A DNA stretch of 64,000 bases from Marsupella aquatica (lineage: Eukaryota > Plantae > Marchantiophyta), in NCBI GenBank assembly GCA_973895155.1, contig OZ316891.1, positions 4,993,708 through 5,057,707 of the forward strand, read 5' to 3'. The translations under genes and the position numbers were made by a program. Below are positions 1 to 64,000 of this stretch, in pieces (within the stretch, counting starts at the first letter, position 1; each line of letters starts with the position of its first letter). The notes beneath the pieces were generated by a model. The model saw only the letters and a list, made by a program, of their open reading frames with translations. It was not told the DNA's origin and did not search any database.

Positions 1-129
1 CACCGGTGATTGTACTGGGGATACTAGTTCTTCCTCAAACGGTAGCAGCTCCTCAGACTCTCCGTCTGATCGTCGCGATCCTAAAGCTCCATCGACGCCA
101 ATTCTTCCAGTATCCTCCGAGTCACTCAT
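1..129 (-). CDS. Possible start of the retroelement gag ORF (MSDSEDTGRIGVDGALGSRRSDGESEELLPFEEELVSPVQSPV...), truncated by the window
   Basis: ATG at 129 opens a frame that stays open to position 1, downstream of the PBS in element orientation. No diagnostic domain is visible. Confidence 0.35.
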   Translation of the reverse strand, partial: MSDSEDTGRIGVDGALGSRRSDGESEELLPFEEELVSPVQSPV

Positions 130-795
130 ATGAAACAATCACGAAAAAACGTCTTTTTTTGAAACTTCTCATAAAACTCAAAACTCAACACCGTCGCGTA
201 GCCCACAAAGCTAGGAGTCCAATACTGACAGCCAAAATCAAAATCAAAATTCGACGCAAAAGTTATTTAAATTTTGGTCGGGGTGGGTAAAACCTTGGGA
301 AACTCCCCCGTTTTGACCACCTCGGAGAATAACCAAAATACCCAGTACAACTGGTCGTCGGAATCGCGATGTGATCGGTGCGCCGCGTTGCTAACTCCAG
401 TGGCAACGTCCTCGCCGAAAAAGAACAAAAAAGTTACCGTTCGGCAGACGGAATCTTTGTCGAATGGCCAAAAAATAGCTCTCTATTTTTTGGGAATATT
501 CTTGCATAGTCCGACAGGTCTCATAGGGGGCCGTTCCCCTGTCAAAGCGGTTAAAACGGAGGGCGGAAGGTTCCGGCAATCAAGGAGAACAAAAAGAAGG
601 AAAAAAGGTTAAAAATAGGCCCTTAAAAGGGGTGCTAAGCTCCTTAAAACAGAAAATACAGGTGTAACAAAGGCGCACCCTAAACCCTATACGCAAGGCA
701 GGCCAGGGAGTGTATAGGGTATTTAGGCGGGAAAATACAAGGTCGAGGTGCGTTTAGGGTGGTGGCGGGCAGGCAGCTATGGCTGCGGAAGCAGC

Positions 796-872
796 CGGAT
801 ACGGGGTCGGGGGTGTACCATCGTTAGCACGGATACGGCGCGGGGGTGTACCATCGTTAGCCGGATACGGCG
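796..872. repeat. Short tandem repeat (cggatacgg..cgggggtgtaccatcgttagc, about 2.3 copies) in the retroelement leader
   Basis: Directly visible duplicated unit of about 33 bp. Confidence 0.75.
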
Positions 873-1713
873 GCGGGTAAAGCGCCGGCTGGCGCTGCGG
901 ACTGAGCCACGGGTGGGGTATACGGGAGGGTAGGGTGAAAATGGGCGAGCAAAGGGTATGGGGCCGGCCGGTAGTACACACGGAAAAGGCCCTAAAACCC
1001 CCTTTAAAAGCCACAAATTACCCCAAGAAAAAACAATGACCGAAAACACACCTTAACGGCCACCGTTTGCTCGAGTAAAAAGATGACCACTGACGGGAAT
1101 TTGTTGCCGAATTGCACCGGCACATTCTGCAGCTCCAATTGAGTAAACAATTTCCGCTACGTCGTCTTCACTCTGTGTCAAGTGCCAATCCCGGGCTCAA
1201 AATGACCGCCTCGCCGCGATCAATCCGTTGAGCCGTAGCACTTTGTATTTCTTCCACCGAGTCGGATGTCACAAAGAGAAACCTGGTTCAGATGTGAACA
1301 AGCTCCATAGCTTGTGAAAAAACCTGAACGCCTCCTTCGCTCGTCACGACGCACTCGGTAACAATTCGGCAATAATCCTGCTATCGAAACGACCAGCTCG
1401 CTTCAACCTTCAACTGGAGCTAAAATGTGCAATGCCTCCCGCACCACATAGCTGACACCGTTGAAAAACGCAAACTTTGGTCTCTCCCCCGAAATACCGT
1501 CGAACACGAATAAAACCTGAATGACGCAAACTTCAATTCCTCCGCACCACGGATACCGATCAACGAGTTTTAACCACCGTTAGAAAACCCTCTCACTAAC
1601 CTATCCGCTCAGCCACACACATTCGAGTTTCAAGCGACAAAACTCCGAATGTACCATCGACAATGAATGCTGGAAAAACCTGTCATAAAAAAACCTCGTC
1701 ACCTCCCAGGCAT

Positions 1714-1725
1714 GCTCTGATACCA
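1714..1725 (-). promoter_or_regulatory. Primer-binding site complementary to the 3' end of initiator tRNA-Met
   Basis: gctctgatacca on + (TGGTATCAGAGC on -), immediately inside the LTR. Confidence 0.9.
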
Positions 1726-3219
1726 CTTGTTGAGCATAGACGACATTCGCAACGGCAAGCCCATGAACCATCCAACGCACAAGAGTCGACACAGAGAGAT
1801 ACGTGGTTCACCTCCACATGAGGCTACGTCCACGGGAACACACAAGAGCTTTACTGCAATCTAGGCCGATAGGCCATACCAAGCATCCACAGCACAAGCT
1901 CTCCCTATCTCTCAACTAGCTCCGTAACAATGAGCCTAAGTTCCACTAGGGTCTGGCATCGGCCCTGGCTATATACACAATAGCACTACCGCTAACAATA
2001 GCTAAGTCCTAACCCGAGTTAGCCTAACTGTAGTTAGCTCATGAGTCACAAGACTAGAGCAATATCTAACAATTTTATGTTACCAATAAATAATGGCCTA
2101 TGGTTTCATTCTACTTAGTAGATCATTCACTATTGTGTAGATTATTCTCCCGTGTTCGATCCCTACCTTTCTTCTAAGAAAACTATGCAAGGAGGCCAGG
2201 TTTCAAAGTTGTCGGACATGTGTGGATAGGCTCTCACAAATAGGAGGGATAGAAATCAAACATTAAAATTTACTCGGATTGTGCATTTTATTTTACTAGC
2301 CAAAATACCCATGCCTATGCACTTGAAGGGCTCCATGAACCCAGACTCCTCCTGCTGGTAGATTGCTGCCTCTGACTTCACTCTAGTGAGTAGATCATAA
2401 ATTAGAATATAGGTTATTCTCCTCTCGTTTTACTACCCTCCCTCTTAAACAAATAATTAACCGGAGATAACTATAATGCATGATCTAACCTCGAATGAGC
2501 TGGGTGCCCTAGATGTTGCAAGTGGGCCCTAGTTGACATCAAGGTTCAAAGCGTGCCAAGGTTGCTTAGGTTACACACCTCGCTCCCTTTAGGAGAAAAG
2601 AGCATTGTGTGACAGTGAGTGAGCTATTAGAGGAGAGGAGTTTTATGGATTGAAGGGGAAAAGCTGTTTGGCACTAAGTTGAGCAACTGAGGTGAGTGGT
2701 CAGGTTAAGAGCATTCTCACCCACCCTGATAGGTGACAAGACTGGTTCAAATGTGGTGTTGCCTGCCTATCAAACAGAAACAATGTCAGCATTGAGATCT
2801 TTCCGGCCTTCAAATTTTAGCCCCCGCTTGTCACTTCTGGGCTCTGGCTGATACAAACACAACATTGCACCACTATTACCGATATCAGTGTTCCAATTTT
2901 GGAGTCCAAAAGGGTGTGTCACTGCACTGCCGTAAGCAAGGTCTTGCAGCTGTGACTTTTTGGACATAACATCCTTATGGGGCATGTATTTAGGTAACTT
3001 GTGGTGCTTTTGTCCCATAAAAACACTTTATGTCCTTGGCTGGAACTCAATTACGGCCCTACTTTGACAAGCCCTAATGTTCAGGTTTCAGCTTCAACTT
3101 GGATTGCGACTTCCAGATTCATTTGTAGGATGAGTGGGGCTGGTGCCAGAGCATGATCTGGCAAATTCTGCAGGCTCCAATTTGTCTTGCTCCCTGATTG
3201 CATCCACAGATGGTCTAGA

Positions 3220-3568
3220 TGTTAGGATTTACTCTTAGGTCTAGAGTTACGATTGTATCATAGTTAAGGCTAACCTTAGTCGCAGACTTGGTTAGGTTAG
3301 TCATGTTGTGCACACTCTATAACCAAGCGGTATTTTCTTGGAGAGTGAGAACTCAAGCTCATTGTTACGGAGCTAGTTGAGAGATAGAGAGAGTTTGCGC
3401 TGTGGATGCTTGGTATGGCCGATCGGTCTAGAGTGCAGTAAAGCTCGTGTGTGTTCCCGTGAACGTAGCCTCATGAGGAGGTGAACCATGTATCAATATC
3501 TCTGTGTCAACTCTTGTGCGTTGGATGGTTCATGAGCTTGCCGTTGCGATTGTCGTCTATGCTCAACA
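3220..3568 (+). mobile_element. Solo LTR with 5-bp target-site duplication CTAGA
   Basis: tgttagg...gctcaaca, flanked by ctaga at 3215-3219 and 3569-3573. No PBS follows. Homologous to the LTRs at 1728-2071 and 10382-10723. Confidence 0.93.
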
Positions 3569-4712
3569 CTAGATAGGTGTGGATGATCTAGGGGCATTGG
3601 GGAAGGACCAGGACAGAGGTTGTTGGCTTGGAGAATTTTCTTTTGAATATAATAATTCTCTGTTTCAAGCTGCTGTGGGCTATTATAGCCAAAGTTTTCA
3701 AGGGCTATAATTGCCCATAATGCTATGGTAATCTAACATTAATACAATTGAAGGTTTAAAAGATTTTTACTTTTAAAAGTAGAGAGGTTTCATAAAGAGC
3801 TGATCCAAATCTTGACTGCACATTCTTCTTCACAGATGCACTGAAAATTGCAAAGAGCAAAATCACTTAGGGCATTATCATTTTGTTTCTTTTTTCTTCA
3901 CACTTCTTAAATCCCAAATTTCATCTCATGTTCATATTAAGTCTTTGCCATGAGATAGTACAGTAGAGGGTAGAGGACAAATCTCAAAATGCCCTTGGAG
4001 TAAAGTGTGATGGGCATTCACTTCCATAAAGCTCAGAAAATAGAAGAGGGGATAAACCTTGCAGGGATTTAACTCTATAAAGTAAGTGTCTGTTTTGACA
4101 GGGCAATGCCCTGAAAAATGACTGATGTAGCTCGAGTTTTGAGACTAACTCTGGTCACAGGATGTTAATACACTTAGACCCTACTGGAAGAGACTTTTAT
4201 TTTTACTAATGTTAGGAAAAGCAGAGGAGAAATTCCATAATCAACCAATTCAAATCTTGACTGTGAATTCATATTCAGGAAGCACTAAGGCGGAGATATT
4301 GCGGTTTAATTAAGAACTGGTAACATAAGAGAGTAAAATCAGGAAGGGTGTTGTGGTTTAACTAAGTTGAGAAGCTTAACGGCCAACATTGATAATAGCC
4401 TAAGATTCATGGGGGTTTAATTAATCAATTTCCTGGGTCCACAAAGTCTCTGATACACGAAATCACCGTGCCAGCGTCTCAAATCTATCTACCCATCCAA
4501 CTACGTGCCCTCTCGTTACGAGTCTACTAGTGCCCACTCCGTATTCAATCCATGGTACTCAGAAATCTTAGCTGCACGAGAAGAATTGTGACAGTAGCAA
4601 GAGAATCAGCGGATTGTGCTTTGCTGGGGCTGAGGTTTAGATTACAGTAGCAGCAAGAGAATCAGCAGAGCAGAGCAGACTCTGTAACATTCCGTTGGAG
4701 CTGTTGTTGGAG

Positions 4713-7700
4713 ATGGCCACGGTTTCAGCTATGGTGGTCGGGACTGTTCTCGGATCCGTTGCTGCAAGGCAGACGGCTGCAACCCAGGTGTGGATCTCGA
4801 TGGGAGGCCATGGCGAGCGCTCTTTGAGAGATTCGAGGACTGGCCGGTGCCGTTCCCCCCTTTTTTCCCATTTCAGCTGGCTTTCCGATGTTCGTATCTG
4901 CTGTGGTAGTAGTGGCCATTCGAGAGAATTTCTTTTGTGGTCTGCGTGACAATAATGCTTGATCTAGGATGAATCTTTATCTTTGTTGTACCTGTCGGCA
5001 ATTTGTGTTGGGCCGTGTGTACTGTATCATAAATTTTGGTTTTCCGATGGTTTGTTGTAAGTATGTGAACAATAAACTCTAAACCCTGCGGACAGACAGA
5101 CAGACGGAAGGAAGGACGGAAGGGAGGACCTGTTGTTTCTCTAGAGCCCTCCCTAGCTGCGGAATGTTCGACAAATTCAGCTGAAAATGGTAGGCTGTCT
5201 TTTTGAATGTCGTTTCGAATGCTGAGCTCATTGGCTCACATCCAGAAAATAGTAGATAGATATCTCGGGAAGGTTTTTTCTGCAATGAAATTCCTTAGTT
5301 TGAGACGCAAGCAATTGGACTACCTGAAGTGAAGGAAGGAAAACTGAAAAAATGGAAATACAAAATTTTAGTTCTCCGGATCTGGACCCGAACGTTGGAG
5401 TTTCTTCGGCAGATTGTGGGGATTTTGTCATCCCAAGTTTTTGAACCCAGGAGTGCCCTTACTATCAACAAACTCCATTTAGCGAGATTCTTGTTGTTCA
5501 TCAGTTTCCGATTTAGCCTCAATCAATCTGACTGATCCTCAGTACAAGTTGGACAGGGGCATGATGAGATAGTGCAGTGTGTTCAGTTCTTGGACTCTCG
5601 AATGGAAATTTAAATTCGCCAAATCTTATGGATGCAATCGTTGCTTCAGACTATTAGACGAATCTCCAGATTTTTATAGGTCTAAGTGTTCTTATAGACC
5701 TTCTGGCGATTATTTGGTTTGAATACGTACATCAGGACGGGCGAGCCTTTTAACCTCGTACTGTCACTAACTACTTAATCACCTGTTCGTTCACTCGAAT
5801 TCTCGGTTTATTCTGTAATTCAGTCGCTTGAATGACTTCTCGTTCGCTTATGATGAGGAAGTTAAAGGGCATGCGTATGTGGACTACTTGGTAGATTTAC
5901 TGATGGAGGCTCATTTTTGCAGATAGTGGAGCTAATCAACTATCCTTCTCGATCAGTAGGAGACAAGGGCTCGTGTTATCTGCAGTTGTTCCGCTCCTTT
6001 CTACTCTCCAAGGCTTTGGTGTCTTACAATCGGCCAGGGCAGCGACGTAATCTCTCTCGTCCCTTGCCTGAGAGTTTACTGTAGTTCCTTAGGACCAATC
6101 TCTGTCCTGAAATTATCATGGCGTCAACTCAAGTCATTGTCATTAGTAGATTCGCTTTAAATTTTGTTTCAATATTTCTCAAGGCTGACGGATTCCTCAA
6201 ACGTTACAGGGAAGAGGCAATGCGATTGGAGAAGATACGTAGTGAGGTTACTAAAGTCGTGTCACAGGGGAAAGCCGCAGGTGTACTTCGCCTGGCCTTT
6301 CATGATGCTGGCACTTTCAACTTGGGCACAAAGCAAGGTGACTATTGGTTCATCTAAGTTTGATTCTGAATGCGTAGCACCTAAAATGGTGATCAGCACA
6401 TGACCACCTGGTATTCGGAAATTAAGCCCATGAGTATAATCTTTGTGCCCATACAATCTGGTTTCCACTATTGATTGTTTGTAAGCTCAGATTGTGAAGG
6501 TTTTCTGCAAGCAGGGGGCATGAACGGATCCGTTATTTATGAGCTCGATAGACCGGAAAGCACAGGGTTGAAGCGCTCTGTGAGGGTAAGCTTCTATTCT
6601 TGGGTATCATCCATGTAAGAATGACGAAAGAAGCTTAAAGAAATGGAGTTTCTGGAATAATGCTTGGTGCAAACATGGCTAGTCGCTTCAGCTTTCTAGA
6701 ATCTGAATTACTTGTTGGCCATGTCCAGGTATTGGAAAAAGTGAAGACTGCTCTGGAGTCAGAATTTGCGGGTGTGTACTAGGAGATACGTCGACTTTGA
6801 TGTTTGTTTTGCATCGAGCAATTCATGTAGACCCTCAAGGATTCACGAGGCATGGACTACTACCTGACAGTAAAGGTGGTAGTGTGTACATGGCAGTGTC
6901 GTGGGCAGACTTGATTGCTGTTGCTGGAGCAGAATCTGTGGCTATATGTGGGGGACCAAAAATCAATGTGAAGCTAGGTCGGCTGGACTCTTTGTAAGTT
7001 TTCTGCACAACTTGTACACAACTATGATTTGTGCTCATGTGGCAAAACTACAATTAATTCTGCCAAGAAGCAGTGTTTCTCCTGCAAAACATCAAACCTG
7101 TTGTTAAATGTGTTCAATTTCCTCCAACCCTCGAAGGAACTCTCCAAACTAAAGTTGTATTTGAGTAAAACTATGATAGCACGGTGTCCTGTTTTGAACG
7201 TCTTCCCTCTACCACAGATCACAAGATCCAGAAGGACAGATGCCGGAGGAAACTTTGAGTGCAACGGAACTGAAGAAGACATTTCAACAGAAAGGGTTTT
7301 CGTAAGTATCTGGTTTTTCCAAACGAGTGGTGGTTCTTAAATTCAGTGTAGTAACTATTTGTGAGATCGACTGAAGTCGAACATTTGAGGTCACTCAAAT
7401 TCAAATCTTCCAGCTTATTGGGTCGAATTCGAGGCAAATTTGATTGGTTATTGGTGTAGAATGCATTGGAAAGAGACTAGCTATGATTTGCTGTGGAAAA
7501 TGCAGTACCCAGGAAATGGTAGCCCTATCCGGTGCTCACACCATTGGAAACAAAGGCTTCGGAGCTCCAGACTTATTTGACAATACCTACTACAAAGTTC
7601 TAACACAGAAGCCATGGCGTGACTCCAACGGTGATCACTACCTCTGCTTTTGACCCGTGCGTTATCTGAATGTCTAGTTGTCCGTCCCAGGTCAAGAGCA

Positions 7701-8380
7701 AAGTTGTGCATTTAGCTGTCAAAACTCCGAGCTCACTATTACCTAAGCAGGGCAATTTTAGTTGGCACTAAGGAAAAGCTTCTCGAAGGCAACAGAGTCA
7801 TCTGGAGAGAACTGTTTAATTTAAAGATTGGGTACTATGGCTGCAGGAACGGACATGAGTTCTTCCATGGTGGGCCTCGCATCAGATCGTAACCTTACTG
7901 ATGACAGTGAGTGTATGAAGTAAGTTTTGGAATACATTCCAGTAGTTGCAGTTGAAAAAGGCAATGTCCCGTAGTTTTCTTGACTTTTGGCTGGTTGAAT
8001 GTTGGTCGCATTTTGTTAATTCACAGATTTACCTTTCTTTCGTACCTTTAAATACATTTGTGAATGCTCCACCTCAGTCAATGCGGACTTCAAAGCTAAC
8101 GTCTCAAATTCCGTGTTAAAAAAAGATTTTTTTTCATAAACAAAGAAGTTTAGTTCAGATATGATTAGTTACTACAAGTGTACAGACATTTCTCACGTCC
8201 CAAGGATGGGTGGCAGCAGTTTTTTTGAAGAACATTTTAGTGTGTAATTTCTGTCGTTCACAAACATCACTTTTGGAATGCAGGTGGGTGAAGCTGTACT
8301 CAGAGGATGAGGGCAAGTTTTTCCTCGACTTCAGCAGGGCATATCTTAAGCTCGTCAACACGGGAGCACGGTGGGCTTAA
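4713..8380 (+). CDS. APX6: Ascorbate peroxidase-related (APX6/APX-R) class I heme peroxidase, plastid-targeted, about 11 exons
   Basis: Exons approx. 4713-4787, 5096-5188, 5923-6046, 6210-6337, 6515-6585, 6729-6771, 6897-6993, 7219-7301, 7506-7631, 7847-7919 and 8284-8380, all GT-AG. Motifs include GKAAGVLRLAFHDAGTF, GGMNGSVIYELDRPE, VSWADLIAVAG, QEMVALSGAHTIG, FDNTYYKVL and FFLDFSRAYLKLVNTGARW. Confidence 0.93.
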
Positions 8381-9327
8381 GGACCACAAGCCTTAAGACA
8401 ATTTCATAAAATTATGAGCTAATTCTTTGGGCAGATTGGTGGTTTTCTACCTTCCTCTCTTAGTACAGGAAGGTGTGCTTTGTGCCATTGTTGGATAATA
8501 AAAATGTTTTACTATTGAGACGTCAAGCTGAAGGCCTTGATTCCATGAGTGTGTCGCTGAGAGGATCGACATGGATGTGTTTCCTGACAACGTGAATATA
8601 CTTTAATGGTCTCTTGAAGTTCTTGGGAATGATTTACTTTGTATGTGAGCTTCTCTGAATTGCAAAACCTTTTCTAGAAACTCATCATGCTAGGCCCACA
8701 TAGATTGCGAATAAATCCTTGACTAGCGACATAAGAATGAAAAAGAAACCCTTGGGACTGACGTGTTTACGTGTTGCGTTGCTTCGTATTTTCACAAAGC
8801 TGGAATTGTGAATTCAGTCTAGGAAAACAATGGCCCTCATTTGGGTTGAACTAAATAAATACAGTGTAGTTCCAAAGAGGTCTACACTATTATATATAGT
8901 CCAATTCACCCATAAGAGCAGTGACAACTGGGACCGCTTTTATGCATAATTACAACAGCAATTTTGTTTGTTTGTTTGTTTGTAGTGGCGATGTGTATTC
9001 TTATGCAAGACTGGAAAACAGCTTTGTTTTGGAATCCTTGCTCCAATACTTCCCCTTGGAACTCTACAAAGGGAAAAACAGAGCAGGTTTCTGGACCCTA
9101 TAAGCCAAATACTTCCGTCATATATGGGTCTGTTTCCCAAACGTGATGTTGCTCCTTCATCAACTATAGATCCAACGGTCCTTGTTTGTTTGCCAAGAAG
9201 AAACAGACAGAATTTTCCCTGATAGGGATGGTGTTCACCACTTCACCTACTTCGCAAAAATGTTTGAAAAACACATCCCTGGCCGGGACACATTTTATGG
9301 TTGCTCAGACTGTAGAAGCCAGGTCTC

Positions 9328-9450
9328 CATCAAATATGACATATATAGCTTACCACATCATTTCATACCATGATAAACTTCATTATTTTCTTTAAATCCA
9401 TGAGTGCACAGTGTATATTATCACATTTTGATGTGTGATTACCGGCAAGG
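9328..9450 (+). mobile_element. MITE-like dispersed repeat, copy 1 of 4
   Basis: Shares the core ccataccatgataa...ttttctttaaatc.atga.tgcac..gtatatt..cacattttgatgtgtgattaccgg with the copies at 12854, 37166 and 59416. Confidence 0.7.
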
Positions 9451-10381
9451 AGCCGGGCCTGTGGAAAACAAGATTAAAAGTACACAAGTGAATGGCAGGT
9501 CAAAAGTCTTGGGAGCTGGAGATATCATGGACTAGAAGACCCCCCTGGCCTTCTCCTCCCTGGCCCTCTTCCCCCTTCTTGGTGCATGAACACATCAAAA
9601 GCTTTTCAAAACATATTAAACTTTGAGCAAACTGTAAAAGCTTATCTCAGACATCAGCATTATTGTGTCATACAATAATGTCATTTTACATTGGAATCAT
9701 TGTCTGACTTAATTGCATGTCAATATATCATTCATATATTATGCATTTATAGCTTACAGGAGATGTGTAGGACAGGGTCAACTTCCCTAGGCCTCGCACT
9801 TGTACACTTTGACTGTAGATAGATAGACAAATACTTTTTTATACTGCAACACAAGAAAAGAATACCAGAAGAGACCATCGTAATGCAAAGAACCATGGAA
9901 CCCCAAGAAAAAGCCCTAGGTTAAATACTCTAACAAATTGTTGGGACTCAGGTAGGTTTTACATGAGTACAAGGACCCTAAACTCCCCGTTTGCATTTTT
10001 GTCCTTTTGTACTTTGGTGTATACCACAAGCCCGACCACAAGGGGCGCAGTGGGGCATTAAGTCTTGTCCTGTACCAAACCGGTGGCATCCAGAACATCC
10101 CAAATCAAAAGTTAGCATTCCAAAACTATCACCCCAAGGTGGGGCCAGGAGAATCTTGAAAAGAAAAACAGCCTTGAGGCCCACAAGAAGCACCAATGGA
10201 GGTAGTCTTAAAACTTACAAAGGAAACCCCGCCACTATAGGACTTTCATAGGGCACACAAAATGCCAAGGAGGATTGGGTATCTTGGTGGCCCAACCTCA
10301 TGCAAAAAGGAGTCCATTGTTATAGTGAGGATTGGATTTAGTGGAAAAAAATGACCCTAATTAATGTTCCTAAGCAGAGTG

Positions 10382-10723
10382 TGTTGAGCATAGATGACAA
10401 TCGCAACAGTAAGCCCATGAACCATCCAACACACAAGAGTCGACACAGAGAGATACGTGGTTCACCTCCACATGAGGTTACATCCACGGGAACACATATA
10501 AGTTTTACTGCACTCTAGGCCGACCGACCATACCAAGCATCCACATCGCAAGCTCTCTCTATCTCTGAAGCTCTGTAACAATGAGCCTGAGTTCCCACTC
10601 TCTAAGCAAACACCGCTTAATTATAGAGTGTGCACAACATGACTAACCTAACCAAGTCTGCGACTAAGGTTAGCCTTAACTACGGTACAATCGTAACTCT
10701 AGACCTAAGAGTAAATCCTAACA
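10382..10723 (-). mobile_element. Solo LTR with 5-bp target-site duplication GAGTG
   Basis: tgttgagcatag...atcctaaca, flanked by gagtg at 10377-10381 and 10724-10728. It is the reverse complement of the 3220-3568 LTR with some substitutions. Confidence 0.93.
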
Positions 10724-12853
10724 GAGTGAGGCTCTACAGTAGGGCGTCTCAAATACACCCAATTTTCTGTTTTGACTGCGCCCGGGCGTTTGTGGTTTGG
10801 GACAACAATCATGATTGGTTGGGCATGGATTGCAAGGCCCGACCAGTCACACCCGCGACCGTAAGAGGCCCCGATTTCACAGTAAACACAGATTTAGTGT
10901 GTTGTGAGGGCCACTCATTTTTCCTTATTCCAGAAAATAATTGCACGGCTGTACCTTGTTGCAGTGCTCTGAACTCCCTCGCGGGCCTCCCTGAGGTGCC
11001 TGTTTTTTTACATATGAGAACCCTAGTAGTTGGACAATAAGTCTTTCGATTGTCTGTCCACATGTAGGGACAACTCCTGGGCAGGAGGGCAAAAGGAGGT
11101 TAGCAGTAGGGCTTAGAGGGGTAGACTTATGGAATGCCAATGGGCACGTCAAATCAATCCTAATTGGGTCAACAAAATTATCAAACCAACACAAGACAGT
11201 GTGAGCTGGCCCATGACCTTTGCATCATAATTGGTCAATGTAGTGGTAATAGTCTTAGAAGGAACAAACAAGGGGCCTTCATTCACACTCACCTGGGCTA
11301 CGCCATTAACATTGAAAATCAGGGACTAAACATTTATTTAGGAAAAAATACATAACTATAGCACTAATCTACAACACTCACAAAAGTCATGATGCTCTGC
11401 CATTGCATTTATCCTTTGGGTTTTCCTAAACCTCCAGATTCTCCAAAAGGGACAATAAAACAAGGCCTTGCATGAAAAGTCATTGCCAAGAGAAACTCTA
11501 CAGTAGCCGTCATATCTGATCAATCAAACTCTAGCTAACAAAGAGAACAATGCATAGTGGTCACTCAAAATGCCCCAGAGAAGGCAAGGTGCAAGCCTTC
11601 AAATTGTTTAGATCTAAGGAAGGTTTCAGATGTGCATGATTAATGATGAAGGTATGCACTTTAAATAGGTTCATTAATGTCGGCAAGTGTTATTTTTGTG
11701 TTTATTTAGTGCTGTTTTGGTGCTATTGCGGTATGTCACCATCCTAAGTTGCATCAAAGGAATTCAATAGCCATAACTTTTTTTCTTTTTTGGGGGGAAG
11801 GGCCAGACAGGCCAGAATCTTTATTCCAAAAAACGGGAGAGAACGACAAGGGGCCCTGCCTGGGAGGGGGAGGCAGGGAGAAGCAAACAGAAATTAAGGG
11901 GGCTGACAGGAAGGAGCACACCCAGAGAAATGGAACGGCACCACCATCCTGATCGACTAATGGAAGGAGGACGATCAGCAGAGGGGAAGGCGGAGCCCCC
12001 AGAAACCGAAGGCACAGGCAAAACAAACAAGGAACGTGAGAGCCCGGAGAACACCGCAGCAACAGCAACCAAAGCAGAAATACTGGCCGAGGCAAACCAA
12101 GGACAAAGCCGCACTCCACTCTCCACTGGCCACCAATCGAAAAAGATCCCTCCTTCACCAGATGAGCGAAACTCAACCATAACCTCCGCGACCATCACTT
12201 TCAATGATACGAGTCTAGTTCAGAGAGTGCCAGAACAGGGCCATCTTCCATGCAATGAATCCTTCTCCCCGAACAGATGGTGAGGCGCAAATGAACCCAA
12301 TAATATAATCACCGGGAACTATTAAAACCCATCGCAGGAAAGAACCGTAGAGGAATGGCAGTGTTATCAGATAAAAGGAATGACAATGTTATCAGATTAA
12401 AAATTTTTAAAATAGCCATAACTTTGTCCTCTCAAGCTGGCTTGGGCAGATAATTTTAATGCCAATTCAGTATACAAACTTGAAGAAAATCAATTTCCCA
12501 GAACTTTGCAACGTAAGCCTTGTCAAATCTATCAGATGAAATAGAAGGGAAAAGAAACAAAGTGGGATGGACAAAACAAGTGGGTGGGTAGGTTGGTGGT
12601 TGGGTGTGGGGCAGAAAGGGGGAAAGAAATTTGGGGTTGCAATTTTAGATAGGATCAAAAGCAATGCACCAAAATGTTTCTTGTCCTGATGGCCTCAGGT
12701 GGGTCAGAATGGGCCCTTTGGTCCATTTGCATTCAAGGATCTTGCATTTATTTTCTCCAGACCTGACTGTTTTGCTCAGGCAGTTTAACTCTAGAGTACA
12801 GTGGATCTCATGTTTGCCAATTGGTACCATTTGTGCCCCCAATTTTGGGGATC

Positions 12854-12995
12854 CTGGTAGTTGCACATCAAAATATAACTACTACATATATGGTGTATGA
12901 CATTCTTCCATACCATGATAAATTTTGTTATTTTCTTTAAATCAATGAATGCACACCGTATTTGACCACATTGTGATGTGTAATTACCGGCAGGG
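12854..12995 (+). mobile_element. MITE-like dispersed repeat, copy 2 (best-preserved imperfect terminal inverted repeats)
   Basis: The left end ctggtagttgcacatcaaaat approximates the reverse complement of the right end attgtgatgtgtaattaccgg. Confidence 0.7.
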
Positions 12996-13015
12996 AAGTT
13001 CTTATATAGCCCCCT

Positions 13016-13645
13016 TTAATTACCCTACCTTGGGATACAAAGACCAAGTCTTGAGACCCTAGCACTATTGACTGAGCCACTTTACAAGATAAACAATGAC
13101 ATCAAACGGCGGAGCCTAAGTTGAGATGCCAGCTTGGCTCCATCCAGGCTCGGTTTGGCTTGGATCTGCGTGGGGTAGGGTCGGGCACTCCGGCCTCCGG
13201 GAACAAATGAAAAAGTACAGACAAGATGAGGGGATGACAACACATCTACAAATACAACACTGCCACAACAACAACTATAAAACACACCCCCGCATTGTGC
13301 TACCCTACAGTGGTGCATACTCCAAAGCAGTACGTCTATCCAGTTGGATGGGTCTACTTTTGGCTTTCGCGGACCCAAAAAAAACCCGCACCCCCACATT
13401 GGGTTAGTGTGATCATATTATTCTTAATTAACTACCTTACCTGGGATACAGGACCCAAGTTTAAGACCCCACCCCTATTGACTGAGTGACTTCACAACCA
13501 GATCCATTGACATCAGACCACGGAGCCTACGGTGAGATGAGGTGACAGCTTGGCACCGCCCAGGCTTGGCTCGGATTCAGCGAGGGCACCGACGGGCCGG
13601 GTCGGGGTAGGATCGGGGTAGGATCGGGGTAGGATCGGGCACTCG
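13016..13645. repeat. Diverged direct repeat (~180-220 bp units at ~13016-13195 and ~13425-13645) ending in a (ggatcggggta)n microsatellite
   Basis: Shared blocks ttaatta.ctacc..gggataca, ctattgactgag, tgacatca.ac..cggagccta and cagcttggc.cc..ccaggct. Confidence 0.7.
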
Positions 13646-14350
13646 GGGAAAGAGGAGCGAGTACGGAGAAAAGAGAGAAAAGAGAGAAAGCGAGAAGACG
13701 AGGAAACGAACGAAGGATCAGCTATGGCGATGAAGAACAATAATGCAGTTGTTCTCTGTTCGTCGTCCCCACAGGACCACTGGAAAAGGGAGGAGAGGGA
13801 GAGCGTGGAGTTCAGGGAAGGCGCAAGAGGACGCGAATAAAGCGCCGTGAAATCCGCAACACATACGCGTGGGAAAGTGGAGTTCGGAACATTATTGATT
13901 GCTGATGACACAGTTTAGTGAAGTCGGTCGACAACTGGTGAGACATGAGAGTTACTGCTTTATGACAAGTATATCGCCTCATAGCTTTACGTACTGCACT
14001 TTGGTTTCGGAGAAAAGGCACTCACACAGAATTGGAGGACGGTGGACGTTTCTGTAATTGAAAGGGGGGAGGGGAAGGGATTTTGGTTGTAAGCCAGTAC
14101 ATTAGGTCTTAACACCATTGGGACCTTGCTCTCATTGCAGAGGAATGTGTAGGTTTGTAAGGGAGACAACGGATTTTGGCGAAAAGGAGGAATAGAGGAA
14201 AGCCTGGATCGCATGCAGGTGAGACGGGGGTTGGTTGATCTCGTCAAGGAGGACGAGAAAGATCGTCCGTAGAGGGGTAGAGGAGGAGAAGAATGGTAGT
14301 ATTGGGAGATGGCACAGTAGATTATTGTTATCGCGTGACAACTCTTGTCA

Positions 14351-16980
14351 ATGCTCGCTATGCGCCTCCAGAAGTTAGTCATAGTAATGGCTCCGCAGCA
14401 GCAGCTGCAGCTGCACTGGCAGCGACGGTGGCATCCAGTGGGGGTCCTCCACGCCGCCCTCCTCCTCCTCTGCCTAGCGCTTCTAATGCACGCTTCTGTC
14501 ACGTCGGCTGATGCTCGGCCTCTTCCTTCCGGTAATGTGACTCACTGCTTCCTCTTCTCTTGTTGATGTGTTGAATTTGGCAGTTCCATTTCGGTTGTGG
14601 CTCTTTTTTACTGGATTGTACCTCTTCGGGACGGAGGATTCTGTAAGAAGAGGATGTTTGTGTCAGCACTAATGTGAACTCTATTTTCCCCTGGGGTTAC
14701 TTAGAGGTGAAGTGCTCAAATTGAAGCAAGGGCATGGGAGCTCAATTGTACAGAAAGGGTACTGCCATAAAGGGCTGCACTTTTGAAACTGTTCATGCAC
14801 TCGTGCGTTCATTTCTGTGTCAACTCACGGTCCTTTGTACAGACGGTTTAGGTTACTTGTGGTTTGACATTGCAGGCAGGAGCTTAACTTTTCTGAAGTA
14901 TGAAATTTGAGAGGTGATTGGTGGCTCATCTGTTCCCGTCTCTTATGCAGAAAATACTACTGGATATAACTCGAGCCCAGCTGAACAACCCGAGGAAGGA
15001 ACTCCTTCACAACAGGTAATGCATTATCCTTTTCTTACTTCCTTTATCCGACTTTTTCTCGCTGTCTCCCGTGGTACGCGGGGCCATTGACATGTACAAC
15101 ATGTGCGATCTATGCGTTTTCTCTCTTTCTCCTGAAAATTGGAGACGACTGAGATTTCTATTGACAGTCCTGGGATGGGTGGTATTGGAGCCGGGAAGGG
15201 GGGTGGGGGAAGCCGGAAGAACTTCCAGGGTCCTTTGGACTCCTAGTGCCCACAGAATATCTGTTGGGTAACCAACGCTGTCGCCATGTTGCAATTCTTT
15301 TCCGAAGGAGGCATTCTAAATTACTTTGATAGTCATCCTCGGACATGGAACTGATAGGACAGCTCCCAAAATGACAAAATAAATATTAAGACTGTAACCT
15401 GAGTGAAACATGACCATAACTTTTATCTATTGTGTTTCGAAACACACGGCCACTCAGCTATGGCTCTCAGAGAGTGCATTTCTCCCAAGGTTATCAGTCA
15501 GAGTCAGCAATGGGAGACCATTAGTGTGTCCCGTAGTAATCATATTGAAGGGCTGTATCGGGGGACAGGTGCAACCTTTCGCCTTCTGTCTCCCATGTCT
15601 GTTTTGTAAATTGTGTGTTTTTTGCTGGTTCATTTTGTAAAGGTCTTTTGTGGTTTTCTGGCTCTACTCCAATTGAGTGCTATTACTCTGCTATGACTAG
15701 TAGGAAGAGCGCTCCTTCCGCTCGTCAGGAGGCGATGCAGGTGCCTTCGGGAGTTTTAGGCTTAGGAAGCTCCCAAATGTGTACACAATGTTCTCCGATT
15801 TGAGGTCTGAGATTAAGGGTTTGCATCTTGTATGAGTCTCAGGGCATATCCAGCCGTGTTTAATAGATCTTTTACTCCCCGGAAGAAAGAGGGTTACCTG
15901 CTGTGGAAGCCTGCTCTTTTCAGCTTCCTTAGTTGTTCACCCTTGGTCGCCCTTCCCAGATTCGCTGTACTGGTTCGCGGTTGATGCATTGCATTCTATC
16001 TTTCGAGTGATCAGATTTATAATAGGGAACTTGCCCGTGTTTGTTAGAGTTACAACACTTCGCAGCGGATGACTTATTTCACCTTATTTGCACCAAACTT
16101 TGCTTCAACCTTACAGAAGTAATCTGTAAGACTTTGCTTTTTTATCTCACTGTAGAAAGAATTTGCACTGATGCAAGAGTTCCCTGAAAGTCGTGAAATG
16201 TTTACGGTAAACGGGGAGAAGGTATTACTGCTAATTTGAGAAGACGAACCCAAACTGACTGTGATGATGTTTTACGCCTTTTTCCGGTTCCTTGGAGCAG
16301 AAATGCTGTCAGATTTCAGACTCCTTTGATGGATCATTCCCATTGGTACTATTCCTTGTCATCTAGCAACTTGGATGGGGTATCTTGACATGTCTGAGGA
16401 CCTCTCTTGGTCTCAGGCGAATTCACCATTACGATAGTCTGCTAATGGGGTGTTAGGCAAGCATCTTTTAGTCATGGCAGTCTTATTTGTTCCTCCTCCT
16501 GCCTTTGGATGGTCGGGAGGAAAGGCATCGACAAGTCTGTTTAATTAATTGCCCTTCGATCCAGAGAAGTTTGACAATTTACCCGGGAATGGTGTGCATC
16601 TCTTATGTTTGCTTTATATTTGTCCATGACAGCTTATCGATTCTTCGTTTTGACCGTGTGAGTCCCGTCATTAAGATGAGACAGGCACTCCTTACCCAGA
16701 TTTTGACTTACGTGCCATAAGCTACATCCAGCGTAGTTCATGTGGTGCTGTCAAGTTATCTAGTTGTACTGAGATTGTTGGATATCTTATTTTGCAGATC
16801 GCTCCCTTTGAGATGACTGTACTGCCCAACAGTGACGCTGATGAAGACAATCTGAAGGATTGCACAGCCCTGCCCGATTCCTCAAGTGAACCGTGTGTGA
16901 GTGATGGCCGAATGCTAGCAGCAGACTACGGACCTCCTGGAGGAAACCAAAACTCTCATCCCGCTGCCCCCATTCCATAA
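14351..16980 (+). CDS. Secreted sulfotyrosine peptide hormone precursor, PSY-like (3 exons, ~130-142 aa)
   Basis: Exons 14351 (or 14387)-14531, 14951-15015 and 16798-16980 splice in frame at GT-AG sites. The product has a hydrophobic signal peptide (LHAALLLLCLALLMHASVTSADA-RPL), an acidic prodomain, and the C-terminus ...GRMLAA-DYGPPGGNQNSHPAAPIP*. Confidence 0.8.
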
Positions 16981-17950
16981 GTCATGTAGAATACTCCAGT
17001 GGCGGATCCATACATGGGTAATTAACTTTATGGGGTCTTACGGACTGCCGGACAATGGTTTCTTGCCCACCGCCATCTTTTTTCAGATGTGCTTAAGATA
17101 TTCTAATTTTCGAAAATTCAAATAGCGCAGCCTGACCTGGCGGTGAGTTCTCTAGTGCGTTACCATTTCTCCAATCCATATTTGGTTATTCGTGTTCGTT
17201 TTCTTTGCACCTTAGTATGTGAATAGTAGATTACGAGGGACCCCCGGGGGTCGAGCATTGGTGGTTTGTATCTTTAAAGCAATAAATTTGAGAAAGAAAA
17301 GGACCGTCTTGTACCATTGCATATAGAGCTATAAAGGAGAGATACCCTGCGATTGCCAGTGGGATGCAAGCCTTGCCAGCGATATGCCTCACAATGGATC
17401 CCCTCTTGATCGGAAGTTTCCTTGCTGGAGAAGCTCCCTTCCCTTATTGTACAATCAATTTATTTACATGATTGTGAGTCGTTACGAAACTCCCCATCCG
17501 TTTGCCCCAAATGTCTTTGCGAAGTGTGAATCTTTTCGACCTTCTGGTACAGTTGACCCTTTGTAATCGTAAATCCGGATCTCCCCATTTGGCTATAGGG
17601 GCTAATGATGCAATTTTTTGTAGTAGACCTTAAGAATCATATCCGGGTGCGCGGGCAGCCTTTGGTGATTTGTGGTTGTCTTTCACGGTTTTTATAGTTT
17701 CGGTTTTCGATTTGTTGTCCTCTGCGGCATCTCAATTTGGAGATCGCCACGCTGTTAATGTGAAACTTACTCTGATAAGCTAATATGTCATGTATTATAC
17801 TGGAGGCTAATCACAATGAGGCTAATTTACCCTGCTCTTCAGTTTGCCGCTCAGGGGGTTTTAGTTCGTTTGTTCTTGTTGGGATTCTCGGGCGTTTTGG
17901 CCTTCACTGGTTTCTCCATTGTTGTTTCCTCCTTATTGGGCCTCCTGCCC

Positions 17951-18095
17951 TGTCTTCACCAAAATACGAACTTGCATAAACAGCCCACAACAGGCAAAAT
18001 CCCAGTGCACAGAGGAGAAACAACCCAAAAAACAACTGCTCTCTGTTTGACAGTATCGAAGTTTCGAGAGAAAATTGTATGAGTGCCCCAGATTT
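17951..18095. repeat. Dispersed ~150-bp repeat shared with intronic 34631-34790
   Basis: Shared tgtcttcac...gaactt..ataaa.agcccacaacaggcaaaatcccagtgc.cagagg...aaaattgtatgagtg. Confidence 0.75.
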
Positions 18096-18099
18096 GAAT

Positions 18100-18926
18100 G
18101 TGTCACAGTCTCCTCAGTGGCAACTTACGCATACAGACTAATGGATCCAACCCTCTACAGATTTTCGATTTGACCTTAGTCACAATAATCTGAGTGCACC
18201 CATTTCATCCAATATCTTCAGCAATTCTGCGACATCGATACGTCGTCCGTGGCTTCAAAACAACAAATTCTCTGGGGACATTCTTGATGTTATTTATACC
18301 CTTGGTTTAAAGGACGCACTTGAGATGCGATTGGACAACAATCTCTTCACCGGAGACCTCTCAAGGATGGCAAATACCAGTTTACATCATTAATTCGGCC
18401 TAGTAGCTACTAATGGACCTTAGCAACAACGATCTTAAATGGAGTAAATCAGAAGCGATTCCTGACCCGGTAAGTTCTACCCTGGAGCCACTAATTTCTA
18501 GTCCGCCTTGCGGTAGGCTACAAGAGTTTCGAGCTGGAGGGAACAATTTCTCAGAAACACCTCTCCCTACTGCATGCTTTGTCAACTAGACTTATTCCTC
18601 GACCCTCTCTGTTCTGGACCTAGTAATAGTCACCTAATGGGAGAGATATTGGGCGCAGCGTTCAATAGCGCCTGTCAACCACCTTGTCTATCACGCCTCC
18701 AGTTACTAAACCTTTCCAACAATGTTGCAATTGGGTGATTCCCGCAAAGTGTCCTATCACCACGTCCATTCTCGGGTCAACAGTTTGTTATCGATGTATC
18801 CAACAATAATTAGTCTGGACCTCTTCCGTTGATACTTCCTAGCAGTAACATGTACAATCCCGTACTCTATTTGCAGGGGATCCCTTGCCTCCATGTGGCC
18901 AGTCCAGGCAAGAGACTGGTGTGCCA
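18100..18926 (+). pseudogene. Decayed partial tandem duplicate of the LRR ectodomain of the adjacent receptor kinase
   Basis: Colinear with ~19500-20290 (e.g. cttagtcacaataatctgagtg, ctcttcaccggagacctctcaaggatggcaaataccagt), with several stops and frameshifts. Similarity ends just before the TM segment. Confidence 0.85.
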
Positions 18927-18949
18927 TGATTTTGAGCACCAGAACCCAT

Positions 18950-21508
18950 AGGTCCCAGTTTGTCGCCAGTCTTCCTAAATGGAAAAACTTGAGCTGAGGT
19001 CGTGGATCAAGTCAACGGGAGATAATGCATACACTAAGGCAGACGCACGAGGATATCTCGACAATATAGCATCCAATATCTCTGCATGCCGAAACCTGCG
19101 CTTCGTCGCCCTCGAGCAAACCACTATATCAAGAGTTCCCTCTGGTATGCGCGATTTAGTCAACTTGCAATTTCTCAATCTTGCTGGTAACCAATTAGGT
19201 GGGCTGTTCCCCACACAAAAGCTGGGAGAATTAAGGTCTCTTGTCAGTTTAGATATTTCTGGTAATTCCTTTGAAGGTCGCATCCCTGCTCTTCCAAATC
19301 TAACCAATCTTGCTGAGTTGAAGCTTGACAACAACAGCTTTACAGGGTTCGAACAGCCGTGGTTACTCGGTACAAAGAGTCTGCAGCACTTCTCTGTCTC
19401 CAACAATTCACTCGAGGGCAACATTCCATCAAGCGTAACAAATTTTCGATATCTGCTGGTCCTCGACATGTCTCACAACAATTTGTCGGGCAATATACCC
19501 TCTGGATTTTCGGCAGTGCTGGGTAATGGACCCAACACTATACGGATGTTCGATCTTGACCTTAGTCACAATAATCTGAGTGGACCCATTCCGTCCAATA
19601 TCTTCAGCAATATTAATACAAGCATAGGGCGTCTGTGGCTTCAAAACAACAAACTCTCTGGGGACATTCTTGATGTAATTCATGCTCCTGGTTTGCAGCG
19701 CACTTACGAGATGCGACTGGACAACAATCTCTTCACCGGAGACCTCTCAAGGATGGCAAATACCAGTGTTCCAATAGACTTCCGAATAATGGACCTTAGC
19801 AACAACCATCTTCAATGGAGTATATCAGAAGCGATTCCTGACCCTGTAAAGGCTACGCTAGAGGCGTTCAGCTCTGAAGGTCCCCTACAAGAGTTTCGAG
19901 CTGGAGGGAACAATTTCTCAGGAACACCTCTCCCTACTGCATGCTTTGTCAATAAGAGCTCGATCGGATTCCTCTCTGTTCTCGTAATAGTCACTTAACG
20001 GGGGAGATAGTAGGTGCAGCGTTTAGTAACACCTGTCTACCAGGTATCCAGTTACTAAACCTTTCTAACAATGATGCAATCGGGCCATTCCCGGAAAGTA
20101 TCCAATCACCACGTTCTGGTCAACAGTTTGTTGTCGATGTATCCAACAATAATCTGTCTGGACCTCTTCCATTGATACCTCCTAGTAGTAACCTGTACAA
20201 TCCCAAGTACTTTGCAGAAAACGATGGACTTTGTGGTGATCCCTTACCTCCATGTCTCCAGTCCAGGCAAGGGACTGGTGTGCAATGGTGGGTGTTTTTG
20301 GTCATAATTGGTGGATCTGTGACAATAGCTATGGGAAGCTGTTTGGCTGCATTTTGGCGATGGAGAGTGTACCAGAAACAACATGAGCAAGATGCTGATC
20401 TGATCAGGACATTACTGGAGAGGGATTCTGCAGCGTCGCTTCGAGAGCTCAAGAAAGCCACAGATAACTTTGCGGCCAGTGCACAAATTGGAGAGGGAGG
20501 CTTTGGGACTGTTTACACGGGCAAGCTCAATGACGGGACTATTGTTGCCATTAAGAGAAGCAAGCGGGAGGGAACTGCAAAGGATAAGGAGCAGTTTCTT
20601 AATGAGGTCAGGATCTTGTCGCACGTGAACCATCGTCACCTTGTAAAGCTTCTTGGTTGTTGTATGGAGAACAAGATTGCTGTGCTTGTCTTCGAGTTTG
20701 TTTCAAATGGCACACTTCAAGAGCATCTTCAAGGCAAAATTGCGGCAAGTTATCTGAGCTGGAAACAACGACTTGATATTGCTGTTCAGACAGCGGATGC
20801 TCTCAATTACCTTCATTCGGCAGCGACATTTCCTATTTTCCACAGGGATGTGAAGTCGGCCAACATTTTGTTGAATGAGGATCTTGATGCTAAGGTGGCA
20901 GATTTTGGTATCTCAAAGTTGGCTCCCCTTCGTGCCACCCATGTGTCGACAGTTGCAGTCCAAGGTACCATTGGCTACATCGATCCCGAGTACTACACAT
21001 CGTTTCAGCTAACTTATAAAAGTGATGTGTACAGCTTTGGCGTGGTTCTTCTAGAGCTCATATCAGCCAAGCCTGCGCTTGACTTTCACAGAGTGGAGAT
21101 GAAACGAGTCTGGTGAATTTGGCTCGTCCCTACCTTCTTAAAGGAGATTTGGAGGAATTCATCGATCCCCTTCTGACGGAGAACTATGAAGACCCAACTG
21201 CCGGTGTGAGTGAGTCGATCTTGAATGTTGGAAGATTGGCCATGAAATGTTTGGACATGCAATCAAGACGGAGACCAAGAATGAATGAGGTGCTAAATGA
21301 GCTTCAAAACCTTGGGCTGATGTTACGTGGCACACCAAAGAACTTGGAGTCTATCGATGAGGATGAGAATGAAGATTTACTGTGTGACAACATTATCCTC
21401 CTTTCCAAATCGTTCTCTGGGAATAGCTGTACTTTTACCACAGAAAGTGATGGTGGCGGCATTGAGAGGTCACACTTTCCTCCCCTTTCTGAAAGATCCA
21501 TAGGGTAG
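18950..21508 (+). pseudogene. Intronless LRR receptor-like kinase with a WAK-type kinase domain, 5'-truncated and frameshifted
   Basis: Plant LRRs (LDxSxNxLxGxIP), capping motif NDGLCG, a TM segment (WWVFLVIIGGSVTIAMGSCLAAFW) and an RD kinase (GEGGFGTVY, HRDVKSANILL, DFG, GTIGYIDPEYY). Frameshifts near 19983 and ~21095 split it into three ORFs. No signal peptide is visible. Confidence 0.85.
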
Positions 21509-23818
21509 TGAGTATGACTAAATTCTCGTTGTTGTGCCAGAGTATGCGTTGTGATCACATTCAGTAATGAGTTGATTGTGTCAGTTTTTCCGATCAACTG
21601 CATGAGTATGGCAAAAACGAGCTGCGAGCAACCTTTGACCCGAATGTTCATTTGCTATCGACAGCGTTGTGAATGCTTGAAATTCTCCTGTGTTGTGTTG
21701 TTTCCGTGCTTTACGAATGTAGGAATGTTCTGGGCAGAGGCATTGTGGGCATAGCTCCCAGGAAAATGAGGGCTTTAGCTCAAGTTTTTAGGGGCTTCTG
21801 TTGCCCACAATGCAGTTGTAAACAGGACTTTCATACACTGAAAAGGCCTACTGTAGAACAATTTTTACTTAGTTCCCAATTCACGGATAAATTTAATAAT
21901 TCACTCACTAACTACGAACTATGCTTTCTTTGAAGAAATTTTCTGAACACTGAATTATTACTTGTAAGAGAGGAGTAATATACACATTGAGCGCCCCCTC
22001 AGATGTCAGACAGGTATGACAGGCGCAAGTAGAGGGGAAGCGCTGGGTAGTATTGTCCTATGTGAATAAATGGACAACCGTTAGTCGGTAGTCGAGCTAC
22101 TTAACCTAAATGCCTAGCTGCTAAGCTTAATTAATTACATGGAGCGACAGCAAACAGGTGGGGTGGTAGTTAGCGTGATGAATGGGAGAACCCGAGGACT
22201 AAATACATATGTATGTAGTCCTGAACTTTCAACATTCTTAATCTCCAGAACAGCACAGAAATTACAACAGAAATTACAAAGTGAATCACGAAAGGCACTA
22301 AGTATAGAATATGGCAAAAAGTTATGGACTATGAATTTCATAGTGTGGCATACCATTACCATTAGTCACTATAGAGGCTAGTGACAAAAAGAAAAACACT
22401 TTTCCAGAACCTTGTGAAAAATTTATGACCATTCCTTTACTGCCAAATGCCCAGACCCCATGCCCATCTGTCACTACTCACAATTTATCATTTTCTGTCA
22501 CCAGAGAAATGATGGGCCATGACTTCACTCTACTGAGTACCTCATGAACGGTAGACTTTGCTCTTGAAGTAAAGTATAGATGCATAACTCTAGGATTCTT
22601 TTTATTGTATGGTTGATAAAGGAAGACACTCTGGGTGACCAGGATATCCTTAAAAGCTGGTGTAATAGGGCACCTATTCTGTGCTCAATGTGTCACTCTC
22701 CCCTAGTTCACACACTCCTTGAAACCATTATTCCCACCACTACAACCCACCCATCACTTTCCATTTGCAAATTTTGGTGGGGCACTCTAGAATCCTAGGT
22801 TCCAACTCTATACTACTCACCGCCATTAGTCTTATGTCACAGATAGTGCTTCACTCAATAGTGTTAGTAAGTCTAAATCACGGGAAGAAGTATTTTGACA
22901 AGAAAATAACAGTAATTGTGGATCATTTGTAACCTTAAATAGTATTTGTGGTTTATAGATTTATGAATTTATTTTGCCCATTCAAGAACAGTGATTTATT
23001 GATTTGCTCTGTTCACTTGTATGATGAACAGAAATCTTGATTGACTCCTCCATTTTGCAATGGGGATTCATAATATTTTGTTTTTCCATAACCCCTAAAA
23101 TGTAATTTCCTATCACAAGTGATGCTTTTGTATGCATCCCAACTCTAGCTTACTCTAGCTTTTGTTTGCGATTTAGTGGTAAGATTGTGCACCCATTGGA
23201 AAATGAGCTAGTGGCAGAGTAAAACCAAGGGGGGATTTCATTCGGCTAAAATGGGGGTTTAAACACGAAATGCACAATTGTTTGGACGGAAATCTGTACG
23301 CTCGTTATTTGGCGGGGGAGTGGTCAATGGAGAGAATCAATTCGTCGCCTGCTGTTATTGATGATCTTGGCTTCGCTGAAATGGCCATAATCGAATTCGT
23401 GCAGTCGAAGAATCGGTATTGAGCTTCGACACTCTTAGAGCGAGAGATGAGCGCGAATCAGTCAGTGTAGGGTTTAGTGTGGGAGAAATGAATGCGGAGA
23501 CGAAGAATGGATTCCGATTATGTGCGCAGCAAAATGAGCTCTGGAGCTCCTGAACCAGGAGAGTCGACGAGAGCATGGGCCTCGATTTTGGAGAAAATCA
23601 CAACATTGTAGCGGAGCGTTTGTGGAATTAGCGGCCAGCTATGCGCGAAGAGGCGGAGGTCCTGCAAGCTCAGGATTGGAGCCTTAGAAATCGATCGGCT
23701 TGAAGTGACAAGAAAGGTCTGTGAGTATCAGTCCTTTAGCAACTGGTTGAGGACAAGGTGGCTTGTTTGCTGCGTGGCTCGGCTTAGTTCTTTTGCTGTG
23801 GAAGGCCGGCTCAGCGCC

Positions 23819-25597
23819 ATGTCGCTTGTGGATGCGAGCTACGGCTCGGACGACGACGACGACGTAGTGGAAGCCCAGGAAGAGGAGGATGAGGAGGAGA
23901 AGAAGAATGGTATGGAGCTTCCAGCCTCGACCATGCCTACTCCTGTTCGGAGCGAGGATTCTCTAGACGCCAGGGCCATTGCACCGGCTGTTGTTTCCCC
24001 CTTCGCATCCTCCATGATGTGAGTAACCCTAACATGTAGGTCCTCGTGAGGGATGTTGTCAAATTCGTTTTGGCAAGCGGAGTGAGTTTTTCGTTCAAAA
24101 CGAATGCAAAGAGTGAAAGAAGAATTGTGAAGGTATCCGGACCTCTAACAGGCGCTATGGCAGAAAGTCCATCCATGAAAGAGAGCTTGACAAAAGTAAG
24201 AAAGATTTATGTGGGGCAAAAATTCAGCCCCTCTGCAGATTTGCCTTTGGACTATCAATTTGAAACTTGTGCGCTGGCTGGTCCTGGTGGGCAAGGAATC
24301 TCTGCACACAAAATAGCTACCCTAGAAAAGAGGAATTGAGGCTCTTGACCTAGCTTTTGCCGAATTCTACTGGAATTATTATGAGGATCCAACCTAAGTT
24401 CGCTTTATTCATCGTATTCTAGTCTTAAGTTCAGTGTCATGCTCTGTCTCGCAAGGGGTTTTCCCCGAGAAACTTTTTGAAGACACTTTTGTGATAATTT
24501 GTTGTTGTAATTGAACTTCTGGGGTGGCTATGAATTTTTTGGAGTCTCCTTGACAATTTGTGGAAATTGCCCGTTGGATTGTATTTATCTAGCCACGAAT
24601 ACATAATCATGCCGAACGAACGAATGAATGAACTTATGAATGAATTTGTGAAGACCAAGGCTCTTGTCGCAGCACCTGAGAGGTTTTTACCGACGAGCCG
24701 CGAGTAAGAATGATTAAAGAATGGAGACAGTGTGGGACAGACTTGGGCACTAGGTAACTACACTAGGTAACTAAGTGCTGTGGTGACATCGGGAGGTAAA
24801 CGAGTAGGAATAGGTTTGAAATTGGACTCACGGTGCTTGTATTTGCAGTGAAAGGCATTCAGCTCGAGTGGTCCTTCCTCCGAGCGTGAGGTTGCCCACG
24901 GATTCAGCAACTCGAATGATTTTACCAGATGTGTCTGAGCTTCTTGGACCCAGCGCTTCGGACCCCAAAACAACATCGGAGACATCGAAGAAACGGCCTG
25001 CAGCAAATGGTTCAGTGAATTCATTGCCTCGCTCCAAACTCCCCCGTGGAAATCTCCTGCCAGCCAGAATTGCCCCGGATACAGCGGGAGGGCTGCTCAC
25101 TCCTCCTCAACTAAGAGGAAGGTCTGTCTTCGCGGAATTGCTCTACTCTTGCTCTGCTTAGAGATGGCTGCTTTAGGATTCTCTCAGGTCCTGCCCCGAG
25201 CCATGAAAAGGTCACTTAAGTGCAATTGAGGTCAAGTGGGGTGTGTTCCTTTTTGGCTTTCTCGGTAGATCTTGTGTAGGATGGAAAGTAACAAGTGTGG
25301 TTACAGGATCCTGAACGAGCAGATTTCTTGTCGTCCGATATGTCAATAAGCATTTTCATCATAGTCTGATTAAGGTCATCTAGCTTTTTCGGAGAATTCA
25401 GACTGAGTACATCTCCTTTCATTGGTGTCGTCAATCAGTATGTTTAGGATTATGAGTGGCAGCTTTCCTTTTTCACTTGAGTTTTCAAACAGCGTTTTGT
25501 GTTTTGTATCTGATAAGGTTCTCTTGTGAGAATTTGCAGAAGCAATGTGGCTACGGAGGATCTCGACAAAATCTTCAGTCGTAAGCAAACAAGATGA
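23819..25597 (+). CDS. Small conserved plant protein of unknown function (acidic N-terminus MSLVDASYGSDDDD, C-terminal LTPPQLRGRSNVATED), 3 exons
   Basis: Exons 23819-24018, 24849-25121 and 25540-25597 splice in frame with gtgagt/ttgcag-type sites. The motif DTAGGLLTPPQLRGRSNVATEDL resembles an uncharacterised plant family as recalled. Confidence 0.8.
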
Positions 25598-26833
25598 CCA
25601 AAGAATGACCAAACAAGCTTGTCTTTGTGACGATTGTCGAAATATCCCTGAGCAGTCATACATGTCCAGATGAAGGAGCAAGGTCTATCATTTCTGATGA
25701 TCCATTTCGCCCTTCCAGAGCACCTTGGAGGTCACGCCCGCATCGGACTGAATTTTCCCACAAATGGTTCGTTCTTTCTCGATCCTTTTTCCTCGACAAA
25801 AGGGCGACGATCCTCAAATGCCCTTCATTCAAAGCACTTCGGTGTGTGGTTGGCGGGAAGTCATTCGTACTTGTTCTGTCGTTGGAGTTTCCGACGAAGC
25901 TGAGAGTTGCCGATTAGACTAGCCTATCTCTTGCGACTGTTTGCTGATAGGAGTCTTAATGAAAGGTCTAGATTTTGCGTACGGGTTTTCCTGTTAGTAA
26001 TGGTCCGGAAGGATGAGCACGGCTGTCACGTCTTCAATCCACAATGCCGGGCTTTGTAAAAAGGAACAAATTCACCATTCAATCCACAATACAGAGCTTT
26101 GCAAGGAAGACCAAGTTCGTAATTCATTCAAGTCACTATGAACGGCTTTGTGAACACTTTTCGTGTAATTGTGAATTAGTACTGCAAGGTGTGTTACACT
26201 CATGGACATGCCTTGTAGGGCGCAGGTGTTCTGGCCAGAGCTTCCTGGCATTTGTAGATGATGGTACGGGTGATCCAAAATGGAAAGTTAAAACATGACT
26301 GTAATAGAATATACAGATGCGTCAATCAGTCTGTGATGAAGCACTGCTTGATGCGCAACAGTGTGTGATGCATGAAGATGACACTGCGTCTGTACATAGT
26401 GTGCTACAAATCTATTCGCGCAAAGAGTCCTCTAACTAAGAGACTGCCCTGTTTCTTCTGTGCGCTGAGCGAAGCTAAGAGTCATAAGACCAACATTACT
26501 GGTTGACTTGCCCGAGTCTGACTTTGTGTACGTCTGGGATGAGAAACGTGAGGGAGTTCAAGCACGGAATTCTCTCCTCTCTAGAATTAAATGGGACACG
26601 AGTTTTGAAGACCTGTATAGAAGAAAGAAAGCTGCTGAGGAAGGGAAATGACTGTTTTAACTTAAGCTTAGAGCTATAATGAAACGAAGAATCTTGAGAA
26701 CATTCATTGCTGTGATCCACGAATTTCGAGTCTGGGATGACTTTGTAGCTTTTCTGGCGTCCTTTACCTGCTGCTCTCTGCTATTTGTCTCTGATGGACA
26801 GCACTGACATGAAACCGTCATCAATTCGCTCTC

Positions 26834-28957
26834 CTACATTTCAGGCAAGACGCAAAAACTCCAAGTCCGATCTAGAGAGCACTCGATCCGGCCCGGTTCG
26901 CTGACCACTTGGCAAATGGACTGCAATCTACACCTTCAGACAATAAGAATCTTGAGGCGGAACAGTAACAATCTAGGGACGATAGGAAACACAAAAGCTT
27001 GACAAGCAACCAGACTTGAGAAAGTTGATGTAGGACAAGCCTGGTACTAGGGATTTACCTTTGAGAGTTAGGAGGATATTCATGCATGACGACCTTGGAA
27101 TAAGATGTGAACCCCTGGTAGATTTCGCTGTTTTCCATCTGTTCGGGCTGCTCGGTATTATGGGTGTCTCTTAGTATCAAGGGTTGTTGTGGGGCAGTGG
27201 GTTGTACCGAGCTGTCCACGTGGAGGAACTTGGTGTACTGCTCCATTTCCCGGGCCTTCTTCTTCACCGATGTATTCCATCGATTCTTGATACCATTATC
27301 GGACCTTACAAACCCAAAAACAAAGTGTTAGCAGGTTTGTCAATGTACCAAATTTACGCACGAATTGAACGGGACATTGATGAACAGGAATTGACTGCAG
27401 GGCCTACCTCCCTGGGAGAAGCTTGGAGATCTCGGCCCACTTGTTGCCGTATCTCGAATGGGCCAAGAAGAGCAGCATGTCTTCTGCGTCAGTCCAAGGT
27501 TCGCGGCTGATCTTCGGATCGAGATGGTTGCACCACCTGCATTATTCACGCAACATGGTCATGAGCTTCATGCGTGACCTCATAGTTTTCCTGAGGCCTT
27601 AACACGTCGAAAACACAACGAGCTTGATGTCAAGTGCCCGGAAGTTGAGGAAAGCAGCTCGACTTCGAAACAAAAGGTTCCTCAACGCCATCGTATTTCA
27701 GTGAGACGTGTAGGAATTGCGGCAATGGGTGACTTTTGTTCAGTACCTTTCCCGACACTGCTTTCCGTTTCGCCCAGGAAGACACCTGGCAATTGCAGCC
27801 CACCTTTTCGTTCCGAACATGCTGACCAACTCGACCATGCGATCATCCTCCTGCAAAACCAAGTGAGTCTCATCAGAGCCACGCCCATTTATGTTGAACC
27901 AAGCAAATGTTTAAGCTGGACATTTGTGGAGCTAGGTACCTCCTTGGTCCAGTAGCCCTTCACGAGAATGGGGTTCAGGACTTTCTGCCATCGGTGGAGG
28001 CACTGGACATCCGTGCGGTTGGGAACAGACTCAGCTGCGCGCACAGATCATCAACCAACTATTCTCAGCATGGTGGCATTTGTCAAATGACCGAACGACA
28101 TCTGGGTGTACCGGAAAAATTAAGGTAGTCAGGAGCTTTAAAAACATTTGGAGTTAGCATTTGCATTCATGCTGATTCTGTGTCTTACCGATTTGCTTCC
28201 AATTCCTCGCATTGTGAGTATGAACGGCGTCACGCAGCGCGTCATCCTGCCAGTTCAACAAGTCTAGTTAGATCTGCAGCTAAGTCAAGTCACGAATCAA
28301 ACTTTCAACCTGAAAGCAAGTAAGCAACCATCCATCAACTTCTAGTTGCACGTACAACCGTCAGCCAAATTTCTCAAGACAAGTGTTCTCCCGAGCACGC
28401 TCGTTGACGTTCGCAGTGTCCAAGCTTAAGACACTTTCACGTTTGCTTTCAGGATTTCCTTCGCAATGCACGCGGCGCAAGGATTGCAGGAGGTCGCACT
28501 TTTGCAATCATTCTGGTAAAGCTAAAGTTAGGTAGCGGCACGGAACTAACGAAATCTAGTTACCTCTTCTTGGGTCCAGCTCGCAGGCTTGCTAGTCGCC
28601 GGCTTTACGGTGCTCGCCTTGTCGTACACCGGATGCATTAATCGTTGCTTCTTCCTGTCAAGAACAATGCGACAGAGTGAGATATTCAATTAGTCAAGCC
28701 GCATGCATATCCAGTCCTAATATTATGTTGAAGTATATCGTCCGATCCAAGCATTCTTCGGGAGCCAGGAACGGCTGATAACATATCGTGGATGTCTACA
28801 GGTCTCACCCGGGAGGCGTTTTGTCGATGGAATCGGCCTTGGGCACGTACTCAGCGTGATCTCCAGGAAACCCATTAGTGATATCGCCAAGGGCAGGTCT
28901 CTTCATTTCCTCTACATGCTTCTTCGAGAGAACATCGCGGGTTGTCATCGAGCCCAT
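26834..28957 (-). CDS. Three-repeat (R1R2R3) MYB transcription factor with a short C-terminus
   Basis: Minus-strand exons give [144 protein letters not shown]. The start ATG is at 28957. The last exon and stop (~26834) are uncertain. Confidence 0.88.
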
Positions 28958-31485
28958 TGCAAGTCCAGAATCTGAGCTGCAAGACGGTCACGAGTTTCAT
29001 CACCAACGTTGAATTATCTATCAGGAACAGAACACACGCAAAGCCGAGATTCAAGCCAGAGTGGCATTCTTAGCCGTCCGGTTAGGGAGCTCTCATCTTC
29101 CTTGGTCTTCGGATCCTCAAGAGCTAGAAAGTAATGCATCGACCAGCTCGAACCAGGAGTAAGGACGCATTTATATTGGAGCCAAAGAAGGACACAGAAT
29201 AAGATCAAATCGAACAAAAGCTGCAACAGTTGCCAGACTGCGGAAGAAGAGAAACCAGTCTGAAAGAGGAAGGATGCCCGGAAGGATGATGGTTTATCGC
29301 TTTGATTGTAGAGAGCCTTCATTCGTAGACCGATAAGAGGAAGCATCATTCTGACTATCGTTTCTCTCGGCAGACAACAACAGTTAAGAATCGGACTGCC
29401 ACGAACAGCGCTGTCCTAGTATTCACTAACTGCTAGCAGAATTCGGCTCCGAGGCTATTCAGTATGACGCGAGTCGCAGGCAAGTTCTACGCACAGAATT
29501 GAGGTAAGCACAGAAGTTGGCATTCAAATGTTCAATGGCCAGGTCTACCGTACCTGATCACAGATCTGTGGCGTGAGCGAAAGTTGAGCATAACGAATCG
29601 GCAACGCAGCCGATCTCCGACCCTCTTACCTGCTCGATCGGATCGATTCCCAGAGTCAATAAGCGGCAGTTCTCCACAATAGTTCAATTGCCCAACACGG
29701 AATGCCAGAATGCAATGCACCCAGATGATAGAAAGCTCGAGAATCACCGGTTGCAGCTCAATCTCTCGATGAGGCGTTGCTGCACGGTCCGGGAGCACGT
29801 TGCTAGATGGCGACTCCGGACGAGTCCTCGGCAAACGGAAAATACTAGAGGTAACCAGACTGAGTTCCCCCTTATACTGATCTCTGGTTCTCAGACCCCA
29901 ATTATGATCCGTTGAATTTGCAGCGGCTACAGGCGCTGCACATCCATGGACAACTCTGCCCCGCGCATGTGTTCTCTCTCGGCCATGGGTCCAAACGAGA
30001 GTCCTCCACACCACACTCAGTTCCCTCTTATCTGATCTTCACGGCTCAGAGTCGGATGTGTGAAATAATGATTTGAACTGGCAGCGTGCACATGTATGGG
30101 CATGCTTCGCTCTATTGCTCTATCTGCCAATTCTGTGCCACGATTCAGTTGATCGGTGTAATTCGTTCCATTACAAATGTTTGAATTGGCAGCGTGACCA
30201 TGCAGGGATTTGAGGTTGCCCCATGTGGGTGTGGTTTGCCATCCATGATCAGTCTATGAATTAAGGGCCGCCAGGAATTTCAAACCTCGGAGCGTCGGAC
30301 TGGACCATTCATTCAAACATAGAAGCGTTGGTCGGACTGGAGATCGATATGTTTCAAAAACTATCCACTGAGGAAGCTAGCCAGGCTGTCAACGTCTTCA
30401 TCAAAGCCAGCCGGGCAGGCAGCAGCGGCTAGCTGCCGGATTCAACAAGTGAACGACTATGATCGAGAGTCAGCACCATTTGCTTCTGAGATATGAGATT
30501 CCTACCCCTCGAACGATCGGCCATTCGAGTAATTCAAACCGCTGACTCAAAATTTCAAAGACCGATTCAGATAGAAATTCAAAAGGCATTGTGGACATCG
30601 ATCGGTCCATCATTCAGCCTGCCTCGAAATTTCCGTTGAATTCCCAGTATGTGACATTTACTTGCACCTGATTGATTCAAACGGCTCACCGCTGAACAGG
30701 CCGGGACTGAATGGGGACTCTCATGGTCGAGATTTCGCTTGAGCTCAGACGTTAGAATTGGGGAGTGGACGATTAGATTCTCGGAATCTTTGGCTCTTCG
30801 CCGTCAGATCCAAAGATCGACGGCTCACGATGACAATACTGAAGGCGCTCAGATATTGCAAGCGCTGTCTGGTCTCACAGTCGTCACCACGGTCCAATTC
30901 TGTTGTAGGCCAATTCGTCGATTCGGAAGGATTTCTCGATCCACTGCTGCATTCATTCAAAGAGGGGGGTCTCCACAAGGTCTTCTGCTCACGTTCCTTC
31001 GTCGACAGCCATGGAAAACCTGATTGAAGGTCTTCCAGTAAAAGCTCGATCGGTTTCGTGGGCTCGATTGTAGTTAATTATGAGCTATCCTCTCGTTAAC
31101 TATGGGCGTGCGGGACAGGAGGCGAGACAGGACGAGGAGGGAAGAAACGTCGAGGACAGCGTGGAGGGTTCGGAGAGGAGGAAGGATCGGAGGGAAGTAT
31201 TGAAGCCCGAGAAGAGTAGAGGGGAGGGAGACAGCCCACGGCCTCCATGAAAGCGGTAGTAGTTTATACGTCCAGAACCTTTCGAGAAGAAAGGTTCGAA
31301 GAGAAGTTCCGGAGATGCAATCGATTTTTTTGATTGCAATCGAGCTGAAGGAAATTGAGACCTCCATTTAGAAATAGATAACTTACCATTCCGTAAAGGC
31401 AATCGTTTCGTTTGTCTTGAATTGCGACCACCGAGGTGGAGGAAAGTTAGATTCCTCCACCTTGAGCAAATAGACTGTTGACGTA

Positions 31486-32778
31486 ATGAAAGGAAATTCG
31501 TGGAAAATCGGTTTCAAATTGGGGCGCTTCACGTGGACACTCACATTCACGTCGATCTTATTCTATGTCCTGATAGGAGTGCCGATTCTGGCCGAGCTAT
31601 TCGTGAGTGTTCTGGGCCAGAAGCATCCCTTCAGGCTTCCAGATGGGGATCTTATCCACTGCATCCCAATCCAAAGCCTCGTCCAAAGGCTGCCTGCACC
31701 AACAACAACCTGGCGAACGAGTTCGTCGATGGAACCGTTTGACAGACTACGCTTTCGAGAAGTCACTACAATTCCCTCGATTAAGGAGGCTGCGCAGCTC
31801 ATTGCATTGGAGAAACAAGTCTGTCGAATTGGAACAGTCCCAATGCGCTCAAGTCTGAGCGTGTTCTACCTGACCGAGGTCCTGGGGAGAAAAGCCTACC
31901 CCAGGATGGATCCCGTCATGCATTTGCTGATTGTCAACCGTGAAGTAAGGAAATCCACACCATCGGATTTGGCGTTATGGTCCAATGATGACGGCACTCA
32001 CAAGTATGCGATCGCAGATATTGTGGGGTCTTATAGGGGAACACGAGGGCGCTTGAGCATCTGGCAGCCGCATGTAGAAGACAAGGAGTTCAGCTTGGCA
32101 CAGGTTTGGGTGTCCTCAATGGACGTCGATGGGAAGTTTCACTCCTTAGAGGCTGGGTGGCAGATCTACAGAGGACTCTACAGCGATTCCAAGCCCCGTT
32201 TATTCGTGTACTGGACAGCTGATCTTTACTTTACAACAGGTTGCTATAACCTGCAATGCCCCGGATTCATTCAAGTGAGCAACAAATGGTTGCTCGGGGG
32301 ATCGTTCGCGGAAGTCTCGACCTTAGACTCAGATGATGTATACGAGATCGAGATCCACATCTTCAAGGACCGTGAAACCGGTGATTGGTGGCTGCAGCTG
32401 AATGATGATAATGTGGGCTACTGGCCAAAGAGTTTGTTCGGTGCAGGTGCTTTCGGCGACCTGAACACCAAAATCCGTTGGGGAGGGGAGATTTGGCACC
32501 GCCTTGGTCACTTTACTGATACTCAGATGGGAAATGGAAATCATCCTTCGTCTTCAGAGACCCAAAGAGTCGCGTACGTGAGGAATTTGCAAGTGGAGAA
32601 CTGCTCGGACACTCTCATTGACCCACCTCGTGCTTTGACCTCGTTTTCCAATTACCATGAATGCTGCGACGTAAAAGTTCATGAAAGTAGAAACAACGAG
32701 TCTCATCGATCTGAATGGGGCACATTCGCTTACTTCGGCGGCTCCGGATTCAACGCACACTGCGTTGGAGTAAATTGA
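31486..32778 (+). CDS. Neprosin-family (DUF239) glutamic peptidase, secreted or membrane-anchored, intronless
   Basis: 430-aa ORF with an N-terminal hydrophobic segment, a pro-region remnant (PDGDLIHCIPI, CRIGTVPMR), and EFSLAQVWV, SLEAGWQ, RLFVYWTAD, GCYNLQCPGFIQV, GDWWL, VGYWPKSLF, WGGEI and TQMGNG. Confidence 0.93.
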   Translation: MKGNSWKIGFKLGRFTWTLTFTSILFYVLIGVPILAELFVSVLGQKHPFRLPDGDLIHCIPIQSLVQRLPAPTTTWRTSSSMEPFDRLRFREVTTIPSIKEAAQLIALEKQVCRIGTVPMRSSLSVFYLTEVLGRKAYPRMDPVMHLLIVNREVRKSTPSDLALWSNDDGTHKYAIADIVGSYRGTRGRLSIWQPHVEDKEFSLAQVWVSSMDVDGKFHSLEAGWQIYRGLYSDSKPRLFVYWTADLYFTTGCYNLQCPGFIQVSNKWLLGGSFAEVSTLDSDDVYEIEIHIFKDRETGDWWLQLNDDNVGYWPKSLFGAGAFGDLNTKIRWGGEIWHRLGHFTDTQMGNGNHPSSSETQRVAYVRNLQVENCSDTLIDPPRALTSFSNYHECCDVKVHESRNNESHRSEWGTFAYFGGSGFNAHCVGVN

Positions 32779-33516
32779 ATTTTTTGTAGTAAGTATGATG
32801 GCTCTGCAGATTCAAGTACTTGGCAAATTCAAGTACCTATAGAGATAGATTTATCTAAGAACTAGCCTGATCAATTTGCATCGAGTGGACTGGTGGGGAA
32901 CAGTCAATCTTTAGCAAAATTCAGCCGAGTAGGTTTCACGAATCAGCTGGCAGGTACAAAGCCAATGGACTCGTGTATTTTTGAGTTATATATCTAGATC
33001 CATGCCTGTCTGAAGGAGAATAGCATTGCATTTTTGAAATCTGGTCCTTAGGCATGGCATTAGTACCTTTAGATGTCACTGTAATACACCAATCATGACT
33101 AGAGATGCTCTACGGAAGAATGTGATGACAGGTGCCGAGTCCTAAAGGGATCGTACCTAGTGGTTTAGGGTTGCGATATTAGCCAGGGTAGCGATATTAA
33201 TTGCAAAGGTAAGAGCTTCTAAGAGTATTTTAAGGTAATAGTTTTCTTCTCTTCCTAGAGTACCTACCTAAATTGGTAGTGGATGATCTGTCCAAATGAA
33301 AGCTCCCACAATTTAAATTTCCTCCCATGTCAGTTAGCCGATTTTTTAAACCATAGGAAGACTTATATTATTCTTTAGAAAGTACGATCAGGTCCCAACT
33401 TTACATCGTCATTATCCATTTCTTCTGTCTGATTCAGGGACTTCAACCGTTTCTCGTCGAAAAAGACCCAGATTGTACCGAATAACAGAATTTTTGTTGA
33501 CTATATCATTAAGAAG

Positions 33517-36500
33517 TCATACAATAAATGATTCATCCATGTATTCTAGAAGAACTTCCAGGCGAGATATAACTTCTGGATTCATTAGTTTCTGTGCTTC
33601 CTTCATCATAGTACTTTGCTTATTTGCGTGATAAGCATCTAAGATCTTCTTCATCCAATGCTTCAACTTTTCCGGGGTCCTGCATCACATCAGATTCCAG
33701 TCAGACTTGTGTACTCATCCACGAACATCAATTCTGGACTTGGGTAGAAGGGAGATCATCATGACTGGGAACAGCGGGCTACAATTTGTTGGCTGTCTTT
33801 TTCTTCTCTGTTCATGCTCCATGCCAATACAAATCTTATGGATTGCAATCTGTCATTCAAGGCTAAAACGAATAAGTTAAAAATTCAGCGTAACACAACA
33901 TTGCACGCCATGAGAGCTGTTCACATCTTACGTGTGGAACTTGTTTTCCTTCTTTTCTTCGAGTTCGTCCCCTGGAGCAAACGCATCTGTCATAGCTGCA
34001 AATCGTTGACGAGGGTCTGGGATTGAGAGCAGGTACTTTATGATATGAATTTCATCTGGAACAAGCTTTAGCATGCTTCCCTTAGCCGCCTTATATATGT
34101 ATTCCATGATATCCTTCGCCTGCAACCCAATCAGGAAAGGTAACTTCTGAGTAAATTGCACGATCGCTTGCGGGCAATTTAAGTTCACTTCTAACGTCAA
34201 ATTGTAAATTCTTAGCCTCTCAGTTCCCGGGCCCGTACTTCGCAGAAACGTTAGTGTGGAAAGTGCGAAAGTAAAATACAGCAAGAATATCAGAAAAGCT
34301 TGATCCCAATCCTGAAAGTGAGTCTACCTCTTGTTTCATTGTTGTAGAATCCTTAGCTGCTGCCCACGCCTTTGTAATTAGAAGCAACAACGTTGAATCA
34401 AGTTCCTTGCTCCGTGCTAGTTGATAAATTTTATCAGCTGCAGCTTCTAGGGAAGGAGCAAGAAGAATGTTCTCAAACTTAAGCTGAGCTTCAGTCATAT
34501 CTTCAGTATCTTCTAACGCAGCATCATATGCTTCAATTAGTGATAAGCACTTCCCTGCTATGGAGGCAATCTCTGCAAAAAAGAGGAAAATTCATTAGAT
34601 AAAGCCCTAAACCCCTCAACCCTTTCATGCATGTCTTCACTAACACGCGAACTTATATAAATAGCCCACAACAGGCAAAATCCCAGTGCTCAGAGGGAAA
34701 ATAACATACACCCAAAACACATCTACTCTCTGTCTGACACTATCACAGTTGAAATCTTAGACAAAATTGTATGAGTGAGCCAGATCTGTATCATTTTATG
34801 GTACGGGCTCCTGGGGTGACTTTCCGTCACCCCCGGCTAGAAGAAACAGCTGATTTGACAGTCCAGACTTGGCTTTTGTCTAAACCTGAATTAACTGACA
34901 AAATCTAAAATTTGGAGAAGATGTACTTCTAATCTCTTTTGCAGTTTGTGGCAAAAATAGCACAGATCTTGTAGTCAAACAGACAGTATCGTCAAAAGCC
35001 ATACCATCTCGTCGCTTCGATTTGAAAGTAGCATCGCAAAGAGTCTGCAAGTGCTCAAAAAATCCGCCAGTGAATTCTTTCCGCCGCTTGGCAACTACAA
35101 TATCGATTTCGAACGGATTTTTCTCTATTTCGGCTAATAAGGCATCGTTTAGGATCATCTGATCGTCAACCTGCAAATTTAACATAATGTCACATACAAA
35201 TTAATCTCTCGTACTCCGAAGGTACAGCAGGGGAGCCACGGGAGCTCTAAACGCAAGTCAAATCATGTGCCACCAAAAGCAGCGAGGCTTTGAGGATCCA
35301 AATATTTCGAAGAAGCTACAAAACACCGAGAGTCTGCGGTAGTGAGGACTACAGAACTCCGCCATTGGTATATGCTATCAGCAGGTAAGCCTATGGACCA
35401 ACGACAGTTAAAAAATTTCTCACGGTTCAAGGTAGACTAGTAAGTCGCGGAAATTAAAGTTGACATTATAATGGGCACAATCTCCATAGTCCGCAGATCG
35501 AAATCTCCAGATTTCGATGTGCGGACTGCGAACTCGTAAGGGCTCTCGAGGTTGTAGGAACGTGGCACATTATAGAAAGTAGTGAGTGAAACGTTCTTAT
35601 TTCCTCTCAATGTTAACATTCATAGCGGCGACAATCTCAACGGTCAAAGGTTTAAGATGCGGACCCATACTGACGTTTGATGGATTGAAGTCAGCGAGAT
35701 GGAACTCTAGTACGAAGAAAGTATGTTCACTGAAATTGTCGATAACAAACCCAACAGTTCATGGCTCAACGTCCCAAAAAGAAGGGAAATGGGGAATGCA
35801 ATTCATGACCAAAAAATTCATTTTTCCATCACGCTTCACAACCTCAAAGCAGGGGGTCGTCATTCAAGCGTCAATATTTCTTTAAGGGAGATTGGCAAAC
35901 ATTGACGAAGATTGGAATCCCAGGGGTTTAGGGTTTACTAACGGCCTGGCGATTGCAGCCCATCCACGTACCTCCTTCACTGCTACGGCAAGCTTATTCA
36001 ATTCACGTTTCCTTTGAGGGACCGTCTCAGCTTTCGCTGTGGCTTTGCAGCGCTTGTAGAAGTGGGGCCGAATTCGTACCCACTCCGAGCTCAAAGCCAG
36101 CAAACCTCTCCACTCCGCAGGATTGGTCTTCTCGTTCAAAAACACTTCTATCAACCTGTCACAAATTCGACTCATCGTGAAGCCCTGCTCCAACAGCTCC
36201 TCCGCCGCATCTTCACTGGAGCTCTCTCCTCCTCCTCCACCACCCTGTTGCCCACTCTTCTCCTCCACATCTGCCGCTACTGCACTTTCGCTTTGTTCTG
36301 GCACGCCAACCTCAGGATTGGAAACCTCAGAGCTGCTCGGAGCTTCTGCCACTGAATTTGGCGTCCGGGCAAACCCAACCTGGATTCCGTTGCGCCTTCT
36401 CCATTCATCCCGTCGACCTAGGACTCCTCCAATTCTACGCCTCTCCTTCTCCTCTCCTCCGGTCTTACCCCACACCATTCCACCGCAATTTCTGTCCCCA

Positions 36501-36652
36501 CATTCCGCCCTGGTCGTGGAAGCACCGAATTTCGCCTGCCATGGAACAGCTCTAATTGCAAATCTATCAGTTCCCGCGGCGCTGAACGCATTCCTGCCAC
36601 CGCTGGCGACCACAGGGCACCACGAGACGAGCTCCATCATCCGAAGCTCCAT
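33517..36652 (-). CDS. Chloroplast protein of the At4g37920/At1g36320 family, 5 exons
   Basis: Exons approx. 36652-35972, 35172-35004, 34573-34328, 34119-33932 and 33680-33517. Motifs GFTMSRICDRLIEVF, EWVRIRPHFYKRC, IVVAKRRKEFTGGFF, ELDSTLLLLITKAWAAAKDSTTMKQE, IIKYLLSIPDP, AFAPG and TPEKLKHW. A plastid transit-like N-terminus is present. Confidence 0.9.
34631..34840 (+). mobile_element. Intronic repeat (shared with 17951-18095) ending in a GC hairpin + CTAG, Helitron-like non-autonomous element
   Basis: ggggtgac-tttcc-gtcacccc hairpin at ~34813-34833 followed by cggctag. The base after CTAG is A rather than the canonical T. Confidence 0.35.
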
Positions 36653-37039
36653 GGATTTGCTTCCACCAACACCCTTTTGGGCAGGAAGGGCTCCAGGTAC
36701 AAGAGTAAAGATTACTGAGCAGAAGAACGACTTATTGCCTCACACACGATGATCGCTCGGCATACATCAGGAGACAGTGAAGTACACTTGACTCTCTATA
36801 AGTGCACACTCCCGCGAAGAGACGGATAAGTTGTGCACTAAATTGCATTCCTTGATAAGTGCAAACCTGCTCACTTATCAATAAGTGGCCCCTCGGTCAG
36901 GGAGCAGCCGGATAAATGGGGTACTGAATACAAGTGTTACAGGTAGTTTGGTCTTCAATTCAGGAGTGGGATAAATTGAATACAAGTTACGGGTACCTTA
37001 AGGTAGTGGTCATCAATTCAGGCTCTGGTTACACTACCT

Positions 37040-37170
37040 TAAGGTACCTGTATATCCTTGAGAAATCAGCACACTTCTCAAGGATTGTATGGCATATAAG
37101 AAGACCACTACCTCAAGGTACCTGTATATCCTTGAGAAATCAGTACATTTCTCAAGGATTTATGGCATAT
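37040..37170. repeat. Tandem duplication of ~56 bp (aaggtacctgtatatccttgagaaatcag...ttctcaaggatt..tatggcatat) with an internal palindrome
   Basis: Two copies visible at ~37040 and ~37115. Confidence 0.75.
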
Positions 37171-37276
37171 GTATTGTACTACACCCTCCATACCATGATA
37201 AGTCTTGTTATTTTCTGTACATCAATGAATGTGCACCGTATATTAACACATTTTGATGTGTGATTACCGGCAAGGG
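37166..37276 (+). mobile_element. MITE-like dispersed repeat, copy 3
   Basis: Same core, ending ...cacattttgatgtgtgattaccggcaaggg. Confidence 0.7.
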
Positions 37277-37859
37277 ATTTTATTTCATTAGAAACAAACC
37301 ATATGGATATATTGTCTGCTAGGCTATTATGTTTGCCAGGAGATCAAGAGCTGGATGTTCAGGATGTTGTCAGTACAAATGGCAAAGTTTTGTCAATGGT
37401 TGACAACCTTAACATGATGTTTAAGGTCGGTCACTCATACCTTTATGGATATAGAGTCTCCCACATATGGTCTCCCCTCATACGCGGGTCAACTGTATAT
37501 GGTCGACTATATATCCCATAAAGGGATACCTCTCGTCCTTAACCGTATACATATTAACTATTTCTGAAGGCCCTTGCTATCTTTATAGTATTTGCTTGAA
37601 TTCGTGTTCGCTGGCTTTTCCGTGGTACCGGATTAATTAATATAAAGATGACCTGAGCTGGGGTTCTAGTCTGAACCCTGCTCTCGCTTGCTCTCAGAAA
37701 GCTCACTTGCTGGTCACAGGGTACAGCCTATATAGCTAGTTACCCCCCCCCCCCTGTGCAAACCGTCATTGGCCATCATTATCCTCTACATGACTCATTA
37801 CACAAATTGTACATCCTCAGCTGGGGTGTGCATGGACGGGGGATTGCGTAAGGGTAGCA

Positions 37860-40100
37860 AGGGGATTTAAATCAAGATATCTTGAGCCCGGGCTAGCAAG
37901 AGGGTTATGGCCTATAACCTTCAATGAGCATACAAACTAAGGAAGTCTATGCATACCTGAGTACCCATAAATCCTCTTGTGAATCCTTAAAAACTATGCC
38001 TGGGAGTGGCAGTCTTGATCCATGCCTATAAGATGGAGACTTAAACCATCAGGGAATCTTGGGGCCAGGCTGGCTAGAGGATTATGGCCCCTAACTTTCA
38101 ACACAAGTACAAACGAAGGCTACTAAGATATTGAGGTATATGTTTATGGTCCTGATATGCTCCTTAATGGAGCATATGGGGCAACCGTATGCCGACCCGT
38201 AGCGGGGAGGTGCACGGGAGCCCCATTGCTCAGTTAAGGAGCAATGAAGGACCCTAAATATACATTAAGCGGTCATACCCTAGATAAACGGTTGGGATTC
38301 ATCGATCTGGTGCAATCGCGTATACAGATGCTACTTCTGACACCTGCGGCTATGCACTGTGCTCAACATCAACCCTACATGAAAATACACCGCAAAATAT
38401 GGTTTAAAATATTGAGATATAAAGCTGCCTACATGGCAAGCCCTGATAAGGGAAGTCAGAGCAGTAAAAATCATCAAACGACCCTTATCAAGTAGGCTGT
38501 AGGGTCGCATGGGTTATATATGTGGTGAAGTTGATGAGCCCATGTGCGTTACAGTCCATAACCCCTGAACAGACTGTTAGTTACAAAGCATAAACCCTCC
38601 CTGTGAGTCGTTGAAACCCTATCCTTTGGGAGGGGTCACAACCTTGATCCATGCAAGTAACTCGAGAGAGATACTTGATGGACCCCAAAAATGCAAAGTG
38701 TTTCTTGATGGACCCACGAATGATCCAGACAGTTGATAGATCTCAAATCAATGTATCCAAAAGCTCATGGGGTCTTGTGGGGTCTATCAAGTAAAACAGT
38801 TCAATTTAGGGGTCCATGAAGTATATATCTCCAAGTAACTCAAAAATTTAGATAACTCAATCTTGGCCAAGCTTGGGAACAGGCTGGAGAGAAGGTTATG
38901 GCCCATAGCCCTCAATTGAAATATAAATGAAGACTCCCCAAGGTTGATGAGCCTAAGGGGGTTAGGGTGCATAAACCCTGAACATCCCATGGACTACTGA
39001 GCACCTAAACCCTAGTCATGAGTCTTCAAAAAACAATCCTTTGGAGCAGTCATGGCCTGGATCCATGCCTATGACACAGAGATTGAAACAAAGGAATTTT
39101 CGCTTGGGTGGGTATAGTTACCCGTGAAGAGCCAATGTGTTACTGAGCATAAACCCTTGTTGTGGGTCTTAAAAACTCCATGCCTTGATCCCTACCTATG
39201 ATGCAGAAATCTCAAATAGGTTTAGTCCTGGTTAGTCTAATGGGCATTGTGCTATATATGTAATGCCCCCAAAGCCAGGACTTTAGCCCAACTCTCCGGG
39301 GTCATTAGAGCATCTCCAGCCCAATAGGGTTTTGTTAATATAACGGTGTGCTGATCAAACCCAGTAAGAAAATACAAAAAGTCAGGTCCAACCCACTCAC
39401 TAAAGCTTTCGGGTTTCAGGAATATTGGATTTGTATATGGAATAGATTATATGCAAGTTGACTCCTTACTAGGTTTGTTGTTGGTTTTTCAAGATTTCAG
39501 TCTATGGTTGTCTGATGCTCATACCTGCAGTTTAGAAAAATACCCCATCAAGGTTGGGGCTATTTTCCAGTTGGCCATGTTGTACCTTATGATTGCATAC
39601 ATAAGGTACATAATAAAGTTCTGTTTGGAGGCATTATAGGATATAATGCCTTGAAAATAAGGACTTCAACTCGAGTTCTGAGGGGCTATTGTTGCCCATA
39701 GTGCACTTAAAGGCCTGGAAGATTTGTATTTTTTCTATTTTAGTAAACAATGAGGAGAATATTTGGAAAGAGATTATCCAGATCTTGACAGGGCATTATG
39801 CTCCAGAATGCCCTAACAAATACAGAAGGAACAATAGCAAAGGACATTAAGTATCCAGGAAGCAAGATGATCCAGGTAGTGACAGGGCATTATGCTCCAG
39901 AATGCCCTCAAAAATACAGATGGACAAATGCAAAGGGCATTAAGTAACCAGGAAGCCAAACCCCGGAAAAATTGTGAAGGGCATTAAGGAGCCAAACCCA
40001 GGTGAGATAGAGATGTTCTTATGGGATCAGGTTATCTTGGGGCCAGGCTAGGCTAGCCAGAGGGTTATGGCCCATCTTACATATAAAATGCAAAGGGAAG
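37860..40100. repeat. Decayed repetitive/TE-derived block with recurring motifs (gctag..agagggttatggcc, cttgatccatgccta, ataaaccct, gggcattatgctccagaatgccct)
   Basis: Several degenerate copies of the same motifs. The 39640-39800 segment also resembles ~3690-3830. Confidence 0.6.
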
Positions 40101-41635
40101 CTAGAGTTGAGGTCTAGGCTTCTAGAGGCCCCACCAGAATATATGTGCATAGAAAGGAGTATCTTATGATATGTATGATTGTTAAAATAATGGGGCCAGG
40201 CATGATGACTGTTTTCTCATTTCATCTTACTATAAAAGCGCAAACTGATACTTTTAAGAGCCAAGGTTAGAGTGAAGCCTCTAGACCTTAAATCCATGGA
40301 CATCATGTGCATGGAAAAATTACTGTGCATGTGAAATCTCATGACTATGATATATGTCACCCGGTACATGCAAGTTTTTTGTAATAATTTTTAAGAAATA
40401 CATTCAAAAAATGGACACTATGGGCCTACCACATGCAACATATGTGCATACAAAGACAAATGTGCATAGACAGAAGAATGGTGTATTATACATGACTATT
40501 AAAATCTATTAAAATGATGAGTTTTTTTATCATTTCATTAACCTTCAAAGAATATGAATAGAGAATATATTTTGGTAACACTTTTATTGTCCTTTCCTTC
40601 ACGTTCTTTGAAGGGATAATGGGGCTACTTAACCTTCAAAGAATGTAAATACTAATTATATTTTGTCCATACTTTTATTGTCGTCTCCTCGATTCCTCTC
40701 TTCTATTCACGGTTCAAAGTAGTGGTGATCGAGGGTAGTAACATTCAAAGGAAATACAAAGGAAACCAATCAGCTTACAAGGAGAGTTTATTAGGGACTT
40801 GTGACCTCTGTCTCACTGCTTATCCCCTCGCCAATGGTGTCACTAAAGCCCAGCGGGTTTAGGGTTCTCTCTCCTTCAGTGGTGTTGGTGCAAACGTATC
40901 TCCTCTCGTTCGATGTGAGCTCTCTCGTCCTCTCTCTCTCAGTCTATGGGACCGCTCGTGTGGTTCGCCTTTTCGTTTGCAGCTGCAATTGTAGGTTGAA
41001 GCACTTCGTCGAAGCATTTTGCTGAAGCATTTTGCTGAAGCATTTTTGCTGAATCTTTTTTGTTGAATCATTCTGTTGAAGCTCAACGCAGCAATCTGAG
41101 TCCTGTGAATTGGCACTCTGTCTCGTTCGAATCGCTCGCAACCAGGTCGGAGCCTTTTTTCAAGCTCCCGCAAAGAAATTGTGGCTCGATTGATCGATTT
41201 ACTCAGAGCACACTCTGTCTCGGTTTTGGTGGTTCGGTACTGCATTAGGTTTAAGCCTTTTGTCGGAACTCAGCACAGAAATCTTAAACTTAGCTGGAAA
41301 ACTAGTCTGTCGTGCACAGGCTTTTCGAGCATTCTGAGATCCTTGAATTCGGTGTATTTTGAATTTGACGTACTAAAATTTCTGCAATGGTGGCTCCTGC
41401 AGCTCACTTCAATGTTTCTGCGGCACTCGGGACTCCCGGTTATCATGGCGGTCTAACCAGCAACTGACAATTAAGAATCCCGTGCGGTTTCTCCCCACGG
41501 ACAAGAGCTCTGCGGAAGGCCGGACGGACAAAGTTTTGTTTAGGAGAGCTGTCACTTCTCTCTGGAATTTTCCCTCACTTTGTCTTGTGATAGCATTGCT
41601 GCGCATTGCAGTGGAGTGGAGTAGAGGCGGTGAAA

Positions 41636-43318
41636 ATGTGTGGCATATTGGCAGTCTTAGGCTGCCATGACACGTCCCCGACGAAGCGAGCTCGGATTGT
41701 GGAATTGTCGTGCCGGTTGAAGCACCGAGGGCCGGATTGGAGCGGGATTTATCAGCACGAGGATTGTTTCCTGGCGCACGAGCGGCTGGCGATTATCGAC
41801 CCGGCGTCCGGGGACCAGCCATTGTTCAACGAGTCCAAGAGCATCATCGTGGCTGTCAACGGAGAAATTTACAACCATGAGGAGCTCAAGCGAGGAATGA
41901 GCAAACAAAAGAAGTTCAACACACAGAGCGACTGTGAAGTCATTGCTCATCTCTATGAGGATATAGGAGAGGAGGTCGTGCAGCGGTTGGATGGGATGTT
42001 CTCGTTTGTGCTGCTCGACACCCGCGACGAGAGCTATATTGCTGCCCGAGATCCCATTGGGATTACTCCTATGTACATCGGCTGGGGACAGGATGGCTCG
42101 GTGTGGTTTGCTTCAGAGATGAAGGCTTTGGTCGATGAGTGCGAGACTTTCCAGGCCTTTCCGCCGGGCCATATTTATTCCAGCAAGACAGGAGAGTTGC
42201 GTCGGTGGTATAATCCAGTGTGGTTCTCTGAGACTATTCCATCGGTTCCGTATGATCCCTTAGTTCTGAGAGAGGCTTTCGAGAGGGCTGTGATCAAGCG
42301 GCTCATGACAGACGTGCCTTTTGGAGTGCTTCTCTCGGGGGGGCTTGATTCTTCTCTGGTTGCAGCTGTGGCGTGTAGGCACCTTGCTGAATCAAAGGCA
42401 GGCCAGCAATGGGGTACGACGTTGCATACGTTTTGTGTGGGCTTAGAAGGATCTCCAGATTTGAGAGCTGCGAGTGAAGTGTCAAAGACTCTCGGGACAG
42501 CGCACCATGAGTTCCATTTCACTGTTCAGGAGGGTTTGGATGCGCTTTCAGAGGTAATATACCATATTGAAACTTATGATGTGACTACCATTCGGGCCAG
42601 CACTCCCATGTTTCTGATGTCTCGGAAAATTAAGGCTCTTGGGGTGAAGATGGTGCTTTCTGGGGAGGGATCTGACGAAATTTTCGGTGGATACCTCTAT
42701 TTTCATAAAGCCCCAAACAAGGAAGAATTACATCTCGAGACATGTAGAAAGATTAAGGCTTTGCATCTGTATGATTGCTTAAGAGCTAACAAGTCCACTG
42801 CAGCATGGGGATTGGAGGCTCGCGTGCCTTTCTTAGACAAATCCTTCATCGATTTGGCCATGAGCATTGATCCTGCTGAGAAAATGATCGACAAGAGCAA
42901 AGGACGAATAGAGAAATACATTCTTCGGAAGGCTTTTGATGATGAGGAGAATCCTTACCTTCCAAAGCACATATTATACCGGCAAAAGGAGCAGTTTAGT
43001 GACGGTGTTGGCTACAGCTGGATTGATGGACTAAAACAACATGCAGCCTCCCAGGTATCTGATAAAATGATGGCCAATGCTCGACATGTCTTTCCTTACA
43101 ACACCCCGGCGACGAAAGAAGCCTACTACTATCGGCAGATTTTCGAAAAACGCTTTCCACAGCAAAGTGCCCGGGAGACAGTACCCGGAGGTCCTAGTGT
43201 AGCGTGCAGTACAGCAGCTGCCATATCTTGGGACAAAGCTTGGGCCAACAATCTGGATCCCTCTGGTCGTGCTGCGGTTGGTGTTCACGACGGTGATTCC
43301 ACTGTGAATGGCACTTGA
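41636..43318 (+). CDS. ASN: Glutamine-dependent asparagine synthetase (560 aa), coding region intronless
   Basis: N-terminal nucleophile MCGILAVLG, plus HRGPDWSG, AHERLAIIDP, VNGEIYNH, LLSGGLDSS, SGEGSDEIFGGYLYF, EARVPFLD and RQKEQFSDGVG, in an uninterrupted ORF. Confidence 0.97.
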   Translation: MCGILAVLGCHDTSPTKRARIVELSCRLKHRGPDWSGIYQHEDCFLAHERLAIIDPASGDQPLFNESKSIIVAVNGEIYNHEELKRGMSKQKKFNTQSDCEVIAHLYEDIGEEVVQRLDGMFSFVLLDTRDESYIAARDPIGITPMYIGWGQDGSVWFASEMKALVDECETFQAFPPGHIYSSKTGELRRWYNPVWFSETIPSVPYDPLVLREAFERAVIKRLMTDVPFGVLLSGGLDSSLVAAVACRHLAESKAGQQWGTTLHTFCVGLEGSPDLRAASEVSKTLGTAHHEFHFTVQEGLDALSEVIYHIETYDVTTIRASTPMFLMSRKIKALGVKMVLSGEGSDEIFGGYLYFHKAPNKEELHLETCRKIKALHLYDCLRANKSTAAWGLEARVPFLDKSFIDLAMSIDPAEKMIDKSKGRIEKYILRKAFDDEENPYLPKHILYRQKEQFSDGVGYSWIDGLKQHAASQVSDKMMANARHVFPYNTPATKEAYYYRQIFEKRFPQQSARETVPGGPSVACSTAAAISWDKAWANNLDPSGRAAVGVHDGDSTVNGT

Positions 43319-43571
43319 GATACTGCGGATTAGAACAGAGAGAGGGAGTATGGCTGACTTAGCCCAGATTGAAAGTTTACATGCGAAAACTAATGTGCTC
43401 GTACGGTACTGATGATGTCACCTTTGTGAGCTCTCAACACTGCTCTTCCTCTTCACAGGTTGTGGAAAGAAGCTGTCGAGACAAAATCTTCTGTACTTAA
43501 TAGTTCCTCATCAAGTCGAGGGGCGAACCTATTGATCCACTGGTTTTCATGGTTTGGAGTTCTCAATAAAA

Positions 43572-43642
43572 CCATTTGGAGTTCTCAATAAAATTCAAGG
43601 GACCGCAGACACTTCGGAAATTTTATTGAGAACTTCAAATGG
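43572..43642. repeat. 24-bp inverted repeat (hairpin) in the ASN 3' region
   Basis: ccatttggagttctcaataaaatt (43572-43595) pairs with aattttattgagaacttcaaatgg (43619-43642), with one G-U pair. Part of the left arm is also duplicated at 43553-43571. Confidence 0.85.
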
Positions 43643-45106
43643 AAAGTCCCGGGAGATCACTTATCCCTTATATTATTATCTGATCAGCAGAATTATTTGC
43701 AGTGGTTATGAATAGCTACAGAAGTTTTTCCCCTGAGCAGAGGGCATTTGAGAGAACCTGACATTGTTTCACTCCGGTTCTCTGTAAGATCACCTTGTTT
43801 AGGAAAACGCCACCACTGGCATTGTATGTTCAATTATAGGCTTGTTCAAGAAGATAGCTGCAGTACATGTGTGCTCGGCCATAATCTATTCTTGGATTTT
43901 GTGATGTTTAGTGTAGACAATCCTATAAGGACAAAAAGTGGGCCCCCTCATTGATCCTTTAAAAACACAACCAGTAATGGATCAGTAGACCTTGTACGAA
44001 GTAGTTTCACGTCTCTTCAACGCCTTTGCTTGTCACTTTTGGTTTCGGAATTCTCTTATATGCTTGTACTTTCGTTTCTTTATCCTAATAGCCAGAAGTG
44101 AAGGTGCTCAAGGTGTACCCATTGTTTTGTCACCACGTAAAGACAACGACAGCTTATGGGATACGAGATACATTTATCTTGAAGTACTCATTTATGTTTG
44201 GAACGTATTTGTCACATCGTGGTCGATGCGCTTTAATATTCTGAACAGTGGTATATATAATTATCAAGGTCTAACTACAAATTAAGTTCTATCAACATTA
44301 TCTCTAGCCCAGTCATGTCCCAACCCTCCTCAACGCTTTAGGGCAGTCCCTTAGGTGACGTGACCACATTCGATTTTTACAAGGCCTTTCCGAGATGGGC
44401 AAATGCATGTGGACACTCAAATATAATCATGTTAGTAATTTGTGGAAAACCGCACACTGGTTTTATGTTTAAGGGTAAAGATTCGAAAGCGAACCCCCTT
44501 AATTCCGGTGTAACCCAGATATTTGAGATGGTGCGGTGGGTTTTGTGAATCAAAGTTCAGGGGTAATCATTGGGCCTACAAACATGAAGTCATTTGAAAC
44601 TTCCACCGCCCAAACAGGGTAACAAAACCCAATATCCCAAGAGCTGAGTGTAGAACATCCAACTAACTTGACGGTGTGACCTCGACTACTTGGACAATGC
44701 AGACCGGTTTCGCTTCGTAGCAATCGCTTAGTAACACTCGCAGTACAAAAAAACTTCATGAATACCTTTGTTTTCTGTGCACCTCACGTAATTAATGCAA
44801 ATTTACCTACAAACTCCTGAGGCGTGAACTGCTTGCCAGCCAAACTTCAAAGAATAAATGCGGTACTCCTAAAGACTTTGCTGGGCGTTCGGACAGATGA
44901 AGATGAAATTGGGAGACAGCATCAACTACATACAATCCGTCGATCTTCCCTCTCAAACACAATTCTAGAGTGGGAAAGCTATATCGCACATCGTGCCATT
45001 TCTGGCAATCAGACCTTGAAGGTTGCTAGCTTGAGAAAAACTCAACCCTTTGATCTTTCAGTGCCATTCCGATGCCATCCGCTTGTACTGATCTTCCAGT
45101 ACGCCA

Positions 45107-46932
45107 TCACCTAGGCTTCAATGAGCTCAGATCTAGAGCACAGACAGAACTCATCCACCACACAAAATTTACATGAGCACAATGATATCGCAACATCCTT
45201 TCCCAACATTCCCAATCTAAAATCTATAACGTGCAAGGCGAGTAAAGGTTTGGTATACTAGTTACGATCTCACGTTGGTAAATTAATCAAAGTATTGATA
45301 TCATTGCTGCGGAGACTTACTAAAACTCTCAAATATTCTGGTTGTGTAACAGCCGGAGAGGACAGACTTAAATAGACCGCAAAACTATTTCAGCTCTATC
45401 AGCTATTGCGGGTGATTGTCTACCATTACTCTTGACGGAATGAATTGCTCTTATCCCTAGTGAAGCAGCTCCTTAACCGTACCCTTATATTCAATAGCTC
45501 AACAGAAGCCGTTGAAGCCTGATCAGGATAGAGGCAAGGCAGCGATGAGTAACTCCAGCTTAATGCTGAAATCCGCAAGGCTTTCATGAAATGCATCAAG
45601 TGCCGTCAAAGTCATCTAAACAGGGGACAATTCAAAGGAATATATCACCAGGCCCGTCATTGTAGGAAACATACGTGAAACAGATGAAACCTAACGTCTA
45701 GCAAACCTCAAAACTCTGTCATCGAGGTATCCCATGGCAAACCGCCTCAAAAGACTTAAACAACATTTTCCTTTCTGAATCTCTTACTGAATCTAAATTT
45801 CGGGTACTTTGCAAATAAGATCTTCAGTAGCCAGTACAACTCATGAATTATCATATTGAGAAGTAAACACCCAAATGATGTGCAAGTAGTGCGACAAAAC
45901 AGTGTCTCGCTGGGACCTTACTGATCATTTCAATCCATGTATTCCGATGTAATCGGATTCATCAGGGCATTTTTCGAGTATTTCACAACAAGAGGTCAAT
46001 ATAGAAAGAATGGAAGTGATGGTGATATACTAAACATCTATCTCAACAACATGGCCCCGAGCTGCAGTTCACTTTTAAGGACCTCAGGATATGGGCCAGT
46101 CACTAATTGTATGATATGGAAATGTAAAAATTAGGGCAGAAGTTGCCCGCCAAGTAACGCACTTTAGAGCAGTTCGCTAACGAAATTACCGGTCGGGTGA
46201 CATATGGGTGAGCGTACCATGGAGATTTGCGGGGATGGCTCCGGCAGTTGTGCTCAATAGTGACACAAGCCGGGACGATGCGGTCACACTGTACAAAGGA
46301 AGCAGGGATTGCATGCAAGCTACCTCCCTTGGCAACCTGCCTCCACAAAGAGAAACATCGTAGGTCAGAGCATTGAGGCTTACAAACATTCGGAGGATTC
46401 ATTACTAAAAACTGCCAGAATGAGCCTTCATCAGTGGATTTGGGCAGATTTTGTAACGGGGGCTTCAAAAAGTCCGCAAAGCTGCGTGAAAAGACACAGA
46501 TGCAGCTCACAAAAAATAGGGCAACAGAGGGAGAGCAGTAAAAAAGAAGGCTTTGCAGGAACAATGTGAGAGGTGGACCTGGGACGTAACGAATGAAATG
46601 CTTCAGAGACCAAACCCTCTCCGGGCAAACGATTCACCCAGAAAAAACCCACATTCATAAATGAAAACAACCTCCGAAGGGAAGGAGAACTAGTGAGGAA
46701 GCAGAACCAATAACCTTAACAACTGAGATGACAACCGCCGGTTCCCGAGCAAGGTGCTCGAACAACAACTCGCTGGAGACGACGCCGGACATGTGTTGGG
46801 AGAAGTAGAGCGACCAGCATTTCCCAGAGCTGTCTCAGAAGCTAAACTTGGGTTTCTGTAGCACTGCATCGCTGATCTGGCCTTCGAAGCTGCATTCGCC
46901 AGAGCCCTCCTTCCACCATTCAAGGACGCCAT
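45107..46932 (-). CDS. NFD6/NOXY2-family small mitochondrial protein, last exon alternative/uncertain
   Basis: Exon 1 (46932-~46716) encodes an R/S/A-rich presequence. Exon 2 (~46336-46218) encodes RLPREVACMQSLLPLYSVTASSRLVSLL, the family motif (RLPxELxCxxSLLPLHSxxASARL). Candidate last exon DLSSLKPR* lies at 45132-45107. Confidence 0.82.
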
Positions 46933-47694
46933 TCCTTCCCTTCACACTTCACACTTCAGTCACAGAGTCGATCGGTCACTACTGCAGTCTAGTCAGTCCA
47001 CTTTGGTAATAATAAATGTAGAATGGACCCTAATTTTTGTTAGGGTTTCTCTTTTGCTCCGTCTGGATTTTGGAGATTGCAACCTTGCCAAGGCATTTTC
47101 CAAGCCCCAGGAAATGGAAGATGGAGAGACGCTAGTACTATGGAATCAAGAAGAAGAGAAAGAGCTTGCAGAAGGGGCTGTTTGGGGGGTCAAAGGTAGT
47201 CAGTGGAGGCGTTTAATTGTAGACAAAAAATCTTGTGGGCTGTCTATAAATGTGCTCAGTAAAGATATGTGCTCAGTAAGGATCATAAATGTGCTCATTC
47301 CAGCCCAGCCTTGCAGGTGAAAAACCTTTGCTGTGTGAAAAAAACAAAAAGAAAGGGGTACACTTGTTGCAAACTCTGTGTCATTGAGAAGTAGGGAACC
47401 AGATGTGTGTCCTATTATGTTGTCAAGGAAGTGCTACTTTTTCCCAAAAGTTTAGGGTGCAAAGGTGGTACTCTGGAGGGTTCTCACATGCGAGTTGGCC
47501 CTTAGAAATGCACTTCTAGAAACACATATGTCAACCAAAGCAGAAAGGCATGAAGAACCACTCCTATCAATACTGTCCGCGCAAGCAAGAACTCCTTTCT
47601 GCTAGTCTAACTAATAAAGCGCAATGCAAAGCTACTTGCAAGGGTTTACTACTGGTCTATAGTGAAATCTCTAGACCTAGACCCTAACTCTCAA

Positions 47695-48190
47695 CAGGAC
47701 AAAACTAAAAAGTGAAAGTGGACTGAAAACAAGGAATGGGAGCACAAATTAACAAAACGAGCATGGACTCCATATTATTTCTATATTATGACAAAACTAA
47801 GAGTGACTCTCAATAAAGACAAAACTAAGAGTGACTCAATAAAAACAAAAATAAAAGTGAGGGTGAGGAAAACTAGGGATGGAGGAAAAGACGAACAAGA
47901 GCATCATTGTTTACAAGATTTTTTGGGGAATGGGAGCAAAGATTTACAAAACTGACATGGACTCTATACTATGACAAAACAAGGTTGACTCTAAATAAAG
48001 ACAAAATAGAAGTGAGGGTGAAGAAAAATTGGGATGGAGGCAAATATGAACAAGCGCATCTTTGTTTACAAGATTTTTTGGGGAATGGGAGCAGAGATTA
48101 ACAAAACTGACATGGACTCTACATTATGACAAAACTAAGAGTGACTCTAAATTTAGACAAAATAGAAGTGAGGGTCAAGAAAAAGAGGGA
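47695..48190. repeat. Degenerate tandem repeats (gacaaaactaagagtgactc..aataaa; aaactgacatggactc; ttgtttacaagattttttgggaatgggagca)
   Basis: Several visible copies of ~30-bp and ~150-bp units. Confidence 0.75.
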
Positions 48191-48795
48191 TTATAAAATT
48201 TTGTGTGTATAAATCTCTATTTAGTTCTTTGAAGGGGTAATCAGGCTAGTTTCATACAATATCTGGGTCAGGGGCCACTGAGGAAGTTTGGTCTGCTCTT
48301 TGTCTCGTTCTGTCTCACATTGCAAGACCCAATTTTCCATCAATTCAATGTTCGAAAATCTACCTTCTAGAAGTTTCAAATCTGCCCACTGGATTGATTT
48401 TGTGTATGCTTAAATACGGTCCTGATGTTGAGCTGTAGATTGTCAGTCTTTTCTGCCTCTATGTTTTTTTCCTCGAAAACACCACTTGAATCTCATTCAA
48501 CAAGCATCTCATTTAAAAAGCCAGCTTACAACAAGGGTGACCCACAAGAGCTCTAGATTGTCAAAAAGCCATACAACAAGGGTGGCCCACAAGATCTCTA
48601 GATTGTGAGTCGTCCACTACATTGAACTCTCATCTGTAACAGTCCACTTCAAAGGTTCTCACGTTTTCTGGAATCCTCTGTAGCGGAATTTCTTTGAGAG
48701 GTGGCAATTCATTGAGATCTCAAGTGGGCACTTCCACTTCGAAGGTTTTGCCGTGCTCTCGATTTCTCTCCAGCGGAACTTCCTGAGAGCTAGCA

Positions 48796-50778
48796 ATGGC
48801 GTCCATCACAGTACCTCGAGTGAAATTGGGGTCGCAGGGATTGGAAGTGTCGCAGCAGGGATTGGGGTGCCTGGGCATGTCTATTGCTTACGGGCCTCCC
48901 AAGCCAGAGCAGGAGATGATCGAGCTGATTCGCAAGGCGGTGGAAATCGGCATCACGTTCATCGATACGGCGGATATGTATGGACCTCACACCAACGAAA
49001 TTCTCATTGGAAAGGTACACCTCATGTGAATTCCAGTAGTTTCGAACATTGAAGCATAGATTCTCGGGACAAGTCTCTGACCATCGAAACGTGTGTAAAA
49101 TTGGACAGCGGGTTCAGGAATTTCTTGCTATTCAGTTATGCTCTAACTTCGTTCTATGGTAAAACATTAGAGTGCGACTTTGATGGTGGGAGTCGACTCA
49201 TTGACGCGGTGTTCTTCGTGGTGGCAAATGATGACGCACAGGCAATTAAAGGAATCAGACACAAGGTACAACTCGCCACCAAGTTCGGAAACGTTGTGAG
49301 GGGCTATGAATTTGATATACGGGGAGATCCAGCCTATGTCCGCGAAGCTGTGGAAGGAAGTCTGAAGAGACTGGGCGTGGATTACATCGATCTTTACTAC
49401 CAGCATCGTGTTGATTCCACAGTACCCATTGAGATCACTGTGAGTGCCCTTCACATGAAATTATTCGAAGCTGTTGATAGCAGCTGAGATACCAAATTAA
49501 TTGATTTTCCACAATGCGAGTGCAGATATTTTTTGAGTGCCTTCCAGAAGCATGCATTCCATAAATAGGCAGAGACTGGCAATCAGGATGTAATTTTTGG
49601 GAGTTTTCTGTTCCGATCATATACATAAGCATAGCTGTTGACAGAATAAGAACGCGTCATGGGCATGTGATTGTAGGTTGGAGAGATGAAGAAGCTTGTG
49701 GAAGAGGGGAAGGTAAAATATCTGGGCCTGTCCGAGGCATCTGCTGCGGACATCCGACGGGCACATGCTGTCCACCCCATCACCGCTGTTGAGCTAGAGT
49801 GGTCACTCTGGTCTCGTGACGTTGAAGAGGACGTGATTCCGACTTGCAGGTGTGAACTGCATTCCATCTGCTACAAAATTCCCTTGCCTTCTCCCAAATG
49901 CAATGATTTCGACTTTTCTTTCATTCTTTCATTCTTTCATTTCCCTAATTTTTGGTTCAATTCTGACCATTGCTTTGGGATATCTGCTAAAGAAATTGCC
50001 CTTGAATGGAATCTCTGTTGTCTACACGACTTCATGCGGTACAGCAGCATTTCACTTTCATGCTCCACGTATGGCACCTGAAACTTTCTTACGATGCCAC
50101 AATGTTGGAATGGACCGTCCATTGCAGAGAGCTGGGCATTGCCATTGTGCCATACAGTCCACTGGGACGAGGTTTCTTCTCCGGAATCACGCAAAATGAA
50201 ATGCATGACACCGATTGGAGAAGGGTAAGCACCTCTGTACATTGACCCTCTTTGCACCTCTTTTGATGCTCTAGTAGCTCCGAATTTCAGCTTTGGAGCC
50301 ATGTACGCTGCACTTGCAGTGAGTAGGGATGTGAACTTTCTTTTCCTTGGCGGCAATGAATATACTTCAATTTTATTTAGTAAACATCCTAAGAAGGGAA
50401 TTGAGCATGGCCTTATTTCGGAATTCTCAGTTTTTGCCAAGGTTCCAATTGGAGAATTTTGCCCGGAATAGAGCATTTTACGATCGTCTCGTAGCAATTG
50501 GAGCTACCAAGAACGCAACAGCAGGCCAGCTCGCCCTGGCTTGGCTGCAACATCAAGGAAAGGATGTCGTGCCAATTCCGGGTACGACCAAATGGAAGAA
50601 TTTCGAGGAGAACATTGGAGCTCTGGCTGTGAAACTCACAGAAGAAGAATTGAAGGAGATCCAAGACGCAGTGCCACAAGACGAGGTCATGGGTGATCGG
50701 TACACGGCGGACAAAATGTTGACCACATGGAGGCACTCCACCAGCCCGCCGCTCTCTACCTGGAAAGAAGCCCATTAG
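48796..50778 (+). CDS. Aldo-keto reductase (plant auxin-induced PCNT115/ATB2/perakine reductase-like), copy 1, 5 exons
   Basis: Exons ~48796-49014, 49242-49439, 49677-49849, 50128-50224 and 50431-50778. Motifs [55 protein letters not shown] and VPIPGTTK. Confidence 0.95.
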
Positions 50779-51869
50779 GAGTTCATGAGGCAAGAAATCA
50801 CTTTGTGATACTGAGTGGCCATGAGCGCATTTCGCATGCTCCCCCACCAAAGAGAGGACACGAATAATAACGAAGCACTTCAAGGCTGTATGCACTTGAC
50901 TGATACTCCGTGAAAACGGGGAATGGAACAGACATAATTGTGGGCGAACAATTCGCAACTTGGCGTAGAAGACTTTCAGGGCTGGAAATATCCAGTCTGT
51001 GAGCTGAGGAAAGGAACTTTAGACTGAATGGTCTTATCATGAAGAGGATAAACTCACCAAAGAGTCGGCTGAGCAAGTGACGCATAAGTAGCTCGAAGAG
51101 GCAAAACTCATGACGGGGTCCTTGAGAAATGAGGCAAATTCAGGTCTCGTTACCTGATTGAGGCTTGTGGTCAATTGATTTGGCATGTGACTGAAAGGAC
51201 AGAACGGGATTTTGGCCATCTTACCTGTCCCAAAACTCGTGAGGCTCTGCCCAGTGGAAGGACGTGTGGACGCTGGCCTAATTTTGAAACTTATCGAGAA
51301 AGTTACCATTCATTTCACAAAACAAGTGGAAAGGAGTCTGAACTCTCGTGGTTTTCCGTACCCTTGCAGTGTAAAAGCTTCTCTTAGGGCTTTTTTCTTT
51401 TTTGAAATGGCAACCTCCAGTGGCAACGGAGCCCGAAACAACATCAACTCCATCACAACAGACGATGGACAGGCATCATATTTCCAAGCCCTAGTACATT
51501 CCCTGAGAAGATCGGACTAAAGAAACAGCAAACAAAAAGCCCGAAAATATGACAAACACAATCCCAGTTCAATGCCATCTTGTAAATCTTCCGATGGATT
51601 GTAGGGACATCCAAATCATTGCCGTAAAATCGAAACTAAGCCATAGATAGTGCCCCGATTGGAGTGGCACAAATTCTTCAGCAAGGCTCGTGAGAGTCAA
51701 AGCCACGCTGCTTTTTGTAGTCCACAGAAAACCGAATTTGTTTGGAACGGTTTTTCAATCAGATGCGAAGCAACTTCGCTTTCCTCCTCCCAACGTCAAT
51801 GCAAGAAATGAAAGATTCCAGTCCCTCTATCGCTACTTCATCTGCATTAGAGAGATTCAGAGATTCAGA

Positions 51870-52410
51870 AACATCTGGCAGCCCATGAACAATTTGCACA
51901 TCAAGGAATTGACACTGCTTTCCCTTACTAAAGCGGTTCAAAGTGCACCAAGTTAATTGTCGTCCATCTTTCTTAGAAGTATAAACAATGAGTCAAGAAC
52001 AAACAAAGTGAGAATGCCAGGAGAATGCATTTGTCCGCATCGACAACGCTATAAATAGTACAGGATTCAGACTTCTGTCCTTGATAATGTAATGCACACC
52101 TATTGACAAAAATGACGCCAATGCCAGAGAGCACTTCGAGAGCTCCCAGTCCCTACAGCTGGCGACTTCAGCTTCCTCCAAGGCCGGTCATCTATGGCAT
52201 GTTGTCACTACTGACAATTCTAATACATGAATGTGATTGTCTCGAAAGTGCATTCATGAAGATGAAACTATGGAGATGTAAAATGAGAACCAACTAATCT
52301 CTCAAGGTCAGCAACGGAGATCAGTTCTTCCCCTTCGACTAGTCTGGCGGACTTTGCGAGTACATGTCCTTTACCCGCAGGCGGCAAGTCTCTTGAACTA
52401 CCAGGAGTTC
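51870..52410 (-). pseudogene. Orphan duplicate of the 3' end (last codons + 3' UTR) of the AS8-like gene
   Basis: Colinear with 56995-57535 (e.g. cgactagtctggcggactttgcga, gcaggcggcaagtctcttg.actaccaggag). Confidence 0.8.
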
Positions 52411-52729
52411 TTGGATTACTTGTACATTGGATGGTTTATGGATTTGCCATTGTGGATGTACTCTTTGCTGAAAAGAGAAACCCCTCTTCAAATCTCAAGC
52501 ACATGTAGGATCTTGTGATATGTAGTGGGATCTCTGATGCAGATGGTAATAGAGGCCAGGATGGAGGTCTCTCCCCTTGGTGCTAGTTTACCAAATATGG
52601 TAGCTAGGGTTGTGATAATGTACGATGGCTGCCATTTATTTAGGGAGAGGGCCACCATGGGGAAACCATCCCTTCACTTGACTCACTTGACTCTACCATT
52701 GGAAATGTTCTTGGTCCATAGCTAGACAG

Positions 52730-53300
52730 AACTTGATTTCAAATATCTTGACTTTTAGTTCATTGTTTGTAAAACCCAATATGGCGTCTTCCCTTGTGGG
52801 TAGCAATTATGCTCTTAGTCCCTAGCTAGCCAAAAACTGATTTCAAATATCTTGATTTTGGCTTCATTTGTCAGTAAACCCAACTTTGTGACTCCCCCTC
52901 TTGTGGCTTTTGGGTAGTGATGCTCTTAGTCCCTGGCTAGCCAAAACTTGGTTTCAAATACCTTGAGGTTTGCTTAATGTTTTAGTAAAATCCAATTTGG
53001 GGACTCCTCCTTTGGCTAGCCTACTCCCAGGCCATATGGAGTCTTAGAAATGCACTAGAAATACATAAGTCAGCCAAAATTTAAAAAAGGCATGCAGAAC
53101 CACTCCTGTGACCACGTAGCAATATTTTCTAGTAAAACCCAATCCCAGGACTCTTCCTTCGGCTAGTGTACTACCTAGCCACAGGGAGTCTTTGAAATGC
53201 TCTACAAATACATAAGTCAGCCAAAGTAGAAAGGCATGAGAAACCTTTGGCTAGCCTACTCCCTAGCCATGTGGACTCTTAGGCCCAATGTGCATGTTCC
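52730..53300. repeat. Degenerate ~110-bp tandem repeats between the AKR copies
   Basis: Recurrent tttcaaatatcttga, agtaaaacccaat, gctcttagtccct.gctagccaaaac and aatacataagtcagcca. Confidence 0.7.
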
Positions 53301-54073
53301 CAGCCCTTCACAATGCCCCCCTAAATGTCTCACATGCCAGCAAGTCACTGAAACAGACTTACCACTTACCCAGCTGAACCTCCTATGCGCTAGGCCTGAC
53401 TGCACCATCTATGCATTTTCAAAAGCAAGGGCCCTTGCAGGTCTCTACCTTTGCCGTGTGAAAAAAACAAAAGAAACAATACACTTGTTGCAAACTCTGT
53501 GGTCATTTGGAAGTAGGGAACCATACTTGTGTGAAATTATTTTGTCAAGGAAGTGCTACATTTTCCCAAAAGTATAGGTAGCTGCATGCTTGAGGGTCCC
53601 CACATGCCAGTTGGCCTTACAAATACAGTTCTAGAAATACATGAGTCAGCCACAGTAGAAAGGCATGAAGAACCACTCCTATGACTTGCCTAGCAATACT
53701 GGTCTTGCTAGCAAGACCTCCTTTCTCCTAGTTTCATTGGGTCACGGCCATTTGGGAATTTCGTGTGCTCTTTCTCTCGTTCTGCCTTACATCGCAAGAC
53801 CGAATTTTCCATCAATTCAATGTTCGAAAAGCTACCTTCTAGAAGTTTCAAATCTCCCCACAGGATTGATTTTGTGTATGTTTAAATACGGTCCTGATGT
53901 TCAGTTCTAGATTGTCAGTCTTCCACTCCATTGAACTCTCATCTGTAACTGTGCAGTTCCACTTCAAAGGTTGTCACGTTTTCTGGAATTTCTTTGAGAG
54001 GTAGCAATTCATTGAATTCTCAAGTTGGCACTTCGACTTCGAAGGTTTTGACGTTCTCTCGATTTCTCTCTAG

Positions 54074-56071
<1,998 letters not shown>

Positions 56072-57463
56072 GGATTCATGAGGAACAAAATCACTTTTTG
56101 ATAGTGAGTGGTTATGAGTGCTCCCCCTCCAAAACGGGGACCCGAATAGAGCAAATAACGAAGCACTTCCAGGCTGTATGCAACTGACTGATACTCCGTG
56201 AAAACAGGGAAAACGGAACAGACATACTTGTGGGCGAACAATTGGCAACTTGGAGTAGAAGACTTTTAGGACTGGAAATTTGTAGTCTAGGAGCTGAGGA
56301 AAGGAACTATAGACTGAATAGTCGTATCATCAACGAGGCGGCTGAGCAAGCGACGCAGAAGTAGCTCGAACAGGAAAAACTCATAACGGGGTCCTTGAGA
56401 AATGAGGCAAGTTTAGGATTACTCTCAGGTAACGAGACCTAAGTTTGGGGATTACTCTCAGGTAACTCGTTAGGACCTAAACTTACTCATTAGGAGTTCA
56501 TGAGGAAAGAAATCACTTTGTGATACTGAGTGGTCATGAGCGCATTTTGCATGCTCCCCCTCCAAAAAGGGGACACTAATAGAGCAAATAACGAAGCACT
56601 TCAAGGCTGTATGCACTTGACTGATACTCCGTGCGAACGGGGAGAACGGAACAGACATATAATTGTGGGCGAACAATTCGCAACTTGGCGGAGAAAACTT
56701 TCAGGGCTCGAAACTCATCAAGAGTCGGCTGAGCAAGCGACGCAGAATTAGCTCGAAGAGGAAAAACTCATGACGGGGTCCTTGAGAAACGGGATTGATT
56801 GATTTGGTAACGAGATTGGTAACGAGATTGAGGCTTGTGGTCAATTGATTTGGCATGTGACTGAAAAGGACACAACGGGATTTTGGCCATCTTCCCCTGT
56901 CCCCAAACTCGTGAGGCTCTGCCCAGTGGAAAAGGACGTGTGGACTCTGGCCTAATTTTGAAACTTATCAATAAACTTACCATCCATTTAACAAAACATT
57001 TGGCAGCCCATGAACAATTTGCACATCAAGGAATTGACACTGCTTTGCCTCGCTAAAGCGGTTAAAAAGCACCAAGTTAATTGTCGACCATCGTTCTTAG
57101 AAGTATAAACAATGAGCCAAGAACGAACAAAGTGTGAAGGCCCAGGAAAATGCATTTGTCCGCATCGACAACGAATATTACAGGATTCAGACTTCTGTCC
57201 TTGATAATGTAAGGCACACCTATTTACAAAAATGACACCAATGCCAGAGAGCAGTTCGAGAGCTCCCAGTATCTACAGCTGGCGACTTCAGCTTCCTCCA
57301 AGGCCGGTCATCCATGGCATGTTGACACTACCGACAATTCTAATACATGCGTGATTGCCTCAAAAGTGCATTGACGAAGATGAAACTATGAAGATGTAGA
57401 ATCCTGACAAAGGACCAACTAATCTCTCAAGGTCAGCAATGGAGATGACTTCTTCCCGTTCGA

Positions 57464-58781
57464 CTAGTCTGGCGGACTTTGCGACTGCACGTCCTTATTC
57501 GCAGGCGGCAAGTCTCTTGGACTACCAGGAGCTCTTCCGGGACGAGGAAAGGACACTGACTGCGCCCTGGGTGGGCTCTCACTTGTTTGAGTGGTATCTA
57601 GAGCCTGCATTTGAAGCACAGGATCGTCACGGGTCACAGCCCTGTTCCGGGCATCCTGTACTTTCCGCAAAAACCTTTTCCGAGATTCCAGTATAAATTT
57701 TTCACTCCTCGGCACTTGAGTCCTGTACAAGTTTTGCATGCCTCGGTCAAATGCATTGGCTTGATTAGATATCGCTTGCCAACTTTGGTGAGCAATGTAG
57801 ACCAAGGTTGGAAAGACAAAGTTTGAAGTGGCATTAGAAGCTCCCTTGCCAGTCCAGATCATGGCTGAAGATCACACACAAGACAACCGGAACTTTAGAA
57901 AGTATCCACAAAGCGCAGCTCTGTTAACCTGCAAGTGACTTGTTCCTAAGCTGACACCTGATACACTTAAAAGCGTGAGCGTACAAGACAAAGAGGAGCT
58001 TCAGAGCCTTGAGCTTTCCACAACTATGTCAAAGAGCGTCCAATCAGCTTAGGGAGCCTCAAACGTTAGTCGGTTACTTGAGCCAGCATTTGCCCTGACT
58101 AAAACCATTGTCTGTTCACCCAAATTGTTGCAGCTCAATCGACGTTTCCAGAAAATCTGAAATAGTAGTTGACCTAGAAATACTAAGAGTGCGGATGCCA
58201 AGGCTGGCAAGAGGTCACCTGAGGCGTGAGGCCCTCGAAACGTTTTCTACGAGATTAAGAGAGGAAGATGGATAAATGGAATTTGAAGTCAAATGGAGTC
58301 CAACGGTGAACATGGTTTTGCACAAAATCAAATTAGACAGCCGACTGGCAAGGAATGCGTGCTGCCCTATACGAGGTTCTCTCATGTGAAGTAGATATCC
58401 GACGAGCTAGTCGACTTTTGATTTGGAAAATAACGAAACAGATGGATTGACTGGTGTCCAGCCATTCATAGGAGCCTCAAAGTCAGTCTAAAACTCGAAA
58501 GATTGGAATTCAATGTACCAGGGGGAGTGAGAGAGAGCACCATTCCAGGGAAGACATGTGAAGCCGCTGGCTGGTAGACCAATGCCGATGCCTATCAACG
58601 TAACCCCAACACTGAACCCCACACCGCATCCGGATCCCACGAACCCCACTGCCTCAGGACCAAATCCTGGTCCCCAGCCAATACCGCAGCCCAAACCCAC
58701 CCCTAAACCCCAGAACGCGCCGTACGTTGGATGAACGGGATTCCATCGTTTATACCTCCGAATCAAATTCATGATCGTCAT
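57464..58781 (-). CDS. AS8: Cadmium-induced protein AS8-like glycine-rich protein, 2 coding exons
   Basis: Exon 58781-58541 encodes RRYKRWNPVHPTYGAFWGLGVGLGCGIGWGPGFGPEAVGFVGSGCGVGFSVG and splices in phase to exon 57864-57464. Confidence 0.88.
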
Positions 58782-59415
58782 TTCTCCTCCTCAAACGCAT
58801 TTCACGTGAGCACTCTGGCGTTCGTTCAGTTCAATTCCAGCTCAAATCAGCACACCCACTTTGGATTCCTCTGATCCTCTACTCCTTCTCACCACTTCTC
58901 TGCTCTTAGATTTGCTCAACGCTGTCAGCTGAAAGAAACACAATTGCGACTCCCAAGTTGCCAGAAACGAAGTCAGGCGATTGCTCGTGTATTTCTTCTC
59001 AACCCAAGCCTCAGACCTCCATCATTAAAGTATAGTCGTGCAGATCAGAGCCCAGCATGAGGATGATGAGGCTGAACAGGCATGATTGCAGGAAGGCAGA
59101 GTTGCCCTACTGGCTCCCTTGAGAGCTGTGACACGAAGCGCAGATTGGGATCCGAAACATCGAGAGAATCGCTTCGAGCCTGAGCCTGAGAGAAGTGTAC
59201 CGTACACAGCAACGAACAAACCGTGACTTTGCTTTTGTTCACATCCTCGTTGACATGGATTGGAACGGCAAAATGGCGGTTGCGTTCATATCTGTCCAAC
59301 TGGATGTTGTCTTTTTTAGTCTGGGCCAACTAACTAGGAGCAACTTGCAAAGGTGCACATTAAAGAGCCCAGCCATGAGGGAACTCAGCTTAGGGGTGAG
59401 CCGCCCATGGGTCTA

Positions 59416-59538
59416 TGCACATGAAAATATGACATATAGAGTGTACCACAGCCCTCCATACCATGATAAACCTCCTTATTTTCTTTAAATCAATGAATGC
59501 ACACCGTATATTACCACATTTTGATGTGTGATTACCGG
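59416..59538 (+). mobile_element. MITE-like dispersed repeat, copy 4
   Basis: tgcacatgaaaatatg...cacattttgatgtgtgattaccgg. Confidence 0.7.
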
Positions 59539-59691
59539 GAGCGCCCACGCATCCAAGTTTGTGAAGGAGCCTTATAGCTTCTCTACTTTTCTCGCCTTTC
59601 ACACTCACGGAAAATTGTCAGCCACGGGTCAAAGGTTGAGTGCATGTCAAAGGTTGAGTGCATTTGCCAGAGCAGATACATTCGATTGAAG

Positions 59692-59803
59692 GTGAGAGCC
59701 TATTGTTGTGGTTGATTGGTCTTAATTGAATGTGAGAGCCTATTGTTGTGGTTGATTGGTCTTAATTGAATGTGAGAGCCTATTGTTGTTGTTGATTGGT
59801 CTT
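59692..59803. repeat. 40-bp tandem repeat, ~2.8 copies
   Basis: gtgagagcctattgttgtggttgattggtcttaattgaat recurs at 59692, 59732 and 59772. Confidence 0.9.
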
Positions 59804-61419
59804 GGCTGGCTGTGTCATGCTAGCTTGTGGAGGGCACATATAGTCATTGGGAGGGAGAAATGGCAGGGGGTGTTGACTCTGGGGTGTGCAGCTAGGGAAC
59901 TAAGGGGGTTCAAAAACTGGGTCTGAGAGCTGGTCCTGCTATACTCACTCCCGGCTGGGCCCATAGCAGACAGGTGGGAGAGCTTTACGGGTTGCCACTT
60001 TTTTTTTTTCTAAAGATAGGCTCCAAATAAAAAATAATTTGAAATGAAGTTCAATAAATGTCACTTCAAACTAGATCACTTCAAACAATTTTGAATTTAA
60101 AGTCCCGAGGACTGATAGGTTGTCCATGAAGTCCCTTGTGGACAAGCCAAACTTGGATGTGCTGAACTAAAACACATAAATATGCTTGGATACTAAGTTT
60201 TAACTTTATGTTCACACGTACTCTTCTGTTCACAAGTACCCTGTCATATCACCACTTCTGTACAAAGGTACAATGCACTGGCCATATGAGTATTGATTGC
60301 ACTCACCACTTCTGTCCAAAGGTACCATGCACTGGCTATATGAATATTGATTTGCATCTTTGTTGTATTCTCTTAAGATTCTTTTCCCTCAAGATAATTA
60401 TTCTAATCCTTGTTTTAGAGTTCAATAAGAAAAGATTAAATGTAAGGTTCATTTATGTATTTGAGTACTTTATCTGGCCTACGCGCTTCATATTTTACTC
60501 ACAATGCCTCACATAGTTAGTTCAATGATTGATCAAAAACAAACTAAATTATTTTTTCCTCAGGAATTTGCTATGTTTATAGTAGACCACAAAAACCACA
60601 CAGAAGGGGAAAGCAAGCAACACAATGAACCAATGGAACAATTCTCGCCAAGGGAACTAGGGGGGATCTTGATTTTCATGGAGCATTGCTCTTGTTACTG
60701 GAGTGTAGTAATTTTGCCGTTGCAAAGCTAAACAATTTGCACAACCGCTGTTATGGAATCCTACTTTTCATGGTGTTTCTCTTGCTATGAAGGGTTTTGA
60801 CTAATTTTGCTACTCCAAAGTTACCTGAAATTTTAATTTAAGGGATTATTGTTGAGAAATCATTTTTTTCAAAGAGCATTGCTCTTGTTACAAAGAGAAC
60901 CTCAAGTTTATGTGGCCTATATGGTAAATAAAATTATGTGGAGCTCTTGTTACAAAGAGAACTTTGAGCTCCACATCCTGTTCATGTGTTTGGTTTTTTG
61001 TTCATGTCTCTGGAAAGGGAAGGGAGGGGGGATTTTTATTCTATTTCTGTTAGTATAATTCTTTTCCAGGGGAGGTAGGTGTGGCCTGTGCTCGATGGCA
61101 AGGGCAGGGCAAAAGGGACTGGGGTGGGGTTTGTGTGGCAAGAGAGGGGAAAAAAGTAAGGAATGTAGGAGAGCGGGGTTTGAAAAAATTGCTTTTGGAT
61201 TGGGGGTGGGGGGAAGGGGTATTCCTTCTTGTTAGTTTGTTTTACCTTGTGATGAATCTATGCCCTCACCTGGCTCCCTACCTCCAAAATTCCTTCCTTC
61301 CCCTCCCCAAATAAAAGAACACCCCTCTATCCCCTTTCCATTCGGAACATCTCTATCCTTGTTTCGTTTGAAACATTTGATGAGATTAGCATTCTTATGA
61401 GTTGAATATAAGTCTAAAG

Positions 61420-61640
61420 AAATAAGAAGCAAGTGAAACAATGGCAAGTGAACCTGGCCTACTACCCTATCTCTATACTCCTATGAAGCCATAGTTCGGG
61501 ACATACAAGTTTAATATAATTCAAAGTAAATAAGAGGCAAGTGAAACACTGGCAAGTGAACCTGGCCGACTACCCATTCAAAGGAAATAAGAGACAAGTG
61601 AACAATGGCAAGTGAACCTGGCCGCCTTACCGTGTCTCTA
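61420..61640. repeat. Degenerate tandem repeat (caagtgaa.caatggcaagtgaacctggcc), 3 copies
   Basis: Visible copies near 61430, 61540 and 61595. Confidence 0.75.
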
Positions 61641-64000
61641 TACTCCTGGGGCTTGGGCATGAGATTTCTAGAGGGGTGAAGTATGGTTACAAAGTGGTTT
61701 GGCCTTGGCAGGCTTACCATACTAGACCAGTGAACAACAAAAACAGAAATGTGGAAATGACTCAACAGACTGAAGAAGTAGGTGCAACTGCATTTCATGG
61801 GAAGAAAAATGCAGTGGCCTATTGAGTCTGCAATAACAGACGATCAGCTGCTGTCCACGAAGGACGAAAGGTCTGTGATTATGTTAGCAACGAGCGACAT
61901 CAATGTTTTGATGCAAGGAATGCAGGAAGCTGCCAGTCTGTGAACCTATCCACCCGAGTTGACAAAAGAAGCTAGCAGGGGGTCACAATTGACAGGAACA
62001 AGATGGGAGAAGCAGAACTGGGATCAGATGAGATTGGAGGGCCACTCCACCTATTAGCCCAACTGCAACGAAGATGGATAAATCATCAACTGTCATCAGC
62101 AAGCTTGATAAGATTCTCGAAAACCAGACTAAGATCTGGGAGACGGTGGAGAAAGGCTTGGTCGGGAGGAATTTGCAGAGGTTTTGTAAGAGCAAAATAA
62201 GTGTTCCGTTGGCTTCATGAAATGGAGCGATTTGTCAAAGAAGACATGGACAGAACCTGCCCAAGCCTTATCTTTGCTGGAGAAAGAGATTCTGGCGTCT
62301 GGGCTACATTGAAGCAGGCTTAAGTGTTTCAACAGCTGTGAGTGGTCGTTTGCATTTTCGTGTGAGGCCATGTACAACAGTTACAGACCTCGGTGAGGCA
62401 TTGATGCTTCTCACCTAAAGCTATCGCGTTCACTAACAGATTCGTACCGTGGCTCCAATTATGAAAGTGTTCTCTCAATTTCTGCAAAGATTGTAGCGGA
62501 TGATGTAGTGCTTGGGGCGGGTTTGCTACTGCCCCACCTCCACCTGCAGCAAGGAAAATCACTGTTAGATGAACTCACCTGAGCGACCAATTACTCATTG
62601 CGAGAATTAGATACGCTGATGGCAATTAGCACAAACTGCTGCTGTTCTCAGAAGGTCAACAATCAGTCTTGACTGTGTGGATTCTTGCCAGGTTCTGGTA
62701 CAAGTGTTGACAATCATGACCAGGATCGTACTAGGTCTAATTTGATGGCTAAGAAGGATCCTTCCTGTTGCTCTCTGAACAGTTGACTCTTCGGGCCAAA
62801 ATTGGTAGAGAAATTTGCTGTTCAGTGCGTGAAGCCTATCCAAAAGAACTTGGTGTGGTGGGGTTTAGCCCCCGGTTTAGCTCCAGGAACCGCAAAGGAA
62901 ATTTATTTTTCGTTTGGTAGTTGTATTGGGTGTGTGCCATGCACTTCGTGGAATGAATTTTGCTGGCTAATAATTGCTCCTGATCCATTGTTTTAGTCTC
63001 TATCCATTTTAGACCTTATAAAGTCAGAAGTCACACCCGGAAGAGCATTGAGAAACTAGCGGTAGATTAATGGTACGAACGAAACGGTAAACTAATCAAA
63101 ATCTCTCATTGCCGGAGCAGTTTTGGTGCGTACGAAACGGTACACTAGCTAGTCAAACAGATTCATTGCTGTAACAATTTTCGATCAGTTTTGGAAGTAA
63201 AAATTCGGAAGACAATGTCATTGTGGTGGAATTTGCAAGTGGAATTCGACTTCCAATCACCTACCGAAGTAAGTTTCATGTTCTTACATTATTTTCCGCA
63301 TGCCATTGAAAGTGCCAGATTCTTGGGGCTGACGACGTCATTAATTCATCCCGCTACGACCTTGCATCAATTTGAACACTCAATCATCCGTTTCAAAGCT
63401 CTGTCGTTCGCTGTCGTTAGTTGTTGGATATGATCTTCCAGGTCCCTTGTCACTAATTGGGCAACGGGCCCAATCTAGTCAGCCCATGCAGGTAGCGCGT
63501 GAACTGTACACACGTCCTTGCCTAGCTTTGGAAAGACGCCAACTAGATAGTGTGGCTAATGGACTGTTGATAGCTATCGCAGCTTGGCATGGGTGTTTAC
63601 TGCCTGTCCATAACGAATGCTGCATCGATTGGTGCTAATCCAACAATTGTACTACGACAATCTCAACAACCGCCCACCTGCTTGCCGTGTTCTGCATGCC
63701 ATGCCCTTCTCGGCCGGTGAGGCCTCAGTCTGGAAGGTTTATTGAGCGATTCGACATCCCAGTGACACACGCTATGGACTTGACTTGCACGAGCCGGTTA
63801 CTGATCGTTATCTTGCGTTCAATTCCGTGGTTCGGAAACCTCGGCGGGTCAGAGGGAGAGCGTAGATCATGCTAGACCTGCCTTGAATCAATTATGCTCC
63901 TGTTCATAGTTTACTTCATTTACACAACTCTTTTGAAATATAGTTTAGTATGTCTGCAAGTTCTGTTCGAGAGTGAACCTTCCTTTCGTTCCAGTTACCG

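What the first reader, a model, noticed from the sequence alone, without database searches (positions are those of the whole stretch)
14351..16980. Hidden secreted peptide-hormone precursor combining PSK-like processing context with a PSY-like mature peptide
Seen: three small exons (not joined in the ORF track) splice in frame into signal peptide + acidic prodomain + ...DNLKDCTALPDSSSEPCVSDGRMLAA-DYGPPGGNQNSHPAAPIP*. Known: PSY peptides begin with sulfated DY and follow DY-x-x-P-x-x-N-x-x-H-x-P (AtPSY1 DYGDPSANPKHDP), while PSK precursors carry two Cys followed by RRxLxAHxDY. Here the mature part (16924-16962) is PSY-like but has His at position 12 rather than 11, and it is preceded by a PSK-like C-x10-C...RxLAA-DY context. 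Inference: this is a divergent or new sulfotyrosine peptide subfamily, possibly informative on a shared PSK/PSY origin.
Basis: partly seen in the sequence, partly recalled or inferred. Interest (0 to 1): 0.82.

Follow-up and report, generated by a model that had tools for sequence, protein, structure and literature searches.

The report
Liverwort PSY-like peptide with cysteine loop
A three-exon liverwort gene encodes a likely secreted precursor of an 18-residue, PSY-like sulfated growth-signal peptide with an unusually conserved two-cysteine loop in front of it; the proposed link to the unrelated hormone phytosulfokine is not supported.

Summary
The gene is real. Three exons (14351-14531, 14951-15015, 16798-16980) join through GT-AG introns into 142 codons, and an annotated Calypogeia fissa protein and three unnamed relatives match. 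No RNA of this species was seen. In 6 of 6 sequences the DY motif lies exactly 18 residues before the stop. Eight tail positions are invariant, and AtPSY1 has 7 of them in register. The peptide is therefore PSY-like and probably 18, not 13, residues long. It fails the published PSY motif at positions 7 and 11, and His12 is Arg in Calypogeia. The PSK half of the claim is weak. There is no Pfam PSK match. R-x-L before DY occurs in 9 of 14 PSY precursors. The 'LAA' is not conserved. Spaced Cys pairs occur in 7 of 16 CLE precursors, and one relative lacks the second Cys. What remains unusual is that the Cys loop is as conserved as the peptide in the most distant relative, while 0 of 14 PSY precursors carry one. 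PSY-like peptides with shifted His/Pro are already described in moss. Verdict: new variant of a known kind.

The parts
14351..14531 (+). Coding exon 1: long N-terminus, hydrophobic signal-peptide core, predicted cleavage site
   Evidence: frame, GT donor at 14532; 70% identity to C. fissa residues 1-66; hydropathy
14444..14515 (+). Hydrophobic core (residue 32 onward) to the A-x-A site (residues 53-55); signal peptide inferred, not predicted by SignalP
14532..14950 (+). Intron 1, GT-AG, phase 1
   Evidence: joined form inferred from P0001-P0003
14951..15015 (+). Exon 2: variable polar prodomain
   Evidence: matched by P0004
15016..16797 (+). Intron 2, GT-AG, phase 0
   Evidence: P0001-P0004 read straight across this junction
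16798..16980 (+). Exon 3: acidic stretch, Cys loop, processing site, peptide, stop codon
16861..16896 (+). C-x10-C loop (Cys104, Cys115); both Cys in 5 of 6 sequences; disulfide inferred
16909..16917 (+). Invariant R-M-L, an R-x-L motif of the kind cut by subtilase SBT6.1/S1P (cleavage inferred)
   Evidence: motif from PMC7913133 section 15 and PMC13082318 passages
16924..16977 (+). Predicted mature 18-residue peptide from DY to the stop; invariant D1 Y2 G3 P5 N8 P13 P16 P18
14293..14511 (+). Upstream ATG opening a 72-codon ORF that overlaps exon 1 in another frame; homologous to the N-terminus of P0004

Best explanation
This is a three-exon liverwort gene for a likely secreted prepropeptide that would be cut to release an 18-residue, tyrosine-sulfated peptide of the PSY lineage, predicted to act as a growth signal through a PSYR-type receptor kinase. 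Shown: exon frame, hydrophobic N-terminal core, Cys pair, R-M-L, DY tail, and their conservation in relatives. Inferred steps: (1) ER entry and signal cleavage after residue 55; (2) a disulfide between the only two Cys left in the propeptide, forming a 12-residue loop that likely aids folding, trafficking or protease access; (3) Tyr sulfation by TPST in an acidic context; (4) a first cut at R-M-L by an SBT6.1/S1P-type subtilase, then trimming to Asp1; (5) no C-terminal cut, since the peptide ends at the stop, with possible hydroxylation of Pro16; (6) binding that switches off a PSYR-type kinase, as in Arabidopsis and moss. My odds: secreted DY-peptide precursor about 0.9; PSY lineage about 0.75; signalling through PSYR about 0.55.
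For: DY-to-stop length is 18 in 6 of 6 sequences, with 8 invariant positions. By eye against Table 1 of PMC8462819, AtPSY1, itself an 18-mer, has 7 of those 8 in register without gaps; moss PSY1 has 5 of 8; CIF1 has 3 of 8; RGF1 and MpRGF have 3 of the 6 that fall within 13 residues. The liverwort RGF is a different gene in C. fissa. R-x-L is reported in AtPSY1-5. In organism B exon 3 has 3 substitutions, 2 silent, none in the tail or Cys codons, and no indels. TPST is reported in Marchantia. PSY, TPST and PSYR work in moss.
Against: The published motif DYXXXX[AP]NXXHXP fails at position 7 and at His11, both met by 14 of 14 PSY precursors. His12 is Arg in C. fissa. AtPSY1 is a favourable PSY to compare with. 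No homology search reached any named PSY. The N-terminus before the cleavage site is long (55 residues from Met1, 43 from Met13). No PSYR of this organism could be looked for (no genome held). Sulfation, processing and activity are untested.
Confidence: 0.65

Rival explanations
1. A liverwort sulfopeptide family of its own: secreted and DY-sulfated, but with another receptor, resembling PSY only by Pro/Asn-rich convergence.
For: Fails two defining PSY positions. Relatives were found only in C. fissa and unnamed close sources. The conserved loop has no counterpart in 14 PSY precursors.
Against: 7 of 8 invariant positions and the 18-residue length agree with AtPSY1. PSY-like peptides with moved His/Pro are active in moss.
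Confidence: 0.15
2. One reading: the precursor shares descent with PSK (Cys pair, basic motif, DY) while keeping a PSY-type tail, so PSK and PSY come from one ancestral precursor.
For: Acidic stretch, Cys pair, basic motif and DY come in the same order as in PSK. The distance from the second Cys to the Asp is 10-12 here and 11 in 5 of 5 seed-plant PSKs. 0 of 14 PSYs have the pair. The published bryophyte PSK candidates lack DY, and one survey found no PSK outside vascular plants, so the slot is open.
Against: No Pfam PSK match for exon 3 or P0001-P0005 (HMMER filters drop most matches above E about 0.1). Cys spacing is 10 against 7-8. The acidic run before the second Cys, the basic pair at +3/+4, and T-[LV]-x-A-H are absent. 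The loop's own invariant residues are not in the PSKs shown. Spaced Cys pairs occur in 7 of 16 CLE prodomains, including Marchantia CLE2 with C-x7-C. P0004 lacks the second Cys.
Confidence: 0.1
3. The Cys loop is itself part of an active product: either a second peptide released at R-M-L or a longer loop-plus-tail ligand.
For: Against P0005, identity is 8 of 12 in the loop, 12 of 18 in the tail and 2 of 16 just upstream, ungapped.
Against: P0004 has Ser for the second Cys. Only four lineages were seen. An invariant processing motif lies between loop and tail.
Confidence: 0.07
4. Not a functional gene: chance ORF pieces or a decaying copy.
For: Splicing was not shown with RNA from this species.
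Against: Annotated orthologues on two C. fissa contigs, open frames in all relatives, silent-biased changes in organism B.
Confidence: 0.03

Closest known systems
PSY family (AtPSY1-9; Physcomitrium PSY1, Pp3c8_3200)
   Same: Signal peptide, variable prodomain, R-x-L before a C-terminal DY peptide; D1 Y2 N8 P13; with AtPSY1 also G3, P5, P16 and the 18-residue length.
   Different: No Ala/Pro at 7, no His at 11 (His or Arg at 12); conserved C-x10-C loop upstream; 139-142 aa against 71-104 aa for Arabidopsis precursors.
PSY-like (PSYL1/2) peptides of Physcomitrium (Lyapina et al., bioRxiv 10.1101/2024.05.13.593875)
   Same: Bryophyte DY peptides whose His and Pro are displaced from the PSY positions; 20 orthologues reported in mosses and one liverwort.
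   Different: PSYL motifs begin DYD; this one begins DYG. The motif spacing was garbled in the text held and the supplements were not seen, so orthology could not be judged.
Phytosulfokine precursors
   Same: Acidic stretch, two Cys, basic motif, then DY, at a similar overall distance.
   Different: No YIYTQ; Cys spacing 10 against 7-8; no T-[LV]-x-A-H; no Pfam match; in PSK the Asp is cut away from a 5-residue peptide.
RGF/GLV/CLEL family
   Same: DY start, Pro5, His at 12 in some members.
   Different: No His8, Pro9-Pro10 or Asn13; liverworts have a separate, highly conserved RGF gene.
CLE precursors with prodomain Cys pairs (MpCLE2, SmCLE1/2, PpCLE1/3, AtCLE9/10)
   Same: Spaced Cys pair in the prodomain upstream of the mature peptide.
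   Different: Unrelated, non-sulfated mature peptide; loop sequences differ.

Membership tests
PSY | N-terminal secretion signal | tested here: inconclusive
   Hydrophobic core and A-x-A site, conserved in C. fissa; no SignalP; unusually long N-terminus
PSY | Precursor of 60-200 aa with a DY motif in the second half (criteria of PMC7913133) | tested here: met
   142 aa, DY at residue 125
PSY | Asn8 and Pro13 | tested here: met
   6 of 6 sequences
PSY | His11 | tested here: not met
   Ser or Thr at 11 in 6 of 6; His12 in 3 of 6, Arg12 in 3 of 6
PSY | Ala or Pro at position 7 | tested here: not met
   Gly in 4 of 6, Gln in 1, Arg in 1
PSY | Tyr2 sulfation and perception by PSYR | not testable with these tools
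   Needs peptidomics and mutants
PSY-like (PSYL) of mosses | DYD start with displaced His/Pro | tested here: inconclusive
   DYG start; His displaced; published motif unreadable in the held text
PSK | Mature YIYTQ pentapeptide | tested here: not met
PSK | Match to the Pfam PSK precursor model | tested here: not met
   0 PSK matches for exon 3 and P0001-P0005
PSK | C-x7-8-C, then basic pair and T-[LV]-x-A-H-x-DY (5 of 5 seed-plant PSKs) | tested here: not met
   C-x10-C, R-M-L, no Ala-His
RGF/GLV/CLEL | His8, Pro9/Pro10, Asn13 | tested here: not met
   Asn8, no central Pro pair, Pro13
CIF/TWS1 | About 21-residue DY peptide with the CIF C-terminal motif | tested here: not met
   18 residues; 3 of 8 invariant positions shared with CIF1

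The most novel reading that the evidence does not exclude
Liverworts keep an ancestral sulfopeptide precursor with a disulfide-looped prodomain from which both PSY (tail kept, loop lost) and vascular-plant PSK (loop kept, tail shortened) descend; the loop controls processing, and an alternative splice that drops the signal peptide switches secretion off.
Probability: 0.1. Interest if true: 0.75.

Novelty: new variant of a known kind. Interest (0 to 1): 0.38.

Why it matters
I saw no liverwort PSY sequence in the papers I could read: the Fig. 6D supplement of PMC8462819 lists none among 15 rows, although its text names Marchantia. This gene gives a concrete candidate ligand with a defined 18-mer that can be synthesised and tested on existing tpst and psyr mutants. 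It is a natural variant lacking His11, so it tests whether that residue is needed for PSYR recognition. Its conserved Cys loop points to a function for prodomain Cys pairs, which also occur in PSK and some CLE precursors and for which I found no study. If deep homology to PSK held up, it would bear on the open question of where PSK came from.

Tried and rejected
RNA: no RNA holder listed; the four runs laid were contigs that cover the introns and showed no joint at either predicted junction; the one joint listed (15626-15958, organism B) lies inside intron 2. No whole genome was held, so paralogues, TPST and PSYR could not be sought outside the window. No paralogue in the window (tblastn and motif scan). 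Wider homologue searches stopped at the same three clusters: 1 of 1 candidates, 3 of 1528, 3 of 1445; the exhaustive representative search gave 4 hits, of which P0006 (1439 aa, repeat protein, E 1.3e-4, no DY tail) was dropped as chance. Lengths above 244 aa were not searched in the word-index database. Metagenome scans: 0 of 337 and 0 of 272 pattern matches confirmed. PDB: 0 matches for the alignment. ESM Atlas: best scores 0.86 (unnamed plant clusters) and 0.77 (KRAB), leads only, not used. Exact look-up of three window stretches: 0 of 3 in the collection. The neighbouring LRR kinase was considered as the receptor and rejected: about 10 LRR-consensus matches against 26 LRRs in PSYRs, and it changes frame twice. 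RGF and CIF membership rejected by motif. Earlier findings: nothing by sequence or by the first word search, eight unrelated prokaryotic notes. A profile-profile comparison with PSK, PSY and CLE precursor alignments was not run; those comparisons are by eye. No structure or complex prediction was run.

Full report
Observation. The window shows an ATG at 14351, GT-AG introns at 14532-14950 (phase 1) and 15016-16797 (phase 0), and a TAA at 16978-16980. The protein has a hydrophobic core at about residues 31-47, an A-x-A site at 53-55, a polar and acidic prodomain (10 Asp/Glu in 43 residues), Cys104 and Cys115, R-M-L at 120-122 and DY at 125. SignalP was not available, so secretion is inferred. 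The motif DY-x5-N-x4-P occurs once in the six frames, which is not significant alone (13 of 100 base shuffles had one; a tighter pattern written after seeing the sequence had 0 of 100). The case for a gene rests on relatives.

Relatives. Exon 3 finds an annotated, unnamed 139-aa protein of the leafy liverwort Calypogeia fissa (P0001, E 6.5e-17). Its cluster holds a second C. fissa copy and a protein from a 930-base Logan contig (P0002, P0003). The exhaustive search added P0004 (939-base contig) and the more distant P0005; a fourth hit, P0006, was dropped as chance. P0001-P0003 align over all three exons and P0004 over exons 2-3. A 139-codon reading frame in a 930-base contig is best explained as a spliced transcript, but that is inference: the contig DNA could not be fetched. 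Two profile searches, two metagenome scans and a PDB search found nothing further. The host is therefore a liverwort, probably a leafy one; two earlier notes on this genome say liverwort too. In a second organism (runs X3, X4, one study) exon 3 carries 3 substitutions, 2 silent and 1 Thr-to-Ala, none in the Cys codons or the tail, and no indels. The adjacent 197 bases of intron carry 6 substitutions and 5 indel rows in X4 but none in X3. The X3 contig covering exon 1 has 1 difference in 355 bases, the next one, mostly intron, 14 in 433.

The peptide. In 6 of 6 sequences DY lies exactly 18 residues before the stop, and D1, Y2, G3, P5, N8, P13, P16 and P18 are invariant. Read by eye against Table 1 of PMC8462819, the 18-residue AtPSY1 has 7 of these 8 in register; moss PSY1 has 5; CIF1 has 3; RGF1 and MpRGF have 3 of the 6 within 13 residues. 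The mature peptide is thus more likely the 18-mer at 16924-16977 than the 13-mer proposed. It is not a strict PSY. The published motif DYXXXX[AP]NXXHXP (PMC7913133) fails at position 7 and at His11, and all 14 PSY precursors with a sequence in the Fig. 6D supplement of PMC8462819 (15 rows, one without sequence) meet both. His12 is present in the window, P0004 and P0005, but C. fissa has Arg there. It is not the liverwort RGF, which is a separate gene in C. fissa.

The PSK claim. I tested each element. Pfam gave no PSK match for exon 3 or P0001-P0005, though its filters hide weak matches. R-x-L within 20 residues before DY is present in 9 of the 14 PSY precursors (my count), is stated for AtPSY1-5 and occurs in CIF precursors, so it is generic. 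The two alanines before DY are replaced in P0001-P0005, and moss PSY1 itself has two alanines before DY. All 5 seed-plant PSKs shown have C-x7-8-C with an acidic run before the second Cys, a basic pair at +3/+4 and T-[LV]-x-A-H; here the spacing is 10 and those residues are absent. As a control, 7 of the 16 CLE precursors in supplement part 14 carry a spaced Cys pair in the prodomain (x5 to x11; my count), and that of Marchantia CLE2 has the PSK spacing. A Cys pair is therefore not a mark of PSK descent. I give shared descent about 0.1.

What is unusual. Both Cys are kept in 5 of 6 sequences (P0004 has Ser for the second). Against the distant P0005 the loop is 8 of 12 identical, the tail 12 of 18, and the 16 residues just upstream 2 of 16, ungapped. 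Arabidopsis PSY precursors are said to share nothing outside the core (PMC11211552), though those are paralogues. After signal cleavage these are the only two Cys, so a disulfide loop next to the processing site is likely.

Mechanism. Most likely the precursor enters the ER, forms the disulfide, is sulfated on Tyr2 by TPST (reported in Marchantia), is cut at R-M-L by an SBT6.1/S1P-type subtilase and trimmed to Asp1 (as shown for RGF6 and proposed for PSYs), and is released as an 18-mer that needs no C-terminal cut. By analogy with Arabidopsis and Physcomitrium it would bind a PSYR-type kinase and lift its brake on growth. Every step after the gene structure is inferred. The LRR kinase just downstream is not a good receptor candidate.

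Prior knowledge. PSY signalling is established in moss, and PSY-like peptides with displaced His and Pro are described there, with orthologues in mosses and one liverwort (bioRxiv 10.1101/2024.05.13.593875). Ten library searches turned up no description of this gene, of a liverwort PSY sequence, or of a role for prodomain Cys pairs. The library lacks most subscription papers; Furumizu and Shinohara 2024, Furumizu and Aalen 2023 and the journal version of Lyapina et al., all cited in the papers read, were not seen, nor were the preprint supplements, and any of these may list this family. What I saw: PMC8462819, passages, supplement searches and supplement parts 12-14 of 46; PMC7913133, passages and section 15; 10.1101/2024.05.13.593875, passages and section 26; PMC8329595, passages and a supplement search; PMC12637578 and its later bioRxiv version, PMC13618415, PMC11756074, PMC13082318, PMC11211552, PMC9901580 (no mention of PSY) and PMC13091385, passages only.

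Verdict. A real, conserved, so far unnamed liverwort precursor of a PSY-like sulfopeptide, divergent at two motif positions and carrying a conserved Cys loop. It works most likely like a PSY but is not filed as a strict member. The PSK/PSY hybrid reading is not supported, though not excluded. New variant of a known kind; interest 0.38.

Noticed in passing
window 14293-14511 (+), donor at 14444; P0004: An upstream ATG in strong context opens a 72-codon ORF overlapping exon 1 in another frame. P0004 starts at the homologous ATG (84% identity) and joins exon 2 at the place matching a weak GT at 14444, which drops the signal-peptide core and puts the upstream frame in register with the peptide. 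This looks like an alternative 5' splice giving a non-secreted form; one contig only, and the same protein lacks the second Cys.
   Followed up: partly
window 14309-14320 (+): A three-codon upstream ORF in the main frame, 42 bases before the start ATG; with the ATG at 14293 it may dampen translation if it lies in the transcript.
   Followed up: no
P0005, residues 1-8: The N-terminus aligns to the translated end of intron 2 of the window, so P0005 may be an unspliced last exon with the intron at the same place.
   Followed up: partly
window 18139-21508 (+): LRR receptor-like kinase with about 10 LRR-consensus matches, frame changes near 19980 and 21100, and a degenerate 78%-identical partial copy at 18139-18928; possibly a pseudogene or assembly error.
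   Followed up: partly
PMC8462819 supplement, parts 12-14: Spaced Cys pairs occur in the prodomains of 7 of 16 CLE precursors and 5 of 5 seed-plant PSK precursors, hinting at a recurring, unstudied disulfide loop in peptide-hormone precursors. The listed Marchantia 'PSK' looks like an alpha/beta hydrolase (recalled motif), not a secreted precursor.
   Followed up: partly
window 41594-43318 (-): Intronless 574-codon ORF resembling glutamine-dependent asparagine synthetase (name recalled from motifs).
   Followed up: no
window 31474-32778 (-): 434-codon ORF resembling a neprosin-type secreted protease (name recalled from motifs).
   Followed up: no
window 49053-50778 and 55628-56071 (+): Tandem, near-identical exons resembling aldo-keto reductase genes (name recalled).
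   Followed up: no
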